This document shows positions 1 through 64,000 of a stretch of DNA of 64,000 bases, piece after piece. The translations under genes and the position numbers were made by a program. Source of the DNA: a virus; IMG/VR virus record IMGVR_UViG_3300043464_002365, positions 9,877-73,876 of that record; one strand, written 5' to 3'. Below the pieces are notes generated by a model that saw only the letters and a list, made by a program, of their open reading frames with translations, had not been told where the DNA came from and ran no database searches. The first letter of the stretch is position 1; each line of letters begins with the position of its first letter.

Positions 1-240
1 TCTGCTCGTGACCTTATGGGCAACGGCGCCCCCGGCATGCCTCAGGCGCCTTCTCTCAGCATGAAGTTTGAAACAACTAAGATCAATGGCGTAGAATACG
101 TTAGCCGCGAACAATTAGAGCAGGCAATGGCAGAAACTCGCCGTGCCTCCATTGCAGGAGGCGCTCAACGAGGCATGTCAATGACTCTTGATAAGATTAA
201 ACAAAGCCCCTCCACTCGCTCTAGCATTGGTATTCGCTGA
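1..240 (+). CDS. tape measure protein, C-terminal fragment (starts before window)
   Basis: Frame is open from base 1; lies directly upstream of lambda-like tail tip genes. Confidence 0.65.
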   Translation, partial: SARDLMGNGAPGMPQAPSLSMKFETTKINGVEYVSREQLEQAMAETRRASIAGGAQRGMSMTLDKIKQSPSTRSSIGIR

Positions 241-635
241 TGGCAGTTTTCCCTTCTATTCGCCCCACAGGGCGCTCTTATTCGCCAGGGCAATTTCCCA
301 CTAAAACTTATCGCGGACTTTCGGGGGCCACTGTTAAGCGAGTGTTTGGCAATCGTTCATTTGGGCATGCCATTGATCTTCAGTTTGAAAACATCAGCGA
401 CACAAACACGAAAGCTATTCTGGATCACTACTACGGACAATTTGGAGGCTACGCTCGCTTCACTCTTCCTGACGCAGTATTTTCGGGCACATCCTCTGGA
501 TTGAAGGGTATTCTGCAAGCGCCCGCCAACATCCTCTGGGAATACGCTGAACCTCCGCAAGTCGAAAGTGTATTCAATGGGAGGAGCACTGTTACAGTGC
601 GATTGATCGGCGAGCTTGACTATTCTGGCGTTTGA
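240..635 (+). CDS. minor tail / distal tail protein (lambda gpM-like)
   Basis: 131 aa, follows TMP, overlapping stop/start; W.Y..PP motif. Confidence 0.6.
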   Translation: MAVFPSIRPTGRSYSPGQFPTKTYRGLSGATVKRVFGNRSFGHAIDLQFENISDTNTKAILDHYYGQFGGYARFTLPDAVFSGTSSGLKGILQAPANILWEYAEPPQVESVFNGRSTVTVRLIGELDYSGV

Positions 636-1159
636 TCATGGCCACTACTACTGTTCACATTGCCAACTTTGCCTTCATTCAAACTGCAAACGGACGGAGC
701 CATTACTATCAGAACTATTTCTTTGGCAAGGATTTTGCTGCCGTAGCAGTGCCTGGCACTGCTAGCCCCGCTTATCGCTTTGCTCCGTTTCGCGCGGAAG
801 GAGCATTGGCCGCATTGAATGGAGATAATAGCATTCTGCGCCTACTATTCCCCCATAGTGAATTTACCATTGCGATGGTAGAAGAGGGCAATGGCAATAG
901 ACTTAGCCAGCTTTCATTGAAGACAGTGTGGATGGCAAGCACTGGTGACATTACAGACTACGCCTCTTATAGTCTTGCTTCTGCTACGGCGCAATACGAA
1001 GAGTTTTACGTGGGCGTGGGAGCTTCATTCGATGATACAACTGTTGAACTCAGATTTCGCTCTGCAATGGACAGTGTAGGAGCAAACTTTCCGCGCCGTA
1101 CATTCACTTCCAAAAACGTCGGCATTTTACCATTGAATGCAGAAGTGAGCTTGCGATGA
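632..1159 (+). CDS. minor tail protein (gpL-like position)
   Basis: Synteny M-L-K-J; C-terminal ELRFRSAMDSVGANFPRR. Confidence 0.5.
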   Translation: MIMATTTVHIANFAFIQTANGRSHYYQNYFFGKDFAAVAVPGTASPAYRFAPFRAEGALAALNGDNSILRLLFPHSEFTIAMVEEGNGNRLSQLSLKTVWMASTGDITDYASYSLASATAQYEEFYVGVGASFDDTTVELRFRSAMDSVGANFPRRTFTSKNVGILPLNAEVSLR

Positions 1160-1551
1160 TTAACGATTTGATTGGCCTTTCTTACGAGCGCAGGGCTCGT
1201 TTTTGCGAAGGAGAAGGCAAGAGCGATTGTTTTATGCTGGTTTGCGAAGCAAGGCGTCGTCTTGGTCTTTATGATTACGAAGATGATTTTCGATGGGCAT
1301 ACGATAAATATGATTCTGGAAATTTGCCCATGAGGCGAATCATTAGATGGCTTTTTGAAAATGGCAAAAGGACAAAAGAGCGAGAAGACGGAAACGTAGC
1401 AATTCTTCTTCCAATGCCAGGCGGTGAAATAGCAGTTGGCGTGGCCTATGATGGTGGAATACTTACAGTTTCGCGGGGAGGGCGATCATACTGGTCGCCG
1501 TCTTTTCCATCCTTAAAGCTGTTTAAAATGCTGCCTGATATCAAAGAATGA
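1156..1551 (+). CDS. tail assembly protein, NlpC/P60-like (gpK-like)
   Basis: DLIGLSY...DCFMLV..ARRRLG motif; synteny. Confidence 0.65.
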   Translation: MINDLIGLSYERRARFCEGEGKSDCFMLVCEARRRLGLYDYEDDFRWAYDKYDSGNLPMRRIIRWLFENGKRTKEREDGNVAILLPMPGGEIAVGVAYDGGILTVSRGGRSYWSPSFPSLKLFKMLPDIKE

Positions 1552-4500
1552 GACGCCTCCTTCCCTACGAACGCGCTCTAATTGATGCTCTTCAAATTTC
1601 AGAAGAAGAATATTGGCAATTTTATTTGGCGCGATTAAATTATCGCGATAGCAAAGAAGGCACCATCCTTGATGTACGCAATGGCCTAGAAGCGGGAACT
1701 ATTGCCCTCATTCTCACCATTGTGGGCACCTTGGCGCAAGTGGGCGCCGCCTTGCTTGCACCAAAGCCTCAAGCTCCTGACCAAACAATGGGGCGACAGT
1801 CCCGAAATCAATTCTTTGCCCCACGTTACGGCTTTAATTCCTTCCAAGAAGTGGCTCGCTATGGAGAGCCAGTCAATCTCATCTATACCAACATTGACGA
1901 GAACAAACTGGCAGGAGGCTTGCGCGTCAACACGTCTCTTGTTTGGTCTGCCGTTCATAGCTTTGGCACCAGTCAATACATGCAAATGCTTGCAGTGGTG
2001 GGCGCTGGCCCTATTCAAAGCTTTGCCTATGGCCGCACAGCGTTTGGCCAGACGCCATTAAGGGACTTGGCTTCTCAGCGCTACTTTCTTTACGCCAACG
2101 AAGGAGAAGGAAGGCTTTTCTTTGGCGACAAAAAGCTTCCTGGCGACTCTACTCTTGATCCTCTTTATACATCAAGCAGTGATTTAATTTGCAGTGTAAT
2201 TGATAATGCCTACAACAGAACGCAAGGTTATAGTCAGGCATTTTCCCCTACCACTAGCTCATCATTAGGGCTGTATGATGTGGTTCCCTTGCGAGTGCAA
2301 GTGGAAGACAGAGATGATGAAGGCAAGTTAAAGCAGGATTCTCTTGGTATCAATGTTTCATCGGGACGAGGAGAATACTGGCCTTCTACATGGCCCACCA
2401 CGGGAGTGCGCCCCTCTTTCCCTGCTGGTAATCAACTCACTATTATCTTTGAAGAGGATGATAAAAAACCCACCGATGGAGTAGAGAGAGCTGCTATTGA
2501 CTTGCGCAGTGCGTACATTGGAACCTTTGATTCAGCTAGTACTTATAAAATAGGCGCGGCAAAGTTTAAATTAATTTCCGATGATGTAAAAAATGGCAGT
2601 GATATTGAAGGCACGTTTATTTTTCAATGTTTTGAAAGCGGCGTGTTGTGCGAGGAGGATTATGCTACTCAACGTTACCAGCAAAATGAAGAAGACTTGC
2701 GCAGGCAGAAGCGTGAATTTGAATCGGCAATTGAAACGTTAAACGCAGAAAAAGGTGCTGCTTTTGCTGAAAGGTTTAAAGGGCCTGGAGCCGATCGGAT
2801 TGATGCGTTTGAGCGCGAATTAGAAGAGATTGATAATAACATTGAAAATGCCACTGCTATCCTCAAAGGTGACTTGAGTGGCACCGAGCTATTAAATGTT
2901 GTCAGAGACGAAGGTACATTTGGAGGAATTAGGCGCGACATTGAAACTTTAGAGGAACAGATTAAAAGATTAAACGATGAGATTGAGGCGTTACAAAACG
3001 AAATAGACCAGATAAGAGATACTCCAGCCAATCAAAGAACCAACTCACAGAAGAGACGACTCGATAGCGCAAGAGCTGAAAAAAATACAAAAATTGCAAA
3101 CAAAAAAGAAAAGAGAATTGAACTCAGAGACCAATTTGCAAGACTTTCTACTCGTGCAATCGAGCAGGGTTTGTACGACAATAATAAAAATACCAACTTA
3201 AAAGAAGAGCGGCGTGCATTAAAACAAAGGAAGCGTCGCCTTGAAAATCAGAGAGAAAAAATTGCGGCCACTGTTGAACGAGACTACGCGGCAGAGCAGG
3301 CAGCGCAAGCTGCATGGACAAGCCAATACAATTCTGCAAATAGTAATTTAAATAATACAATCAGGCTACTTAAAGACGAAGATTCCTGGAATGACTATTT
3401 CAACACGAAATGTATCGCCAAAGTGGATGAGATCAGATATGAAGCCGTCACAAAGTGCGAAGTAGTTAATTTTTCTTTTAAAGCTAAAATATTCCAGCGG
3501 ATTCAGGGACGCATGAATAAATATGCGGAAGTGGATCAACAGGGACACAAAGATAGCGACAATGGCGTCCGCAATCGCACCTCAATGTTTTGGCTCTGGT
3601 ACAAAAAACCAACGGAAACGGAATACAAGCTTGTACCATACGTGTTTGGGGTGAGAAATGGGAAAGAGCTTGACTCCTATGTTAATTTAAGATTTGTTGC
3701 GCCTTCTAAGGAGAAATGGCAATTCAAGCTTGATCCAATTGTCGATCTTGCTGCTGAGCTGCGCACGCACAACTCTGGCAACGATATGCAGATGATTTAT
3801 TTGCGAACCGCTGGTTATGGGGGAAGCATTGGCGGACAGCAGTTGTCTTTCGGGAATGGATTTTCGGTTGTTTATCGCGGAAGGAATCCTATAAGCACAA
3901 TTCGTCGTCGACCGCCATTGAACCGCACTCCTAAATTTGTCGACGAATGGGGACTCTTTTCACTTCGTAGCGACACTCAGATTTCGTTCTCTTTTGAGAG
4001 CGGCCCGGAAATTACATTGGTAGCCGTTACGGAGCAGCAGAAGCAGCCCTTGACAAGTGATATTTACGATGGGATGTCAATGCTTGGTCTTAATATTTAC
4101 AGCGGGCAAGGAGTGAGGGATTTGCGTACACTTAGCACATGGGTGAACAGAGGCAAGAAAGTAAGGAAGTTTTTAGACTTCAATGGTAGTTACGAAGACT
4201 CCCCTTCTAGCTCAACAAGTTATGCTCCTGAGATTTTTCTTGATACAGTGCTAGACGAAGAGAATGGCATCAAAGCTTATGCCAATATTAATGGAATTGA
4301 CACAAAACAGCTCAGCATTTCTCAGGCTTTTTGCAAAAAAAATGAACTCTTCATGGACGGAGTGATTGCCGATCCAGGGGCTTGGCGAGAATTCTGGGCA
4401 GAAGCAGCTCCCTTTAGCCTGCTTGAATTTGCGCGCATTGGAGGAAGAGAAACACTAGTTCCCGCTGTGCCTTATGACAGTCTTTACCAAATTTCTAGAC

Positions 4501-5237
4501 AGGTGCGCATTGAGGCTTTGTTTAATCAGGGCAACATACTAGAGGACAGTTACAAGGAAGAGTTTCTTGACTATGGAGATAATACGCAGGACTTGATTGC
4601 CACAATTGTTTACAGAGACACGGCCAATGATAATGTGTTTCCCCAGAACACTAGCGTGCAAATTCACAAGAGTGACCCGGATTTTGTTGAAGCAAACAGT
4701 ATTCGACAGACGTTTAATTTGTCTGCTTTTGTAAGCAGCAGAGAACAGGCTATTAAATATGGCAAATTACTTTGCCAGCAAAGACGCTTTTCTCGTCGAG
4801 CCATTGAATTCAAGACTTTCCCCACTGAAAGCCCTGTTTCGCCTGGTTCATATATTTATGTGCAGCTTGATCAAAATCAATGGGACGACATTAGAAGTGG
4901 AATAGTAGAAGAAGATGGTCGTCTCAATATTCCACTAGCTGAAGATGCCGTAAATGGCTCCTATACAGTATTGCTTTACAACGGCCAAGACAGCCCAACC
5001 AAGCTTTCTTCTGTTTCTATTAGTGATAACCAGTCTTCGTCGCTAACCAGTTATGAGGGATGGCTTTTTGTGCTTGGCACTCAACTGACAACAAAGCGCG
5101 TCTTTCGCGTGACAGGAGTGTCCATGGAAGAAGAAGGCGAAATTACAATCAGCGCCATTGAGCATCCATGTGATGAGAGTGGGGGCTCTACACTTTCCAA
5201 AATTGCTGACTTTGATGATGCTTTTGCCATTGACTAG
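1548..5237 (+). CDS. central tail / tail tip protein (gpI+gpJ-like) with coiled-coil insertion
   Basis: 1229 aa; N-terminal hydrophobic gpI-like segment, ARYGEPVNLIY, LFNQGNI, C-terminal FRVTGVS..EEGEITISAIEH. Confidence 0.75.
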   Translation: MRRLLPYERALIDALQISEEEYWQFYLARLNYRDSKEGTILDVRNGLEAGTIALILTIVGTLAQVGAALLAPKPQAPDQTMGRQSRNQFFAPRYGFNSFQEVARYGEPVNLIYTNIDENKLAGGLRVNTSLVWSAVHSFGTSQYMQMLAVVGAGPIQSFAYGRTAFGQTPLRDLASQRYFLYANEGEGRLFFGDKKLPGDSTLDPLYTSSSDLICSVIDNAYNRTQGYSQAFSPTTSSSLGLYDVVPLRVQVEDRDDEGKLKQDSLGINVSSGRGEYWPSTWPTTGVRPSFPAGNQLTIIFEEDDKKPTDGVERAAIDLRSAYIGTFDSASTYKIGAAKFKLISDDVKNGSDIEGTFIFQCFESGVLCEEDYATQRYQQNEEDLRRQKREFESAIETLNAEKGAAFAERFKGPGADRIDAFERELEEIDNNIENATAILKGDLSGTELLNVVRDEGTFGGIRRDIETLEEQIKRLNDEIEALQNEIDQIRDTPANQRTNSQKRRLDSARAEKNTKIANKKEKRIELRDQFARLSTRAIEQGLYDNNKNTNLKEERRALKQRKRRLENQREKIAATVERDYAAEQAAQAAWTSQYNSANSNLNNTIRLLKDEDSWNDYFNTKCIAKVDEIRYEAVTKCEVVNFSFKAKIFQRIQGRMNKYAEVDQQGHKDSDNGVRNRTSMFWLWYKKPTETEYKLVPYVFGVRNGKELDSYVNLRFVAPSKEKWQFKLDPIVDLAAELRTHNSGNDMQMIYLRTAGYGGSIGGQQLSFGNGFSVVYRGRNPISTIRRRPPLNRTPKFVDEWGLFSLRSDTQISFSFESGPEITLVAVTEQQKQPLTSDIYDGMSMLGLNIYSGQGVRDLRTLSTWVNRGKKVRKFLDFNGSYEDSPSSSTSYAPEIFLDTVLDEENGIKAYANINGIDTKQLSISQAFCKKNELFMDGVIADPGAWREFWAEAAPFSLLEFARIGGRETLVPAVPYDSLYQISRQVRIEALFNQGNILEDSYKEEFLDYGDNTQDLIATIVYRDTANDNVFPQNTSVQIHKSDPDFVEANSIRQTFNLSAFVSSREQAIKYGKLLCQQRRFSRRAIEFKTFPTESPVSPGSYIYVQLDQNQWDDIRSGIVEEDGRLNIPLAEDAVNGSYTVLLYNGQDSPTKLSSVSISDNQSSSLTSYEGWLFVLGTQLTTKRVFRVTGVSMEEEGEITISAIEHPCDESGGSTLSKIADFDDAFAID

Positions 5238-5282
5238 AGCTATTGCCAAATCTTGTTAGCATAAAGAAAAGCTTTTAAAGCA

Positions 5283-5690
5283 ATGCCTTTTTACACTGGT
5301 CGCACCGGCAAGTTGCGTCTTGGGGGAAGCGAGGTATCGAAGGTGCGCAACTGGACGCTAGATACGTCCGTGAACATGCTGGATACCACAGCGCTAGGGG
5401 ACACTGCCAACACCTTCACTCCTGGGCTGTTTAGTGCTACGGGGAGCGCCACTTTGTCCTATTACAATGGCGACACGACGGACGTGACAAATCTTTTAGA
5501 AAGAATTACAAAAACTGGTGCCATCACGGACACTGATGAAGTGGCTCTCACTTTTGAAGTGGGGAGCGATCAGCTTTTTATTGCTAATGCATTCATTAAT
5601 AGCGCAAGTGTCACCTCGTCCACAGACGAACTTACCACAGTATCGTTTAATTTTACCATTAATGGACCGTTGACCACAGTAACCATTTAA
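5283..5690 (+). CDS. tail-tube-like structural protein
   Basis: YTGRTG...VRNWTLD...LDTTALGD...PGL..ATGS tail tube signature. Confidence 0.65.
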   Translation: MPFYTGRTGKLRLGGSEVSKVRNWTLDTSVNMLDTTALGDTANTFTPGLFSATGSATLSYYNGDTTDVTNLLERITKTGAITDTDEVALTFEVGSDQLFIANAFINSASVTSSTDELTTVSFNFTINGPLTTVTI

Positions 5691-5712
5691 GACCAGAGAG
5701 TTAAATAATCCA

Positions 5713-6561
5713 ATGACTTTTTTTGTTGGCCATACTGGCGCAGTGAGGCTCCAAAGGGGAGGGGATAATCAGTTTGTCTCGTCAGTTGCCCCAGATGATA
5801 TCAACACATCGCTAAATCGTTTTGGCTTTGATGGTGGCGATACAAATTTAATTACGGGAGATTTTGTCTCGTTTTCAACGGACGATGCTCGTGGGCTAGA
5901 GTTTTTAGCTTCTGCGCCAGAAGCCATTAGTGCATTTGTCCACATTAACGCAGCAGGTGGTGTAAGGCTATTTCATAACTTTGCTGACGCAATCAATAAC
6001 AATCGTGCAGCGGAAATTTCTTTGTCTAGTTTTAGCGGCGAGCCGTTAAGCATTATCGTTGAAATTCAAGATACTCGACACAACACGCTTGGTTCTGTCA
6101 CTTCTTTTCAAGTGAATACTGACAGGGCTGCTCTAGACACCACTAGTCTTAGCGATGTTTTCAGGCAGCAATATTCGGCTGGCCTTCTTAGCGGCGGCGG
6201 TAGCATTGAGTGCTTGTTTAGTTATGAAACATTAAATGCAGAGGAGGTGCCTTTATTCCTTTTGCAGGTTATTAATCGCCTTGACGTGGGCAGTGCGTTT
6301 AAAGCACTGCTATCATTGTCTTCTGTTGAAAAAATTGCTTCTTTTACAGAGGAGGTTTACTACGACATTGAGGCTGTTGTCACCAGAGCTGGAGTGACGG
6401 TTACGGCGGATGCCCTTGTTGCTTGCTCTATTGACTTTGTAACCACTGGAGAGTTCAAGCTTGTAGTTGGCGCTCCGTCTGATTACATCCTTAAGGAGGA
6501 TGACGACGCCATCTATCTTGAGCAAAGCCTTGATTACCTATTGCAGGAAGTAACAGACTGA
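5713..6561 (+). CDS. tail-tube-fold structural protein with insertion
   Basis: Same LDTTSLSD...GLLSGGGS...DFVTTG pattern as the preceding gene. Confidence 0.5.
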   Translation: MTFFVGHTGAVRLQRGGDNQFVSSVAPDDINTSLNRFGFDGGDTNLITGDFVSFSTDDARGLEFLASAPEAISAFVHINAAGGVRLFHNFADAINNNRAAEISLSSFSGEPLSIIVEIQDTRHNTLGSVTSFQVNTDRAALDTTSLSDVFRQQYSAGLLSGGGSIECLFSYETLNAEEVPLFLLQVINRLDVGSAFKALLSLSSVEKIASFTEEVYYDIEAVVTRAGVTVTADALVACSIDFVTTGEFKLVVGAPSDYILKEDDDAIYLEQSLDYLLQEVTD

Positions 6562-6616
6562 CAATGGTAGCGGTGGTTTAAGATTAGACTATATCTAGAA
6601 TTGAATCTGCTAAGCA

Positions 6617-9574
6617 ATGGCCGATCAGAGAATTACGGAACTCGTCGAACTTTCTCAGGCGGGCGTTGCTTCAAATGACGTTCTACCTATTGTAGACGTT
6701 ACCGCAAGCCAGACAAAAAAGGTACAGGTAAAGAATCTTATTCAGGCAGGCTTTGACCTGGCGGATGCCTCTACTCTTGATATTGCCAAAATTAACCAAT
6801 CAAGCACTACAAAACTTGGAGCCAATGCCATTGGATCTGGTGTTGTCTCCTACGGAAAGATTCAAAATATTTCAGCTACAGACAAAATCCTTGGCAGAGC
6901 AAGCGCTGGGTCTGGAACTATAGAAGAGATTGACTGTACATCTTTTGCTCGTTCTTTTCTGGACGACGCTGATGCTTCTGCAGTTCGTACCACTTTGGGC
7001 CTTGGTGCAGTCGCCACTGGCGACACAATTACCACTGCATTGATTGCAGACAGTGGAGTTACGTCAGTAAAAATTGCAGACGGCGCTGTTAGCTTTGCAA
7101 AGATTCAATCTATTGCCACTGACATTCTTTTAGGGCGCAGCACTGCCGGAAGCGGTGCTGTTGAAGCTATTTCAATGACAGCGGCTGGTCGTGATATTCT
7201 TGCTGCCACAGATGTTGCAGCGCAACGCACTGCGCTTGGTCTCGGTACGTTAGCCACACAAAGCGGCACCTTTTCGGGGTCATCCTCCGGTACAAATACT
7301 GGCGATCAGACAATTACGCTTTCTGGAGATGTCACTGGCACTGGTACCGCAGGATTTTCTACTACCATCGCAAATTCCGCCGTTACTTCCGCGAAGATTA
7401 ATGATAGTGCTATCATCACTGCAAAATTAGACAATGGTGCCGTCACTGGAGTTAAGCTTGCTGACAACTCTTCTTCCATTGTCGCAGGATCTGCGCCCGT
7501 AGGAAGCGGGGAATTTATTGGCCAACAATGGTTCAACACTAACACTGGATACGAATATTGCTGGACTGGATCTGCATGGCAAAGGCAGTCTGCTCTTTCG
7601 TCAATAACTCTTTCGGGAGATGCAGTTTATAGTTTTGCTACTTTGTATCCAGATAATTACACCGCAGAAGTTGTCGCATCTCTAAGCGAGCAAGTAGCTT
7701 CAAGATTTTTTGCTGGTCCTGCGAGTGGCGCTGCAGACGCTGTGCCCACTTTTCGTGCCATTGCTGCCACTGATCTTCCCGTGGCAACTGGGTCTGGACT
7801 GGGGGTGGCACAAGCGGGTTCCGGTCTTGTTGCCGTAAATGGGGCTTTTAATCATAGTAATACCGTTGCTTCCGGCAGTTATTACAAGGTAACTGTTGAT
7901 AGTCAAGGCCATGTAAGTGCTGGCGAAGCTTCTCTTGTTGCGGCTGATATTCCTGGGCTTCCAGCAAGCAAAATCACCACAGGCACCTTTGGTAGTGGGC
8001 TAATTGCCGATGATGCGATTCTCGCGTCTAAGCTTGCTAATTACTCTGTGAGCCAATTTGGCGAAGCTCCGCCAGTGGCTGATTTTATTGGACAATTCTT
8101 CTTTAATCCATTGCAGAAGGATTTATATCTTTGGGATGGTAACGTTTGGAACCCAGTGGGTATTAGCGTTGGTGAAATTATTTTTGCTGGCACTTATAAC
8201 GCTAGTGGCAACATTGTTTCCAGCACTAGCTCCGATGGTTCAGCCGTTGGCTTCACTATTAATGAAGCTCTGCCTTCACCTTCAAGTGTATTCAATCGGT
8301 ACTACGTGGTGGTAGATAGTGGCGGCACTGGCACTTCGCCCGCCCCTGAATCTATCTTGCAGCCGCCCGATATTTTGCTTTGCAATGGTACAGCATGGGT
8401 GGAAGTCGATGTAAGCTCCACTTATACCGCACAATCAGCTTCAAACGTTGCATTTACTCCTGCCTCTGGTGTTTCAAGCACAACAGTGCAGCTAGCCATT
8501 GAGGAAGTGGCAAATGAATCAAGAAGCGCAAGCAATATTAATGCTGGCGTTCTTGACGAAGCTTATGGAGGAACTGGCACTAATAGCTATACAAAAGGAG
8601 ACATTTTAGTTGCTTCATCCGGCACTGTTTTAACACAACTCACAGTGGGGAGCAACGGGCAGGTCTTAAGAGCTAATAGTTCGGCTGCCGCAGGTGTTGA
8701 ATGGAGCAACGATTACGTTGGCACGGTAACAAATGTCACTGGAAGCGCTCCCATCCAAGTGGCGAATGGTACAACCACTCCTTCGATTAGCGTTACTGCT
8801 GCAAGCACTAGCGCGGCTGGTGTTGTTCAACTTACTGATAGTGTTGGCACTACCAGCTCAGTTCTGGCGGCTACTGCCACCGCAGTGAAGACAGCCAATG
8901 ATCTTGCTGCCGCAGCACTTCCAAGGGCGCTAAATAGTGCTCATGTGTTTATTGGTACGGTAAGCAATGTTGCGTCTGGCGTAGCTTTATCTGGCGATGT
9001 TTCAATTACCAACTCAGGCGTCACTTCTGTTGTTGCTGGCAGCACTAGCACTGCAGGCAAGCTCCAGCTTACTGATAGCACAAGCAGTACAAGTACATCC
9101 ACTGCGGCCACTCCTAATGCAGTGAAAACTGCTTACGACTTAGCAAATGCAGCGCTATTAAAATCTGGTGGCACAATGACTGGCGCCATCACTTTTGCCG
9201 TTGGTCAAACGATTAGTGGCTATGCGCAACTTGCCACTGCGCAGAATTTCACCGCTGCGCAACGGGGCTCTGTTGTGAGCGTAGCCGGAAGTGGCACTGT
9301 AACCATTGATCTTGCATTGGGGAATAATTTTGCCGCTACATTGAGTGGTACGACTACTTTTGCCTTGCCATCTGGACTAACTGCAGGACAAAGCGGCGCA
9401 CTGGTTTTAAGTCAAGATGGCACTGGTAGTCGATTGGTTGCTTTCTCTGGCTGGAAGTTTCCTGGAGGAACAGCCCCTACTGCTACTACTACTGCATCGG
9501 GAGTGGATGTTGTGGTTTACTACGTTGAAAGTGCGTCTAGAATTAGCGCACGCATGATTAATGACGTAAAATAA
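6617..9574 (+). CDS. long tail fibre protein
   Basis: 985 aa, Ala/Ser/Thr/Gly-rich; VT.AKIAD repeats; two ASTS.AG..QLTDS...AAT..AVKTA.DLA phage fibre repeats. Confidence 0.85.
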   Translation: MADQRITELVELSQAGVASNDVLPIVDVTASQTKKVQVKNLIQAGFDLADASTLDIAKINQSSTTKLGANAIGSGVVSYGKIQNISATDKILGRASAGSGTIEEIDCTSFARSFLDDADASAVRTTLGLGAVATGDTITTALIADSGVTSVKIADGAVSFAKIQSIATDILLGRSTAGSGAVEAISMTAAGRDILAATDVAAQRTALGLGTLATQSGTFSGSSSGTNTGDQTITLSGDVTGTGTAGFSTTIANSAVTSAKINDSAIITAKLDNGAVTGVKLADNSSSIVAGSAPVGSGEFIGQQWFNTNTGYEYCWTGSAWQRQSALSSITLSGDAVYSFATLYPDNYTAEVVASLSEQVASRFFAGPASGAADAVPTFRAIAATDLPVATGSGLGVAQAGSGLVAVNGAFNHSNTVASGSYYKVTVDSQGHVSAGEASLVAADIPGLPASKITTGTFGSGLIADDAILASKLANYSVSQFGEAPPVADFIGQFFFNPLQKDLYLWDGNVWNPVGISVGEIIFAGTYNASGNIVSSTSSDGSAVGFTINEALPSPSSVFNRYYVVVDSGGTGTSPAPESILQPPDILLCNGTAWVEVDVSSTYTAQSASNVAFTPASGVSSTTVQLAIEEVANESRSASNINAGVLDEAYGGTGTNSYTKGDILVASSGTVLTQLTVGSNGQVLRANSSAAAGVEWSNDYVGTVTNVTGSAPIQVANGTTTPSISVTAASTSAAGVVQLTDSVGTTSSVLAATATAVKTANDLAAAALPRALNSAHVFIGTVSNVASGVALSGDVSITNSGVTSVVAGSTSTAGKLQLTDSTSSTSTSTAATPNAVKTAYDLANAALLKSGGTMTGAITFAVGQTISGYAQLATAQNFTAAQRGSVVSVAGSGTVTIDLALGNNFAATLSGTTTFALPSGLTAGQSGALVLSQDGTGSRLVAFSGWKFPGGTAPTATTTASGVDVVVYYVESASRISARMINDVK

Positions 9575-9584
9575 GGAGAGACAA

Positions 9585-12497
9585 ATGATTCCAGCAAATA
9601 TTAACGCCCTGTTATTAGGCGAAGAAGCTGGCGCTGGCGCTGGGTATCAGGTCAGCAGGTCGCTGCGGTTCAACAGCGCTGACTCGTCCTATCTGAGCCG
9701 CACCCCCGCATCAGCCGGCAACCGCAAGACGTGGACCTGGGCGGGGTGGGTGAAGAGGAGTGACCTCAGCGCGTCGTTTCGTCAGTTATTTACCGCTGCC
9801 GACAACAACTACGCGCAGAATGGTTTTGATGATCTTGGCAGGCTCCGTCATTACCCGCTAAACAATGGCAACGCCGCGATCAGAACGGTTGCCTTGTTCC
9901 GTGATCCCTCTGCTTGGTATCACATTGTTTTTTATACCGACACAACAAATGCAACCGCATCTGACAGGTTACGAATTTACGTTAATGGGGTGCGCCAAGA
10001 TGTAACTGGCACTTTCCCTAGCCAAAATCTAGACTTGTCTTTTAATCAGGCTATTGCCCATAATATAGGTCGTTACCATACTGGATCTGAATACTTTTCT
10101 GGCTACCTCGCCGACATCCACTTCATCGACGGCCAAGCCTTAGACCCCACCAGCTTCGGTGAGTTCTCCGCCACCACCGGCGTGTGGATGCCCAAGGCAT
10201 ACACAGGAACATACGGTACGAATGGATTCCACCTTGATTTCTCAAATAATGCCTCTGCCGCCGCATTAGGGACGGACACTAGTGGGAATGGGAATACGTG
10301 GAATGTCAACAACATGTCAGCCGCCGCCGGGGTTAACTACGCCAATACATCGACGACTAGCGCTTCATCCGGCACTATCCCGAATGGTGGCACTCCCTAC
10401 TGGATAGACATACTGCCAACGAACGCAAGCCTTGACTACAACGGCACGGGCTTTAGTGTCCACGACAGCAGCCTAGCTAACTATGTCTACTGGGTTGGCG
10501 ATGAGTACAGCTCAGGAAATGTCACACGGGCCAGATTTGACCTTAGAGACTTCCCGAGTATTGCAAACGTTCAGCTTTATATACAGTCCTATTCTGGCTA
10601 TGTAGACTATAGAGCAAGGTTATTAGATGCGAGCAAGACTGTAATTGCTGGCACCGATATTGCGCTTACCAGTTACACGCTTAATTGGATAAGCATTCCC
10701 GTTAGCGGCGCTCCCAGGTATCTGGAAATCTACTGCTCCTCTGGTGGGTCGCGGAGGCTTCTCTTATACGCTGTGAGAGTGAATGGTATAACCCTAATAA
10801 GTGGCGGGGCTGGTGACATCGACAGCCTAGTAGACGTTCCCACTAATGGCAGCGAGGTTGACACGGGAAGTGGGGGGCAGGTTAGGGGGAATTATTGCAC
10901 TTGGAATCCTTTGATCGGAAGCGATCAGTTCTTTAACTACTTGGCAAGAAGTTGCACATTCTCCAACGGAAATCTGGACTTTGTTGCCAACTCGGCTAGT
11001 AACTTTAGTAGTTGCTTGTCCACTGTCGGTGTTGCAAGTGGTAAATGGTATGCCGAGCTTTCGGTAACGGTATTTGCAGGTTCAACGTCCTGCGGCTTTG
11101 GTTTTATTAACAGCTCGCAGATTAAAGACATTACTAGCGGTACTTCTCTAGGCTCGGCAGCAGATGGTTACTTGAGGGTAGGCGTTGCGGTATACAACGG
11201 CGCTGGTCGCGGAAGCTCTGGTTACTCAGCTATAGCGCTAAACGACGTTATTATGCTTGCGCTTGATGTGGGTGCGGGCAAGGCGTGGTTTGGTCGAAAC
11301 GGAACTTGGGATACCGGTAGCCCTGCAGTTGGGACGACTCCAACAGTCAGTTTTACGCCTAATGGCTCTTATCTTATTGGTGCTGCCGGGTATGAGTCGT
11401 CGGCAGGGACTTTGAACGCAGGTGCCCGACCCTTCGCCTACACCGCCCCCAGCGGCTTCAAAGCGCTCTGCACGGCCAACCTGCCCGCCCCAGTAGTCAC
11501 GAAGCCTTCGACGGTGATGGATGTGAAGCTCTACACGGGCAATGGCAGCACGCAGACGATTTCTGGGTTGGGTTTTAGCCCGGATTTGGTATGGGGTAAG
11601 CAGCGCAACGGTACGGCAAGTCATGTGTGGATGGATGTCATTCGTGGCACTGGCGTTTATCTTCGTTCCGATCTAACAAATGCAGAATCAGCAAATGCAA
11701 ATGTCATCACGAGCTTCGATTCCAACGGTTTCACGCTTGGCACTAGCTCTGCGCTAAACGGAAGCACAAACTCTTACGCCGCCTGGTGCTGGGACGCCGG
11801 CAGCTCCACCGTCACGAACACACAAGGCTCCATCACTAGTCAGGTGAGGGCTAATGCAAGTGCGGGGTTCTCGATATGCACCTTCACGTTCAATTCCACT
11901 GGAACGGTGGGTCACGGACTTGGAGTTGCGCCTGAGTTCATCATCGTTAAAACACGAGGGACATCAGCTCAGTGGCTCGTATATCACAAATCTCTCGGAA
12001 CAAGTAAATACATCCGCCTTAGCTTTACTGGCGAAGCAGTGACTTTTGCTGATGCGTGGAACCCTGTCAATAGCACGGTTTTCCAAATGGAAGCGGGATT
12101 GCATACTCTTAGCACCTACGTCGCCTACTGCTGGGCTCCGGTCGCGGGTTATAGCGCCTTTGGTAGTTACACCGGCAACGGCAGCTCGGATGGGCCGTTT
12201 GTGTATACAGGGTTTAGGCCGAGATGGGTGATGTGGAAAAGCTCAAGCACTGGTGGCAGCGTCAACTATGACTGGATTATTCAAGACTCAGCTCGGATGG
12301 ATCGAAATGTTATCCAGACGACTCGCTTGTCAGCCAACACGGCCAACAGTGAATCCTCAGATGTCTACGTTCCGATTGATTTCCTCTCAAACGGTTTCAA
12401 GATGCGAGGAACTGGCGCTGAAGGCAATGCCAACACTCAAACCTACGTGTGGGCAGCATTTGCCGAATCCCCCTTCGCCTACAGCCGCGCCCGCTAG
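9585..12497 (+). CDS. tail fibre / receptor-binding protein with LamG (ConA) and SPRY-like domains
   Basis: SLRFNS, RDPSAWYHIV, SGKWYAE, YTGNG repeats typical of cyanophage fibres. Confidence 0.8.
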   Translation: MIPANINALLLGEEAGAGAGYQVSRSLRFNSADSSYLSRTPASAGNRKTWTWAGWVKRSDLSASFRQLFTAADNNYAQNGFDDLGRLRHYPLNNGNAAIRTVALFRDPSAWYHIVFYTDTTNATASDRLRIYVNGVRQDVTGTFPSQNLDLSFNQAIAHNIGRYHTGSEYFSGYLADIHFIDGQALDPTSFGEFSATTGVWMPKAYTGTYGTNGFHLDFSNNASAAALGTDTSGNGNTWNVNNMSAAAGVNYANTSTTSASSGTIPNGGTPYWIDILPTNASLDYNGTGFSVHDSSLANYVYWVGDEYSSGNVTRARFDLRDFPSIANVQLYIQSYSGYVDYRARLLDASKTVIAGTDIALTSYTLNWISIPVSGAPRYLEIYCSSGGSRRLLLYAVRVNGITLISGGAGDIDSLVDVPTNGSEVDTGSGGQVRGNYCTWNPLIGSDQFFNYLARSCTFSNGNLDFVANSASNFSSCLSTVGVASGKWYAELSVTVFAGSTSCGFGFINSSQIKDITSGTSLGSAADGYLRVGVAVYNGAGRGSSGYSAIALNDVIMLALDVGAGKAWFGRNGTWDTGSPAVGTTPTVSFTPNGSYLIGAAGYESSAGTLNAGARPFAYTAPSGFKALCTANLPAPVVTKPSTVMDVKLYTGNGSTQTISGLGFSPDLVWGKQRNGTASHVWMDVIRGTGVYLRSDLTNAESANANVITSFDSNGFTLGTSSALNGSTNSYAAWCWDAGSSTVTNTQGSITSQVRANASAGFSICTFTFNSTGTVGHGLGVAPEFIIVKTRGTSAQWLVYHKSLGTSKYIRLSFTGEAVTFADAWNPVNSTVFQMEAGLHTLSTYVAYCWAPVAGYSAFGSYTGNGSSDGPFVYTGFRPRWVMWKSSSTGGSVNYDWIIQDSARMDRNVIQTTRLSANTANSESSDVYVPIDFLSNGFKMRGTGAEGNANTQTYVWAAFAESPFAYSRAR

Positions 12498-12564
12498 TAG
12501 TGAACACGACTTTTATGCTTAATACTAATTACAATAATAAAAAGCCTTAACGGCTCAGCATTTC

Positions 12565-13113
12565 TTGACAATGTTTGTTTACAAGGGACGATCTCTTCCT
12601 CTTGACACACCCCTAGACCTTGATGGGCTTTTGTTGCCCGCAAATTGGCTAAGGCTCTCGTCACCACAAGACAAGGCAAATGTTGGCATTACAGAAGTTC
12701 CAGATTCGCCGGCCCCGCCAGACCAAAGGTTTTATTGGGGCTGGGACGGCGAAGGGAAAGCTATTCCGAAGGATCATTCACAGTTAGTAGAACAATGGAC
12801 GCAGCAAACTCGCACAACTGCTAATAGCTTACTGGCTCCTACTGATTGGATTATTATTCGCGAATCCGACAATGGCAGTCCGGCTGATCCATTGCTGAAA
12901 ACTTGGCGAGAAAACCTTCGCCTTGCTACAGGCGAAAAAAACGCGGCGATTCAGGCTACTGTTGACACTGACGCATTGGCAGCTTATATTACGGGACCAG
13001 ACTATCCCGTTTGGCCAAGTGACCCTTATTCTCCTGCTCCTGTTAGCTCTTCTTCTTTTAACGGGCTGGAGTTTATTGGAGATGGCAGCTCGACAGACGG
13101 AGGGCTAATTTAA
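12565..13113 (+). CDS. tail fibre assembly chaperone
   Basis: PANWLRLS, DQRFYW, LLAPTDW..IR...WRE.LR motifs; follows the fibre gene. Confidence 0.75.
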   Translation: MTMFVYKGRSLPLDTPLDLDGLLLPANWLRLSSPQDKANVGITEVPDSPAPPDQRFYWGWDGEGKAIPKDHSQLVEQWTQQTRTTANSLLAPTDWIIIRESDNGSPADPLLKTWRENLRLATGEKNAAIQATVDTDALAAYITGPDYPVWPSDPYSPAPVSSSSFNGLEFIGDGSSTDGGLI

Positions 13114-13115
13114 AG

Positions 13116-13253
13116 ATGGCCGCAAAAAGCAAGGTTGGAATTAGCGGGCAAAAAATTCACCAACCAAACAAAAGTAAGCGCACACGTCAAGGCAATGGAG
13201 CCAATAGCAAACCATCTCATGGAAGGAAGCTTTCACGAGGGCAAGGCAAATAA
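13116..13253 (+). CDS. small basic protein (45 aa, MAAKSKVG...TRQGNG...RGQGK), not in ORF track
   Basis: ATG 13116 to TAA 13251-13253; followed by a terminator; pattern familiar from cyanophages. Confidence 0.65.
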   Translation: MAAKSKVGISGQKIHQPNKSKRTRQGNGANSKPSHGRKLSRGQGK

Positions 13254-13255
13254 CC

Positions 13256-13280
13256 AGGGGCCGAAAGGCCCTTTTTCTTT
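13256..13280 (+). terminator. intrinsic terminator
   Basis: GGGCC-GAAA-GGCCC then T tract. Confidence 0.8.
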
Positions 13281-13312
13281 TGCTAGTACAATGGAAGAAA
13301 GCATTCTTTTCC

Positions 13313-14536
13313 ATGGGACAAATAATTGCAGGCGGCGAGCAGTTTGAAACTCACATTCAAGCTGATTATCGCGGGCAGATTTTAAAGACAGGCCCTGATA
13401 GTGGAGCAGTTGATGCTTTTGGGCGTGCTCGCACGAGCGCTCCCTATACGCTTTTTGATAGCACGATGCGTTACAGCAAGCGTGCCGATCAATGGTTTGA
13501 TCGCCTTTCCAATGGAGGCGTGGTCACATATTTAACAAACGAAAGCAGCACTGCTTTGACGACCACCACTGCGTCTGGCGATACAGTGCTGCGTAGAACC
13601 AAGCAATACTTCCCGTACCAACCAGGAAAAAGCATGATGATCATGCAAAGTTTTGCTGGCACCACGCCCGTCTCTGGTCTCATTCAAGAAGTGGGCTTCT
13701 TTGATGACCAGAATGGAGTGATGCTTAGAGCAAGTGGCACTACGCTGCAAATGGTCATCAGAAGCTTCACGTCTGGTACTGTTGTTGAAAACGTAGTTGA
13801 TCAGTCAGCGTGGAACATTAACACTCTTGATTCGCTTGACTTCTCTAAGGCTCAGATTTTCACCGCCGATCTTGAATGGCTTGGCGTGGGGCGAGTGAGG
13901 ACTGGCTTTGTAATTAACGGCGAGATCATTTATTGCCATGAATTCAATCATTACAACACATTGACTAGTGCATATATGACAACGGCTATTTTGCCATTGT
14001 CCTATCGCATTCATAATGCTTCTGCTCAGGCTTCGGGACGCACCATGAAGCAAATTTGCAGCAGCATTCTTAGCGAGGGAGGATATGAGCCAGACGGTGC
14101 CGTGTATTCAGTGAATCACGATTTAAACACTGTTCCAAATACATCTGGGGAGCGCATCACTGCTGGCATCCGCATGGCAAGTGGTCGCACTGGTAATGTC
14201 ATTCTGCCTGTGAGGATTTCGACTGCCACTGCTTCTAGTGATGTGGTGTTGTGGCGTTTGCGTTTAAATCCAACGCTTAGTGGAGTGGTGTGGAGCGCTG
14301 CGGACAATCAAAGAGGAAACGTACAAGTGACAACTAGTGGCACTGCTACAGGCGGCACAGTGGTCGACGCGGGTTTTGTTAGTCAAGGCAGTGCAAATAA
14401 TTACGACATTGCAGTGGCCATTCGTCTTGCCTTGGGACAAAATGCTTCTGGCGAAAGCGACACTCTCATCTTGACTGTCGACAGTGCAGTCAGCGCCAAG
14501 ACTCTTGGCATGATCGGCTGGGTGGAAATCACTTAA
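13313..14536 (+). CDS. putative virion structural protein (DAFGR..TS.P.TLFDS family)
   Basis: Likely start at MGQIIAGG; beta-rich; DLEWLGVGRVR motif. Confidence 0.55.
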   Translation: MGQIIAGGEQFETHIQADYRGQILKTGPDSGAVDAFGRARTSAPYTLFDSTMRYSKRADQWFDRLSNGGVVTYLTNESSTALTTTTASGDTVLRRTKQYFPYQPGKSMMIMQSFAGTTPVSGLIQEVGFFDDQNGVMLRASGTTLQMVIRSFTSGTVVENVVDQSAWNINTLDSLDFSKAQIFTADLEWLGVGRVRTGFVINGEIIYCHEFNHYNTLTSAYMTTAILPLSYRIHNASAQASGRTMKQICSSILSEGGYEPDGAVYSVNHDLNTVPNTSGERITAGIRMASGRTGNVILPVRISTATASSDVVLWRLRLNPTLSGVVWSAADNQRGNVQVTTSGTATGGTVVDAGFVSQGSANNYDIAVAIRLALGQNASGESDTLILTVDSAVSAKTLGMIGWVEIT

Positions 14537-14562
14537 GCTACGGGGGCAATACACCTCTTCCT

Positions 14563-14775
14563 ATGGCCTTTCCTTTTGTTGCAGAGGGCGAATGGTACAA
14601 GCAGCAACTTGAGCAGCTCTCCGACATTTTTGCAGAGCTGCTAACAGACGATGATCCGGCTATGGCCTGCAAGGCTCTTAGCGAAACCATTGCTTCGTGG
14701 GAAGACTACCACGAGAAGGAGCTTGCTAAATGGAAGCGCCTCAGGATTCTCTTGGGCCTGGCAAGCAATAGGTGA
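14563..14775 (+). CDS. hypothetical protein
   Basis: 70 aa ORF with ATG start. Confidence 0.5.
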   Translation: MAFPFVAEGEWYKQQLEQLSDIFAELLTDDDPAMACKALSETIASWEDYHEKELAKWKRLRILLGLASNR

Positions 14776-15145
14776 TTCGCAGTTCCCCGCCTAGTGCTTT
14801 CACGGCCTCACTGGCATCTGCTGGTGGGGCTGTTTCAATGAGCACTGATGGAACAATGGCATTAGGAAGAGGCGTGACGATGGCATCAGGGAAAAGCTTA
14901 TGGGCTTGTTCGGCCAGAGCGTTTGCTTTTGTTTCTCGCTCTTCCTTTTCCCATTGTTTCACTAAAATAGCAGCTTGCTGGTCAACTTTCTGCATGACGC
15001 CTTTGGTTTTCCACTCTGCCCAGTCAGGGCGACAATGAGCCATGAGCATTTTGAACCATGGCTTGAAAGCAAGGGACGGCCGTTTTGTAACGGCCCACAA
15101 GCCTAGTTCGTAACAGAGTGCATTAAACCAAGACTGCCAGTTCAT
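14741..15145 (-). CDS. hypothetical protein in lysis module
   Basis: Co-oriented directly downstream of the endolysin. Confidence 0.5.
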   Translation of the reverse strand: MNWQSWFNALCYELGLWAVTKRPSLAFKPWFKMLMAHCRPDWAEWKTKGVMQKVDQQAAILVKQWEKEERETKANALAEQAHKLFPDAIVTPLPNAIVPSVLIETAPPADASEAVKALGGELRITYCLPGPRES

Positions 15146-15169
15146 TTGCTATTTGCGAATGGCGAATGA

Positions 15170-16114
15170 TTAACCTTCCTGAAAAATTGAAATATACACT
15201 GTGCCTGTTTTCGTCAGAGGCAGAATTTTATCGCGAAGATCAATGTTGAACGCACGGCAACAACCATGAGTTGGCACTAGAGGTTGTTTGGGTGCCCATG
15301 CACCAGGCCATCCATTTGCGCTTCCACCACCATGCAAGGCAATTCCTGCTCTGCCATACCGCGCCTCTTGATTTTCTAGCTCAATCATATCAAACGTGTA
15401 CCAACCATACGCCATTAGCGTACGGTCATAAGCAGGCTTGTCTCCAACCTTCTCATAGTCCTTGTAGATTTCTCCAATTTTGTAGATTCCAGGAGGACAG
15501 TCAGAATTTGTGATCTTCCATTCAAAATCACTATATTGTCCGCGAGCAAGACAAGGGATTTCCCATAGAAGCTTTCCTTCAAAAGAGAAAGCTTTCATCG
15601 TCTCAACGGCATCATTCACAATCAAATGCGAATCGCCTTTCTTAAAGCCAAAATCTTGCGGACGCTTCTTGGGACCGATCATAGTAACAACAGTGCTCTC
15701 AGGAGCATATTCTTTCATGAGCTTAGACAGTTTTGCTGGATACGCCGGATCAGTGGCATAGCTTTGCTCCTTGAGCATGCGAGCAGCAGCGTAACGATTA
15801 GGAGCATGATTAATGCCCTTGAATTGACGATAGTCCTTATACCAGCGCGTGACTAAGTATTCAATGCAAGCAGCAAGGCTAGGGAAGTCAATAAAACCAG
15901 CTTTGATAGTCACCCACTGACCATCGTAAAATTCTTGAGTGGTGGTAGTAGTGCCTTCGCCTTTGGCGCCGATGTAGTTATGCTTGCCAGATGTGTGCTT
16001 CCCGAAGCCACTTTCCAAGCAGCATTGTGCTGCTACCAGCTCTGGATAGCGAGCACCATATTTACGGGCCGTCTGGAAGCATTCGTCCCAGAAAGCCCGA
16101 TTAGAAGGCCACAT
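15170..16114 (-). CDS. endolysin: GH73 glucosaminidase plus C-terminal YkuD/L,D-transpeptidase-like domain
   Basis: AAQCCLESGFG, NYIGAKG, YATDPAY (GH73); IALHGG...THGCCR (YkuD His/Cys). Confidence 0.85.
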   Translation of the reverse strand: MWPSNRAFWDECFQTARKYGARYPELVAAQCCLESGFGKHTSGKHNYIGAKGEGTTTTTQEFYDGQWVTIKAGFIDFPSLAACIEYLVTRWYKDYRQFKGINHAPNRYAAARMLKEQSYATDPAYPAKLSKLMKEYAPESTVVTMIGPKKRPQDFGFKKGDSHLIVNDAVETMKAFSFEGKLLWEIPCLARGQYSDFEWKITNSDCPPGIYKIGEIYKDYEKVGDKPAYDRTLMAYGWYTFDMIELENQEARYGRAGIALHGGGSANGWPGAWAPKQPLVPTHGCCRAFNIDLRDKILPLTKTGTVYISIFQEG

Positions 16115-16117
16115 GGC

Positions 16118-16261
16118 TCAGTCCTTAACGCGGAAGATTGCCTTGAGGCCAGTCAGCAGAAGCTGGATGATATTGTTTTCCTTGTAGGGAGTGCGTTCGA
16201 TAATTTGGTCGGCAGCAGCAACAAGAATGCCACCAATTACGAACCATTCAATGCCGGTCAT
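16118..16261 (-). CDS. putative holin (47 aa, MTGIEWFVIGGILVAAADQII...), not in ORF track
   Basis: Hydrophobic N-terminal helix; ends 3 nt upstream of the endolysin start. Confidence 0.6.
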   Translation of the reverse strand: MTGIEWFVIGGILVAAADQIIERTPYKENNIIQLLLTGLKAIFRVKD

Positions 16262-16291
16262 GATGAGAGGCTCAATGGGAATATAAATAGC

Positions 16292-16501
16292 CTAGCGTTC
16301 AATCTCTAGGTTTCGTACTCTTGCTTCCATTTCACTCATCTTGTCTGTGAGCGTAGAAAGCTTCTCTGTGACAGTTTCAATTTGCACTGCCACTCTTGCT
16401 TGTTGAGTGCCTACGGCGATAAGCATGGCACCTGTTGAAAGCAACATGCCAGCCGTGATGGTGGCTACGAAATTTGCAAGGCCGTCCTTGAAACTGTCCA
16501 T
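16292..16501 (-). CDS. membrane protein with coiled coil (lysis accessory)
   Basis: One TM helix plus heptad repeat. Confidence 0.5.
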   Translation of the reverse strand: MDSFKDGLANFVATITAGMLLSTGAMLIAVGTQQARVAVQIETVTEKLSTLTDKMSEMEARVRNLEIER

Positions 16502-16587
16502 AGCCGACAATCAATACTCTGATTCTAGACAAAATTCGCGGGGCATTATTTAGCGTTAAACTATGGTCAAGACAACTAAATAGTGCC

Positions 16588-17070
16588 ATGCCAAGAGCGA
16601 ATGGTCCTGATGAGCTGCTTTATTCTCTCATTGAACTTCGCCCTGGAGATGCAAAACGTCGGTTTCGTAAGAGCATTTTTGAAGACTATTTCTTGAGAGG
16701 GCCTTTTGGTCAGTGTGCTTGCGCATATTGTGGAGAATGGGGAGAAAAGCTTACGATTGACCATATTGTCCCGAAGAGCAAAGGCGGCCCTCACTTTTCG
16801 CGTTGGAACATGATTCCAGCATGTAAAAGCTGCAATTTGAAGAAGGGAGACTTGCCGATGCTTGAATGGTGGCGAGTGCAGCCATTTTGGACGGAGAAGC
16901 GCGAAGAAATCTTGCTGGCGTGGGTGTATTGCAATAGCTTCGTCAGTGCTCACACTGATCAAAAAGATTTGGAAGCATGGTGCGAGAAGAAGGGGCTTGT
17001 GTTGCCGCTGCATCAAACAATTGAGCATGAAAAAGCCCCCTTGTGGGGGCTTTGTTGTAGTGCTGCTTAG
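16588..17070 (+). CDS. HNH endonuclease
   Basis: CAYCG...[12 protein letters not shown]...[10 protein letters not shown]. Confidence 0.9.
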
Positions 17071-17435
17071 CTTTCAACGGGAGCAAACATCACTTGCTTT
17101 CCTGGGAGATCGTATCGAATGCCAGGAACTGGCTCCATTTGATTCGGCATCGGGCAGAATCCTCCTTCGCATTGTTGAGAAGCATTTTCAAGAGCTTCAA
17201 CTGCTTCTTGTTGTGGCTCGTTTTCCATATTAAAAATGAGAAGATCAAGATACCAACTGGCTTTCTTCAAATCTTCTAGGCCATTTTTTTCTTCATAGCG
17301 CCAAACATATTTCAGAATGTTCCCTTTCAGGAAGCCCCTAAAGTCGTCTGTGTCCATTGAAGCTTCAATGGCTTCAATACATTCAATACCGCCATTTTTG
17401 GCATAGTGACGGGGATGATTCACAGCGTCAGTCAT
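17067..17435 (-). CDS. DUF3310 family protein
   Basis: DAVNHPRHY...IECIEAI...[22 protein letters not shown]. Confidence 0.9.
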
Positions 17436-18142
17436 CAGAAAGAAGATTGGTGAAGGTCGAAAGCTTCAAAAGCTTCCTTGAACAATGGACGGGCGAGAGT
17501 GGACAAGGCTTGAGCGTAAGCTTGGATTTCGCCTTGACTGTCAGCCTTATCCCGCAATGAAATGAAATGAAGCAAAGCTTGTAAGCTGCAGGTCCAAGTG
17601 AAGGAACTGTACGTCGCCATGGGCATGATTCCCCTGGCTTGCTCCTTCGCCACGCCTAGCGTCAGCAGCGCCCTGTAAGCCTGCTTTGCCTGCTCAAGAG
17701 CCTTGGCATATTCAATCATTGCCACTTGGTTCATGCTGGGCTCCAAGGCGCCGCTGGAAGCTTGCTTATTACTGGCGCTTTGCTGGCGGAATTCACGCGG
17801 CATGTAGTACGTGTCATCGTCAGCTTCGCAGTAGCGAAAGCTTTTCTCATTCCAACCAAGCGTGTCGTTGGCGAACGTGCCACCAATTACATGCTTCCAC
17901 CATTGCCGACAAACATACAGCGGAGCTTTCACTTGCCATTTTGTGACCACGCCACGAAATGGACTAGTGTGCTGATGCTTGACGAGATAATTAAGAAGCT
18001 TCTGGTCCTTTTCGGACCATTCACTACTGGTCTGGTCAAAGCTTTGGCGGGCGTCACAAACAATATCAAGCGAGCTGCCCATCCAATCAATGAGACGCAC
18101 GAAGCTGATGCCATCCATCAGCGGATCCATCTGATTCATCAT
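17435..18142 (-). CDS. thyX: FAD-dependent thymidylate synthase
   Basis: HTSPF, RQWWKH, NEKSFRY, KEQARGIMP, FISLR; start refined to MMNQMD. Confidence 0.92.
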   Translation of the reverse strand: MMNQMDPLMDGISFVRLIDWMGSSLDIVCDARQSFDQTSSEWSEKDQKLLNYLVKHQHTSPFRGVVTKWQVKAPLYVCRQWWKHVIGGTFANDTLGWNEKSFRYCEADDDTYYMPREFRQQSASNKQASSGALEPSMNQVAMIEYAKALEQAKQAYRALLTLGVAKEQARGIMPMATYSSFTWTCSLQALLHFISLRDKADSQGEIQAYAQALSTLARPLFKEAFEAFDLHQSSF

Positions 18143-18328
18143 CAAGTTTTGTCCGTAGCGATGAGAATGCGAAAAGTGATGGCAATTAGGAACCACTGCC
18201 AAAAGCCAAGCGTAAAACTTGGAGCCAGTAGACCCACGCAAGTACTTAACAGCCATGCTCGCAAGCATATGACAGTGAAAATGGCAAGAATTTCTCCTGC
18301 AAGTTTGGAGAAATCTTTAAGCAAGTCG

Positions 18329-18655
18329 TCAGTTGTTTTGGTAAGCACTGGTGATCAGCGAGAGGGGCCGAAGTCGTTGCAAACTGATTGTAGGAGCAAT
18401 GTCCGTAGCTGAATGCCAGCGTACGATTGCTTTCCTGGCCCTGGAGCTTGCATCAAAGCCTTCAATGGTGCCAACAATGGAGGAGGGCATCCACCCAGCG
18501 GACGTACGTTGTACGTACACCACATCCTGTCCTGGAAGCCATTCATGGTTGCGAGGCGTGCGAGGAAGCTTGTATGGGCGGTAGCCCGTCCCACATCTTA
18601 CGGCATCCTTCCCATCGTCCACCCGATAAACAAACCGCTTGCCAAACTGCTGCAT
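18329..18655 (-). CDS. hypothetical protein
   Basis: 108 aa ORF in a tightly packed minus-strand operon. Confidence 0.5.
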   Translation of the reverse strand: MQQFGKRFVYRVDDGKDAVRCGTGYRPYKLPRTPRNHEWLPGQDVVYVQRTSAGWMPSSIVGTIEGFDASSRARKAIVRWHSATDIAPTISLQRLRPLSLITSAYQNN

Positions 18656-18685
18656 GGCTAGGCTAAACGAAACAATGCAAGGACA

Positions 18686-19060
18686 ATGAGCACTTTCTCT
18701 ATCCCAGTGGGCCTAAAATACAATGGTCAAGATTGTATTGGCATTATGGGGCCTTTTGAGCGGAGCATGGAACGAGACTTTGCTCTCGTTGCTAACAAAA
18801 AGGCACTGAGCGAATGCAATGACGTTGACAAGCTGCGAGAAGTGGCTTGCACGATGATGGAGGGCTGGAGCAATATGCAAGAAGCCGTCACGTCGCTCGT
18901 GAAAGAGAATCTTGAACTGCGTCAAGCTATGCAGCTTCAAGAGCGTGATTTGGAAGCCGCTGATGAGCTGCTTGGTGAAGCTGCTGAAGCCGTCACGCAG
19001 TTCGCAATGAAGCAGCAATCCGCTCAAGCCAAAAAGTTTCCTTGGCCGTTTGGGTGGTAA
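18686..19060 (+). CDS. hypothetical coiled-coil protein
   Basis: 124 aa ORF. Confidence 0.5.
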   Translation: MSTFSIPVGLKYNGQDCIGIMGPFERSMERDFALVANKKALSECNDVDKLREVACTMMEGWSNMQEAVTSLVKENLELRQAMQLQERDLEAADELLGEAAEAVTQFAMKQQSAQAKKFPWPFGW

Positions 19061-19355
19061 GGAGAAACACTTTCCACCCTCCCATTGTTGCTAAGTTGAA
19101 TTTACGGGCATCTCGTTCATAGCCCGAGCCGGTTACGTGCCTGCCTCTGCTGAAGGTGCCCCCTTGAATTTCAATGAGACTTTGGGAGGGCAGATGAGCA
19201 AAGTCTGCCCTGTAGCGCTTTGACCGCTTGCTTTTTGCATAGCGCTCTTGGAAATCAGTCTCCCAAGTTGGCACGTCACTGAATTCTCTAATCAATGGGA
19301 GATCAGGGAAATGAGCTTGCCACAGTCCAAGAAACTGGTCTTCAAGAGCGCTCAC
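18993..19355 (-). CDS. PD-(D/E)XK endonuclease (Vsr/DUF559-like)
   Basis: YRADF...LIEIQGG...GRH...DARKFNLA...GWKV. Confidence 0.8.
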   Translation of the reverse strand: MSALEDQFLGLWQAHFPDLPLIREFSDVPTWETDFQERYAKSKRSKRYRADFAHLPSQSLIEIQGGTFSRGRHVTGSGYERDARKFNLATMGGWKVFLLTTQTAKETFWLERIAASLRTA

Positions 19356-19358
19356 TGA

Positions 19359-19946
19359 TCAGACGGCAGCAAACGCTACGTTAGCGCCTTGGTTTTGATA
19401 CTTGCCGTTTCCATAGTCCTGATCTGCGGCGCCTGAGAGGCGAGCGAACATAACTTGCACGATCCCTTCGTTGGCATAGATGCGAACGGGAAAAGCCAAG
19501 GGATTGACAATACAAATAGTGAGATGACCAGACCAGCCAGGCTCAATTGGCGTAACGTTAAGAATGGTCCCTTGACGTGCATACGTTGACTTCCCGTCTG
19601 TGATGCCCATCACATTGTTAGGCATCGAGATGCGCTCAAGGCTAACGCCAAGCGCGTAGGAAAAGGGAGGAAGTACGAAAAACGTGCTGCCGTTTTCTTG
19701 ACGAGGCTTTTGCTCTTCCATTAGCTCCGTGTCGAAGCTTTTCACGTCAAGAGGGAAGTCCTTGCTGACGCTGTTGTCGATGACCATGAAGCCTTCCGGG
19801 GAAAGACGCAGGTCGTAACCAGCATGAGACAGGCCATAAGACAATGCTTTCGTACCATTGTCCAGCTCGCGACGCTTCTCTCCAGTGAAAGGAAAGATGA
19901 TGTCGTTTTCAGCGAGAATGCTAATTTGCTTGTCGTTAAGAAGCAC
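19359..19946 (-). CDS. dcd: dCTP deaminase
   Basis: LSYGLSHAGYDLRL, GKSTYARQG, TPIEPGWSG, YANEGIVQ, KYQNQ. Confidence 0.93.
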   Translation of the reverse strand: MLLNDKQISILAENDIIFPFTGEKRRELDNGTKALSYGLSHAGYDLRLSPEGFMVIDNSVSKDFPLDVKSFDTELMEEQKPRQENGSTFFVLPPFSYALGVSLERISMPNNVMGITDGKSTYARQGTILNVTPIEPGWSGHLTICIVNPLAFPVRIYANEGIVQVMFARLSGAADQDYGNGKYQNQGANVAFAAV

Positions 19947-20138
19947 TGTTTGAAGAGCGAGAAAACAAGCCCATGGAGAGCCAAACAAGAATCGTGGCAG
20001 GCCAAAAGGGCACAGACGGCCAGATTGCCTGAACCGCCCATGCCCCTAAACAAGCCAGCCCGAAAGTAATTCCAAGAGCTATGCCTACTGCCAGAAGGTA
20101 GATAGCCCAGTCCTTGGAATCTCGGGAGTGCTTCATTG

Positions 20139-20414
20139 TCAGAAGAGATCGTCGCTAGACGAAGACGAGGAGCTAACGGCTTCGCCGTTTTGCCAGAAGG
20201 AAGAATAAGCCTTAGGGCTATTTTCCATCTTATTGACAGTTACTTGCCCCTTGAAATGAGGAGCAGTGTCCTTGTCACGCTTGTCGTTGTTCCACAGTGC
20301 CACGCGGAAGCTGTAGTTTCCTTGTGCATTGGGACCAGCCTTTTTGGCTGCATTCAGAATGTCGGGGGTGAGATCGACAGTGCCGCTGAAAACGGGAGGA
20401 TTGCCAGAGGGCAT
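20139..20414 (-). CDS. putative single-stranded DNA-binding protein
   Basis: Short OB-like fold (VALW...APHFKG) with acidic DDLF tail; in recombination cluster. Confidence 0.6.
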   Translation of the reverse strand: MPSGNPPVFSGTVDLTPDILNAAKKAGPNAQGNYSFRVALWNNDKRDKDTAPHFKGQVTVNKMENSPKAYSSFWQNGEAVSSSSSSSDDLF

Positions 20415-20485
20415 GTAGTGTTCCTCAGAAGGAGAGTGGTCGGCCCTGGAGGGGCTCTAGAAGCATAGCGGGAATGAACTGGGAG

Positions 20486-21250
20486 TCAAGCTCCACGGTC
20501 CATAGAAATCATTAAGGGGCGTCCGCCGGGGTAGTGTTCAAAGAAAAACTGCTGCACCTTCTGCACCATGATGCCTGCCTGCATCGCAAGCTCTCCTGCT
20601 GAGAGGCTCACGATTTGCGCTTCTTGGGAATGGCCAGTATCAGGATCATGAATGGCAATGGCGCAATGCGCTTCATTCACTTCGATGTCATACATCTGTT
20701 CAATGGCTTGCACATAGGCGCCAAGCTGCATGCGATAATCGGCTAGCTGTGTATCAGGCTTTTCTTTGTAGCTCGTCTTCCAATCCAGCAAAGCATATTG
20801 CCCGCTGTTCATTTTGGCGAGCATATCAAAGGTGCCTGAATAGCCAATTTCTTGCGCAGGATCGTACCAGGCAATGGCACTTTCGACGAGCAATGGACTA
20901 TCAACGCGCTCAAGAAAACCAACAATGCTCTCAAAATAAGGCACGTAGTTTTCGTGAGAATCAAGATGCTCTTGAATGTCTTCGCCGTTCCAGAAATCTT
21001 CTAGAACACCGTGAAGCCAATTGCCTCGATCCACAGCATTACGAGTGCGACGATTAGCCTCTTCATTGCCCACCTTTTTGCGCCAGTTCATTAGCGCTGC
21101 AATTTTGCCAGGTGGAGAACACGCGCTCGCAACAGTCGTCACAGAAGGCAAAACAAACCCTTCTGGAACATTTGGAAAATCGTTCAGCAGATAGTAGCGC
21201 TTTTTCTGAATTTGGAGCCGGTTGGGTTCGTAGCGGGGAAATGCTGGCAT
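20486..21250 (-). CDS. exonuclease (PD-(D/E)XK, Cas4/RecB-like)
   Basis: LPSVTTV, RGNWLH, YSGTFD, LLDWKTS, QLGAY. Confidence 0.85.
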   Translation of the reverse strand: MPAFPRYEPNRLQIQKKRYYLLNDFPNVPEGFVLPSVTTVASACSPPGKIAALMNWRKKVGNEEANRRTRNAVDRGNWLHGVLEDFWNGEDIQEHLDSHENYVPYFESIVGFLERVDSPLLVESAIAWYDPAQEIGYSGTFDMLAKMNSGQYALLDWKTSYKEKPDTQLADYRMQLGAYVQAIEQMYDIEVNEAHCAIAIHDPDTGHSQEAQIVSLSAGELAMQAGIMVQKVQQFFFEHYPGGRPLMISMDRGA

Positions 21251-21494
21251 TTGGAGGGAGGTAAGGCATAGATCGTAACAGGCCATGTTTAGTCATGGCT
21301 TGAGATGTGGGAACTCAGTTCGTATTCAAGGCTGAAAGCTTTGTCGCCGACACTTTGAATGTCGGTTTCAAGTTCGCCCAAGAAGTTCAAAAGCCTTTCA
21401 ATGCTCACGCCATTTTCTCCCATTAAGCGCTCAGCCATAATACGCCCAAGAGGTGACAGCAATGTGGAGCTGAGCACTGTTTCTTTGTTGGTTT

Positions 21495-22053
21495 TCATTT
21501 TTCGTTCATGTCCCAGAAATAGTCGCAGCCCTCTTCGTCGCATGGAGGCGCAGCGAAATAGCTCTGCCAACGATCTGCAGGCGCCATGTAACGCCAACAA
21601 TTTTCTTTAACAGGGCATTCGTCCCCCGAGCACATTGCAATGTCAGGCATGAGAATAGTCCGAGCAGTTTGACGAAGAAATTGCTTGTCAACAAGAGGAT
21701 GGTTAGCAATGGCTTCAAGAACAGCAGCAATGCGACGATCACTGCTAAGCGTGTCTTCAGGAAAGCTCCAGAATGCTTCATGACAAGCATCAATCAGAGA
21801 GCGATGATTGCGCACGCTTTTCTTCCATTGTTTCGTATTCTTCAACCATGGTCGCCATCGCAGACATTATTGAAGTTTCAAAGAAACCGCAGGCCAAAAC
21901 AAACTGCTTGAAATGCTCGACGATTTCAGGGCAATAGATGTTATGGAACGAATAGGAAACTTTTGTTTCCCCTTCTTCGTGAAGAAAAGTGAAACGGCTC
22001 ATGGGACTATCAAGGAAAGGATTGCCAGAATTGACAGGGCAAGGATTAGGCAT
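21495..22053 (-). CDS. two small hypothetical proteins (21495-21845, with a Cys-rich PDIAMC...CP...C.RY tail; 21790-22053)
   Basis: Overlapping co-oriented ORFs. Confidence 0.5.
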
Positions 22054-22190
22054 GTGAAGGTAACGAGAAGGAACAAACCGAGGGGGTCATTCGCCAAATA
22101 GCTTGGCAGGAAGCTCAGTAACGGGAAGGAGATCATCATCAAGACAAATGGTTCCAGCAAAGGCCCGTGCTAGGCGGGCCGCTGCCAGAT

Positions 22191-23129
22191 CTACTGCTTT
22201 TTTGCCACGAAAGCTTTCATGCCTTCAACAATGGCAGCAGTGTCCTCAAGCCCACGAACAAGGGAAATTTCCTCTGTCATTTCAGCCTTGCTGATGACAA
22301 CTTCCTGCTCCTTTGCCCATAGTGTCATCATTGCTGCGACGACGTTTCCGAAGGCTTGCCAGCTTTTGATTTCTGTGGCGCGAGCAAGTCCAATACTTTC
22401 AAGAGCAGCTTTGCCTGCAGCCATAGAAGCTTTCTCGTCGGCATAGTTCAAAGGATTGGCTTTGCACACTGCCGTAAGAGCTGCCTTTGCATCGAAGGGT
22501 TCAGCGGACCCTGTATCAGCGGCGGCAACAGGCCCCTCGCCTCCAGCAGCAGCAGCGCTTTCCTTAGGGGCAGTCTTCGTGCGTGCAGGCGTCTTGAGCG
22601 TGTCCTGCTGCAGCTTTGGCGCTTCTTCCTTGGGGATGTCCTCTCCGGCATAGAGCCGAAGACCAAGGCCCGTGAACGTAGCAATGGCTTTGACACTGGC
22701 ACGTTGGATGTTGTCGCTGATTGCACGACCATCGAGCTGCTGAATGGAATTATGCTTCCTGTCCATTACGGGGAAGACAAGTGCAGGAGTGCGACGCACG
22801 CCGTCCGTGAGATAGGGGCGAAGGATGAATGCACCAGGCTCGCCAAAGACGGGCCATCCAATAGTTTTCTCCTCAAATGCTACGAACAGCGTTGGGAAAT
22901 GCTCCTTCAGATAGCGAAAGGCAAAAGGCCAAGACAGATAGGAAAGACCTTTGTAGTCCTTCTCGATGTGAGGGCCAATATCGGGGGTGTCATAAGCAGC
23001 ACGAAAAGCTTCTGCAGTAATTTCCAGCGGCGTGAAAATACCAAGAGCGCGTTCTGTCATTGCTTGTTTTGCGGAGTCTTCCATGCTGGAAAAGTCGGAA
23101 GGGGAATAAGTGAGAAAGGTGTGGTTCAT
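22191..23129 (-). CDS. single-strand annealing protein, Sak3/DUF1071-like
   Basis: LSYLSWPFA, PVMDRKHNSI, IQRASVKAIA..GLGLRLYAGED. Confidence 0.85.
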   Translation of the reverse strand: MNHTFLTYSPSDFSSMEDSAKQAMTERALGIFTPLEITAEAFRAAYDTPDIGPHIEKDYKGLSYLSWPFAFRYLKEHFPTLFVAFEEKTIGWPVFGEPGAFILRPYLTDGVRRTPALVFPVMDRKHNSIQQLDGRAISDNIQRASVKAIATFTGLGLRLYAGEDIPKEEAPKLQQDTLKTPARTKTAPKESAAAAGGEGPVAAADTGSAEPFDAKAALTAVCKANPLNYADEKASMAAGKAALESIGLARATEIKSWQAFGNVVAAMMTLWAKEQEVVISKAEMTEEISLVRGLEDTAAIVEGMKAFVAKKQ

Positions 23130-23831
23130 TCTTCAAGAAAAGCGAAATGCCAATCAATAAGATACTCTTCGCTTTCTTCATCAAACGAAAGATTCAGGCC
23201 AACCACGGCCACGCCAGTATCAGAGAGAAAGCAATCAAGGCAATGAAGCACATCATGGTCCATTTGCTTCATGCGAGCATGAAGCTCAGACATGGTGAGA
23301 TTAGGCGTTTCCATCATCCCAAATGCGCCACTGCTTTATAGCCGAAGCCAGAATGATTGTATTCGCCATACATAATGACAAACATTTTGCTTGGGCTCTC
23401 GTTTTTGGTGATGAGGCTATCACCAGGCAGAGGCCAATCGTTAATCACTCTCACGTCAGTGGGATCTTCCAAGTACTCAGGATCGTAATTCTCAGAAATC
23501 ACTCCCTCTTCCCAAAGGAGCTTCACTTCCGTGTCGGCATGCTCAAGAAGAAACTCTTCGCAAGCAAGCTTAAGCTGGGAAACTTTCATGGTCAGTCGTT
23601 ATAGAAGATGATGCCAAAGAAGCTGTCGGGAGAAGGTTGTTGAACATCTTCTTCATCCATTGGAATACCAGGAAGCTCGTCGGAATCTCCGTTCAAAATG
23701 CGAAACTTAATCGAATGAGCGTCGCTTTCTTTCTCTACGTCAAATGCGTAGCTATGGGAATAAGCGCTGATGTTAATGTCGCCATATTTCTCAATTGCTT
23801 TTTGCAATTGCTCAATCAACTTTGTAGCCTT
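23126..23831 (-). CDS. three small acidic hypothetical proteins (23126-23317, 23314-23589, 23592-c.23831)
   Basis: Tightly packed co-oriented ORFs; the last two share an MK.(S/T).L N-terminus. Confidence 0.5.
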
Positions 23832-24057
23832 CATAGTCCTCGATTTCGGAAACGATGGAATGGTCTTCAACTAAAGAGAAAGCACCGTCACAAAGAACTG
23901 TGTTTCCTTCCCATGGAGAAGTGGTGCGAATGAGACGCTCCACTGTCTCACTAAGGCTCAATCGTGCTTCATGGGCAATGTCCTTGAGATGAGTGTAGGC
24001 GGTGTCAGTGATGGTGAAGTGGCGGCTTTTCTTGGGCTCGCCGTGGTCAACGGTCAT
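23812..24057 (-). CDS. ribbon-helix-helix DNA-binding protein
   Basis: KKSRHFTITDTAYTHLKDIA...SLSETVERLIR. Confidence 0.65.
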   Translation of the reverse strand: MTVDHGEPKKSRHFTITDTAYTHLKDIAHEARLSLSETVERLIRTTSPWEGNTVLCDGAFSLVEDHSIVSEIEDYEGYKVD

Positions 24058-24265
24058 AGAACAAAGGGCCGAGAAGGTAGCCGATGCTGAAGCCAATAAT
24101 GGCGGGCAGCCAAAGCTCCATGGTTTTGTCTTGCGAGGGACATGGCCAATATAGCCGTTATGGCCAGCCCGTCAAGGCTCAGCAACAGAAGCGCTCGTTA
24201 AGAATTGTGAACGCCTTGCAGCAGCAAGATTCTGGTGCTAGAACGGCCCCATCTCACATCTCTCC

Positions 24266-26314
24266 ATGGCCTTCTCCATCCTTGACCACCTTGAGCAACT
24301 GGAGCCAAGTAACGAGCCAGGGAAATACCACTGCCCTGCATGCGGTGGCAACGATTTCACAATCAATAAAAACACTGAGGCGTACAACTGCTGGCATGAC
24401 ACCAGCCCTGCTCACCGCGCTGAAATCCGCGATGCACTAGCTCCTCTCACCAGATGGGAGAAGCCGTCTCGTGAAGCCGGCAACTATTCGTTTGTCTACA
24501 AAAATAACCATGGAAAGGAAGTGGTTATTGTTCATCGTGATGACACTTCAGGCTCCAAAAAGATTTGGCAAGACTTTCCCACTATTGACAAAAATGAGAA
24601 GGGCCATAAAACCCAGCTCAAGGAAATCAAGGCAAATGTTCTTCCCTATCGTTATGACGATGCAATAGCAAAGAGCGAAGAAACAGGTCTGCCCATTTTT
24701 ATTGTCGAAGGCGAACTCACTTGCGAAGCAGTGTGGATGCTCGACATTCCCTGCATCACGTTTCTTGGAGGCAGTAAACAATATCGCACTAATGGTGACT
24801 ATTCAAGCCTATTCCGCAACAGGAAGCTTGTACTTTGTCCTGATCGTGACGAGCAGGGCGTTGGCTTCATGGCAGAAATTGCCAATGATAATCCTGGGGC
24901 AAGTTGGCTTTATGCAGATCCTCGTTCATGGGAATGGGACAATCTCCCTTCAGGGAATGGCTACGACTTAGGCGACTACATTGAAGAAGGCGTCACCAAA
25001 GACGATCTCCTTTCCTCCATTGTTTCCAAAAGCAGGCACCAAGGGCAAGACGGCAAACCTGCCTATGAGGAGATCATTGCCACCATCGAAAACTTTGTTG
25101 GCCTCTACGCCAATGACTCTCGCATTGCTTATGAAACCAGCAATTGGCTAGAGCAACGTGGCGTAAAGATGAGCCAGCAAAATGTTGACAAGATCATTGC
25201 TGAAGCCAAAGACCGCATCTATGGCAGGGAAGAGCTTGAAAGTATTGACGCTCTTTCCATTGCCAATGCTGACAAAGCCCGTGAATGGCTCATTGCTGGC
25301 ATTATCCCTTTGGGCAGCGTCACGCTACTTGCTGCAGGCGGTGGCACTGGTAAATCAACTGTGGCTTACAACTGGGCTCTTCATATTGGTCTTGGCACGA
25401 AATGGAGCGGACGCCGTTGCATGAAAGGTAAAACTTTGGTTTGTCAAAGTGACGAGCCTCTCATCGACACCAGCGAAAAGCTTTCCGTGATTGGCTATCA
25501 AGACACTCCGCTGGCGCCTGGCACCATTGAATTCTGGGAAACTTGGCGCTTTGCCCATATGAAACAGCTTGAAGACTACGTGAGAAAGGAGCGTCCGCTG
25601 TTCGTAGTGATTGATAGCCTCACTGCTTGCCTTGCTGGCATGGACGTGGATATGGTGAAGAGCAATGCAGGCGATGTTATCTACGGCTTGCGCGATCTCG
25701 CCAATACCTATCGCTGTTCGATTCTCATCCTCCACCATCTCAACAAGAACGGAGGCCTCCGCGACTCAACTAGCTTCGTCGACAACGTGAGTGAAGTGGT
25801 GAAGCTCACTCGTTCTGAAAGCTTCGATCCGAATGAATTTATGCTCGAATGGATGAAGAGCCGGAGTGGTCTCACGGGCAAGCACGTGCTGAAACGTGAC
25901 AATCTCACCTATGGCTGGCATTACGCTGGGCCGCTGGGTGGTTCTCTGGAAGAGCTTGATCGAGTGGTGAACGTAGTGGAGATGCGCAAGACGGAGCGCT
26001 TCACTAAGCAACAAGTGGCTGGGCTATCAGGAAGCTTTGAAACTGGCCCTACTGGCAAGATGCTGGAAGTGGCCAGGAGGCAAGGCTTGATTAGCAGCAG
26101 CTTTGTTGTTGGTCCCAATGGAGAGCGCGAGCGTCTCTACCATTCTTGGGACTACGTTGAGCCTGAGCTTGATTTTCAGGAAGTTTCAAAAGAAGCTGAA
26201 AAGGAGCCTGATAATGAAATTCCCGCTCAGGAACAAGCTCCGCAAGAAGAACCTGCTCCCATGTTGACAAATGAAAATCTTCCCGTAAGGGAAGAGGATC
26301 ACGATTTCTTCTGA
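24266..26314 (+). CDS. primase-helicase (Zn finger + TOPRIM + RepA/AAA_25-type helicase)
   Basis: CPACG..CWH; IVEGE, PDRDEQG; Walker A AGGGTGKS; VVIDSL; LHHLNK. Confidence 0.9.
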   Translation: MAFSILDHLEQLEPSNEPGKYHCPACGGNDFTINKNTEAYNCWHDTSPAHRAEIRDALAPLTRWEKPSREAGNYSFVYKNNHGKEVVIVHRDDTSGSKKIWQDFPTIDKNEKGHKTQLKEIKANVLPYRYDDAIAKSEETGLPIFIVEGELTCEAVWMLDIPCITFLGGSKQYRTNGDYSSLFRNRKLVLCPDRDEQGVGFMAEIANDNPGASWLYADPRSWEWDNLPSGNGYDLGDYIEEGVTKDDLLSSIVSKSRHQGQDGKPAYEEIIATIENFVGLYANDSRIAYETSNWLEQRGVKMSQQNVDKIIAEAKDRIYGREELESIDALSIANADKAREWLIAGIIPLGSVTLLAAGGGTGKSTVAYNWALHIGLGTKWSGRRCMKGKTLVCQSDEPLIDTSEKLSVIGYQDTPLAPGTIEFWETWRFAHMKQLEDYVRKERPLFVVIDSLTACLAGMDVDMVKSNAGDVIYGLRDLANTYRCSILILHHLNKNGGLRDSTSFVDNVSEVVKLTRSESFDPNEFMLEWMKSRSGLTGKHVLKRDNLTYGWHYAGPLGGSLEELDRVVNVVEMRKTERFTKQQVAGLSGSFETGPTGKMLEVARRQGLISSSFVVGPNGERERLYHSWDYVEPELDFQEVSKEAEKEPDNEIPAQEQAPQEEPAPMLTNENLPVREEDHDFF

Positions 26315-26881
26315 CGCTTCGCAATAGGAGGGAGGCTCTAACATAGCCTCCCTGCTGCCTACCGTAGCGGGCAGCTTTCTTCAGTATAGACCAAGAAGAA
26401 AGGGGCCATCAGGCCCCTTTGCTTTACCTAATTGCGCTTGCCTTTGAAGCTTTGAGCGTCTATCAGTTTTTGGAATTCTTCTTCCTCTTTGCCTTTGCCA
26501 TACAGCCAAGCCTTAGTGCTCTGACCAGGCTTCGGACCATTTCGCGGTAGCTTGACGATTTTGTAATCCTTGAATTCTTCGTTCATAGTTCAGTTGGCGA
26601 CAGAGTGGACAATGGAGCTGAGGGATGAGGCGAGGATCGCTGTACTTGTGCCTGATTAGCCATTCGGTGATGGCTTCCTTGTCCATGGGGAAATCGGATG
26701 AGGCAATGCCATCATGCCGCCGACCAGATCCGTCTCTGCTTTGTCTTGTGCCAGGAGAAGAAGCTGCACACAACCTCTTGATTTTGCCTCAAACTCCCTT
26801 TACCCTCACCACAGGTCTAGCCAAGTGTCGCAAGCCCATCAGCGATGGCTCCTTAGCGCATAGGCATGGCCAGCCAGGGCT

Positions 26882-27007
26882 AGCGTAGCCCCCAAGGGCG
26901 GAGCGTTCATTCATAAGGCCAAGATCAACTATCAACAACGATCAAAGCCAAACGATGCCTAAAACCTCCGCAATGCCGCTCTAGCCAGAGTGGAGCCCCC
27001 AAGGGCG
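26882..27007 (+). repeat. two copies of the AGCCCCCAAGGGCG element (left arm of an inverted pair)
   Basis: 26882-26906 and 26993-27007 are reverse complements of 42605-42629 and 42546-42560. Confidence 0.9.
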
Positions 27008-27085
27008 TAACGTTCAGACAAAAGGCATAGGAAACCTTCAACTGAACAAAATACGCTTAACATTGCAAAGGAAACTTCCAGCGCA

Positions 27086-27530
27086 ATGCTTCTCCCGCCT
27101 AAGCCCGTAGATAAACTCCCTCTGCTGGAGCACAATGGAGCAGAAATCCTGCCTATTGTTCATCACGGTTTTTCAAAGCCTGCTAAAGGCCAACAACCAG
27201 CATCACGAACGCTCTATGGAGCCCGTGATAATAATGGAGAGCGCCATTGGCGCTCTAGCTTGCACGAAATCCAGCAATTGATTGATAGTGGTTTCGCAGT
27301 GCAGGAGCAGGCAAATGCGTGAATTCTGCACCAACCCCAAGGATTGCATGGCTCTCGCTTACGAGCGTGAGGCTGAACATGAAATGGACGCTCGCGGACT
27401 AGATGCTGCCTATGCAGAAATCGTCGATAGCTTCCACAAAGAAATGGAAGAATTCGTCCGAAAGTACTGTCCTAAAAAGCTGAACGATTTTGATGATTTG
27501 TTAGAAAAAGCCTTCTGGCAGTATCATTGA
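27086..27530 (+). CDS. two small hypothetical proteins (27086-27322; c.27315-27530)
   Basis: Overlapping ORFs followed by a hairpin terminator at about 27543-27565. Confidence 0.5.
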
Positions 27531-27749
27531 TCGAGGAGAAACGGGGCGCTTGGTGCGCCCCTTTGCTTAGCTATGGAAACTATCGCGCCATTGTCCGAGG
27601 CTGAATGGGAGGAGCTTTGCATGCTCAAGAAAGCAATTGATGATGGTCCGGCCACTGTCGTGGCCTCTCGCATGGAGCGTTTCACTGAATTGTTTGTTCG
27701 TACTCTCCATGGAAAAGGAGATACAATGCGAGGAGCAAAACAATAAACA

Positions 27750-28505
27750 ATGCCTCGTCCAGAAATTGAATTTGCCACGCCCGAAGAGGAAGAAGCTTAT
27801 GCAAGAAAAGCTTTAACAAAAGCAGGCGTACCAATTACGCAGTATGAAGCCATTCGTGAGCATAAATCAAGGGGCGGCACACATGGCGCTGGCATTTATA
27901 CCAAGGAAATGCTTGGCGTAAGGCGATGGATGGTGCAAGAATTATTGGCAGCAAAGATGAGCAATCGTCAGATTGCAAATGTTTTGCAGCTAAGCAAAGA
28001 AACAGTCAATGGAGACAGGCATTTCAATAGGGATCTTTACACGCAGGAAATTCTGAAGAATCAAGACACGCACAGGGCGCGTCTCCTCAAGGAGCAGATG
28101 GACCTCAAGGAGCTTGCATTGGCAAGCTTTGAAACTAGTAAGCGCAAGAAGACAGTCACCATCATGGACGGCGGTGACGATGGCAGTAAGGAAATGGTGA
28201 AGATAGAAGAAAGCGCTGGCGATGCGTCCTTTCTCAACGTGGCCAAGAATTCTTTGGTGGAGCAAGCAAAGCTCCTGGGGCTGAACGAAATCAAGCCTGT
28301 AGAAAACCAAGACACCTCCTATCGAACGTTCCTGAAAGACCTTTCCTCCACCATTGAAAAGGAGAAGGAAGCGAAGGCTACGGAAGAACGACGTGGCAAT
28401 TCTCTCCTTGCGTCTGCTGAGACCATCAGCTTTGATGCCGAACCAGAAAGCGAGCCCCTTCCTGAAGCCATGCCTTTACAAACAATTAATGAAGATGATT
28501 ATTGA
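27750..28505 (+). CDS. putative terminase small subunit (HTH)
   Basis: RRWMVQELL...SNRQIANVLQLSKETV.GD HTH and EQAKLLGL motif typical of TerS. Confidence 0.6.
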   Translation: MPRPEIEFATPEEEEAYARKALTKAGVPITQYEAIREHKSRGGTHGAGIYTKEMLGVRRWMVQELLAAKMSNRQIANVLQLSKETVNGDRHFNRDLYTQEILKNQDTHRARLLKEQMDLKELALASFETSKRKKTVTIMDGGDDGSKEMVKIEESAGDASFLNVAKNSLVEQAKLLGLNEIKPVENQDTSYRTFLKDLSSTIEKEKEAKATEERRGNSLLASAETISFDAEPESEPLPEAMPLQTINEDDY

Positions 28506-28529
28506 CAATGGCGCCTTGAGGCGCCATTA

Positions 28530-31329
28530 TTGACGAAACGCTTCCTTGCATTGGATCAATTCGCCTCCGTTGACGATTTCCTGCGCCAAGCAGTGGCAGC
28601 CAAAGACGGCAAACGTGAAGCCATCAGCAAAAGCATCTCCCCTGGCCTGCAGGATCATGGCACCGTAGGCATTCCGCCAAAACTGGCCTCCTCCATAGAA
28701 GCCATGCTCCAGAAGCACGGCGATGAAACCTACAGGCAAATTGCCCTGTTCTGCCTGGGCAAGTGGTTTGAGCTGCACATTGGCATGTTCGAGGAGCTGA
28801 TTGGCGAGGAGCCCAGCATGGCCTGCTCATGTTTGATGGACGCCACACGCATTGCAGACGCTCTCCATCTCCTTTCGGAAATCAATAGCATTGGAGGCGA
28901 CGGCGGATGGAAGCCCATGCTTGAAGAAACGCTCAGTCAGCACATTCTTGAAGAGCTTGAGGAGGAATGTTGGTAATGGCATCTTCTTGTCGCACCTATT
29001 TAATCACTACTTACGAAGGAAAGAAAATCGCCCTTGGGGCGATTTCTGCAAAACAAGCTGAACACTTCATGCTTGCAATGCGCCCTGACGTAAAGATTGC
29101 AATGATCGAGGAGATTCCTCCGCTTCCTGAAGATCCCAAATTATGACTTTCTCTTTCCATTGCACTGATGCCACTGGCCATCTTCGACTAGGACAGTTTT
29201 GTTTTCAATGGAGGAATAGTTTTCTCCTTGGCACAATGTATGACGGCTTTGGTGAAAGCAAAATCACCATTGGTTCACGCTCCTTTAATTTCGGACAGTT
29301 TCGTTTCGCCTAACCATGGACATCCAGCTCTCATTTGTTGAAGAGCATTCACTGCCTCGCATGGTACACATTTGCATTCCGCCTCAACTTCAAGAAGACG
29401 TGAGGGCCTTGGCAATGGAAGAGCCTCCCATTCATCCAGCATGGCGTAAGGCTCAAGCCAAGGGCAGGCATTTTGTCATTGCCACGAACGAGCTGGATGA
29501 CATTACGGAGCTAGCCGACTTTGCCCGCACCAACATTGAGGAGCCAGAAGAGCCTCTGAGCAAGCCAAAGCGCCAGGCCTATCAAATCCTCTTGGACCGC
29601 GCCTTCAGGCATGCTGAGCTAGAGCCTATGGGCGCTTGCCATGCCATTGCCACGAAATGGAGGGAGCAGCCTTTGCCATGCCAGAAGAATCTCAGTATTG
29701 CCACGCAGGCATTGCGACACCCAATCAGGCCTTTGTAACGATTTGTTAACGGCCCCCTTGATGGGGGCCTTTTTGCTGACATACTTTGCTCATGCGACGG
29801 CGAACGTCGCTAGTCCTCCGCTTTTCCATCGTGACCACCACGTTCAGCCACACCCTTCCCGATCAGCCCATCTGCGCCTATAAGGATGGAGAATTGGCGA
29901 TGTTCTTCGGCCAGCCAATGGTGACGCGCAGTTTCTCCATGGGAGACCTGCAAGAGTTTATTTGCACTATTGAAAAGGCTATTGATGAAGAGCCTAATTT
30001 TGTGCAACAAATGGCTCTTGAGCGCATTCGTTCTGCGTTCATTGTGAGCCTTGACATGCTCAAGGAGAATCATGAAGAGCTTCAGAAAGAGGCTCCACTC
30101 GGTGCCGACTTCGAGGAATACCTGATGAACTACAACAACGCTGTCAAAGGAGGCCAACTGTGAGCACGCCCAAAGACACACTTACGGACGCTATTTTTGA
30201 ATACTTTGATAATGACAATGGCGATCAGCTCGTTAAAGATCTCGCGGAATTGTTGGCGAAAGATAGGGATCATCATCTTAGGAAATTTCGCGCTCTCTCT
30301 CATGCCTACGAGCAACTCTTTGGCCAATCATTCTGAGCTTGATTATGACCACGACAAGCGAAGCGTGATGCAACTCACTACTGCGAAGCTTGAGCGCAGG
30401 CTTCAATACTGGCGAGAGAAAGAGCAGGAGGAAATCCTTAAGCGCTATCGCCTCATCACTTCCATCTAGCCAAATTGCCAATTTCTACACACTACGAGAT
30501 TCAACAATGACTCAAGAACACCCGATCAATCCACCGCCTGAGTTGGTGCGTGAGTGGGCGACTACTAACGGAACTAGCTACGAAGATCTTTCTGCTTTGT
30601 GTCAAAACATCGCCACCCAAGCCGTCCAATGGGGCGCAGATCAGGAGCTGGAGGCGTGTTGTGAGTGGCTGCGCAGCAAGGACATTCTGGAACCTGCCAT
30701 TGACGCCCTTCGCGCCGACCGCCGCCCCAAGCCGCCGAGCTTGAAGGAGCTGGCGCTTGCTCTTGTTGAGCAGCACGAAGACGGTTGGCGGCCGTCACCC
30801 AAGGATTGGGACACCATCCGCCGCGCACTGGAGGCGCTGCCCGATGGCTAAACCTCTCTCCCCCACCGCTCGCGCAGTCCTAGATGCCGCCTACCGGCGC
30901 ATGGACGACAATCCGCACAACGAGGTAGAGGCAACGCTTGCCGCCGCCCTGCGAGCTGCTGTTGAGCAGGTGATGCCGGAAGTCGTAAACGCTGTTGGAG
31001 ATGAGCACGATGACGCTCGCCGTGACCAGTGGTTTCGCATCCGGTGCAAATTCCTTGCCATCGCTGATGAGCTTGAAGCCCAGTAGTCAGACCCACTAAT
31101 GAACCCACAAGAAGCAGGCTTTGACGGCGCCGAGGGCATCCGCCTAAACCACCCAGCTCTACCCAATGGAGGCATTTATAGGCTTCGACGAAACATCAAT
31201 CCGCCTTGGGAATATGACAAGGATTGCCGCAATCAACTTGTATGGCAAGAATCAGAACCGCCTCATCTCTTTTATTGCAACAGCGATGGCGAGTGGTTTG
31301 AACTGTCATTTATACCAATCCAGCGTTAG
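28530..31329 (+). CDS. cluster of small hypothetical early/middle genes (28530-28976, 29316-29738, c.29831-30163, c.30507-30851, 30844-31086, 31099-31329)
   Basis: Co-oriented ORFs; PPPELVREW..WGADQELEACCEWL and LSP.ARAVLDA patterns familiar from cyanophages. Confidence 0.55.
29732..29785 (+). promoter_or_regulatory. HLR1-like direct repeat + hairpin + -10 promoter
   Basis: TTTGTAAC-GA-TTTGTTAA, 30 nt, CATACT preceded by TGn. Confidence 0.65.
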
Positions 31330-31593
31330 TCAGGCTCACTGAGAGTTTTGCTAATTATCAGGATTTCCAATAAACGCCATTTATCAAGAATCCTGCTAAA
31401 GCCCCTCAAGGGGCTTTTTCTTTGTCCACGTAGTATCACCAGGCAATGGTTCAGTGGCATATTCAAACGTATCGTAATCTGGTTCATTACGAGGGTCATA
31501 AACCTCCCCGCTTGCCATCCATCGCTTAAGCCTTTCTCTTTCCTGCTCCGCAGAAAGTTTCATAACAATCTCCTAGCCCTTTAAGCATAGGCA

Positions 31594-31798
31594 AAAGAAA
31601 AGGGGCCTTACAGCCCCTTCCCTTTACATCCTCCGATGCCTCTGTCCCTAAAGATACAAGGGAGATGATGCGCCTCGCAGGAGACCATGCAAAAACTCCT
31701 TGGCTAAACCATACGGTTTCGCCCGCATCATCAGAGGCGTCCACCCTCGCGGCCCGCCCGAAGACGAGAGCAGCAATTAAGCCGCCAGGACCGAATGC
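31594..31798 (-). ncRNA. candidate ~200 nt structured non-coding RNA
   Basis: TGnTATGAT -10 at 31805-31810, nested helices, UUCG/GCGA loops, terminator at 31594-31618. Confidence 0.6.
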
Positions 31799-31911
31799 TC
31801 AAAAATCATAACATGCTTTGTCCGCTCGGCAGTAACGGCTGATTCCATGGCACAATGGGCATTGCCTTGTCGGAGACGACATGGCCCTCGCTAGTTCTTT
31901 CGTACTAATTG

Positions 31912-32259
31912 ATGAAACGATTCCTTTTCTCTCTCCTGCTGCTATGCCCTATCCAGGCGCAAGCAGCTCTTGAATGTGGCTATGCCTCTCATTACGGCAT
32001 TGGCGACGGCTACCACGGTCAGCGTGCTGCTGACGGCTCTCGCTTCGATGCCTACGGTCGCACTGCCGCCCACCCATGGCTTCCATTTGGCACGCAATTG
32101 CGTGTGAAGAATCGCAACAATGGGAAGTCAGTGACGGTGACAGTCACAGACAGAGGCCCATACTACGGAGGCCGCATCTTGGACTTGTCCTACGGCAGCT
32201 TCGCTCGCATTGCTTCCCCTTCTCAAGGCGAAGCGTCCATCTGTATCTCAAGATTATGA
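31912..32259 (+). CDS. rlpA: RlpA-like (DPBB) lytic transglycosylase with signal peptide
   Basis: ASHYG, TAAHPWLPFGT, VTVTDRGPY, RILDLS. Confidence 0.88.
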   Translation: MKRFLFSLLLLCPIQAQAALECGYASHYGIGDGYHGQRAADGSRFDAYGRTAAHPWLPFGTQLRVKNRNNGKSVTVTVTDRGPYYGGRILDLSYGSFARIASPSQGEASICISRL

Positions 32260-32529
32260 AAGACGTAGCTTCATTCCTTTTGCTCACCTTCGTCTTTGGG
32301 CTTGGTGCCTTTGCCATTGTTGCTTCTCCCAATGTGATGGCAAACAAAGAAGGCTTGACAAAGTGCATGCAGCTCCATCCTGAGCGCTACTGCCGCATTG
32401 CAAATGGCTTTCCCGCAAAGCTTGACAGCTCTGCTCAGTAGGCTCTACACTCTCCCTGGATGACGGACGGGGCTTCCTACGCGGGAGCTCTTCTTTCCTC
32501 CTTGTTCTTTCGCTGGCGACAGGCTCCTC

Positions 32530-32808
32530 ATGGACAAAACCTCCCGCATTAAACAGTTCATTTTCAATGCTGGCCACAGCATTGTTTCTGTGGAATTCAT
32601 CAAGGCTGATGGTTCTGTGCGTAAGCTTCAATTCAATCCTTGGGACACCAAGGAAATCAAAGGCACGGGCACAGCAGTGAAGAAGCCCAGCATCGTGCGT
32701 TGTCGTGATTTCTCCATTGCTCGCAAAGAAGGAGAAGGCGCTTGGCGCTCGTTTGATTGTGAGCGCGTGACAAGCATCAAAGCCAACGGTCAAACCCTCG
32801 TCTTCTGA
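32530..32808 (+). CDS. WYL-like/SH3-fold phage protein
   Basis: VEFIKADGSVRK...WRSFDCERV. Confidence 0.65.
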   Translation: MDKTSRIKQFIFNAGHSIVSVEFIKADGSVRKLQFNPWDTKEIKGTGTAVKKPSIVRCRDFSIARKEGEGAWRSFDCERVTSIKANGQTLVF

Positions 32809-33251
32809 AATAATGCCCCTCTCTCGTACTCAACAAGCCATTGCCAAAATGGTTTCCAATAATGCTCGCCACAAGTGGCAAGATTACAGTTCTGATGATC
32901 GCTCTTCTGCTCGCTCTTTTATTCTTTCCCGTGCTAGTAAACCCGCTCATAAAGAAAAGAAAGAATTGCTTTTGACGCTTGCAAATGCTTTGCAAGATGA
33001 CATCTGGAAGGTGCTTTGACCATGGGAAAGAAACTGTACGTCGTCGAAATTAACTACCAGGCTTATGTCTGGGCCGAAGACGATTGCGAAGCTGAAGATT
33101 TTGCCAACGAAATTGTTTCCACCGAGAAGCCGTCTATCTGGTCTCAAGAAGTGGAAGTAGGCAAAAATCCTTTGTCTTGGCAACAACATTGCCTGGTTTA
33201 TACCGATGGCCCAGAAATTGAAATTAGCAGAATTTTTGCGGGTGACGCTTA

Positions 33252-33443
33252 ATGGGAACAAAGGATAACAGGCGAGCAGTATTTGCCTTGGCAGCAAAAT
33301 ATGACTTTGTTCTCCAGCGTGAAAAAAATCACTATGTGTTCAAACATCCTTCTGGCAAGATATTTTGCACAAGTAAAAGCACTTTAGACACGCGCTTTTT
33401 GAGAAACGTTGAAAGCTTTATTAAACGCACTCTTGCTTCCTAG
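33252..33443 (+). CDS. HicA-like (dsRBD-fold) protein
   Basis: FVLQREKNHYVFKHPSG...TSKS...RNV; 63 aa, basic. Confidence 0.6.
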   Translation: MGTKDNRRAVFALAAKYDFVLQREKNHYVFKHPSGKIFCTSKSTLDTRFLRNVESFIKRTLAS

Positions 33444-33454
33444 TCTTCAAAACC

Positions 33455-36400
33455 ATGCTTTCCCTCCTTCTCGCAACTGCACTGCCCGAACTGCCTCCTG
33501 TGCAGCAACAAGCTCTCACTAAAGAAGAAGCGCTCTTGGAGCGCATCATCAAAGAAGGGCAAACTGCCACTGAGCGCAAATTCGGCGACTGCCACTACGC
33601 CTGGGGCTCTTGGAAGCTTTCTTCTGATGGCGTGAGAACCACAACGCGCCAATGCAAAGATGAAAGCGCTCACACGCCAGTGTCAATTGCCGTTAGTTGC
33701 CCGCTCTTGAAAGTGAACGTGCTCCAGGACAAGCAATGGCAGGGCTGGCGTAGTCCAGTGGCAAAAGGCGCAAAACCAGGAGAAGCCAATATGGTGGCTG
33801 CTCTCTGCGCCAACGTCACTAACTAGCTTTGTAAAGCTTTGTAACAGGCCCCGGAAACGGGGCCTTTCTTCTGTATTGTTCCTAAGTGTTCGGCAGCGAT
33901 GCCCCTCCAAATGGCAACCATCCCCACCATCCACCTCAACGGCACCGGCTTCACTACACTGCGAGATGAATACGCCGCTGCTTACGATGCCATCGAAAAG
34001 GCAATGGAAACACTTGCTGCAGCCACTCTCAATGGGCGCGATTACTATCCGCAGGAACCTGGCGCTTATTACAAGGCTCGCGCTGAGCGTGATGAAGCCC
34101 TAGACAAGCTTCGTGATGCCAGTATTTACGTTGGCGAAATGCTCGCTGGCATTTGTGACCAGCAACGCTGATTTCTAGACTAGGGGCCATTAGGCCCCTT
34201 TTCATGCCTTTCCCCATTGGAACCCTCGTTGATCTCTACGATTCAGGCTTTAAACAATGGAGAGGCGAATACACAGTGGTGAAGATATATCCTGAAACTG
34301 GCTTGCATAAGATCAAAAACACCAAAACTAATAGTCAGCAATTCGTCAGCGAAGACAAGCTCCGTATGGGCCGGCTCCGGCCTTTTCGCATGGATTGCCT
34401 TTATGAAGGTTTGTAACAAGCCTCGTTGAGCGGGGCATGGTGTTGTATTGTTCTCTGCATGGGCAGCGATGCCCCCTCGTTAAGGAACCAACCATGGCAA
34501 TCATCAACCACTCCGTCGATCAGCTCACCGGTCCTGGCTACTGGACTAAGTTCGAGGGGCTTGAGCGAATCAAGATCACTATCACTGTGCCCAACTGGCA
34601 CGAGCCTTTCCCCACTCAGCAAAGAGCTGGTGCCGCCAATCCTCGCGAGCTTGAGCTGATTGGCCTGCTGCACGTTTGCCAGAGCTGGTATATCAATGGT
34701 CCCGTGATGGATCAATGGACTATTAGCACGCTCTCTGGCCCCATCAAGGTGCCTGCTGGCACCCGCATTGTTTCTGAGCCTGTGCCTGAGAAATGGGCAG
34801 CATGGGAGCAGGAAGCCAGCGAAGGCACCAAGCAGTGGTGGGCCTATTCCAACGGTCGCACGGCCTTCTGTTAAGCATTGTTACAAAGGGGCGGAAACGC
34901 CCCGCTTCTTTTCTATTGTTCCTTTGTTCGCAACCAAACCATGCACCGCACCATCGAAGGCCACAGAGAAGATCCGTATTTGGCCAAGCTTGAAGCTGAT
35001 CGCCAAGCCCAGCACAGCGGCTATGGCGTGCAATCTTATCTGTGTGCTGATGGCTCCATAAAGTGGGAAGCCTATGGATGGGAGCGCATGACTGAATTCC
35101 AGCTCCACACCACTTCCTACGGCTTGTTTGACCACAAATGGCAAGCCGAACAGTATTTCAACTCCATCATCAACGGCTGACCATGAACCCCTCCATTAAA
35201 CAAGCTTGGACCGAAGCTCTTCGTTCTGGTGATTATCAGCAAGGCAGAGAAAACCTTTGCAGCAATGGCAAATTCTGCTGCCTTGGTGTGCTGACTGATC
35301 TCTATATCAAGGAGACCAACCAGCAATGGCACCATAATGTTGGTGGTTTCTACAGCTTTGAAACTGAAGGAGGCGTTTTGCCTTTTTCAGTGCAGCAATG
35401 GGCAGGACTTGATGCGCCCAATCCTTACATTACTGGCTTTCATCTCACTTCTTGGAATGATGAAGTTGGCACAAGCTTTGAAGAAATTGCCGATCTAATT
35501 GAGGCGCATTTGTGAACAATTCTCAACTCGCCCTCTCCATCAATCAACGCAACATCTACTTGCATTATTTAGCCCACAAGAAAAAGCATGGAGATGAGCC
35601 ATGCAAGGCTCCAAAATGTCCTTTACAAGGAAACAGACTTGTAGACCATTTGAAGGCAATGGAAAAGCTCGAAGAGCGAGGATTCATTCGCCTTATTCGT
35701 CGCTCTGACGATTACCTTTCTTGGATCATTGTTTCTCCTTAAAGCCATGCCTTTTCCCGTTTCTTTTGTTTCAGAAGATGAATATGGCGTGCCTTATGCA
35801 GCACACACTTTCTCTTCCATTGAAGAACTCTACGATGAAATTAGAGCTTTAGAAGAGCTGCTTGGTGAAAGCTCTGTTAGCAGGGGCTACATCATTCAAG
35901 CTGCCCTAGATCAGCTCAAACAGCTTGCTCACGAAATCGAAGACGAACCACTCTCCACTTACGACCAATGATCACCACCATCAAAACGCACCAAGACAAT
36001 GGCCCTTACTTTGATGCCACCAAGGGCAGTTACCAAGCAGCCACGCTCCAGCAGCTCATCTTTCACATTCGGCTTGCAATGGAGGACAGAGAGCATGTCA
36101 TTGGCGTGTACGGGCCTGATGGGGCCTGTAAGGGCATTTGGCAGCTCGACATCGAAGGGCATGTGGACAGCGCAGGCGACAGCATCGTGGACCATGAAGG
36201 CTACGAGCTGCTACGCCCTGACACTAGGGAGCAATGGATGTGGGGCAGGCTTCAGGAGCAACTAGCCTGATTTAGGAACATCTTTGATGCTTCTTTCCTG
36301 AACCCTATTCAGGCATTGTTAAGCTTTGTGAACCAAGGGCATCCAGGCCCCTTTCTGCTGTATTGTTTTCTTGTTGGGCGAGATCCCGACAGCCCTTTGC

Positions 36401-37313
36401 TTCCCCACCATGGAATTCCTTGTTAACGCTGGCGGCCTCCTCATTAAGCACGATGAAGAGCAGCTTCTTTCTCTCATTGCTCAGTTCATCAATGAAGGCA
36501 AGCCTGGCTGCGGCTTCTTCATCAAAGGTGTGGGCTGCATTGCTAAGCACGAAGATGGCCAGATGATGATGGGCCGCACCATTGAAACTGTTAGCCGTCT
36601 CTTCAATAAGACCAGCGACGACATTATGCACACTGTCAAGCACTGGGCTTCCGAGGCTGCTTGATTAAGCAAGGGGCGCCTAAAGCGCCCCGTTCTCCCC
36701 CTATTAAAATCATGCAAGACGCTATTAACATTCTCGCCATCAGCAAGAAAGGCAAAAGCCGTATTGGCACCAAGATCACTCTTGGCATTGTTGAGCAGGA
36801 TCATCACGACAAGCTTTTTGTAGTGTTTCCTGAACTAAATCAATGTCGATGGATAAAGAAGGATAATGATCCTGATTTTTGCATTATTGGAGATGATTGA
36901 CCATGGGAACAAATTATTATCTTCATGCTCCAAAATGCCTTCATTGCGGCAAAGAAGAAAAGCTCCCTTTACATCTTGGCAAAAGCTCTTATGGCTGGTG
37001 TTTCGGCCTCCACGTCTATCCAGAAAACGCGCTAAATAACTGGCAGGAAATGTGGAGTCATATTGATTATTTAACGCAAGAAAAAGACTATGAAATAAGA
37101 GATGAATATGGTGATTTTGTTGATAATGGAGAGTTCTTCTCTATCGTCTGGGACAGGAGCGGCAAGCCTGGTAGACTTTTCGACAAGAAATGGCTAAGGG
37201 ATAACTATGCAGAGATAGGTCCTTACGGTCTTGCCAGACATGCTTTACTTGCAGGGCATTGCATAGGCCATGGTAAAGGGCCTTTTGATTACATCATTGG
37301 AGAATTCTCTTGA
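33455..37313 (+). CDS. cluster of small early hypothetical genes (33455-33826, c.33911-34171, 34204-34416, c.34494-34874, c.34941-35180, c.35183-35515, 35512-35742, c.35747-35971, 35968-36270, c.36410-36664, 36897-37313)
   Basis: Co-oriented short ORFs separated by repeated promoter/terminator units. Confidence 0.6.
33828..33879 (+). promoter_or_regulatory. HLR1 (RpaB box) promoter, perfect consensus on the reverse strand
   Basis: Reverse complement GTTACAAA-GC-TTTACAAA; GGCCCCG-GAAA-CGGGGCC hairpin; TATTGT after 28 nt. Confidence 0.8.
34400..34451 (+). promoter_or_regulatory. HLR1-like promoter
   Basis: TTTATGAA-GG-TTTGTAAC, 28 nt, TATTGT. Confidence 0.75.
34867..34919 (+). promoter_or_regulatory. 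HLR1-like promoter
   Basis: TCTGTTAA-GC-ATTGTTAC, 29 nt containing GGGGCG-GAAA-CGCCCC, TATTGT. Confidence 0.7.
36315..36366 (+). promoter_or_regulatory. HLR1-like promoter
   Basis: ATTGTTAA-GC-TTTGTGAA, 28 nt, TATTGT. Confidence 0.7.
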
Positions 37314-37660
37314 ACAAAAAGCTTCGCCAAGCTTTTGAAAGCACCGTCCTTCTTTCTTCGGGCTCCCCATGGGAGCCTTCTTCTTTGCCTTGTTTTGTTA
37401 TCTCTGCTTGCTGCCCCTACAGTCTGCCCTTTGACCCTGCCCGTGACTCTGCTCTTCACCACGAAATGAAAGACTGGCTGGAGCTACTAGGCGCATCTCA
37501 TGAGGAGATCATTGGGCAATCGCCTGACGGAGCCTGGCAAGAGCCTTGCTGGGCTATTTATGGCATCACAGAAGGCCAAGCGAAGCGCTTGGGCAGGCTG
37601 TACCAGCAATGGGCAGTGTTTCGCTTTGACGAGCAGGGGAGAACAGTATTGGCTTGTTGA
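37310..37660 (+). CDS. DUF3293-like protein
   Basis: VISA.CPYS, G.SPDG.W.E, LGRLYQQWAVF. Confidence 0.75.
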   Translation: MNKKLRQAFESTVLLSSGSPWEPSSLPCFVISACCPYSLPFDPARDSALHHEMKDWLELLGASHEEIIGQSPDGAWQEPCWAIYGITEGQAKRLGRLYQQWAVFRFDEQGRTVLAC

Positions 37661-37746
37661 AAGCAAAATAATTGTTAGCATGGCGAAACATCGCGAGACT
37701 GGCATCTCGTGACGTTTCTAACCACTACCAAAGGAGCAGTTTGGCC

Positions 37747-38325
37747 ATGGCTGAACATAAGCATAGCAGCGTGCCTGCAGGGTTTAAGGAGATCCCTGGG
37801 TATGACGGACGCTATTTCATTAATGAGAAGGGCGACGTGTGGAGCGTAGCCAAATCAAGGCTCATGAGCCCACAGACGGACGCCACTCATCCTTATCCAT
37901 GGGTGCTACTAATAAAACCCGACAAGAAAAAGCAGCCAACTACTGTTTATTTTTTAATGCGTCTTACATGGATGCCTCATGCTCCAGGTGAGGTTGGAAT
38001 AGGGGCCAACAAGTGGTGCATCAACCACAAAGACGGAAATAAGCTCAATAGCTCATTGGATAATTTGGAATGGGTGACGAATTCTCAGAATGCTAAGCAC
38101 GCATGGGAGAATGGATTGCAAGCAAAAGGTATCGACAAGAAAAACGCTATCTTCACTTCTATTGACGTGACACTAATCCGCTTGCGAGTGAAATACGGAG
38201 AAAGTGCCTATTCAGTAGCGAAAGAATACAATTGCGCTTATGGCACTATCAAGAAAATGTGTCGCTTTGAGAGCTGGAAACATCAAGACGGTAATCTTAA
38301 CGGACGGATCCGACCAGCATCCTAA
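37747..38325 (+). CDS. NUMOD4-HNH homing endonuclease
   Basis: FKEIPGYDGRYFINEKG; INHKDGNKLN...NLEWVT.SQN..HA. Confidence 0.9.
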   Translation: MAEHKHSSVPAGFKEIPGYDGRYFINEKGDVWSVAKSRLMSPQTDATHPYPWVLLIKPDKKKQPTTVYFLMRLTWMPHAPGEVGIGANKWCINHKDGNKLNSSLDNLEWVTNSQNAKHAWENGLQAKGIDKKNAIFTSIDVTLIRLRVKYGESAYSVAKEYNCAYGTIKKMCRFESWKHQDGNLNGRIRPAS

Positions 38326-38326
38326 A

Positions 38327-38431
38327 AGACCCGGCTGGCTCGGTATCAGACCCGGCTGGCTCGGTATCAGACCCGGCTGGCTCGGTATCAGACCCGGCTG
38401 GCTCGGTATCAGACCCGGCTGGCTCGGTATC
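38327..38431 (+). repeat. 5 x 21 bp perfect tandem repeat AGACCCGGCTGGCTCGGTATC
   Basis: Read directly; followed by an AT-rich tract. Confidence 0.97.
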
Positions 38432-38534
38432 ACCTTTCTTTTATATAATTTCATCTCATCATCACATCATAACGCTGTCGTTATATGCCTTTATGCGCAT
38501 ATGCCGATATCGTTGTATGCGCATAGCCGCATAG

Positions 38535-38566
38535 TAGTACAGACGTACTATAGTACAAACGTACTA
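38535..38566. promoter_or_regulatory. two tandem TAGTAC-N4-GTACTA palindromes (cyanobacterial LexA-box-like)
   Basis: TAGTACAGACGTACTA TAGTACAAACGTACTA. Confidence 0.55.
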
Positions 38567-38660
38567 GCCTGAGGCGAGGGCGATTCCCGGTTCTCCGGTG
38601 GGGAATGGGGAAAATATACCCTACCTGGCAGCCGTAAATATAGCCTACTGGTGGCGGCCT

Positions 38661-38764
38661 TAAGAGAGGCTCACTTGTGACCATGCTAAGAGAGGCTCAC
38701 TTGTGACCATGCTAAGTGAGGCTCACTTGTGGCCGCGCTAAGTGAGGCTCACTTGTGGCCGTGC
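38661..38764 (+). repeat. 4 x 26 bp tandem repeat TAAG(A/T)GAGGCTCACTTGTG(A/G)CC..GC
   Basis: Read directly; internal palindrome AAGTGAG-G-CTCACTT. Confidence 0.95.
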
Positions 38765-38896
38765 TAGTTGTCTCCTACTGGTGACGGCCTTAAAAGTAAG
38801 CCACTGGTGGCGCGCTGATTCTTTCTGCCTACTGGCGCGATTCTGCCGAGCTTCAGTGAGACCAACTGCTGCGCGTTGCTGTCTGCCGCATGGCCT

Positions 38897-38992
38897 TAGG
38901 TGAGCCTCACTGCGCAGCACTAGGTGAGCCCTACTGTTTAGCGTTAATTGTCTCTCACTGTTTAGCGCTAGTTGAGCCCTACTGTTTAGCCC
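38897..38992 (+). repeat. 4 x 24 bp degenerate tandem repeat TAGGTGAGCC(CT)ACTGTTTAGC
   Basis: Read directly; core is the reverse complement of the 26-bp unit core. Confidence 0.85.
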
Positions 38993-39277
38993 TAAGTGTA
39001 GATATTTCAATACGTAACGCCGCTGGCAGTTATGGCGCTTCCAATGGTATGGGCGCTGATTGTTGCGGATTGTTGCAGCAGCGGATTGTCTTGCGGGTTC
39101 CGTGATACGCGCGTACGCGCGATCATCTTTCTGCTGAGCACTGCGCGCAGTCTCTCCCCATTGATAAGCCTGGCTTTTCATTGCGTCGCGGATCGGGCAC
39201 TGATAAGCGTACTGGCTAATCTCCCGCCAAATCAGCGTTGACTGATCGCCCGTGCTTATCGCAGGCGCTTTGCCCCT

Positions 39278-39324
39278 TTGCAAACGCTTGTGGGGCCTGT
39301 AGTGTTCCCTCAGAACCTTGAAAA
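39278..39324 (+). promoter_or_regulatory. sigma70-type promoter followed by rrn-type boxA
   Basis: TTGCAA-16 nt-TAGTGT; GAACCTTGAAAA at 39313-39324. Confidence 0.7.
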
Positions 39325-39359
39325 CCGAAAAGCAACGACATCGAACGCCGCAAGCGTTC

Positions 39360-39416
39360 GCGCGCGGGCCCTTTGTGGTTGCCGTGATGGCGCGGGGTCG
39401 ACTCCCGCTGTGCGCT
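39360..39416 (+). ncRNA. tRNA-like leader element
   Basis: 7-bp acceptor-like stem GCGCGCG/TGTGCGC stacked on T-arm GCGGG-GTCGACT-CCCGC. Confidence 0.55.
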
Positions 39417-39454
39417 TTGCCGGCTTTTGCCGGCCCTTCCCCTCTCTTTTATCT

Positions 39455-40207
39455 ATGGCTACCCTCTCGCACACTGCTGCGCTCCTCCTCTCCTCTCTGG
39501 AGACGGCAGAGCGTCCTAACGGTTCTCTCTTCCTCCGTCTCTCCTCCTCTGCTCCTAGTTGGGCTTCTTCTGTGATTAGAGAAGCTCACTTAGGCGAGCT
39601 CCCTAATGACTCTCGCTATGAGCTCATCAAAGACGCTCTCTCGGCTCTCTCTGATGGCGCCTTCTCTGATGAGGAGGAGGCTATCGACTCGATTGATGAG
39701 CTCTCTCTCGATCTCGTGCCACACAGAACCACGGAGCTCCTCCAGTGGTTTGCTGATCACGCGAACCGCCTCTCCTCCTGCGATGAGGCTCTAGAAAGTG
39801 GCCGCATCTCTGATCTCTGCTCCTATGAGCTCCTCTCTGAAGGGTTCCGCGTGGGAGCTGAGGAGATGCTCTCCTCGCTTATCTCCTCTCTAGAGGAGGA
39901 GCGTCTCTCAGTGTTCAATCCTGACACTGATAGTCAGCTCCTCTTAGGCGACTCCCACGGGATATATATCCCCAAGCTCTGGGCCGATGGACTGGAGGAT
40001 GAGGAGGAGGCAGAGTCCTATTCCGTCTCCTGGGAGGACGTCCTCATCTGTCAAGCTGGCCCAGACTCTGAGAACTACTGGCAAGCATGGGACGCAATCC
40101 TCCGCGATGCTCTCTGGAATGAAAACGGAGAGGATTGGCGCCTCCTGCAGAATGGCGATCTCTGGGCTGTTCGCTCTGACGTAGAGATTCCTGAGGATGC
40201 ATTCTGA
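39455..40207 (+). CDS. acidic Ocr-like (DNA mimic) protein fused to a second acidic domain
   Basis: 250 aa from MATLSH; YELIKD...IDEL..DLVPH..ELLQWFA resembles T7 gp0.3; about 53 Asp/Glu, 2 Lys. Confidence 0.6.
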   Translation: MATLSHTAALLLSSLETAERPNGSLFLRLSSSAPSWASSVIREAHLGELPNDSRYELIKDALSALSDGAFSDEEEAIDSIDELSLDLVPHRTTELLQWFADHANRLSSCDEALESGRISDLCSYELLSEGFRVGAEEMLSSLISSLEEERLSVFNPDTDSQLLLGDSHGIYIPKLWADGLEDEEEAESYSVSWEDVLICQAGPDSENYWQAWDAILRDALWNENGEDWRLLQNGDLWAVRSDVEIPEDAF

Positions 40208-40392
40208 TGAGACGGCTCTCCCTCTCCTCTCGTGAGGCTCTCTACGTCCTATGGGCTCTAGAGGAGGCTCTCCTCATCTCAGAACCTGAGGAGGAGGAGC
40301 TCCTCCTCTCTCTCATCTCTCGTTTGAACGGAGCCGCAGCCCCATTCTCCTCTGCCTCTGCCTCTCGCTCTCGCTCCTCCTCCCATGCCTGA
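40207..40392 (+). CDS. small acidic hypothetical protein
   Basis: TGATG overlap with upstream gene; same codon bias. Confidence 0.55.
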   Translation: MRRLSLSSREALYVLWALEEALLISEPEEEELLLSLISRLNGAAAPFSSASASRSRSSSHA

Positions 40393-41311
40393 CGCTCTCT
40401 CCTCTCTCTACTCTGCCTCTCCTCTCTTTACCATGCTCCTCTCCTCTCCTCTCCTTGACAACGTACGGGCTCTCTCTGGGCTCTCTGGCTCCTTTTACTT
40501 TTACGAACCACGGCAGGAGATTGTCAGCTCCTCCGACTACTGTTCTCCCATTGAATGGCGACAACCATCACCCAATGAGGCAGAGTCTCTCGGACTGGGA
40601 GAGCTCTCCTCCTACTCTTTGGAGCTCTGCCGAGAGCTCGGCTCCTCTGTCACCAAAATCACGCCAGAGGAGGCAGTAGAGCTCCTCTGTGAGCGCAAGC
40701 TATGGCAACGGTGCTCGCTCCTCTGGCTCCCGTCTTACTGTATGGGAGGAGACTACTGCGGCTCTACTCACCACGTGGCTAACGCTCGCTATCTCTTGCG
40801 CCAGTTCTCCTCGCCAGAGCTCAGAGAATGCAACGGAGGCTATGGGAGTCAAGGTGTCATTGTTGACCCTCGCTATCTCTCAGAGGAGCTCCTAGAACTC
40901 CTGCAGAGTCTTGAGAACTATCCCGTTCTCTGTGAGGATGAGCTCTCCTCCTACGAACTAGAACTACAGAACGAAACCTGGGATCACACAATCCGCAGAG
41001 AATGGGAGAGAGCTCTAGAGAGCGCTCTCTCCTCTCTCCTCTCAGACAATGAGGAGCTCGCAGAGAATGCAGTAGAGAGCCTCTCAGAGGATGCCCTGTT
41101 CTCTCTGTTCTCTCATTGTGCCGAGCTCTCTAATACCTACTGGGAGGCAGAGAGCGGAACTACTGTCTATATAGACATTGATCGCATCGCTCAGAGCCTC
41201 TCCTCAGAGCTCCTCCTAGAGCTCCTACAAGAGAGCCTCTCCTCTCAGTTCTCCCAGGCTCTACAGCCTCTCCTAGCCTCCTCTCAGCTCTCCCTGGAGC
41301 TCGCAGGCTGA
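40385..41311 (+). CDS. acidic hypothetical protein (LENYPVLCED..S.YE.E...W family); start may be 40433
   Basis: 308 aa, 2 Lys, same codon bias. Confidence 0.7.
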   Translation: MPDALSSLYSASPLFTMLLSSPLLDNVRALSGLSGSFYFYEPRQEIVSSSDYCSPIEWRQPSPNEAESLGLGELSSYSLELCRELGSSVTKITPEEAVELLCERKLWQRCSLLWLPSYCMGGDYCGSTHHVANARYLLRQFSSPELRECNGGYGSQGVIVDPRYLSEELLELLQSLENYPVLCEDELSSYELELQNETWDHTIRREWERALESALSSLLSDNEELAENAVESLSEDALFSLFSHCAELSNTYWEAESGTTVYIDIDRIAQSLSSELLLELLQESLSSQFSQALQPLLASSQLSLELAG

Positions 41312-41321
41312 TACTCCCTGG

Positions 41322-41352
41322 CAGGCTCTCTCCTCAGTGAGAGAGCCTGTTC
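41322..41352 (+). terminator. hairpin ending the acidic-gene operon
   Basis: CAGGCTCTCTC-CTCAGT-GAGAGAGCCTG-TTCT. Confidence 0.6.
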
Positions 41353-41437
41353 TCTGTGAAAAGTGGGAGCATCTCATCAATTCTCATTGAGTCTCACTTT
41401 GATTCTCAATAACGCCGCTTATTGAGAACGCTCTCCT

Positions 41438-41490
41438 TTTGTAACGTATTGTGAAACGGTAGCAACGGATGCAGACGTATGGAGTAGTGT
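41438..41490 (+). promoter_or_regulatory. HLR1-like promoter with no downstream plus-strand ORF
   Basis: TTTGTAAC-GT-ATTGTGAA, 29 nt, TAGTGT. Confidence 0.6.
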
Positions 41491-41599
41491 ACGCTAGGGA
41501 GCAGTAGAAAGGCCGCCAGTGGTTTTGGGGCTGCGGTATATGCTCCGAAATGTGGCGCTAAAAATGATACAGAATTTTCACTTTCCTAAGTATAAATAC

Positions 41600-42190
41600 T
41601 CACCAATTGCACAAATGTTCTTGTGCTTTTAATTCGCGCCACCAAGTATGTGACCGCCCTTGTCCGCGTTGGCAAGGAAGTTGTCCTGGCCACCAATATG
41701 CATTTTTAGAAACGTTTTGAGAAGCTTCTAGTACCATAAGATTTGCTGGTACATGCAAGCCACAAACGAAATCATTTTGCAATGGCACGATATGATCCAC
41801 ATGGAAAGACTGATCAGTAGCTTGTTCGAGCCATTCAGCGTGAAGATAATGAGCCTGCATTTGTTTTCTCATCTCACCCTTTCTAGCCCACGCGGGGCAA
41901 GCATTAAGTTTTTGAGCTTCTCTTAAGCGACTTTTAGCACGCTCTTTGCCAGGGTTTTCTTTTCTCCAGCGTTTAACTCTTGCTCTGACAGTTTCTGCGC
42001 AACGTTTTCCATATTCACGATTCCTAATGCGTTCTTTTTCACGATTTGCTTCTCTATAAGCTGCCCGTGATTTTTTATTGCAAGCTATGCACTCATTGCT
42101 TTTTCCGTCTGTCAGCTTGATGTCGCGATAGAACTCCGTAAATGCTTTGAATGTCCTGCATTTAACACAGGCCTTAATTCCACTCATCAC
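41600..42190 (-). CDS. HNH endonuclease with N-terminal Zn-binding motif
   Basis: C..C...C..C; HVDHIVPLQ...VCGLHVPANL...N..K. Confidence 0.88.
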   Translation of the reverse strand: MMSGIKACVKCRTFKAFTEFYRDIKLTDGKSNECIACNKKSRAAYREANREKERIRNREYGKRCAETVRARVKRWRKENPGKERAKSRLREAQKLNACPAWARKGEMRKQMQAHYLHAEWLEQATDQSFHVDHIVPLQNDFVCGLHVPANLMVLEASQNVSKNAYWWPGQLPCQRGQGRSHTWWRELKAQEHLCNW

Positions 42191-42545
42191 TTTGAAACTG
42201 CTCTGTAAATTTTAACCGGCAAAACCCAGCGGCACTATGCCGAAAGCAAGTCGAAGACGCCGCTTGAGGCATCTCTAGAGATCTCAGACAATTAGCTAGA
42301 CCAATGGAGGCGCCCAAGCGCCGTAATGACGAACAAAGGCCAGTACAAGACAATTCGCACCCTCTCTTCTCCATTGTTTTCTTTCTGTGAAAGGCGGCCC
42401 TAAGGCCGCTGCTCTAGCTTTTTTGTATTGCCACTGTTTTTTAGCCTTTCCCCGGCAGCGACCACAATTTCAGCGACCCATCACATAAGTCTGGGACAGC
42501 TTTTCTAGTACGGGCCTTTTATTTTCGCCGCTTGTCTAGATGCCT

Positions 42546-42629
42546 CGCCCTTGGGGGCTCAGCGTGTCTAGCTTTTCGCGGCTAGTTGGGCCTTTTGTCA
42601 GTAGACGCTCCGCCCTTGGGGGCTACGCT
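42546..42629 (-). repeat. two copies of the AGCCCCCAAGGGCG element (right arm, inverted)
   Basis: See 26882-27007. Confidence 0.9.
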
Positions 42630-42792
42630 CGCTTGATGCGCTGACTGAAGGAGCGTCGTCTAGCCAGGAAGCTGCATCTAGCCCGTATGAGGCAGCAGCT
42701 TCGCTTACGTCTATCGTAACTCACGCTGTTGGGAGTTGTTTTGTCCCTGTTGTCCCGATCCTGTTATGATGAGGGCTCTCAGCGGAGCAAGC

Positions 42793-43488
42793 ATGGTCCA
42801 GCCAAAGGAAAAGAAGCGCAAAACAGAGGGCTGGGTGTATTTCGTTCAATGGGCGAGCATGCCCTATCACGTGAAAATCGGCTTCTCCACGTCACCAGGA
42901 GAACGCTTCGCATCGTTCCTCACGTCATCGCCAGACACGCTGATCGTCGTCAAGGCTTTTGAAGCCAATCGAGACGATGAGCAGGATCTTCACGAGCGTT
43001 TTGACAATTCTCGCCATGCTGGCGAATGGTTCCACCTTTCCATGGCAATCAAAAAATATCTTGAGAATGAAGCTCCTTGTCAAACGCTGGAGGCGAAGAT
43101 TAAATTTGGCAATAGGAACGAAAGTCGCATTCAGTGGACGCCAATGCGACCAGGGCTGGCTCAGTCTCTCGAAAAGCTGCATCAAGAGAAACGCCTGCCT
43201 CGCTATGTGAAGAATGCTCGAACGTTTGTGCTGTGGGCCATTGGAGACATTGAGGCTTGTGATTATTTTGCCACTTCCAATGCCATTATTCACCACGAAG
43301 CCAATCGTGACGCCTATCAAGCCAAAACTGTTTATAACCAACTGATTGCGCTGGAGGAAGAGGAAATGATTATGAAAAAGCCTGGCAAAACATTTGCCTT
43401 GCTTCCGAAAGGAGAGAGTGAGCTAATTGCAGCAGAGAAGGAGAATGCGAAGAAACGCAAAAGCGCACGAAGCTTAAGGCTTGATTAA
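42793..43488 (+). CDS. GIY-YIG (T5orf172-like) protein with C-terminal winged helix
   Basis: WVYFVQ...VKIGFS...E..LH.RF...GEWF. Confidence 0.8.
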   Translation: MVQPKEKKRKTEGWVYFVQWASMPYHVKIGFSTSPGERFASFLTSSPDTLIVVKAFEANRDDEQDLHERFDNSRHAGEWFHLSMAIKKYLENEAPCQTLEAKIKFGNRNESRIQWTPMRPGLAQSLEKLHQEKRLPRYVKNARTFVLWAIGDIEACDYFATSNAIIHHEANRDAYQAKTVYNQLIALEEEEMIMKKPGKTFALLPKGESELIAAEKENAKKRKSARSLRLD

Positions 43489-43564
43489 AAAGAAAGTTTG
43501 TATTAAATGCTGCTTTTCTTTCCATGGAAAAGAACTAGCGTGAGATGATCTTCGCAAAGCTTCT

Positions 43565-43756
43565 ATGTGGGGCCTTCCTGATCGCCAGCCATTTAATATT
43601 GGCCCGTATAAATTGTGGCCATGTTTTAGCAAGCCAGAATTTCAATGGTTTTCTGCTATTGATGGCAAGCCTTATTATTTTCGTACGACCAACGAAGCTA
43701 AATTATTTATTAAGGACTTGCTGGCCATGGACGATGCAGAAGGGCTTTGCGACTAA
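43565..43756 (+). CDS. hypothetical protein
   Basis: 63 aa ORF. Confidence 0.5.
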   Translation: MWGLPDRQPFNIGPYKLWPCFSKPEFQWFSAIDGKPYYFRTTNEAKLFIKDLLAMDDAEGLCD

Positions 43757-43819
43757 GACCGTTTGCGCTAGCCTGCCTTAGTTGATTCTCGGGGGACCAT
43801 GGTCCCCTTTTGTCGTCTT

Positions 43820-45250
43820 ATGAAGCTGAAGGAAAAGGCAAAATGTGAGCCGATTGCCCGGACGGGGCGCGTGCAAAACTGGATGGATGATCCTGATGGG
43901 CGTCTTCCGGTGAGCTGCGCCGTAATGGTCGTAGATGATTCAATGGAAGGGCCGAATGGTATTGAAGCATCATGGCGCTTCACTTCTCATGGTCTTCGTA
44001 ATGGTGCCGGCGTAGCTATTCATCTTTCCAATCTTCGTCCTCGTGGTCAAGAGAATGGTAAAGGCCTCACTGCATCTGGCCCTTGTTCTTTTGGCAAGAT
44101 TTATTCCACTCTTAATGAAGTGATTCGTCGCGGCGGGAAATTTAAGAACGGCGCGGTTGTTTTACATCTTGATTACGACCATCCCGACGCCATGGAATTT
44201 GTTTCCATGACCAGGGCGGAATTGCAATGGGCAAAGCGTGCCATCAATGTTGATGAGCAATTCTTTGAGAAGACCACTCCAGAATTTCGCGCTGCATTGA
44301 TTAAGGCGATTGGCAATGGTGATGTGTGGCTAGTAAAAAAGAAATACAACGCCAAGGGGGAACGCGTTTATTTTCAAGTTTGTCTGGAGGTAGCAATGCC
44401 TTCTCGTGGAACTTGCCTGCTTGAACATGTAAATATGGGCGCTTGCTCCATTGATAATCTTGAAGGCGCATTTATTGCTGGCATGACAGAATTGTGCCAG
44501 CTTCATGCTCGCACTGGTGTAGGCAAAAGCAGCGAATACCTTTCGCCGGAAGTTGACAAACAAGTTGGTCTCGGCGTGCTGGGCCTGGCCAATTTTCTTT
44601 CCATCCATGGAATTAGCTACAAAGAGTTTGGCGAAGCCCTTGATGCTTTCCTGATGGACGATCCACATCCCTGGGCGCATTATTGGACAGATACCGTGGC
44701 CGGAAAAGCCGTCCACGCTCTGTATAAGGGCATTGATAGCGCTGCTGACATTGCTCGTGAGCATGGAATGGAACGGGCTTTTGCCATTGCTCCTACTGCA
44801 TCATGCTCCTATCGCTACCTCGACACTCGTGGCTTTACGACAGCCCCTGAAATCGCTCCTCCCATTGATCGCCTTGTGGATCGCGACAGCGAAACCATGG
44901 GCGTTGAGCGCTTTGAATATGGTCCGGTGGAAATCGCAGAGGAGGTGGGCTGGACTGCTTTCCGTAAAGTAGCAGATGGCATTTGCACTCTTCTCCATCG
45001 CACTGGCTTGTTCCATGGTTATTCCATGAACTGGTGGTCTGACATGGTTTCTTGCGACGAAGCTTTTATCAGGGAATGGCTTGACAGTCCTCAAACTTCT
45101 GTTTATTACGCTCTTCAAGTGCAAGCTGGCACTCAGGCTAAAGACGATGTTGGAGTAGACTTGGAAGAAAGTCTGAGCGATTTCTTCTCTATTGAAGAGA
45201 CAGAAAGCTGCTCACTGGACGGAGGATTCTGCGCAGCATGTGCTGAGTAG
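43820..45250 (+). CDS. nrdA: ribonucleotide reductase alpha subunit, minimal class I (cyanophage type)
   Basis: PVSC, QVCLE, TCLL, AIAPTASCS, SVYY, C-terminal CAAC. Confidence 0.92.
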   Translation: MKLKEKAKCEPIARTGRVQNWMDDPDGRLPVSCAVMVVDDSMEGPNGIEASWRFTSHGLRNGAGVAIHLSNLRPRGQENGKGLTASGPCSFGKIYSTLNEVIRRGGKFKNGAVVLHLDYDHPDAMEFVSMTRAELQWAKRAINVDEQFFEKTTPEFRAALIKAIGNGDVWLVKKKYNAKGERVYFQVCLEVAMPSRGTCLLEHVNMGACSIDNLEGAFIAGMTELCQLHARTGVGKSSEYLSPEVDKQVGLGVLGLANFLSIHGISYKEFGEALDAFLMDDPHPWAHYWTDTVAGKAVHALYKGIDSAADIAREHGMERAFAIAPTASCSYRYLDTRGFTTAPEIAPPIDRLVDRDSETMGVERFEYGPVEIAEEVGWTAFRKVADGICTLLHRTGLFHGYSMNWWSDMVSCDEAFIREWLDSPQTSVYYALQVQAGTQAKDDVGVDLEESLSDFFSIEETESCSLDGGFCAACAE

Positions 45251-45319
45251 TCTCCGTAAATTAATGGGCAGCTTTTGCTGCCCTTTGTTGTCTCTTTTCA
45301 CCATCGTTTTGTAATTAAA

Positions 45320-46045
45320 ATGGCAGTTCTGGATTATTTTTCGGCAGTTGCTCGTAAGCGCCCTTGGGATGCAGTGCCTGTAACCAAGGGCGAATTTGTT
45401 GCCGGTTCGGAAGAAACTATTTTCCGGGCTTTGGCTATTCGTCATCTTGAACTGCCCGTGAAGGACATGCTGCTGGAAGGGCTTCAGCGCGAGCTTCCTA
45501 ATACGCCTGGCCTCATTGAGAGCATTGAAAGCAACATGACCGATGAGGAGCGGCATGACAGGGCTCTTGGCTTTGTCACCGATGCCCATGGCGTAGACGA
45601 AAAGGCCGAAAAGGAAGCCTTTAAGATTCGCCAAGCATGGATTGATCACCCCGCCCACCCTATTGCAAAAGTGGCAACTATTGAGCGGAGCCTATTCTTC
45701 ACTATTCTTCCTTTCTTCCGGTTCAACGGAGACAAAGGACTGCGCACAGTGGCGAGCGACATCTCTAGGGATGAAATTTGCCACTCGTTTTGTAATACTA
45801 AAATCTGTGAAGAAGCCGGTGAAAAATATGGCGAGAGCTTGAACAAGCTTCGCAAGATGACAGCACTGTGGATTTATGACAAACTTGGTTCTTCGTCCAA
45901 TAAATATCTGGACAAAGATTTTTGGTTGCGTCAAAGCGATGCGCTGTTCGTAAGCGGCAAGGCGCCTGAACTTAACGAAACAAGGGCTAGTACGATGCCC
46001 AGCTTTTTTGAATGTAATGCGCTAAATTTGCCACAATATGGTTGA
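45320..46045 (+). CDS. nrdB: ribonucleotide reductase beta subunit (ferritin-like)
   Basis: HLE, DEERH, IERSLFF, SRDEICH; directly follows nrdA. Confidence 0.85.
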   Translation: MAVLDYFSAVARKRPWDAVPVTKGEFVAGSEETIFRALAIRHLELPVKDMLLEGLQRELPNTPGLIESIESNMTDEERHDRALGFVTDAHGVDEKAEKEAFKIRQAWIDHPAHPIAKVATIERSLFFTILPFFRFNGDKGLRTVASDISRDEICHSFCNTKICEEAGEKYGESLNKLRKMTALWIYDKLGSSSNKYLDKDFWLRQSDALFVSGKAPELNETRASTMPSFFECNALNLPQYG

Positions 46046-46094
46046 GCAGGCCTTCCCGACTTATCTCGGCAGGGTTTGATGCTATATTGACCAA

Positions 46095-46350
46095 GTTCCC
46101 GCTCTGCGTTAGCATCGGGCAGATAGAGCCTAAGCCTCTGAAGCGATTAGCACTTGTTAATCGCTTCACGCTTAGGCCATCACCTCCCTCCATTGCTCTG
46201 TCGATGGAGAGCAGCCAGTTCTGAGGTCCGACGTTAGTTCGGGGTGCCTTTCCTGGTTTGCGTGATTCGCCCCCAAGCTTAGCTCTCAAACGGAAACCAA
46301 TTTGTTGGCGCCAACAAAATGGTCTCTAGAGATGATGCTCAAACAGGGGG
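46095..46350 (+). ncRNA. candidate structured RNA
   Basis: TGnTATATT -10 at 46083; several long hairpins; no credible ORF. Confidence 0.5.
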
Positions 46351-46355
46351 CTCCC

Positions 46356-46424
46356 GGCCCTGAAGTGTTGGTACACGCTAGGCAGATAGCCTAGAATTCC
46401 GTGGTTCGATTCCCGGCAGCGCCT
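46356..46424 (+). tRNA. degenerate tRNA-like gene, anticodon GAT (Ile)
   Basis: Cloverleaf GGCCCTG/CAGCGCC, GTGT/ACAC, CTAGG-CAGATAG-CCTAG, GGTTCGATTCC; has mismatches, A33 and no CCA. Confidence 0.6.
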
Positions 46425-46425
46425 T

Positions 46426-47006
46426 ATGGCTCGCTATCGCATTATTGAGAAGCCTTCTTTTGCGGATCCAAGCAAGCCCGTTTTTACAGTGGAGAAGAAG
46501 GTTTGGTTCTGGTGGGAATACGCTGGGCTATTTTGCACGTTTGCGGAAGCCTTTAAGCGTGGGCTTGAGCTGCAAGAAGCCGATAGGAAAGGCGTGGTAA
46601 AAACCAGAGTGGTGGAAGAGTTCAACTAATGATTCCGACTCCTGACCGTGAATTGGTGCTGCGATGGATGGAAAGCAGTGGAGGCTTTGATGTGGTTGAT
46701 ATTGTTCAGCAAGTTGCCACAAAAGCCGCTGCTTGGGGATGGATACAGGCCGAGCCAGGCAAGACCACAAGGATAAGCGATCGCCCTAATCACTTAAGAA
46801 TTGGTGATGTATGGGAATTTGAGACAGAGGTAAAAGAGAAGGGAAAAATGAAGCCCAAGACAATGCAATGGCGCGTTGTTCAATGGCACCCTGGAGAGAT
46901 GGCTTGGCAGCTTCAATCGTTAGACGGAAAATATTTTGAGTATCTATTAACGCATGCTCCTCAGTATGAGGATATGAAATTTATCTGCGCCGGAGAAATG
47001 CAATGA
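46426..47006 (+). CDS. two hypothetical proteins (46426-46629, 46629-47006)
   Basis: Stop/start-coupled ORFs. Confidence 0.55.
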
Positions 47007-47575
47007 GTGCCTTCGTCATCGCAGACACCCATTTCGGGCACGTCAAAAGCTTGTCTTTCATCACGCCTGACGGTTCCCCATTGCGTCCGTTTTCTTCATG
47101 CGAGGAAATGGACGAAACCATGGTGGAACGATGGAACGCAAAAGTAGGCAAGCGTGATACGATTTACCACCTTGGTGACGTGGTCATTCCTCGCGCAAGC
47201 TTAAAGATTCTGGATCGTCTCAATGGAAGAAAGATTCTCATTCGCGGAAATCACGACTTGGGGCGCTTGTCTGATTTCTCAAAGTATTTTGAGGACGTAA
47301 GAGGAGCGTTCTTTCATAATGGTGATTCCACCATGAGAGGAGGCCTAATCTTCACTCATATTCCCGTCCACCCATCGTGCCTTCAAGGGCATTATTTGGG
47401 AAATGTACATGGCCATCTCCATTGTCATCAAATCATCACTGACGGGCAAGTAGACAGGCGGTATTTCAATGCCTGCGTCGAACGCAACAATTTTGCTCCT
47501 GTAGCATTTGAAGATATAAAAGCCTTCTTTAAGGGCGATGACGGAACGCAGAACGTTCAACACGCCCCTGCGTGA
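47003..47575 (+). CDS. calcineurin-like metallophosphoesterase
   Basis: DTHFGH, HLGD, GNHD, THIP, HGHLH. Confidence 0.92.
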   Translation: MSAFVIADTHFGHVKSLSFITPDGSPLRPFSSCEEMDETMVERWNAKVGKRDTIYHLGDVVIPRASLKILDRLNGRKILIRGNHDLGRLSDFSKYFEDVRGAFFHNGDSTMRGGLIFTHIPVHPSCLQGHYLGNVHGHLHCHQIITDGQVDRRYFNACVERNNFAPVAFEDIKAFFKGDDGTQNVQHAPA

Positions 47576-47780
47576 GCCGCTCAATCCCATCATTTATCAA
47601 TCGTTGCGGGCTATTGACTGGCACAATGCCCAGTATTTTCTCACCATGGACCAGTGGCATCTTGAAAAAGCTGCCATCATTAGGCAGTATGTAACAGAAC
47701 TAAAGGCTTGGATTTATGAGCAGGAAGAGTGCGTGGAGAATTTGGGCAAAGGCTTTGGGAGAAAAGGCAAGCAAGCATGA
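47538..47780 (+). CDS. hypothetical protein
   Basis: RTFNTPLREPLNPII...IDWHN pattern familiar from cyanophages. Confidence 0.6.
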   Translation: MTERRTFNTPLREPLNPIIYQSLRAIDWHNAQYFLTMDQWHLEKAAIIRQYVTELKAWIYEQEECVENLGKGFGRKGKQA

Positions 47781-48158
47781 TCACGAAGCAGACAAAGTGG
47801 CGCTGATTCGCACATTGATCTTCGCATCGTATTTAATCACTAATATTGCCATCGTGACCAACGCTTGGCGGCATTGGGAGAAGCAACCTTTGAGTTGTAT
47901 TCAGGCAATAAAAAAGGGAGCTTAAGCTCCCTTCAGGAAAGGCCGAGGAGTAGAGCTAGGAAAACAAGTCCTCCTCCTTTGTGTTCTTTATTCTTCTGTT
48001 GCTTTTGCCTTTTGCGAGAGTCGCGCGAACACTGACGCAGCATAGACATCTTGCCGCCACGTTTTCGTGGTTGCAAAGGGCGAAATTTTCGTGCCATGGA
48101 AAGACGAGGAAAAGGGGGGCTTACGCCCCTGCGACATTACAACAAGACTCGCGCCATG

Positions 48159-48278
48159 TCAAAACCAATGAGGCTTGGGCACGTAAGCGACGCCACGATA
48201 AACGAGGCTTGCATGTTGTGCTTCACGCAGGCGAGCTGCTTTCTCAAGCTGTCGCTTGATGAGGGCGAGTGGGTTCAT
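48159..48278 (-). CDS. DUF4278-like peptide (39 aa)
   Basis: MNPLALIKRQLEKAARLREAQHASLVYRGVAYVPKPHWF; L.YRGV.Y motif; lies behind the riboswitch. Confidence 0.8.
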   Translation of the reverse strand: MNPLALIKRQLEKAARLREAQHASLVYRGVAYVPKPHWF

Positions 48279-48294
48279 GATGGTTCCCGATGAT

Positions 48295-48346
48295 GCTGGT
48301 CCCGTTCCGTACCAGCTAGTCATGCGCCCCTTGAGGGGTGAACGTA
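48295..48346 (-). promoter_or_regulatory. glutamine-II (Downstream-peptide) riboswitch
   Basis: CGUUCA-CCCCUCAAGGGG-CGCA...GCUGGU-ACGGAACG-GG-ACCAGC; -10 TACACT at 48352-48357. Confidence 0.85.
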
Positions 48347-48553
48347 CCATCAGTGTAGCAAAGGGGAGGCTAGAGGAAGTTGAGGGCGCCGAGCGGGGCT
48401 TCAGTCCGCTTTTGTACGACATTTCAGAGCAGGTCGGCCTGCTCCCCTCTTCCCCTGGGGGAACAATGGCGCCTGAAACCATTGTTCCTTTTGAACTAAC
48501 GCTGGCCAGCGTGCTTCGCGAAAGCTCCAAAAGCATAGCATGGTTTCGTGGGT

Positions 48554-48820
48554 TCAAACGTCATATTCTCTACAGGATTGATCTTGGGGATGGGCGCGGC
48601 AGTAGTCATCAAAGCTGTCCTCTCCATCGTGAACAGCCTGTTCAAGCAAGGCAATTTGCTTAATGCGTTTGATGTGCGCCTGAAGCTTTGGCAGGAGAGT
48701 GGGCACGTAAAGATGTTCAGCAGCAAGAAGCTGCAAAGCAGTTTGTCTGTTTGAACTGCCGCATTCAAGCAGGGACACAAGAAACTTTGCCTCCTGCATA
48801 GTTAAATCGTTGCTCTTCAT
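48554..48820 (-). CDS. hypothetical protein with CP12-like C-terminus (FDDYCRAHPQDQSCREYDV)
   Basis: Ends in YC...P....C..YD, matching the CP12 C-terminal signature. Confidence 0.55.
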   Translation of the reverse strand: MKSNDLTMQEAKFLVSLLECGSSNRQTALQLLAAEHLYVPTLLPKLQAHIKRIKQIALLEQAVHDGEDSFDDYCRAHPQDQSCREYDV

Positions 48821-48851
48821 TCCATAGCAGAACTATTGTTTGAAAATCATA

Positions 48852-50222
48852 CTAGGAGATAAGGCTTTCAATCCAGCCAATGTCATCATCTTTACTTGCG
48901 GCAAGAATGGCACCTGCCATTGCAAACGCTAAGTCATCAATTCCAGAAGCTTTACCGCCAGTCACGCTCCATTGTCCACTGGGCTTGTAGATAACAGTGA
49001 GGTTTTTGAGCTGCATAATTGCTTTTTCATGGCGATATAAATTAATTTGTCCTGCATTGAACAATTCTCGCATCTTGCTGAATGCTTTCATCTTGGAGCT
49101 AACAGTCCAAGTGAGTTCCGTGATGGGAAGGTCGCTTGCCAAGCTTTGAATGGTGCCAGCGCTGTTGAACTGGTCCATCACAATGGTGTCGAAGACGTAC
49201 AGACGGTGCTGCTCTTTAATCCAATCTTCCACTGCATTAATATTCACCTCCATTCTTCCATTGATTTCAAAATCAGCCACGAAAGAGTGGAATTTGTCAA
49301 CGACTAGCGTGCCGTTTTCGTAATGCACAATACAAGCAGTGTAGTCGTCACGGCCAACGCCACCACGGGCGGGGTCAAGGGCAAGAACGTAAGCGCCTTG
49401 GAATTCAGGACGGGGAGGCAGGGCTGCACGCATGTCGTCAATACATGCGTCAACAACATCGCTGGCAACGAGGGCGGAGAGATTGGTAGTAAACTGAGCT
49501 GCATATTCCACCTTAAATTTTTCAGGATCTCGCGCTCTTTCGGCGTCAAGAAAGTCCTGGGAAATATTAGGATTCATCACCCAAGTTGGATGATTCTCAG
49601 CAATCATAAATGGAAATCTTCCAGAACTTGCCTCTTGGAAGTGCTGATAAAAAATACCACCGTCTAACCATGGAGAAGAAAGCTCAAGAATGCGTCCTTT
49701 GCCGCCAAACTGAGCGATGGCGGGTGAAAGTGCGTCATAAATGCCCCTGCCGCCGCTATTTGCGTCTCCTTCGGTGGCGAAGGCAAGCTCGTCAAATACA
49801 GCGCCTGCGCAAGCTAGGCCGCGAGCAGCGCGTCCAGATGTAGGCACCGCCTTGAACACGCATCCATTGCTGATTTCAATGATGTCCGCAGTTTCGCGGA
49901 CAATCTCTTGGGCAAAGGGGCTATCAAGAATTAATTGACGGATGTTATTTAATGCAATACGCGCCTGGTCTTGCGAGTTGGCCACCGCAACAATGTACCA
50001 TTTTTCGCCCTTTCTCACCTTGCGCCTGTAATCTTCTTCAAGTACAAAGCACATGTAAACGCAAGCGACTGCCGCCATTAGTGTTTTGCCACTACGTCTT
50101 CCCAGTGCCCACACTGCAGTGGATATTCCAGGGCGGAAAAAATTATCAAGAAGCTCTGCTTGTTTTGGATAAAGAGAAAGCTTTAGCGCGTGACGCGCAA
50201 AGTCTGAGCATCGCAGTGTCAT
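48852..50222 (-). CDS. terL: terminase large subunit
   Basis: GRRSGKT, AVFDELAF, LSSP, LALDPA, MDQFN, DDLAFA. Confidence 0.93.
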   Translation of the reverse strand: MTLRCSDFARHALKLSLYPKQAELLDNFFRPGISTAVWALGRRSGKTLMAAVACVYMCFVLEEDYRRKVRKGEKWYIVAVANSQDQARIALNNIRQLILDSPFAQEIVRETADIIEISNGCVFKAVPTSGRAARGLACAGAVFDELAFATEGDANSGGRGIYDALSPAIAQFGGKGRILELSSPWLDGGIFYQHFQEASSGRFPFMIAENHPTWVMNPNISQDFLDAERARDPEKFKVEYAAQFTTNLSALVASDVVDACIDDMRAALPPRPEFQGAYVLALDPARGGVGRDDYTACIVHYENGTLVVDKFHSFVADFEINGRMEVNINAVEDWIKEQHRLYVFDTIVMDQFNSAGTIQSLASDLPITELTWTVSSKMKAFSKMRELFNAGQINLYRHEKAIMQLKNLTVIYKPSGQWSVTGGKASGIDDLAFAMAGAILAASKDDDIGWIESLIS

Positions 50223-50223
50223 T

Positions 50224-50937
50224 TTAATTGTTGCAAATTTGAGCCTTCCATCCACGATGCACGTTACGATCTCCCCGTGCTACCGCCCTTATTGCGCGAG
50301 GATCAAGGCCGTGCTCGTTGCAGAAGGCAGACAATCGTTCTGGGGTGTGAATTTCCCCAGCAGGACTAATAAGTCTATAAATATGTCTTGCGCGTGAAAG
50401 TGATAATTTTTCTTTTGTTTCTTCCGAGGTTACGCGACCCATTCCAGCAAGCGCGATTTTGCGCTTATGGTCTTCAGACAGCTCTCTTCCCTTGGCGGCT
50501 CTTGATATCTTAAGTCTTGTCTCTATCGAGATTTCTCTACCTTTTTGGCTTTGAGACATTTTCTGTCTTGTTTCTTGGCTGCACTTCCTCCCTGTATGCA
50601 ATTCAATTAGGGCCAGCCTCCTTTCTTCCGATAGTACAGCCCCCGATGGCCCTTTACCCCCATCGCAAAGGTTGCGAAGAACCCCGCGTCCTTTGTCAAT
50701 TCGCCCATACAACGCAATGCAGTATTTTTCAAGACGAAAAGCTTCCTCCTCTGTTAGACCTTCTTGAATGAAAACAATAAATTCTTTAGAACGCGGGGCT
50801 TTAATGGTTCTTTTATTGGAAAAAGCCCTCCTATCTTTGCCTTTACCGATGTAATACGGAGTGTACTTTGCGCCAAACGAAGAGTCGCTGCTCCTCAAAT
50901 AAGCGTAAACATAATAAGGGCAATCAGACTTTTTCAT
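50224..50937 (-). CDS. GIY-YIG homing endonuclease with NUMOD3 repeats
   Basis: YYVYAY...PYYIGKG; SEET(R/K).K(M/I/L)S repeats. Confidence 0.9.
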   Translation of the reverse strand: MKKSDCPYYVYAYLRSSDSSFGAKYTPYYIGKGKDRRAFSNKRTIKAPRSKEFIVFIQEGLTEEEAFRLEKYCIALYGRIDKGRGVLRNLCDGGKGPSGAVLSEERRLALIELHTGRKCSQETRQKMSQSQKGREISIETRLKISRAAKGRELSEDHKRKIALAGMGRVTSEETKEKLSLSRARHIYRLISPAGEIHTPERLSAFCNEHGLDPRAIRAVARGDRNVHRGWKAQICNN

Positions 50938-51424
50938 TGATAACAAGAGAGGAGATGTCGCGCAGTTCATGCTGCGGCACGAAATAAGCAGGACGCCCTT
51001 TGGCAGGGTCCGCCCAATACCGAGGCTGCATCGCGTCTTGACCTAGGCACCACCCGCGAATAATAATATCTTCTTCGATGGTGACAAGAACTAGTTTCTT
51101 CCGAGGATTTTCGTCTTTCTGGACAATCAGATCGCGGCTGTGTCCTTTTCTGGTTTTTACGTCAATCATGCCAGGCAGATCACAAGATCCCCTCACTGCC
51201 ATTGTTTCACTGTATAACCAGTTCTTTAGCCCCAGAAAGGACGCTACAGCCATTTCTCCAGTTGAGCCCAGTACATGAGCCTCCAGCGCCTTGTTTCCAA
51301 GCGCGGGAGCGCCATTGCGTCCACGAAGGCCGCGCTGCTCATTCAGGGACTGCCTTCTGTGCGCCTCCTTTAAAGCCAATGCTTTCTCTTGTTGTGTCAG
51401 GATGACACTGGCCAAGCTTGACAT
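50924..51424 (-). CDS. putative PD-(D/E)XK nuclease
   Basis: G..GEMAVA...DL...IDVKT. Confidence 0.55.
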   Translation of the reverse strand: MSSLASVILTQQEKALALKEAHRRQSLNEQRGLRGRNGAPALGNKALEAHVLGSTGEMAVASFLGLKNWLYSETMAVRGSCDLPGMIDVKTRKGHSRDLIVQKDENPRKKLVLVTIEEDIIIRGWCLGQDAMQPRYWADPAKGRPAYFVPQHELRDISSLVINEKV

Positions 51425-51488
51425 GTGAACGCGGCTGATGCGGCCATCATAGCCGCTAGACTCGGTATAAGGCAACCATTGTGGTCAG

Positions 51489-53576
51489 ATGTCAGAAGAA
51501 GCAGTAGATCTTGGACATGCAAGAGCTGATGGTATTCGCTCTGACGGACTCGCGAACGTCTTAACGGGAATGAACACCGCCCGTGACAAAAGCCAATACA
51601 CTAAAACTACAGCCACTGTTTTTCTTGCGCAAGAAGAACTAGAAAATCTTTATGGTGAATGGCTTCCTCGTCGTATTGTTGACATTTATGCTGATCAAGC
51701 CACTCGCAAAGGCTTCAAAGTATTGTTTGGCGGAGAAGGCGTTAGGGCCGAAGAAGTGCAGGGCATTGAGCAAGTAATTGAAGACCTATACATCCTTGAA
51801 CAGCTCAACCTCGCAGCCAAAAACTCCCGCCTTTATGGGGGTGCTTGTCTACTTCTTTTTATTGACGATGGGCGTCCCGCTTATATGCCTGTCGATAAAC
51901 GGAATATCCGTCGCATCGAAGACATTGAGTGTTTGGACCGATGGCAAATTGCGCCCGTTATTAATGAAGAAAACCTCTACGACTATTCAAAAGCCAATTA
52001 TTATCAGATCATCTCTGGTGATTTAATTAACCAGCCACAGCTCACTTATATCCACAAGGATAGGATTCTTCGCTTTGACGGGGATTGGCTGCCCTATCGC
52101 GTTCGGCAAAGGAATTATGGATGGGGTATGAGCAGCTTGCAAACTGTTTATGACAGCTTCCGCCATTATTGGACTGGCCTGAACTCGGCAGCAACTCTCC
52201 TGACGGAGTTTGATATTTTTGTGCATAAAGTGAGGGGACTTGCGGCAATGCTTGCTGCTGGCAAGGAAAGCTCCATCCGTGACCGTCTGCAAGTGAACGA
52301 TATGAGCAAGAGCATTTATCGCGGCTATGCAATTGACGCTGAGAAAGAAGAGCTGGAATTCATTAGTCGCAACTTTGGTGGCATTGGAGAAATCTTAGAA
52401 AAGCTACGCGTTGATATTATTGGCGCCAGCAAGATTCCTCACACTGTTTTGTTTGGTGAAAGCCCTGGAGGACTGGGCTCTACTGGCCGCAGTGAAGAGC
52501 GTGATTTTGCAAAGACACTAGCCGATTATCAAAGCGTCCATTTCAAGCGGCCCATCAAAAAGCTGATGGAACTGATCATGCTTAGCAAAGAAGGACCGAC
52601 CAAAGGAGAATTGCCTGAATCATGGCGCATCTCCTTTAATCCATTGTTCGAGCTTAATGAGCGCGAAATGGCTGACGTACGGGCGCGTGTGGCGGCTGTA
52701 GACGGCCGTTACATCCAGCTTGGCGTACTGAGTCCCAAGGAGGTGGCGGATGCCCGTTATGGCGGTTCTGAGTGGAGCATGGAGCTTACGCTTGACCCGT
52801 CCGTAGTGCGGGAACTTCCCACTCAAGCCGGGGGTGGTTCCACTCAGGATGGGGGTGGTTCTGGAAAGATGGCAGTGCCTCCTGGTGGCCGCGATCCCAT
52901 GAATGAGGAGAATGGCACGCTTCCCATGGACGGGAGCAGGGAAGTGACAGACTCAGCTTCGCTTCATCTGTCGGGCGATCTTGAGAAAGTGCGTGGCGAC
53001 GTAAAATTCACGGACGAAGCATTGCATTCACGAGCAGTGAGTGCCGCTAAAGCTAAGTTCAAAGTGTGGCCGTCTGCTTATGCCAGCGGCTACGTCGTGC
53101 AACAGTACAAGCAAATGTACAAAAAGAAGCATGGCTCGCTGAGCGGAGCTTTCAAGAGCGACGAACAGGAGCTTCATGCCGATGATCTTGATAAGTGGTT
53201 TAAGGAGAAATGGGTGAGGATTGGCGCTAATGGCGAAATCCTTGGTCCATGTGGCGCTCGTGAAGAGAAAGAAGGCAAGCCCAAGTGCCTTCCCGAAGCC
53301 AAAGCTCAAGCCATGAGCAAAGAAGAACGGCAAACAATTGTGGCTCGCAAGCGCAAAGCCGATCCCAATCCAGAACGTAAAGGGCCAGCAAAGAATGTCA
53401 GCAGCAAAGTGGATGCGCTTGAGCCCATGAAAGTGGAAGGTCTCATCCTTTCTGACGTGGACGAAGCATCGCTGATTAGTCCAGAAGACATTGACGCTGC
53501 ATTGAATCAATGGAAGGAGGAAGCTCCTGAGCGTTTCAAGGATATTCTGGAGGCTGAAGATGCAAGGCCTGAATGA
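51489..53576 (+). CDS. portal protein (DUF1073/HI1409 type) with long C-terminal extension
   Basis: LY...WLPRRIVD..AD.ATRKG, RLYGGA, IHKDRILRF, IPHTVLFGESPGGL, F.PL. Confidence 0.9.
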   Translation: MSEEAVDLGHARADGIRSDGLANVLTGMNTARDKSQYTKTTATVFLAQEELENLYGEWLPRRIVDIYADQATRKGFKVLFGGEGVRAEEVQGIEQVIEDLYILEQLNLAAKNSRLYGGACLLLFIDDGRPAYMPVDKRNIRRIEDIECLDRWQIAPVINEENLYDYSKANYYQIISGDLINQPQLTYIHKDRILRFDGDWLPYRVRQRNYGWGMSSLQTVYDSFRHYWTGLNSAATLLTEFDIFVHKVRGLAAMLAAGKESSIRDRLQVNDMSKSIYRGYAIDAEKEELEFISRNFGGIGEILEKLRVDIIGASKIPHTVLFGESPGGLGSTGRSEERDFAKTLADYQSVHFKRPIKKLMELIMLSKEGPTKGELPESWRISFNPLFELNEREMADVRARVAAVDGRYIQLGVLSPKEVADARYGGSEWSMELTLDPSVVRELPTQAGGGSTQDGGGSGKMAVPPGGRDPMNEENGTLPMDGSREVTDSASLHLSGDLEKVRGDVKFTDEALHSRAVSAAKAKFKVWPSAYASGYVVQQYKQMYKKKHGSLSGAFKSDEQELHADDLDKWFKEKWVRIGANGEILGPCGAREEKEGKPKCLPEAKAQAMSKEERQTIVARKRKADPNPERKGPAKNVSSKVDALEPMKVEGLILSDVDEASLISPEDIDAALNQWKEEAPERFKDILEAEDARPE

Positions 53577-54243
53577 TCTATCAACGTTCGCTGCCGCTCT
53601 TGAACTGCGTCTTGATGAATCCTCATGGCGCTACGACCCCGTTGCTGGCCGTTATCGCGGAAGTAACGGACGCTTCCTTAGTCAGTCTGCCGTTGAAGCT
53701 TTGGTTGATGGTCGAATTAACAAGCTTGGCACTTTGCTACGTCGTCTTACAAACATGCTTAGCAACGGCGATATTACGCTGGTTCAATGGCAGGAAAGCG
53801 TAAGGGAAGCGCTTAAGCTTGCGCATGTACAAGCAGCAATCATTGGCAATGGTGGCAGGGACAATATGCAGGCTTCAGACTGGGGCCGCATCGGTCAGCG
53901 CCTTCGTGCGGAATACCGTTATCTGGAGGGTTTTGCTCGCGATCTTCTGGCTGGGAGCATTTCTACTCCCATGGCTATTGCTCGTATCGGCATGTATGCT
54001 CAAGCTGTGCGAGGTTCTTACTGGGAAGGCAGTGCAATTCGTCAAGAGCGACAAGGCTATAGCCTGATGCGCCGTATCCTCGATCCCCAAGCGAAGCATT
54101 GCGAGGACTGCGTACGTTTTGCTGCACGGGGCGCTGTTCCCATTGGAAGCTTGCCAATGCCAGGGCAGCGTTGTGCGTGCATGAGCAATTGCAAATGCCG
54201 CGTACAATACATGCGTCAACAAGCGCCTGTCGTGGCAGTGTGA
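53560..54243 (+). CDS. minor head / head morphogenesis protein (Mu gpF/SPP1 gp7-like)
   Basis: Follows the portal; HCEDC...PG..CAC..NCKC. Confidence 0.75.
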   Translation: MQGLNDLSTFAAALELRLDESSWRYDPVAGRYRGSNGRFLSQSAVEALVDGRINKLGTLLRRLTNMLSNGDITLVQWQESVREALKLAHVQAAIIGNGGRDNMQASDWGRIGQRLRAEYRYLEGFARDLLAGSISTPMAIARIGMYAQAVRGSYWEGSAIRQERQGYSLMRRILDPQAKHCEDCVRFAARGAVPIGSLPMPGQRCACMSNCKCRVQYMRQQAPVVAV

Positions 54244-54245
54244 GC

Positions 54246-54971
54246 ATGGACGTTTTGGTTGGAAGCACGGGGTTAATTGGAAGAGTGCTGCGCGAGCATC
54301 ACGACTTTGGCTATCTTTTTAGTTCCGAAAATATCCACTTGGCGCCATCGTTAAAACAAGATATTGACAGGCTTTATTTGGCTTGCTTGCCAGCAGAGAA
54401 GTGGAAGGCGAATCAAGCGCCGATGGCAGATTTCGACAATATGTATCACGTGTTGACAAAGATGAGGCTATGGAAGCCGAAAGAAATTATCCTCTACTCC
54501 ACCATTGACGTTTATAGCCAAACTTATAAATACGTGGAAAACTTCCCGGAAATCCATAGCATTAATTATGGCTCCACGCGATACATTTTCGAGCTGTTAA
54601 TTAAGACCACTTTTCCAGAAGCTGCAATTACAGTCGTTCGTCTTCCTGCGTTGTTTCACAGGCGCATTAAGAAAAATATTTTATTTGATCTTCTCAATGG
54701 CAATAACATTGAAAAGATTAATGCCAATTCTTGCTATCAATGGTATGACTTGAAGGACTTATGGCTTCACACTGAGGCGTGTCAAAAAGGAGGAACGCAT
54801 CAATGGTTTTCGGAACCCATCGAGACATTGGAAATTATTGAGAGGTGGTTCCCATGGGCAAAAGCAATCGTCGATTGCGGGCCACGCATTGAGTACAATT
54901 ATGGCCCATATTTTTCCAGCAAAGAAACCACTCTGAAGAAGATGGAGGAATTTATCAGTGCTTGGAATTAG
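54246..54971 (+). CDS. NAD-dependent epimerase/dehydratase-like protein
   Basis: LVGSTGLIG, STIDVY, YG..R, RLPALF. Confidence 0.8.
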   Translation: MDVLVGSTGLIGRVLREHHDFGYLFSSENIHLAPSLKQDIDRLYLACLPAEKWKANQAPMADFDNMYHVLTKMRLWKPKEIILYSTIDVYSQTYKYVENFPEIHSINYGSTRYIFELLIKTTFPEAAITVVRLPALFHRRIKKNILFDLLNGNNIEKINANSCYQWYDLKDLWLHTEACQKGGTHQWFSEPIETLEIIERWFPWAKAIVDCGPRIEYNYGPYFSSKETTLKKMEEFISAWN

Positions 54972-55698
54972 TGCTATTGGCTGGAAGGACGAGGAAGAGC
55001 ATGAAATCTTGAGCGCCAATGCTGGCGCTTTCAATTTCATTGAATTAGTGCCATCCCGCATCTTTGCCAGGAACGAAGATTTTGGCGATATTGCCAAGCG
55101 CTACAGGGAAGATTATGGGCTATGGGCGTATTCAGCCCAGGCATTGTTCTACCACAGTGCAGTGCAAAGCTTTGAAGACACTGCTGCCACTCAAGAGCAT
55201 TTGTTGCGAGTAGTAAAGCTTGGTTCGCTGATGGGCATCAAGCGCTTTGTTCTTGGCAGTCCTGCATTGCGCAGAGGAAGCCCCTCAAGCCTGATGGAAG
55301 CGCTCAAGCGTATGGATTCAATCCTAGAGGCTAATGATGCCATTCTTTGCATTGAACCTATCGCCAAGGCATTCGGTGGAAAGTATTTCTATACAGTTGA
55401 AGAAATTGTCAATCACATTGATTTCTATAATCTGCGCAATGTAAAGACGATGCTCGACACCAATAATGCTTGGCTACAGGGAGATAGCCCCACGAAAATT
55501 ATCAAGCATTATTTCCGCTTCATTGCTCATGTGCATATCAGCGACACTGACAATGGTCCCATCCTTAATCAATATGAGCATAAACAAATTAAGCTTCTTC
55601 TCAATGCAAGTTCATATCAATATGGCATCACTCGCGAACTAGCTAATGCCTCTAAGCATCATCGTGAATATCCCTTATTTAGACAGCTTTATGGCTGA
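54958..55698 (+). CDS. sugar phosphate isomerase/epimerase (TIM barrel)
   Basis: GISAIGW, VLGSP..R, CIEP, LDTNN, HVHISD. Confidence 0.8.
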   Translation: MLGISAIGWKDEEEHEILSANAGAFNFIELVPSRIFARNEDFGDIAKRYREDYGLWAYSAQALFYHSAVQSFEDTAATQEHLLRVVKLGSLMGIKRFVLGSPALRRGSPSSLMEALKRMDSILEANDAILCIEPIAKAFGGKYFYTVEEIVNHIDFYNLRNVKTMLDTNNAWLQGDSPTKIIKHYFRFIAHVHISDTDNGPILNQYEHKQIKLLLNASSYQYGITRELANASKHHREYPLFRQLYG

Positions 55699-56642
55699 GC
55701 GATAATTTGCCTTGCCATTTGCTCGATGGCATAGATGCCCTGGATTTTACCAGTGAAGAAAGAAAACAAATTGTCTTCTTGGCGCATTAGCGGAGTGCGA
55801 TTGGCGCTGCTGTCTTTGGTTTTTGCTTTGATAGAAAGCGTTGGGAATAGATAGTCAAAGCTATCGGTAAAGTCAGGCCAGTAGCGCTCTACGTGCTGCT
55901 CAATCTTGCGTCTTGCATCGTCCGCATTATCAAGCGAATTGTCGGGCATAATTCCATGCTTCACATGGCTTAGCGAGAAGCATTTGTCGTTATATGGATA
56001 GATGGAGAACAATTCGCCGTCAATGTAAGTGAGGGCGCCAAAAGGAAGAGGCTTCTTGGGGCGATAGATGAACATTGCCGCCGCCTCAAAGAAATGAGAA
56101 GGCAATGGCTCCAGGAGGGAGTTATTAGTGCAATCAAAAACAAAGTCGTAATCTTGCTTCAAGCTTTGCAGATTTTCCTTCTTGATTGCTTCTCTCTTGA
56201 CCAGCGAATTTAAATGCCATTGAAAATAATCAGAAGCTTCAATGGCGCTGATTCGCTTTTCGGTGGTATTCAGCAGAAGTGATGTGTGGCAAAATAGCTG
56301 CGCATCTAAGACTTCATGTGGGCCATGGCCCAAGATTGTTGAAATGGTTTCCGCATCGAGCAGACTCTCGTCTTCCGACACTGCATAATAATTATCATCC
56401 ACATCATGCACCACGTTTCCATAGTCTTCCATGAAGCGCACAAAGGTGGTAGCGCACAATCGACGAGTGGCGGCATTCCTGGCGTAGTGGTAGCCATAGT
56501 GCAGCCGATTTTGGTTGATGAAAGACGTTTCTGAAATGAGCGTATGGTTCTTTTCGTACAGCGTCACCTCCGCCTCATCGCGAAAAGCCATTGCCAAATG
56601 GCATCCCACCCAGCCGCCACCAATAATTGCAATGCGCTTCAT
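55689..56642 (-). CDS. FAD-dependent oxidoreductase
   Basis: IAIIGGGWVG, NQNRLHYGYHY.R, DCT, GKI. Confidence 0.85.
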   Translation of the reverse strand: MKRIAIIGGGWVGCHLAMAFRDEAEVTLYEKNHTLISETSFINQNRLHYGYHYARNAATRRLCATTFVRFMEDYGNVVHDVDDNYYAVSEDESLLDAETISTILGHGPHEVLDAQLFCHTSLLLNTTEKRISAIEASDYFQWHLNSLVKREAIKKENLQSLKQDYDFVFDCTNNSLLEPLPSHFFEAAAMFIYRPKKPLPFGALTYIDGELFSIYPYNDKCFSLSHVKHGIMPDNSLDNADDARRKIEQHVERYWPDFTDSFDYLFPTLSIKAKTKDSSANRTPLMRQEDNLFSFFTGKIQGIYAIEQMARQIIAQP

Positions 56643-57337
56643 CAGATGTCAATACAAAGGTGGGGCTGCATGCCTTGCCAATTGCTTTTGGCTTTGGCCA
56701 GTTCTAGCTGAGGGAAGTATTCGATACGACGCTGCATACCAGTGCCATAGGGATCTGCGTGCCCTTGATAGTTCCATTCGTCCGGGCCATGCTTGTCTGG
56801 ATGATAGATGTGGCATGGTACGTCCTGAAGCTTCCAGAGCATATAGTCCTCGTTGGGAACGCCCCACTGCTTCCATTGCTGCAGCGCCTCTGGTGAGCTG
56901 TCTGTGTTCTTGATGGCCATCAAGCGCTCCTTGTGGGCCATGAGGTAGTCGTGGCGGTAAAGACCGATGCTCATGGAGGGCGTGTGCTTCATTGCCACCT
57001 TTTCTGGCGCTTCCACTGGAGGCTTGTAAGCGAGCTGTCTAAAAGTGGGGCCTGCAATGCAAGTGTCGTGCAGGAGGAACCAATATGGACTCTCCATCGA
57101 ATGCTCAACAATTTCAATGAGCGGCGTGTATTCAAAGGAATTTTGCTGCGTCAGCAGCATTGGCACATTTTTGTAGCTGGTAAAAGCCCTGACGGTTTGT
57201 CCTCCATTGACAATCAAAATTTCCTCTGGCTTTAGTCCAGCAGCAAGCAAGCTAGGAATAATGACGGGAATTGTGTGCGGAGCAAACTTCTTGCACGTAC
57301 TAATGCAAAAGCGGATTGAGCCTTCTGGAAGAATCAT
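56642..57337 (-). CDS. putative glycosyltransferase (GT-A-like)
   Basis: NSFEYTPLI...WFLLHDTC; gene context. Confidence 0.55.
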   Translation of the reverse strand: MILPEGSIRFCISTCKKFAPHTIPVIIPSLLAAGLKPEEILIVNGGQTVRAFTSYKNVPMLLTQQNSFEYTPLIEIVEHSMESPYWFLLHDTCIAGPTFRQLAYKPPVEAPEKVAMKHTPSMSIGLYRHDYLMAHKERLMAIKNTDSSPEALQQWKQWGVPNEDYMLWKLQDVPCHIYHPDKHGPDEWNYQGHADPYGTGMQRRIEYFPQLELAKAKSNWQGMQPHLCIDI

Positions 57338-57398
57338 CTAGCCTCCTTTTGCCGTCAGTATAAAAGGCCCTTAAGATGACGAAGATTCAGAGGAGATC

Positions 57399-58622
57399 AT
57401 GGCTCGTATTCTGTACTGTGGCGATGCTTTTGTAGAAACTGGCTTTGGGAGAGTGGCTCAATATTTGCTTCCCGCACTAGCAGAAGAGCATGAAGTGGCG
57501 GTTTTGGCGGTCAACTTTCACGGAGACCCCCATCCAGAAGCAAAGAACTATACGGTTTATCCAGCCATGCTTCATGGCTCCGACCCATTTGGCTCTCATC
57601 GCATTGCGAGCGTCATCCAAGCTTTTAAGCCTGATCTTGTATGGGTGACAAACGATATTTGGATTGCCTTGAATCTATGGGAAAAGGCGAAACCCCTCAA
57701 GGAGCAGCTCGGTTTCAAATGGTTCGTTTACACGCCCATTGATTCCTACGGTTTGTTCCCAGATCTGGCCAAGCCCATGATGGAGTGGGACGGCCTTGCC
57801 ACCTACACAGAATTTGCGAAGAAAGAGCTTGAGCTAATGGGCTACACAAAGCCCGTGCGCATCATTGGTCATGGCACTGATTTCACGAAGTTCTTCCCGC
57901 TCGACAAGCAGGAATGCCGCAAGAAACTTGGCGTGCCAGAAGATGTGTTTGTCGTGTTCAATGGCAACAGGAACCAGCCGCGTAAGCGCATCGACCTGAC
58001 CATTAAAGCATTCATCAAATTTGCCAAGGACAAAGACGATGCTCGGCTATGGCTCAATATGGGCAGCAAGGATTTGGGATGGGAATTGGTTCCATTATTT
58101 AAGCGCGTTGCGCGTGACGAAGGGTTTGATGCCACTGGCAAGCTTATTTTGACAAGCCCGCATTATTCAGTGGACAATTGCCTCCCCATTGAACAGCTCA
58201 ATCAAGTGTATAACGCTGCTGATATTGGCATTAACACTTGCATTGGCGAAGGGTGGGGCTTGGTTAATTCGGAACATGGTGCCACTGGCGTGGCGCAAGT
58301 GGTTCCTGATCATACGAGCTTGGCTGAAATTTTTGATGAGATGCCTCGCATTGAATGCAACGCCAGTGAAACCGATAGAAACTATGGGCTTGAGCGATTG
58401 TTGCCAGATCCAGAGTGTGCCGCCAATATCCTCACTTATTACTATGAGAATCGCGACATTTTGAAGAAGCATGGCCAATGGTGCTATAACCGTCTGCATG
58501 AAGAGCCCTTTACTTGGCCCTACATTCAGCAGCAGCTCAAGGATGCAGTGAATGAAACACTAGCCATCAAGCCTGCGGAGCCTGAATTCAAAGGCTTTGG
58601 CACTCCCGCGAAAATCGCCTGA
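57399..58622 (+). CDS. glycosyltransferase family 4 (GT-B)
   Basis: TGFGRVA, NRNQPRKRID, YNAAD...GEGWGL..SE. Confidence 0.9.
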   Translation: MARILYCGDAFVETGFGRVAQYLLPALAEEHEVAVLAVNFHGDPHPEAKNYTVYPAMLHGSDPFGSHRIASVIQAFKPDLVWVTNDIWIALNLWEKAKPLKEQLGFKWFVYTPIDSYGLFPDLAKPMMEWDGLATYTEFAKKELELMGYTKPVRIIGHGTDFTKFFPLDKQECRKKLGVPEDVFVVFNGNRNQPRKRIDLTIKAFIKFAKDKDDARLWLNMGSKDLGWELVPLFKRVARDEGFDATGKLILTSPHYSVDNCLPIEQLNQVYNAADIGINTCIGEGWGLVNSEHGATGVAQVVPDHTSLAEIFDEMPRIECNASETDRNYGLERLLPDPECAANILTYYYENRDILKKHGQWCYNRLHEEPFTWPYIQQQLKDAVNETLAIKPAEPEFKGFGTPAKIA

Positions 58623-58627
58623 TCGCC

Positions 58628-59344
58628 ATGCAGATTTCACAAATCTTTCTTTCCACTGATCCAACGGAAGAGCTGAGCCCATTTCTTAAGCACGCCACTG
58701 GCACCATTGATGCGTGCTTTCCCAGTGCGGAGCATGTCATTTACAGCGACGCTTCACTGCGTGCTTTTATTGCGGAGAACTACGGGGAAGAAGTGGTGTG
58801 GGCATATGATTGCTTGGCGCCATTTTCTTACAAAGCAGATCTTGGGCGGTTTTGCTTGTTAAACAAACTTGGTGGCTGGTATTTTGATATTGGCGTGAGG
58901 GCTTTCAATGCAGTGGACCTTGGCGACCGCATTGAATTCTTGGCCTTCCGCGATATTCAACGCTTTAGCTATACCAGTTGGGCGTGTGCTACGACTGTGC
59001 TCTATTCCAAGCCTGATAACAAGGCTTTGCAGACTGCCATTGAAATGATTGTGGCAAATTGCAAAGAGCAATACTATGGCATCACGCCACTGTGCCCCAC
59101 TGGTCCAACGCTATTGGGCAAGGCGCTTGCTTTCAACGGAAGTCAAGCCAATTTTGTCTATGGCGACTATCTGGAGCTCACTCCCACCTATGGTCAAAAG
59201 AACAGAGGGTTTGTCTTACCTGATGGTACGATCATGGCTTGGAGCAAACCCGCAGGAGGTGGGGACTTGACTGGTCTTGGCGCTAAAGGTGTGAACAATT
59301 ACAACGAGCTTTGGGCAGCGAGGAAAGTGTATGCAGCCGTCTGA
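58628..59344 (+). CDS. glycosyltransferase family 32 (OCH1-like, DXD)
   Basis: KADLGRFCLL..LGGWYFD, TGPTLLG. Confidence 0.85.
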   Translation: MQISQIFLSTDPTEELSPFLKHATGTIDACFPSAEHVIYSDASLRAFIAENYGEEVVWAYDCLAPFSYKADLGRFCLLNKLGGWYFDIGVRAFNAVDLGDRIEFLAFRDIQRFSYTSWACATTVLYSKPDNKALQTAIEMIVANCKEQYYGITPLCPTGPTLLGKALAFNGSQANFVYGDYLELTPTYGQKNRGFVLPDGTIMAWSKPAGGGDLTGLGAKGVNNYNELWAARKVYAAV

Positions 59345-60047
59345 CTACACAATTTATGCCGTGTGCATTCCTGGCGAGAAAGTGCGCTATGAAGCCCGCT
59401 CTTCCATTGTTCCCATTATGGGAGGAGCGTATGCCTTATCGAGCGAGGAGCGTGAAGCGCTCCGCTTACAGGGCTATGTGTTTGATGATGAGAATGCTTC
59501 CCTTTCGCGGCTTAATGGCCGATGGGGAGAGCTATCTTGTATTTCTTGGATGATTCTCAATGCGAATGAGAAAAACATTGGCAATGCGCAATACAGGCGT
59601 AATTGGCTAGAGCCAAATGATCAATGGTACGACGAAAATACGTTGTATTTTCCTGAGCCCGCATTGTTCAATTGCACGCTGGAGCAGCAGTTTTATGGTG
59701 GACATTCAGCTTTTGACGCTCCTGTCATCACTAGAGAGCTTGCCGATTCCGGGAGTTGGATTTTCTCTCGTGAAGAAATTGATGCCATTTGGAGGCAAAA
59801 TAGCTTTATTGGCTGCAATATGGCACGAGGAGGCAACGTGCAATACAAGCAATTCATGAGCGCTCTGTTTGTCGCGCTTGCTCCCATTTGGCATAAGCAC
59901 GAAGAGCAGTTTCTTCGCATTGGAGGCTATGACAAGCGAGCGTTGGCCTTTATTGCCGAGCGTCTTATTACTGGCATGGTTTTGTATCGCGACAAGCTTT
60001 TCCCTGGCATGAGCATTGCCACTGCTCCGATAGGATTCATCCATTGA
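59331..60047 (+). CDS. DUF4422-like glycosyltransferase-associated protein
   Basis: N..WGELS..W, IG.AQYRR, NM, R..AFIAERL. Confidence 0.7.
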   Translation: MQPSDYTIYAVCIPGEKVRYEARSSIVPIMGGAYALSSEEREALRLQGYVFDDENASLSRLNGRWGELSCISWMILNANEKNIGNAQYRRNWLEPNDQWYDENTLYFPEPALFNCTLEQQFYGGHSAFDAPVITRELADSGSWIFSREEIDAIWRQNSFIGCNMARGGNVQYKQFMSALFVALAPIWHKHEEQFLRIGGYDKRALAFIAERLITGMVLYRDKLFPGMSIATAPIGFIH

Positions 60048-60074
60048 TTATGCTTAAGGAAAGCATTTAGCGCT

Positions 60075-60673
60075 ATGACCAAGAAGGAAAAGCAGGCAAA
60101 AATTGCTAAAACTATGCGCGAATTTAAAAGCGGCAAGCTGAAGAGCAGCAGTGGCGAAGCCGTGAAGAGTCCGAAACAAGCGCTGGCAATTGCCCTGTCA
60201 CAAGCCGGTATGTCCCGCAAACCTAAGGAGGATATGAGCGACGAATATTACATGGGCTTCTTCAAAGAAATGGCAGGCGAGGAGGAAGAGGAGGAAATGG
60301 ATGGGAGCTGCGGAAAAAAGCGCTGAGGGGAGACGCTGAGAGTTTCTCCCCTCCTGCTGCCGTGCGAAGCGCTGCCCGTCGAGGACTAGAACTGCGAAAG
60401 AAGCATGGCAAAGGCGGCTTAACAACGCAGGAAGCAGGCAAGCAAGGCATTGGTAGCGGCGTTGCCAGGGCCGGTGATTTAGCTGGTGGCAGCAAGATCA
60501 GCTATGCCACGATCAAACGTATGTCTGCATTCTTCTCTCGTCACGAGAAGAATAAAAGTGGTGGAGAGAACGATGCTGGATATATTGCTTGGTTGCTATG
60601 GGGAGGAGATGCCGGGAGGGCATGGGCTAAACGCATCATTAAGATGGTAGAAAGTCGTAATACAGGCCAATGA
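60075..60673 (+). CDS. basic head-associated protein (60075-60326; DUF6496-like), extended by -1 frameshift into 60320-60673
   Basis: KI.K.MREFKSGKL.SSSG..VKS.KQA.AIALS; A_AAA_AAG at 60314-60320 plus downstream hairpin. Confidence 0.75.
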
Positions 60674-60981
60674 GCGAATACGTGCGTGTCATCGAACAAG
60701 AAGATGAAGGCATTGACGTGATGCAGGCTTTGGCCATTCTTTCTGCTAACGAGCACCGCAATACTTCGCGATGGGAACTAGTGGAGAAGCAATGCTTCAA
60801 GAATGGCCGCCTTGACGAAACTCACATCTATGTGATGAGCGTCTACGAAAAGCCCGACCCTCATTTCGATCCGACTAAGTTTCTTACGTTTGAAATTGAG
60901 GCAATGGCGAAGTCATATATTATGGAGGACCTTGAGAATCAGCTTCGCGAGATTCGGGATGACGACGACGACGAGGATTAA
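60670..60981 (+). CDS. acidic hypothetical protein
   Basis: Overlaps the preceding stop codon. Confidence 0.55.
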   Translation: MSEYVRVIEQEDEGIDVMQALAILSANEHRNTSRWELVEKQCFKNGRLDETHIYVMSVYEKPDPHFDPTKFLTFEIEAMAKSYIMEDLENQLREIRDDDDDED

Positions 60982-61262
60982 TCTCTTCGCGTGTTGAGAA
61001 TAAACGAGGGGTAGCCCATCAGCCACAATACGCTTATTCCATAGAGACCACTGAGAGTGCGAATTTGCACGCAATCCGGAGCCAGTTCAGCGCGTTCCAT
61101 TCGCGAATAAGAGCTTTGGCTTGTATGCAAAGCTTGAGCTACGTCCTTTTGAGAAAGCCCGCTATTAAGGCGGGCTTCTTTAATGCGAGAAGCGATGAGA
61201 AGGCGAGCCTGTTGGTGAGGCATCTTAAGCACGTCCACGTCGCTTTTCTTGAGCAGCATCAT
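60978..61262 (-). CDS. XRE-family HTH regulator
   Basis: RIKEAR..SGLSQKDVAQAL..SQSSYSRMER. Confidence 0.88.
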   Translation of the reverse strand: MMLLKKSDVDVLKMPHQQARLLIASRIKEARLNSGLSQKDVAQALHTSQSSYSRMERAELAPDCVQIRTLSGLYGISVLWLMGYPSFILNTRRD

Positions 61263-61792
61263 CGTTTCAGCTCCATCCGTTTAGCCGTCCACCCCTTGTG
61301 GTGGCGGCGTTCACCTTTTGCAACTTTGTCTATATTTTGATGCGTTAATTTGTGGTCTCTACAAAATTCCCTTAAATTGATTGTCACATGAATGCTGCCA
61401 CTGGGGGACACAAGCTTATAGAAGAAACCTTTCGAGCCAGCCCTTTGACTCTTGGAGATTTTTGAACGGCGCTGCTGCTCTTCGACTGGCGTAAGCACTT
61501 TTGTCAAATCACCATGCCAGCAAAAGCGAGATGAAGTCTGCTTGGCTTGATTTGCAAAATGCGGATTTTTGCCTACTTCGTAAAAATCATGAAGTATTAC
61601 TTCGTGTCTTAACGCCTCTTCTGCCGTATCAAAAACACCGAGAACAATTTTATTTGTAGGCTTAAAAGTCTTGTCCTTAAAGCTGCCCATGTATGGATCT
61701 TCGCTTGGCGGAGCCTTGGATGAGCGCTTGCCAATATAGCCTCGACCCCACTCCTCGTACGAGTAGTAGACGTAATGCCAGCGCCTCTCCAT
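61259..61792 (-). CDS. GIY-YIG (Seg-like) homing endonuclease
   Basis: HYVYYSYEEWGRGYIG.R, YMGS, F.NQA; C-terminal HHKGW. Confidence 0.85.
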   Translation of the reverse strand: MERRWHYVYYSYEEWGRGYIGKRSSKAPPSEDPYMGSFKDKTFKPTNKIVLGVFDTAEEALRHEVILHDFYEVGKNPHFANQAKQTSSRFCWHGDLTKVLTPVEEQQRRSKISKSQRAGSKGFFYKLVSPSGSIHVTINLREFCRDHKLTHQNIDKVAKGERRHHKGWTAKRMELKR

Positions 61793-61849
61793 AGTCAGTC
61801 CTGAATAACTGTACAAATCATAAACGATGTTTGTTGGTAAAGTTAATAC

Positions 61850-63043
61850 ATGGACACCTTAAACGGCTTCCGCTACGACGTTTCCACCATCCAGAACTAC
61901 ACGTTCACGGATGAGGGCTATTTGCGTGTCAAAGCGCGGATAGCCCGCACTGGTATTCAGTCTTATACGGATGCGAACGGAGGCGTCCGCTTGGAGTATA
62001 GGCCCGAAGAGGAAGTGGCTGCCACTGAGGCGCTAGATAGTTTTCGGGAAAAATGTGTCACAAAAGAGCATCCTCCGGTGCTTCTTGACGCATTGAACAC
62101 AAAAGACTACGCAGTTGGTTTTACCAGCGCGGACGTCTCCTACTCCGATGGCTTTGTTGAAAGCACTCTGACTGTCACGGACAAAGAGACAATCGACTCA
62201 ATCATGCGCGGAGACGTGCGTGAAGTATCGTGCGGTTACAGGGTGGACTATAGTCCCGAGCCAGGAATTACTTCTGATGGCCAACATTACGATGGCATTC
62301 AGCGGAACATTCGTGGCAATCACGTTGCTATTGTCAACAGGGCTAGAGGTGGGGCGCAAGTGCGTCTCATGCTTGATTCAGCGGATGCCGCTGTCGAAGA
62401 CCTTCTATCCTCTACAGGAGTAAAAATGACCGCCAACATTGCGTTTGACGGCGTTTCGTATGAGGCTGATGCAGCTCTTGCTGCTGCTATCGTTGCCGAG
62501 CGTGAAGACGCGAAAGGTAGCTACGCCGATATGAAGCGTCAATATGAAGATGCCATGGCACAAGCTGAAAAGCTTAAGTCCGAAATGGACGCCATGGAAA
62601 AGGAAATGAAGGGCAAGTGTGATTCCGCTGAGGGTCGCGCTGATGCTCTAGCTGAGCAAGTGGAAGAGCTTTCCGCTGAACTCGCTGCTGCCAAGGAAAT
62701 CAATCTTGATTCCATGGTGGAAGAGCGCGTTGCTCTCATCGAGAAGGCTAAGCCCGTTCTTGATGCAGCTTATGCTTTCGCTGGCAAAACTGCTCGCGAA
62801 GTGATGGTTGATTCCATCAAAGCAGTGCGTGGTGACGAGCTTGATCTTTCCGAGAAGAGCGACGACTACGTGCAAGCAATGTTTGATACTCTCGCTGAGG
62901 GTCGCAAAGATTCTGCTACCACTGATGAGCTGCGCAAAGCCGTAGCTTCCATTGCTTCTCCCGTTTCTGCACCTTCGTCCTACATGGACATGCTGCAGAA
63001 TGCCTGGAAGAAGCCTCTTTCCATCTCTAAGGAGGCTAAGTAA
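61850..63043 (+). CDS. DUF2213 prohead protease/scaffold
   Basis: TDEGYL...IARTGIQ.Y, T.EHP, EVSCGY, NHVAIV.RARGG; C-terminal coiled coil. Confidence 0.9.
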   Translation: MDTLNGFRYDVSTIQNYTFTDEGYLRVKARIARTGIQSYTDANGGVRLEYRPEEEVAATEALDSFREKCVTKEHPPVLLDALNTKDYAVGFTSADVSYSDGFVESTLTVTDKETIDSIMRGDVREVSCGYRVDYSPEPGITSDGQHYDGIQRNIRGNHVAIVNRARGGAQVRLMLDSADAAVEDLLSSTGVKMTANIAFDGVSYEADAALAAAIVAEREDAKGSYADMKRQYEDAMAQAEKLKSEMDAMEKEMKGKCDSAEGRADALAEQVEELSAELAAAKEINLDSMVEERVALIEKAKPVLDAAYAFAGKTAREVMVDSIKAVRGDELDLSEKSDDYVQAMFDTLAEGRKDSATTDELRKAVASIASPVSAPSSYMDMLQNAWKKPLSISKEAK

Positions 63044-63045
63044 TT

Positions 63046-63606
63046 ATGGCCGTAACTTTCTCTGCTTCGGGCACCGCCTCCGCTGGTGGCGTGCAACAGA
63101 GCTACGCTCTGGAGCATGCTGCACTGCTGGAAGGTCAACTGTCTGACATCCGCGACAACACCATCGGCACCTACGTCAACCAGACTGGCGCTGTTGTTCC
63201 CTTTGGCAATCTGGCTGTGTACAACACTGCTGGTACCATCGCCAATTCTGCCACTACCATTTCTGGCGCTTCTGACACTGTGCTGGGCGTTAACGTCCTC
63301 ACCTATGTTGATGAAACCGCCCTCGACAGCAACAGCCGTCCTGGTGTGAAGAATCAGCAAGCCATGAACGTGGCTAACGAAGGTGCAGTGGCCGTCTACG
63401 TGACCGGTGCTGTTACTCCCGCATCGCCCGTGCGTGTGCTGTATTCCGCTAGTGGCACTGGCAAGGCTGGTCAGTTCTCCCATGCTTTTGCATCGGGCAA
63501 AACTGTGCGCCTCGCTAACGCTCGTTTCCTCACCTCCACCACTGGCAGCGGTCTCGCTGTTCTGGAGCTGAACGGTCCGAGCTTCACCCTCTCTGCTGAT
63601 TCTTGA
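63046..63606 (+). CDS. head decoration/cement protein
   Basis: Lies between protease and capsid; VPFG..V, G.VAV pattern. Confidence 0.75.
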   Translation: MAVTFSASGTASAGGVQQSYALEHAALLEGQLSDIRDNTIGTYVNQTGAVVPFGNLAVYNTAGTIANSATTISGASDTVLGVNVLTYVDETALDSNSRPGVKNQQAMNVANEGAVAVYVTGAVTPASPVRVLYSASGTGKAGQFSHAFASGKTVRLANARFLTSTTGSGLAVLELNGPSFTLSADS

Positions 63607-63622
63607 TAGGAGGCTCTTAACA

Positions 63623-64000
63623 ATGTCTGAATTCCGTATGGATGATGCGGGCCTGTTCCTTGAGCGTCAGCTTGAGTACATTCGCCCCCAAGTTTTTGAA
63701 GTGCAGTATGCGGATATTAAATATCCCACTGTTCTGCCCGTCACTGCTGAAGCTGGTCCTGGCGCCCAGACCTTCACCTATCGCATCATGGACTCCACTG
63801 GTGAGTTCCGTCTGATTGCTGACGCTGCTGATGATCTGCCCCGCGCTGACATCAGCCAAGTGGAGAAGAGCATCAACATTCGTTCCTTCGGTGGTAGCTT
63901 CGGTTACACCGTACAGGAACTGCGTGCTGCTCAAATGGCCAACATCGCCCTTGAGCAGCGTCGTGCTGCTGCTGTGCGTCGTGCCTATGAAGAGAAGGTG
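63623..64000 (+). CDS. major capsid protein (DUF2184/encapsulin-like HK97 fold), truncated by window end
   Basis: MSEFRMDDAGLFLERQLEYI...DDLPRAD...GYTVQELRAA; AGGAGG RBS. Confidence 0.9.
   Translation, partial: MSEFRMDDAGLFLERQLEYIRPQVFEVQYADIKYPTVLPVTAEAGPGAQTFTYRIMDSTGEFRLIADAADDLPRADISQVEKSINIRSFGGSFGYTVQELRAAQMANIALEQRRAAAVRRAYEEKV

Follow-up and report, generated by a model that had tools for sequence, protein, structure and literature searches.

A cyanosiphovirus carries, directly behind a promoter-like site and at the predicted 5' end of a three-gene transcript, a sequence that reproduces the boxA of cyanobacterial ribosomal RNA (rrn) operons. With a probability of roughly 0.55, this is a host rrn boxA copied into a promoter-proximal, nut-like site, which would render the host RNA polymerase rrn-like for transcription of the downstream cassette. 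An rrn-type boxA in a sense leader behind a promoter-like site had been pointed out in an earlier note on this DNA, and this description is sustained by independent cyanophages that display the same layout and by a precedent in phages T7 and T3. The window, as the term is used here, is the whole stretch of 64,000 nt that was analysed, corresponding to bases 9877-73876 of an IMG/VR virus record of 73,876 bp that is rated complete (Table 1).

The portal protein encoded in the window is 66% identical to that of the Synechococcus siphovirus S-CBS4 (host CB0101), and the phage is an S-CBS4-like cyanosiphovirus of the Synechococcus type. Its phage genes include those for terminase, head protease, primase-helicase, an RNase E-like protein and ribonucleotide reductase. 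A search of the record for a T7-type RNA polymerase gave no match to PF00940, a profile that was also unmatched in the control genomes. Moreover, the minus strand carries a Glutamine-II riboswitch aptamer at 48295-48347 (RF01704, 42.8 bits, above the gathering score), a motif known from marine cyanobacteria and their phages. Besides boxA, a second rrn-related feature of the phage is a tRNA-Ile (GAU) at 46356-46424 on the plus strand, a tRNA species found in cyanobacterial 16S-23S spacers. Homology to ribonucleotide reductase is divided between two adjacent ORFs of 483 and 256 aa (43799-46045), and genes of homing-endonuclease type are located near them (GIY-YIG/T5orf172 at 42736-43488, endonuclease VII at 41600-42190 and HNH at 37672-38325). 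The region 37000-42000 of the window has no DNA match among GenBank phages.

Homology to the corresponding protein of a related contig, L003, starts exactly at ATG 39455, and therefore the 177 nt upstream of this codon constitute a leader. The promoter-like site TTGCAA-16-TAGTGT agrees with the consensus at 7 of 12 positions, falls below the threshold of the promoter scan and is not listed by it. Only 7 nt (TCCCTCA) separate TAGTGT from boxA, in line with the earlier note, which had placed boxA near the predicted start of this promoter, and the 12-mer is predicted to lie at or within 1 nt of the 5' end of the transcript. It is the sole copy in the window, even if one mismatch is allowed, and the sole exact copy in the 73,876-bp record. 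The 7-bp hairpin that the same note had placed behind boxA is likewise read from the sequence. Alternatively, transcription could start further upstream, with a 12-bp hairpin at 39261-39291 acting as an upstream boxB. The second leader hairpin was not called by the terminator scan and is non-canonical as a terminator; a 5-bp stem is retained at this place in L002, another relative. Neither an RNA family nor a tRNA was detected by Rfam and ARAGORN over 39278-39450, and the folding energies of the leader are no better than those of shuffled sequence (z +0.22 for the 7-bp hairpin).

The repeat arrays upstream of the promoter comprise at least five copies of the 26-bp unit and three to four copies of the 24-bp unit, contain short palindromes and are largely kept in L002; a role as iterons or operators is conceivable, as is an end-proximal feature. 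A minus-strand ORF crossing them (38738-39283) has no family match and is probably spurious. On the downstream side, two of the three cassette products are strongly acidic (pI 4.05 and 4.20, D+E 21% and 16%), and the cassette proteins match only PHROG families of unknown function; the acidic cassette is probably early. The hairpin at its 3' end is the probable end of the operon, within whose length of approximately 2 kb the terminator scan yielded no strong internal terminator.

Table 1. Features of the boxA leader, its surroundings and the downstream cassette (window coordinates).
Feature	Position	Strand	Description
Tandem-repeat arrays	38635-39000		26-bp and 24-bp units, upstream of promoter
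Conserved block	39267-39340	+	promoter-like site, boxA and 3' flank; identical in L002
-35-like hexamer	39278-39283	+	TTGCAA, 4/6 to consensus; aligned with TTGACA of S-CBP4
-10-like hexamer	39300-39305	+	TAGTGT (TAnnnT), 16-nt spacer from -35; aligned with TATGGT of S-CBP4
boxA 12-mer	39313-39324	+	GAACCTTGAAAA; sense to downstream cassette, 131 nt before it, in non-coding leader
3' flank and spacer	39325-39336	+	CCGAAAAG and AGCAAC-type spacer
7-bp hairpin	39342-39348 / 39354-39360	+	CGAACGC / GCGTTCG, pentaloop CGCAA
Second leader hairpin	39417-39432	+	GCCGGC-UUUU-GCCGGC, then pyrimidine-rich run
Three-ORF cassette	39455-41311	+	39455-40207, 40207-40392, 40385-41311
Hairpin after cassette	41322-41349	+	11-bp perfect hairpin, then UUCUCUGUG

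In cyanobacterial 16S-23S spacers, a boxA identical to the window 12-mer has been reported (PMC8461337); in named cyanobacterial genomes it is followed by CTGCATA. In picocyanobacteria, which are likely the host clade here as they are the host clade of S-CBS4-type phages, the spacer boxA features a C at position 10 according to a published primer (PMC9769826), and this base was confirmed in Prochlorococcus, Synechococcus and Vulcanococcus. Hence, the statement of the earlier note that the element matches the rrn spacer boxA holds for cyanobacteria generally (12/12) but has to be amended for the spacer of the host clade (11/12). The picocyanobacterial rrn leader contains a second boxA, 330-520 nt before 16S, which fits G-M-A-C-C-T-R-G-A-M-A-A and is matched by the window 12-mer at 10 of 12 positions; the 12-mer fits GMACCTNGAMAA, a consensus built from picocyanobacterial leaders and spacers together. 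A hairpin lies 5' of this leader boxA, and YYRAAAAG followed by an invariant GTTTAGGAACTGA-type sequence lies 3' of it. At several picocyanobacterial rrn loci (L150, L157, L221, L230 and others) a GC hairpin with a GNRA loop precedes the leader boxA, and an invariant sequence of 20 nt, GTTTAGGAACTGAYGCTTT, comes after it; the leader boxA of Prochlorococcus differs from that of Synechococcus (GCACCTAGAAAA).

It is the flank that relates the phage element to the leader copy. Beyond the 12-nt core shared with the rrn leader and spacer boxA of cyanobacteria, the phage carries CCGAAAAG, the exact flank of the leader boxA in Cyanobium, Vulcanococcus and freshwater Synechococcus, so that 12-mer and flank together match the Cyanobium/Vulcanococcus rrn leader at 18 of 20 positions. 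The alignment to host rrn leader and spacer sequences that had been proposed as a check thus confirms the resemblance to boxA, while the best match is the leader boxA with its flank and not the spacer. The surroundings differ as well: host rrn loci place the hairpin before boxA and a GTTTAGGAACTGA-type (leader) or CTGCATAG (spacer) sequence after it, whereas the hairpin of the phage lies downstream. The exact 20-mer of the phage is present in no cyanobacterial species-representative genome, which argues against a recently captured host fragment; a captured fragment or an attachment core was rejected on this ground and because the similarity ends after 20 nt. The identical 20-mer does serve as the rrn-leader boxA context, after TATAAT and a hairpin, in gut-metagenome contigs. 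Ten metagenome contigs (L446-L455; two titled human gut, about 37-49% GC) carry it in apparent rrn leaders, and therefore the combination of boxA and CCGAAAAG recurs outside cyanobacteria. The metagenome scan for the 20-mer yielded gut-type rrn leaders only and no further relatives of the phage.

Regarding chance, the exact 12-mer is expected about 0.008 times per 128 kb of random sequence. For the looser family consensus GMACCTNGAMAA the expectation is 0.18, and it is seen by chance in 17% of window shuffles, so that the 12-mer alone is only suggestive. What raises boxA above chance is the combination of the flank match, the block conserved in L002 and the same layout in unrelated cyanophages. 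The first cassette protein of L002 is 94% identical to that of the window, and the 74 nt of 39267-39340, which span about -46 to +28 when counted from the predicted start, show 0 differences between the two phages; outside this block, 35 differences were counted in 39078-39266 (189 nt) and 14 in 39341-39439 (99 nt), corresponding to 10-18%. On the other hand, L003 keeps the first gene (86% protein identity) under a wholly different leader devoid of boxA, and boxA is therefore dispensable for the gene. In L003, several copies of a 25-bp tandem repeat take the place of the leader at about 2450-2900, and a TATTGT box resembling a -10 element precedes its homologue of the first cassette gene. S-CBS4 lacks both the cassette and a leader boxA; two matches of its genome to the GMACCTNGAMAA consensus were dismissed as chance, both being located inside coding sequence, one of them on direct reading. 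Judged from these comparisons, the boxA element is under constraint where it is present, yet it is an accessory module.

Beyond the window and its relatives, the boxA signal proves common among marine cyanophages, and the GMACCTNGAMAA consensus occurs upstream of the first early genes in cyanopodoviruses of seven genera. Part of this cyanophage survey was ascertained by the motif search itself; six cultured cyanopodovirus early regions (S-SBP1, S-RIP2, S-RIP1, Syn5, P-SSP7 and P60) were taken without prior selection. Among these six, S-SBP1 carries a boxA of the host spacer form at 421, identical to the host spacer at 19 of 20 positions and 228 nt before the first gene, and S-RIP2 a boxA with one mismatch at the homologous place, while the early regions fetched for S-RIP1, Syn5, P-SSP7 and P60 contain none. 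A homology search starting from the S-SBP1 leader added S45-C4, KBS-P-1A, S-CBP3, S-CBP4 and S-TIP37. A scan of IMG/VR with a degenerate 20-mer of the leader type gave 16 matches, a number near chance overall with several matches inside long ORFs, and only its intergenic cyanophage matches were used. These are two, L264 and L274, both on T7-like cyanopodovirus contigs; the RNA polymerase of L264 shares 74% identity with its S-SBP1 counterpart, and the leader-type element of L264 is matched in S28-C3 as well. In whole cyanopodovirus genomes, exactly one consensus match was obtained in five of five, always in sense orientation upstream of the first early genes, as compared with one match of the reversed control pattern in all five genomes together.

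A spacer-type 19-mer scan of IMG/VR returned 108 stretches; the podovirus leader family accounts for about 65 of these, and many phage contigs reproduce the host spacer context of boxA at 19 of 19 positions. None of the 108 has a tRNA-Ala upstream, and they are therefore not host spacers. An open-frame test for sorting these matches into coding and non-coding ones was discarded as too noisy in GC-rich DNA. Near-consensus or perfect promoters share the promoter-boxA geometry of the window in S-CBP4 (TTGACA-17-TATGGT, boxA 9 nt later), S-TIP37 (TTGACG-17-TAGGTT, 9 nt) and the contig L415 (TTGACA-17-TATAAT, 6 nt), the last with a host spacer-type boxA, promoter and boxA being located in L415 7410-7481. 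In L415, a viral contig that is not T7-like, a small ORF and a primase-helicase gene follow boxA, and Sak4-like recombination genes are oriented divergently from them. An alignment of the window with six cyanopodovirus leaders leaves boxA as the only invariant island, and within it the window pairs best with S-CBP4 across -35, -10, boxA and flank. The S-SBP1 group is organised differently, with boxA about 25 nt after a hairpin and no recognisable promoter adjoining. A long conserved hairpin is situated about 25 nt upstream of boxA in L278 (350-420) and at the homologous place in L279, L316 and L317; the order of hairpin and boxA in the S-SBP1 group mimics the boxB-boxA order of the host leader. 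The literature searched contained no paper joining cyanophages with boxA, NusB or Nus antitermination.

The window site also resembles a nut site. In the window and in S-CBP4 a stem-loop begins 29-30 nt after the start of boxA, and the same offset is found for a hairpin in 17 leaders of the S-CBP3/S-CBP4 type, where the spacer is AGCAC and the loop AGCAA, AGUAA or AUCAA. Across an alignment of 18 leaders, in which the window stem is offset by one column and not counted as paired, 87.8% of the hairpin cells are paired as opposed to 65% in shuffles; one hairpin pair shows AU, GC, CG and UA, and no shuffle attains the covariation score. Because the hairpin stands at a fixed distance and covaries in related leaders, the site is nut-like, and the lambdoid nutL and nutR are likewise built, in an early leader, from boxA, a short spacer and a stem-loop whose loop has 5 nt. 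Compared with the host site, the boxA of lambda is degenerate; that of the window follows the full consensus.

Given this likeness, the element could be a true nut site, at which a phage N-like RNA-binding protein on the hairpin and Nus factors on boxA build a modified polymerase. The order of boxA, spacer and hairpin is indeed that of lambda nut and not that of the host rrn leader with its upstream hairpin, and the covarying hairpin with its fixed offset presents similar 5-nt loops (AGCAA, AGUAA, CGCAA). However, lambda needs N, an arginine-rich peptide on boxB, and none is recognisable in the window phage: a crude scan for arginine-rich small proteins near the site gave only overlapping or antisense ORFs and no credible candidate, in agreement with the earlier note, which had recognised no lambda N-like gene. 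Furthermore, in S-CBP4, S-CBP3 and S-SBP1 the gene that comes first behind the element does not encode an arginine-rich protein, these three genes being mutually unrelated, and the CGCAA loop of the window is not GNRA-like as are the GAAAA/GAAGA pentaloops of lambda boxB. An N-dependent site is considered unlikely, yet an additional RNA-binding factor may take part, and the direct capture of the host NusB/NusE complex suggested in that note stands as a conjecture. A comparably low probability is assigned to an element that does not act as RNA at all, be it promoter or initially transcribed DNA, a regulator site or a chance similarity on a mobile promoter module. The frequency of the consensus in window shuffles, its distance of no more than 10 nt from the -10 box in several phages and its dispensability in relatives speak for such an element. 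Against it, the flanks copy the host leader or spacer context, up to the 19 of 19 spacer positions in many contigs, which would be needless for promoter DNA; boxA of the S-SBP1 group is not located beside a recognisable promoter, and T7 and T3 likewise mimic the boxA of another host.

In T7, an exact copy of the Escherichia coli rrn boxA is located at 812-824, between promoter A3 (750) and gene 0.3 (925), and in T3 an exact copy occupies 780-792, preceded by A3 and followed by the R0.3 RNase III hairpin and the anti-restriction gene. Both phages thus carry an exact host rrn boxA once per early region, in sense orientation and with a hairpin after it, and they share with the window the placement between a host-type early promoter, in the window a weak promoter-like site, and the first early gene. 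The differences are that this gene is an anti-restriction gene in T7 and T3 and encodes an acidic protein in the window, that about 60-75 nt separate boxA from the preceding A3 start in the former and boxA stands at the predicted 5' end in the latter, and that the T7/T3 hairpin is an annotated RNase III site and their host has Rho. Moreover, T7 and T3 are podoviruses with their own RNA polymerase, whereas the window phage is a siphovirus in which none was found. The layout of the window site represents the cyanobacterial counterpart, in a siphovirus, of the T7/T3 early-leader boxA. The role of the T7 boxA is not known to have been settled, and literature searches for its function gave nothing.

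A boxA in an mRNA leader outside rRNA is also found, and is functional, in the 5'UTR of E. coli suhB, where it acts close to the ribosome-binding site by translational repression and subsequent Rho termination, unlike the arrangement in the window (PMC5725501). By this example and that of lambda N, the phage boxA could be negative, with Nus factors repressing translation of the first gene, or it could be a decoy leader that titrates NusB-S10 from rRNA synthesis. An mRNA-leader boxA can repress translation across tens of nucleotides (PMC5725501), and a strong early promoter would yield many copies of the leader. Yet Rho termination is the final step of the suhB mechanism and the hosts are without Rho, the start codon is 131 nt away and beyond two hairpins, and one site per genome makes a weak sponge; a negative or decoy function is accordingly deemed quite improbable.

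The preferred reading, a nut-like boxA copy that acts on the host polymerase, draws on host factors. The NusB family is present in all three picocyanobacterial genomes searched and in the Synechococcus elongatus control, while the Rho RNA-binding domain is absent from the same four genomes. The composite site would comprise boxA, a short A-rich spacer and the hairpin. Host RNA polymerase would start at about 39312-39313, so that boxA would be the first RNA to emerge, and host NusB-S10 bound to boxA, together with NusA and NusG, would tether the RNA to the polymerase. This would convert the enzyme into an rrn-like complex, fast and resistant to pauses and terminators, which would then transcribe the acidic cassette. 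As the hosts have NusB, Nus recruitment at the phage boxA is likely. The classical role of opposing Rho cannot apply in hosts without Rho, and as the operon moreover lacks a strong internal terminator in the scan, the label antiterminator is an assumption; faster or pause-resistant elongation, RNA looping and translation control are equally possible. With respect to the benefit for the phage, higher speed, pause resistance or RNA looping are more likely than an anti-Rho effect or read-through of intrinsic terminators.

Elements of this kind are already known from lambda, T7 and T3. What is new is the spread across cyanophage lineages, together with a predicted 5'-terminal position, a covarying hairpin downstream of boxA and a host without Rho. 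It is tentatively suggested, as a possibility with less than even odds, that Synechococcus phages, siphoviruses as well as T7-like podoviruses, generally begin their early transcripts with an imitation of the host rrn boxA, and do so in a Rho-less host. If true, the Nus complex would have a function independent of Rho from which phages profit, for example faster, pause-free transcription, and in T7-like phages boxA could also speed transcription-driven genome entry. Since their hosts have NusB and no Rho, cyanophages constitute a natural test of Nus-boxA roles beyond opposing Rho.

Cyanophages control the most abundant marine phototrophs, and little is known of how the host polymerase is driven through their early genes. 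A host boxA heading early operons offers a concrete and testable mechanism and, in addition, a sequence tag for early promoters and leading genome ends in both cultured and metagenomic cyanophages. Finally, the cyanophage boxA may also explain the long-noted and so far unexplained boxA of T7 and T3.

Follow-up and report, generated by a model that had tools for sequence, protein, structure and literature searches.

The T7 gene 0.3 protein Ocr (PDB 1S7Z; PF08684) is a DNA mimic that inhibits type I restriction and BREX. The first-step-transfer DNA of phage T5 is restriction-free, the idea being that DNA that is exposed before any counter-defence is available must lack dangerous sites. AT-rich DNA is also subject to xenogeneic silencing by proteins such as H-NS and Lsr2, against which phage counter-silencers exist. 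To our knowledge, no CT/AG recoding has been described for T7 gene 0.3 itself, nor has any phage been found to recode its first genes to escape silencing, and we know of hardly any description of anti-restriction proteins in cyanophages.

Here we characterize a locus in a lake-water cyanophage, related to Synechococcus phage S-CBS4, that resembles each of these systems in part. Like T7 Ocr, its first gene product, g1, has a strongly acidic domain (residues 51-156) whose predicted structure superposes on the whole Ocr chain, and a g1 homologue in a T7-like phage lies at the position that gene 0.3 occupies in T7. Unlike Ocr, g1 is extended at both ends to 250 aa, by an additional N-terminal part and by a C-terminal domain of the phrog_21544 family, is encoded by a siphovirus of cyanobacteria, and lacks a sequence match to the Ocr family, the likeness being one of predicted fold at 13% identity. 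As in T5 first-step DNA, certain sites (CTCGAG, TCGA, GGCC and GGWCC) are purged relative to synonymous shuffles; unlike that DNA, the locus is loaded with GAGCTC, and its distinct palindromes are not fewer. It resembles a silencing target in reverse, in that A/T-only steps are lost threefold, and may thereby be linked to silencing of the cyAbrB2 type. With genomic islands and morons it shares sharp borders, mosaicism, exchangeability and neighboring homing-endonuclease genes, but its composition is enforced at codon junctions, outlasts synonymous saturation and extends to unrelated genes, and no donor was found among the matches listed.

A single island of CT/AG composition

Positions refer to the window, the 64-kb stretch of DNA analysed. 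Scanning the entire 73.9-kb genome in sliding windows, we found one stretch, at 39430-41350, dominated by CT/TC and AG/GA steps and depleted of CpG and GT/AC steps (the CT/AG dialect); no second window approaches this composition. CTC and GAG together reach 63-86 per 500 bp in the island compared with a genome mean of 16.5 (sd 10), AA and TT fall to 24-33 from 79 (sd 17), and 4-mer entropy is 6.5-7.0 rather than 7.37 (sd 0.13). TCTC is present in 91 copies, about 12-fold over the remaining window. A/T-only (WW) steps make up a fraction of ~0.10-0.12, as opposed to 0.26-0.30 elsewhere. The sense strand is 58% pyrimidine, with 18.7% A (25.7% elsewhere), and AA and UU each account for ~2.7% in the sense of the transcript (8% elsewhere). 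The phage genome has 49% GC.

The island holds three genes on the plus strand. These are g1 (39455..40207; 250 aa, net charge -39), the small and near-neutral g2 (40207..40392; 61 aa), whose start overlaps the g1 stop in ATGA, and g3 (40385..41311; 308 aa, net charge -33). Recounting gave the figures of an earlier note on this DNA: in g1, 30 of 38 Leu codons are CTC and 26 of 30 Glu codons GAG; only 4 of the 619 codons of the three genes encode Lys; and GAGCTC occurs 19 times in the island. The window as a whole has 21 copies. The entropy and codon usage check that the note had proposed likewise bears out the CTC/GAG bias. Across all three genes, CTC accounts for 77 of 106 Leu codons, GAG for 63 of 76 Glu codons and TCT or TCC for 74 of 98 Ser codons. 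The rest of the phage proteome is Lys-rich.

The bias was also said to continue into flanking non-coding DNA. It does extend there, but for a short distance only: the 5′ border lies at ~39430, ~25 nt ahead of the g1 ATG, and the dialect fades 40-100 nt past the g3 stop (~41350-41420), so that both borders are sharp. An assembly artefact, named earlier as a possible refutation, is excluded, because four further sequencing runs from lakes or fresh water, each belonging to a different study, yielded contigs that match the island without differences and because homologues are numerous. The phage record itself appears to be a permuted assembly, and joining its ends did not restore the full capsid-like gene. 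There are no RNA runs among the sequencing runs listed as carrying the stretch, contigs placed on it reveal no molecule ends, and searches of GenBank phages with the island and 12 kb of neighboring DNA (blastn, megablast) returned no match.

The dialect recurs at a fixed slot in related phages

In freshwater cyanosiphoviruses of the S-CBS4 type, a fixed slot extends from a repeat-rich non-coding region to the RNR gene, and the island is its variable cassette. Across JGI, ENA, Logan and NCBI data, g1 and g3 each have more than 150 homologues (162 for g3). All nine orthologous loci compared retain the dialect, at 51-94% protein identity and with synonymous sites near saturation. At seven loci (L084, L137, L156, L171, L175, L180 and L286), the slot is filled by unrelated genes of the GP88 family (PF17338), which are likewise written in the CT/AG dialect; at L084, CTC makes up 57 of 87 Leu codons and occurs in all three phases (z 8.4). 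Because these unrelated genes carry the CT/AG composition, the comparison of loci ties the dialect to the slot and not to particular genes.

The dialect is not obligatory, since ordinary versions of both cassettes occur. The L169 slot contains g3-like and g2-like genes and an acidic ORF of ordinary composition (K 5.8%, CTC in 3 of 40 Leu codons, normal AA+TT), and the GP88 genes of L140-type phages are ordinary too. In yet other sister phages, the slot is occupied by high-GC islands without CTC. For GP88 genes, the WW fraction is 0.098 in the CT type, 0.102 in the high-GC type and 0.296 in the ordinary type, and a threefold loss of A/T-only steps is the feature common to the CT and high-GC versions of the slot. 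At codon junctions, no WW depletion was detected in the high-GC islands, and these could be plain imports from high-GC phages.

The slot is mosaic, with g1 closest to that of L006 (94%) and g3 to that of L004 (83%), and island-bearing and island-free phages are interleaved by RNR identity. In two pattern scans of IMG/VR, the matches listed place CT/AG islands solely in the slot of the S-CBS4-like clade, and none of them is a donor genome of CT/AG composition. The 14-mers common to Ocr-type and GP88-type islands were rejected as a shared element, as they stem from a coincidental coding stretch for LPEPL.

Evidence for selection on short DNA words

To separate nucleotide-level from codon-level effects, we compared the three ORFs with synonymous shuffles. 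CTC occurs 196 times rather than the 146 (sd 5) of the shuffles (z 9.3), with 77, 41 and 78 occurrences in codon phases 0, 1 and 2 and enrichment in every phase. At the codon junctions of the island, TT (z -6.2) and CG (z -6.5) are depleted relative to the shuffles. Pooling 26 orthologous genes, junctions are enriched in CT (z +24.6), AG (+18.5), TC (+13.4), GA (+10.7), CTCT (+20.2) and AGAG (+20.7), and depleted of CG (-17.6), GT (-14.1), TT (-11.5) and AT (-7.6). The enrichment is thus strand-symmetric, with AGAG standing beside CTCT, which fits duplex DNA better than mRNA as the selected object. By comparison, CTC makes up 8-15% of Leu codons in the portal, protease, tail and capsid-like genes of this phage. 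Because CTC is enriched in three phases and above shuffles, and CTCT and AGAG are enriched at junctions, the signal lies in the nucleic acid rather than in tRNA use. Selection in the slot appears to act on oligonucleotides, not on codon or tRNA use.

Leaving Leu, Glu and Ser aside, distant pairs of orthologues use the same codon at only 0.41-0.56 of their conserved residues, indicating near-saturated synonymous sites. Within the gap-free conserved core, invariant Leu columns nonetheless show CTC in 96 of 126 cases for g1 and in 123 of 190 for g3. These alignments indicate that the bias is maintained by selection and not merely inherited. Together with the all-phase CTC, the junction CT/TC and AG/GA steps on both strands, the ordinary structural genes and the unrelated genes at the locus, this near-saturated divergence supports the earlier proposal that selection acts on the DNA rather than on translation.

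The proteins are reshaped as well, with filler residues turned into Leu, Ser, Glu and Ala, and Lys replaced. Avoidance of Lys had been suggested as insurance against tRNA-Lys nucleases, an idea that the comparison does not support: g1 and g3 keep two Lys each and their orthologues one to five, only g2 having none. We attribute the loss of Lys to the loss of AA dinucleotides, because a non-acidic GP88 protein in the CT dialect has Lys swapped for Arg (K 1.4%, R 10.7%), the remaining proteome is Lys-rich, and some Lys persists in g1 and g3. Selection on short DNA words would then be strong enough to rewrite proteins, raising Leu, Ser and Glu and nearly removing Lys, in a manner tied to position and not to gene. 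Other Lys-poor, Leu/Ser-rich 'hypothetical proteins' may likewise reflect pressure at the DNA level, and composition-based tools would mark such an island as foreign or low-complexity and mask it.

A predicted Ocr-like domain in g1

From its N to its C terminus, the g1 protein consists of a beta/alpha part, a helical domain resembling Ocr (residues 51-156) and a last domain (160-250) corresponding to phrog_21544. In its AF2 model (pLDDT 91.9), residues 51-156 align with 1s7z_A at Z 7.9 (rmsd 2.9 A, 103 of 106 residues, 13% identity), a score to be read with the caveat that, for helical folds, Z below ~13 may reflect a common arrangement. This chain was the top match among 48,161, the runner-up reaching Z 4.8. 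A weak BFVD match points in the same direction, to a protein of Streptomyces phage Paedore labelled 'OCR-like antirestriction protein' (probability 0.97, target-normalised TM 0.58, E 0.37). The domain contains 25 Asp/Glu and 7 Lys/Arg, giving a net charge of -18 over 106 residues and a computed pI of ~4, a composition in keeping with an acidic surface that would mimic DNA phosphates. For a putative homodimer, complex prediction with two copies of residues 36-160 scored 0.37 against a mark of 0.42, favoring neither outcome.

Other searches gave no comparable signal. The Ocr Pfam model did not match g1, nor did any other Pfam model reach E <= 1; searching the PDB sequences with a profile returned no Ocr, Foldseek against the PDB nothing at E <= 0.001, and a profile search of representative bacterial and archaeal genomes no relative. 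Across g1-g3, two PHROGs families were matched in the Pfam and PHROGs searches, phrog_21544 and phrog_3906, both of unknown function. Thus g1 is not placed in the Ocr sequence family, and its predicted structure has the Ocr fold. In the T7-like phage MedDCM-OCT-S28-C3, the g1 homologue follows a non-coding gap of 950 bp, precedes the RNA polymerase gene and shows no CT/AG bias; in the T7 gene order, this is the place of gene 0.3. We consider g1 a putative, Ocr-like DNA mimic on the strength of the model.

The partners of g1 are less readily classified. The Leu/Ser/Glu-rich g2 is kept in all relatives (52-98% identity), and a g2-like ORF of ordinary composition is present in L169. For g3, the AF2 model (pLDDT 68) shows an alpha/beta core and a long helical C-terminal part, and neither a VIA-align search (best Z 4.9) nor the ESM Atlas nor a PDB profile search yielded a known fold or family; tblastn against phages gave no match. 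Neither g2 nor g3 matches a DNA-binding family in Pfam or PHROGs. The g3 N- and C-termini and the g2 tail vary in length among orthologues. If the predicted fold is right, the cassette adds an Ocr-fold protein and two conserved partners to freshwater cyanophages.

Some restriction sites are depleted and others are not

Relative to synonymous shuffles, CTCGAG is absent where 53 copies are expected, CTC-GAG being avoided at all 89 Leu-Glu pairs, and TCGA (32 versus 116), GGCC (25 versus 43) and GGWCC (3 versus 16) are depleted. By contrast, TCTAGA (24 versus 9) and GATC (79 versus 84) are not. Palindrome avoidance is heavy and genome-wide in the clade, so restriction pressure on it is real. Within the island, however, distinct 6-bp palindromes are not reduced (12 versus 14.5, sd 2.9), and their total is 37 compared with 21.6.

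GAGCTC behaves differently inside and outside the slot. Pooled, it occurs 109 times versus a codon-based expectation of 83 (z +4.6), whereas the remaining genome has 2 copies where 21.8 are expected, and avoidance is 5- to 19-fold (about 10-fold) in DNA outside the island, including S-CBS4 and the flanks of relatives. Of 20 GAGCT words inside the island, 19 are followed by C, compared with 2 of 109 outside. Thirteen of the 19 island copies lie in g3. All but one of the 19 are in-frame Glu-Leu pairs, and the count roughly tracks codon frequencies.

Possible explanations for the composition

Our preferred reading, held tentatively, is that the slot is stripped of A/T-rich words, CpG and some restriction sites as the first-expressed anti-defence slot of the phage, with g1-g2-g3 presumably forming an early anti-defence operon. 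Host polymerase would transcribe the slot before any phage counter-measure exists, and the duplex of the slot would have been cleared of the words through which DNA-binding factors of the host act against foreign DNA rich in A/T. Candidates for what is evaded include nucleoid silencers that, like cyAbrB2, seek AT-rich DNA, -10-like promoter hexamers, T-run terminators and the most dangerous restriction sites. Once made, the DNA mimics may in turn disarm DNA-binding defences on behalf of the remaining genome, and the high-GC islands of sister phages would represent a second route to a slot free of A/T words. The -10-like hexamer TANNNT is indeed depleted (77 versus 127 expected, z -5.9; 15 in the island versus ~32 per window elsewhere). 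In Synechocystis, cyAbrB2 binds AT-rich regions, represses transcription and excludes sigma factors, and a role against foreign DNA has been suggested (PMC11368403), its AT preference being based on in vivo evidence only, from this one distant cyanobacterium.

Other explanations account for parts of these data. A small set of k-mers in the first-expressed DNA could make words recognized by restriction, BREX, type I systems and CRISPR-PAM readers unlikely to occur, and the island does use fewer words, with 1564 distinct 6-mers on both strands compared with 2184 (sd 78) in other windows and 814 distinct 5-mers compared with 934. The four purged sites, the strong depletion of GT and the clade-wide avoidance of palindromes agree with this, and to that extent the restriction dodging proposed in the earlier note stands. 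However, the probability that a random 6-mer is absent rises from 47% to 62% only, distinct palindromes are as numerous as elsewhere, the clade-avoided GAGCTC occurs 19 times and, pooled, exceeds the codon-based expectation, and CT islands of the GP88 type hold 96 CTCGAG and 115 GAGCTC in 25 kb; we regard vocabulary reduction as rather unlikely. An imported module that retains a donor's composition through repeated exchange with a gene pool, needing no selection in the phage, would explain the mosaic slot, the mixing of island-bearing and island-free phages by RNR identity, the flanking homing-endonuclease genes and the import-like high-GC islands with their lack of a junction WW signal. We think it unlikely, as the bias goes beyond codon and amino-acid usage (junction z up to 26, CTC in three phases), does not decay with divergence (it is present even where identity is 51-62% and synonymous change is close to saturation) and is common to two unrelated cassettes, and as, among the matches listed, islands sit only in the slot and no donor appears.

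The selected object could instead be the transcript, a pyrimidine-rich, A-poor RNA that resists AU-directed ribonucleases such as RNase E or toxin RNases, avoids R-loops and might recruit ribosomes independently of a Shine-Dalgarno sequence. Hybrids of pyrimidine RNA with purine DNA are weak, the base composition of the sense strand is as required, the g1 and g3 leaders are CT-rich and lack Shine-Dalgarno sequences at all loci, and the bias spans approximately the presumed transcription unit. This is distinctly unlikely given that junction enrichment is strand-symmetric, that other phage mRNAs have no such protection, and that the 'RNase E' label of S-CBS4 gp086 lacks support, its sole match being a GerE HTH domain; the idea of an unstructured mRNA was dropped, as the local folding energy of the island is what GC content predicts, and the RNA is more structured than shuffles (z -2.2). 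That GAGCTC or CTCTC/TCTC might act as bait for a host restriction-modification enzyme, DarT or a phage regulator is suggested by the concentration of GAGCTC in the island and its excess over codon-based expectation, by the base following GAGCT and by the abundance of TCTC. Such an array, also raised in the earlier note, now seems very unlikely: CTC lacks a 10-11 bp period in both autocorrelation and Fourier spectrum (lags 2, 3 and 5 only), leaving no helical phasing; nearly all GAGCTC copies are in-frame Glu-Leu pairs near codon frequencies; motifs and palindrome sets differ among cassettes and sister islands, the high-GC ones having no CTC in the slot; g2 and g3 match no DNA-binding family; and catalytic enzymes such as DarT are not titrated by extra substrate. 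Replication slippage generating (CT)n/(CTC)n, kept for fast evolution or switching of anti-defence genes, would account for those same lags, for short CT arrays found by TRF (for example 40397-40455, unit CTCTC) and for the variable g3 termini and g2 tail, but perfect tracts reach just 4-5 units, the longest TRF array has 74% matches, and the bias is equally strong in gap-free conserved core columns, making this the hardest of all to credit.

The preferred reading, a slot purged for first expression, has gaps of its own. Loss of A/T words alone falls short, as it does not account for why CTC/AGAG are in excess, why GT/AC and CC are avoided or why CT/AG is favored over GC enrichment, and it gives no reason for the tolerance of 19 GAGCTC sites. 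In a further reading, any gene in the slot would be rewritten over evolutionary time into a CT/AG duplex alphabet, because the DNA there is itself a functional object for a host or phage factor, with GAGCTC clusters serving as bait or sink for a GAGCTC-specific host enzyme, a role suggested by the roughly tenfold avoidance of GAGCTC in the clade's other DNA. We judge this improbable; were it true, a nucleic-acid-level counter-defence would operate beside a protein DNA mimic. In the preferred reading, the slot would be a readout of the features that DNA has to avoid during the first minutes of infection. It also offers a natural experiment, with cassette families present at one locus in both CT/AG and ordinary versions and, for GP88, in a high-GC version too.

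Flanking and non-coding elements

Homing-endonuclease genes lie on the flanks of the slot. Immediately upstream of the cassette, a repeat-rich non-coding region (38327..39429, no strand assigned) contains hairpins, TGATAAG/CTTATC motifs and tandem arrays of 5x21 bp (38327-38432), 4x26 bp (38661-38766) and 3x24 bp (38925-38995). Such arrays precede the slot in every relative, with differing repeat units. This region is already poor in AA/TT (44-63 per 500 bp), yet lies outside the CT dialect. Between it and the g1 ATG, which it abuts, is the pyrimidine-only leader ccttcccctctcttttatct (39430..39454, plus strand), which lacks a Shine-Dalgarno sequence and marks the 5′ border of the dialect; in an alignment of leaders, a CT-rich tract precedes the g1 ATG at 9 of 9 loci.

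Rfam returned just one chance snoRNA-like match, below threshold, across 37500-42500, and ARAGORN found no tRNA within or close to the island, so these tools lend no support to a tRNA-like leader; the sole tRNA gene of the phage is tRNA-Ile. Iteron half-sites (GTGAG/CTCAC) are not enriched in the island. Downstream of g3, the 3′ flank (41312..41420, plus strand) continues in the dialect and contains two hairpins, the first formed by CAGGCTCTCTC...GAGAGAGCCTG (41321-41349) and followed by TTCTCT, and the second, formed by TTCTCAATAA...TTATTGAGAA, located after TTCTCT in the same flank, where the bias stops.

Composition and authenticity of the island

Three overlapping plus-strand ORFs, g1 (250 aa), g2 (61 aa) and g3 (308 aa), together fill window positions 39455-41311. 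Pooled across these genes, CTC supplies 77 of 106 Leu codons and GAG 63 of 76 Glu codons, Ser is written as TCT or TCC in 74 of 98 cases, and only four Lys occur in 619 codons. The island holds 19 copies of GAGCTC, compared with two in the rest of the whole genome. These recounts reproduce those of an earlier note, whose hand counts for g1 (30 of 38 Leu as CTC, 26 of 30 Glu as GAG) are exact and whose figures of about 19 GAGCTC and four Lys over the three genes also hold. Sliding windows for k-mer entropy, a check proposed there, single out the island as the sole outlier of the genome, as do those for CTC+GAG density and for AA+TT depletion, which the note had also pointed out; the borders are sharp. 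Base composition within the island is A 0.19, C 0.32, G 0.24 and T 0.26, with high dinucleotide odds ratios for CT (1.99), GA (1.87), AG (1.76) and TC (1.67), low ones for TT (0.41), GT (0.44) and CG (0.57), and fewer purine/pyrimidine switches per step than elsewhere (0.36 vs 0.48, sd 0.02). We refer to this CT/AG-step composition as the dialect.

The island is not an artefact, and its ORFs are genes. Contigs from four other lake/freshwater runs, each belonging to a separate study, show no differences from the stretch, which contradicts the assembly artefact that had been raised as a possibility. More than 150 homologues, ~50-95% identical, exist for each of g1 and g3; Trp, Tyr, Pro and Gly columns are well conserved among them, and the fold of g1 is predicted with a pLDDT of 92.

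The bias resides in nucleic acid and appears to be maintained

CTC occurs in all codon phases of the island (77, 41 and 78 in phases 0, 1 and 2), and its 196 occurrences exceed the 146 (sd 5) predicted by synonymous-codon shuffles within the island. At the codon junctions of 26 orthologous genes, pooled, CT, AG, TC and GA are enriched (z +11 to +25) and CG, GT, TT, AC and AT are depleted (z -8 to -18). In the phage's portal, protease, tail and capsid-like genes, CTC accounts for only 8-15% of Leu codons, and the single tRNA gene of the window is a tRNA-Ile (GAT) at 46356-46424, so the bias is not an adaptation to the tRNA pool. The signal resides in the nucleic acid: CTC in every phase, the junction excess and the lack of a CTC preference in other genes bear out the earlier suggestion of selection on DNA rather than on translation. 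On the sense strand, CTCT and AGAG reach similar junction excesses of about z +20, a symmetry more in keeping with a property of duplex DNA than with one of mRNA, and local RNA folding of the island has the value predicted from its GC content.

The g1-g2-g3 cassette is present in nine of nine related viral loci (identity 51-86% for g3 and 52-94% for g1), and the sharply bounded island, the codon choices and the junction excess are alike in all nine. Comparison of distant pairs at conserved residues, leaving aside Leu, Glu and Ser, gives a codon identity of 0.41-0.56, so synonymous sites are near saturation. Invariant Leu columns are nevertheless still CTC in 96 of 126 cases in g1 and 123 of 190 in g3. 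Because CTC is kept despite this near-saturation, the bias appears, on these sequence comparisons, to be maintained over the divergence and not merely inherited.

The dialect appears tied to the slot rather than to its genes

The dialect seems to be a property of the slot, the variable locus between repeat-rich non-coding DNA and the RNR gene in S-CBS4-like freshwater cyanosiphoviruses, and not of the genes occupying it. The nearest isolate, Synechococcus phage S-CBS4 (portal 66% identical), lacks the island. Scanning for GAGCTC clusters recovered a locus (L084) from a related phage that shares the upstream HNH gene and carries a 3-kb island of the same dialect in the same slot. Its proteins are unrelated to g1-g3 and include one GP88 (PF17338) protein that is not acidic (K 1.4%, R 10.7%) and whose gene uses CTC for 57 of 87 Leu, with CTC in all three phases (z 8.4).

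Across 80 loci surveyed with the RNR gene as anchor, the slot upstream of it proved variable, and its GP88 genes took three forms: one in the CT dialect (GC 0.62-0.65), one high-GC and Ala-rich (GC 0.66-0.69, in phages with flanks at 0.48) and one of ordinary composition (GC 0.45-0.51, K 5-7%). The high-GC islands of sister phages (L198:4000-6400, L193:3200-6000, L185:1200-3200 and L138:3000-6200) span 2-3 kb upstream of RNR at 63-74% GC, against 45-50% in their flanks, and encode Ala-rich GP88-family proteins. The WW fraction is 0.10 in both the CT-dialect and high-GC forms vs 0.30 in the ordinary form; loss of A/T-only steps is all that these two forms share, and they are opposite in TC/GA and CTC.

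The cassette itself exists in ordinary composition at L169:2929-4637 (CTC 3/40), where a g3-like gene (36% identical, K 5.8%) is found with an acidic ORF of 232 aa and a g2-like 60-aa ORF that, unlike g2 in the island cassette, is placed after the g3-like gene and not before it. In a T7-like marine phage, a gene homologous to g1 over its N-terminal and Ocr-like part likewise lacks the bias (CTC 3/15, GAG 1/11). Among the matches listed from two IMG/VR pattern scans, CT/AG islands are confined to this slot.

Restriction words within and outside the island

Strong avoidance of certain 6-bp palindromes marks the clade, as seen in the whole genome, in S-CBS4 (L013 and L014) and in the flanks of relatives' loci (L004-L012). 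Observed/expected counts in the whole genome are 0/20 for CAGCTG, 2/~21.8 for GAGCTC, 0/8.5 for TTCGAA, 0/7.6 for GTGCAC, 2/16.5 for ATGCAT, 0/7.3 for CCGCGG, 1/9.6 for GACGTC and 1/9.3 for GGGCCC; avoidance of GAGCTC, TTCGAA, GTGCAC and CTCGAG is common to S-CBS4 and the relatives' flanks. Such avoidance is the mark left by numerous type II systems of the hosts.

Restriction pressure also operates within the island. CTCGAG is absent from all 26 orthologous island genes, compared with 53 copies expected from their own codon usage, and none of the 89 Leu-Glu pairs has CTC as its Leu codon; CTA, CTG, TTG, TTA or CTT is used instead, which accounts for the TCTAGA sites and for the less common Leu codons. 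TCGA, GGCC and GGWCC are likewise depleted. Since CTCGAG is common in CT islands of the GP88 type, which words are purged depends on the lineage.

Restriction pressure cannot, however, have created the dialect. The base after GAGCT is T 47, G 43, A 17 and C 2 times outside the island, but C 19 times and G once inside; correspondingly, Glu-Leu pairs outside are GAG-CTT (28), GAG-CTG (23) and only twice GAG-CTC, which makes up 95 of 134 such pairs inside. The force favouring CTC thus overrides a tenfold avoidance of GAGCTC. The island is also not poorer in distinct palindromes (12 vs 14.5, sd 2.9, in other DNA). The earlier note's proposal of restriction dodging has partial support, from the depletion of CTCGAG, TCGA, GGCC and GGWCC; the abundance of GAGCTC and the unreduced set of distinct palindromes speak against it.

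Possible origins of the dialect

The best single reading, which we put forward only tentatively, is that a first-expressed slot would be kept clear of CpG, of A/T-rich words and of the restriction sites that pose the greatest danger, and that its DNA would thereby escape the notice of host factors acting on AT-rich foreign DNA. In the cyanobacterium Synechocystis, AT-rich regions are bound and repressed by cyAbrB2, with sigma factors excluded (PMC11368403). Within the island, -10-like hexamers are depleted beyond codon usage. That sister phages get by on ordinary composition counts against this reading, and it leaves the choice of CT/AG over GC enrichment unaccounted for.

Simple import of a module keeping its donor's composition is consistent with the high-GC islands but not with the CT dialect, which is enforced at codon junctions, lasts over deep divergence and has no donor among the IMG/VR matches listed; this speaks against the simple donor composition that the earlier note had considered. 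Slippage may shape low-complexity termini but does not account for the conserved cores. The suggestion of a decoy or binding-site array lacks support, the island showing no helical phasing, and Lys avoidance is a poor candidate for the driver, as the loss of Lys is incomplete and follows AA-dinucleotide loss in acidic and basic proteins alike. Full-text searches of the literature turned up no account of an oligonucleotide dialect bound to a locus among the early genes of phages.

Gene content and neighbourhood of the slot

Residues 51-156 of g1 match the whole chain of T7 Ocr, the DNA-mimic anti-restriction protein, with Z 7.9 and an rmsd of 2.9 Å over 103 of 106 residues; the next match has Z 4.8. 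Net charge is -18 for this domain and -39 for the whole of g1. A search for a sequence-level match to the Ocr family found none, and we therefore call g1 Ocr-like in fold but do not count it as a member of that sequence family; it is a distant form of Ocr-type protein. Full-text searches gave no account of cyanophages with Ocr-like genes. The g1 homologue of the T7-like phage MedDCM-OCT-S28-C3 lies between a 950-bp non-coding gap and the RNA polymerase gene, the place that gene 0.3 occupies in T7. g3 has a net charge of -33, and no recognisable fold or family was found for g2 or g3. We infer that g1-g2-g3 is a putative early anti-defence operon. An 18-bp perfect palindrome, GAGGAGGAGCTCCTCCTC, lies within g2 (40288-40305), and GAGCTC sites also sit at the centre of 12-bp (40598-40609) and 10-bp palindromes.

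Homing-endonuclease-like genes, two HNH and one GIY-YIG/T5orf172, flank the island at 37672-38325 (+), 41600-42190 (-) and 42736-43488 (+), and such genes separate it from the RNR gene (43799-45250). Movement of the slot's cassettes may be aided by them. In S-CBS4, the GenBank label 'Rnase E' for gp086 (L014:21648-22379) is unsupported, the sole Pfam match being a GerE/LuxR helix-turn-helix domain. The window covers bases 9877-73876 of a 73,876-bp IMG/VR virus record, and a capsid-like ORF at 63623-64000 overruns the record end, where end-joining failed to restore a complete gene. The assembly behind this record is probably permuted and may contain a small gap, and arguments from a terminus are therefore unsafe.

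At every locus, ~1 kb of non-coding DNA with tandem arrays lies 5′ of the cassette, and the units differ between phages. Here, the 1.1-kb non-coding stretch holds arrays at 38327-39000 of five perfect 21-bp, four 26-bp and three 24-bp units, the 26-bp unit having the palindromic core GTGAGGCTCAC; relatives carry, for example, 13.8 copies of 26 bp (L005) or 5.6 of 25 bp (L008). These arrays could be iterons, operators or packaging signals. Upstream of the cassette at L007:6264-6463 are ~17 copies of the 11-bp unit TCCTTAACCTT. CTTAACCT at 11-bp spacing resembles the cyanobacterial Pho box (SphR/PhoB site), and if this likeness holds, the array would be a very large set of candidate host-regulator sites. 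Paired TGATAAG and CTTATC(A/G) motifs, which could form an operator, occur at window 39170-39260 and in the leaders of L005, L007, L008 and L010, recurring upstream of g1 in leaders that are otherwise unconserved.
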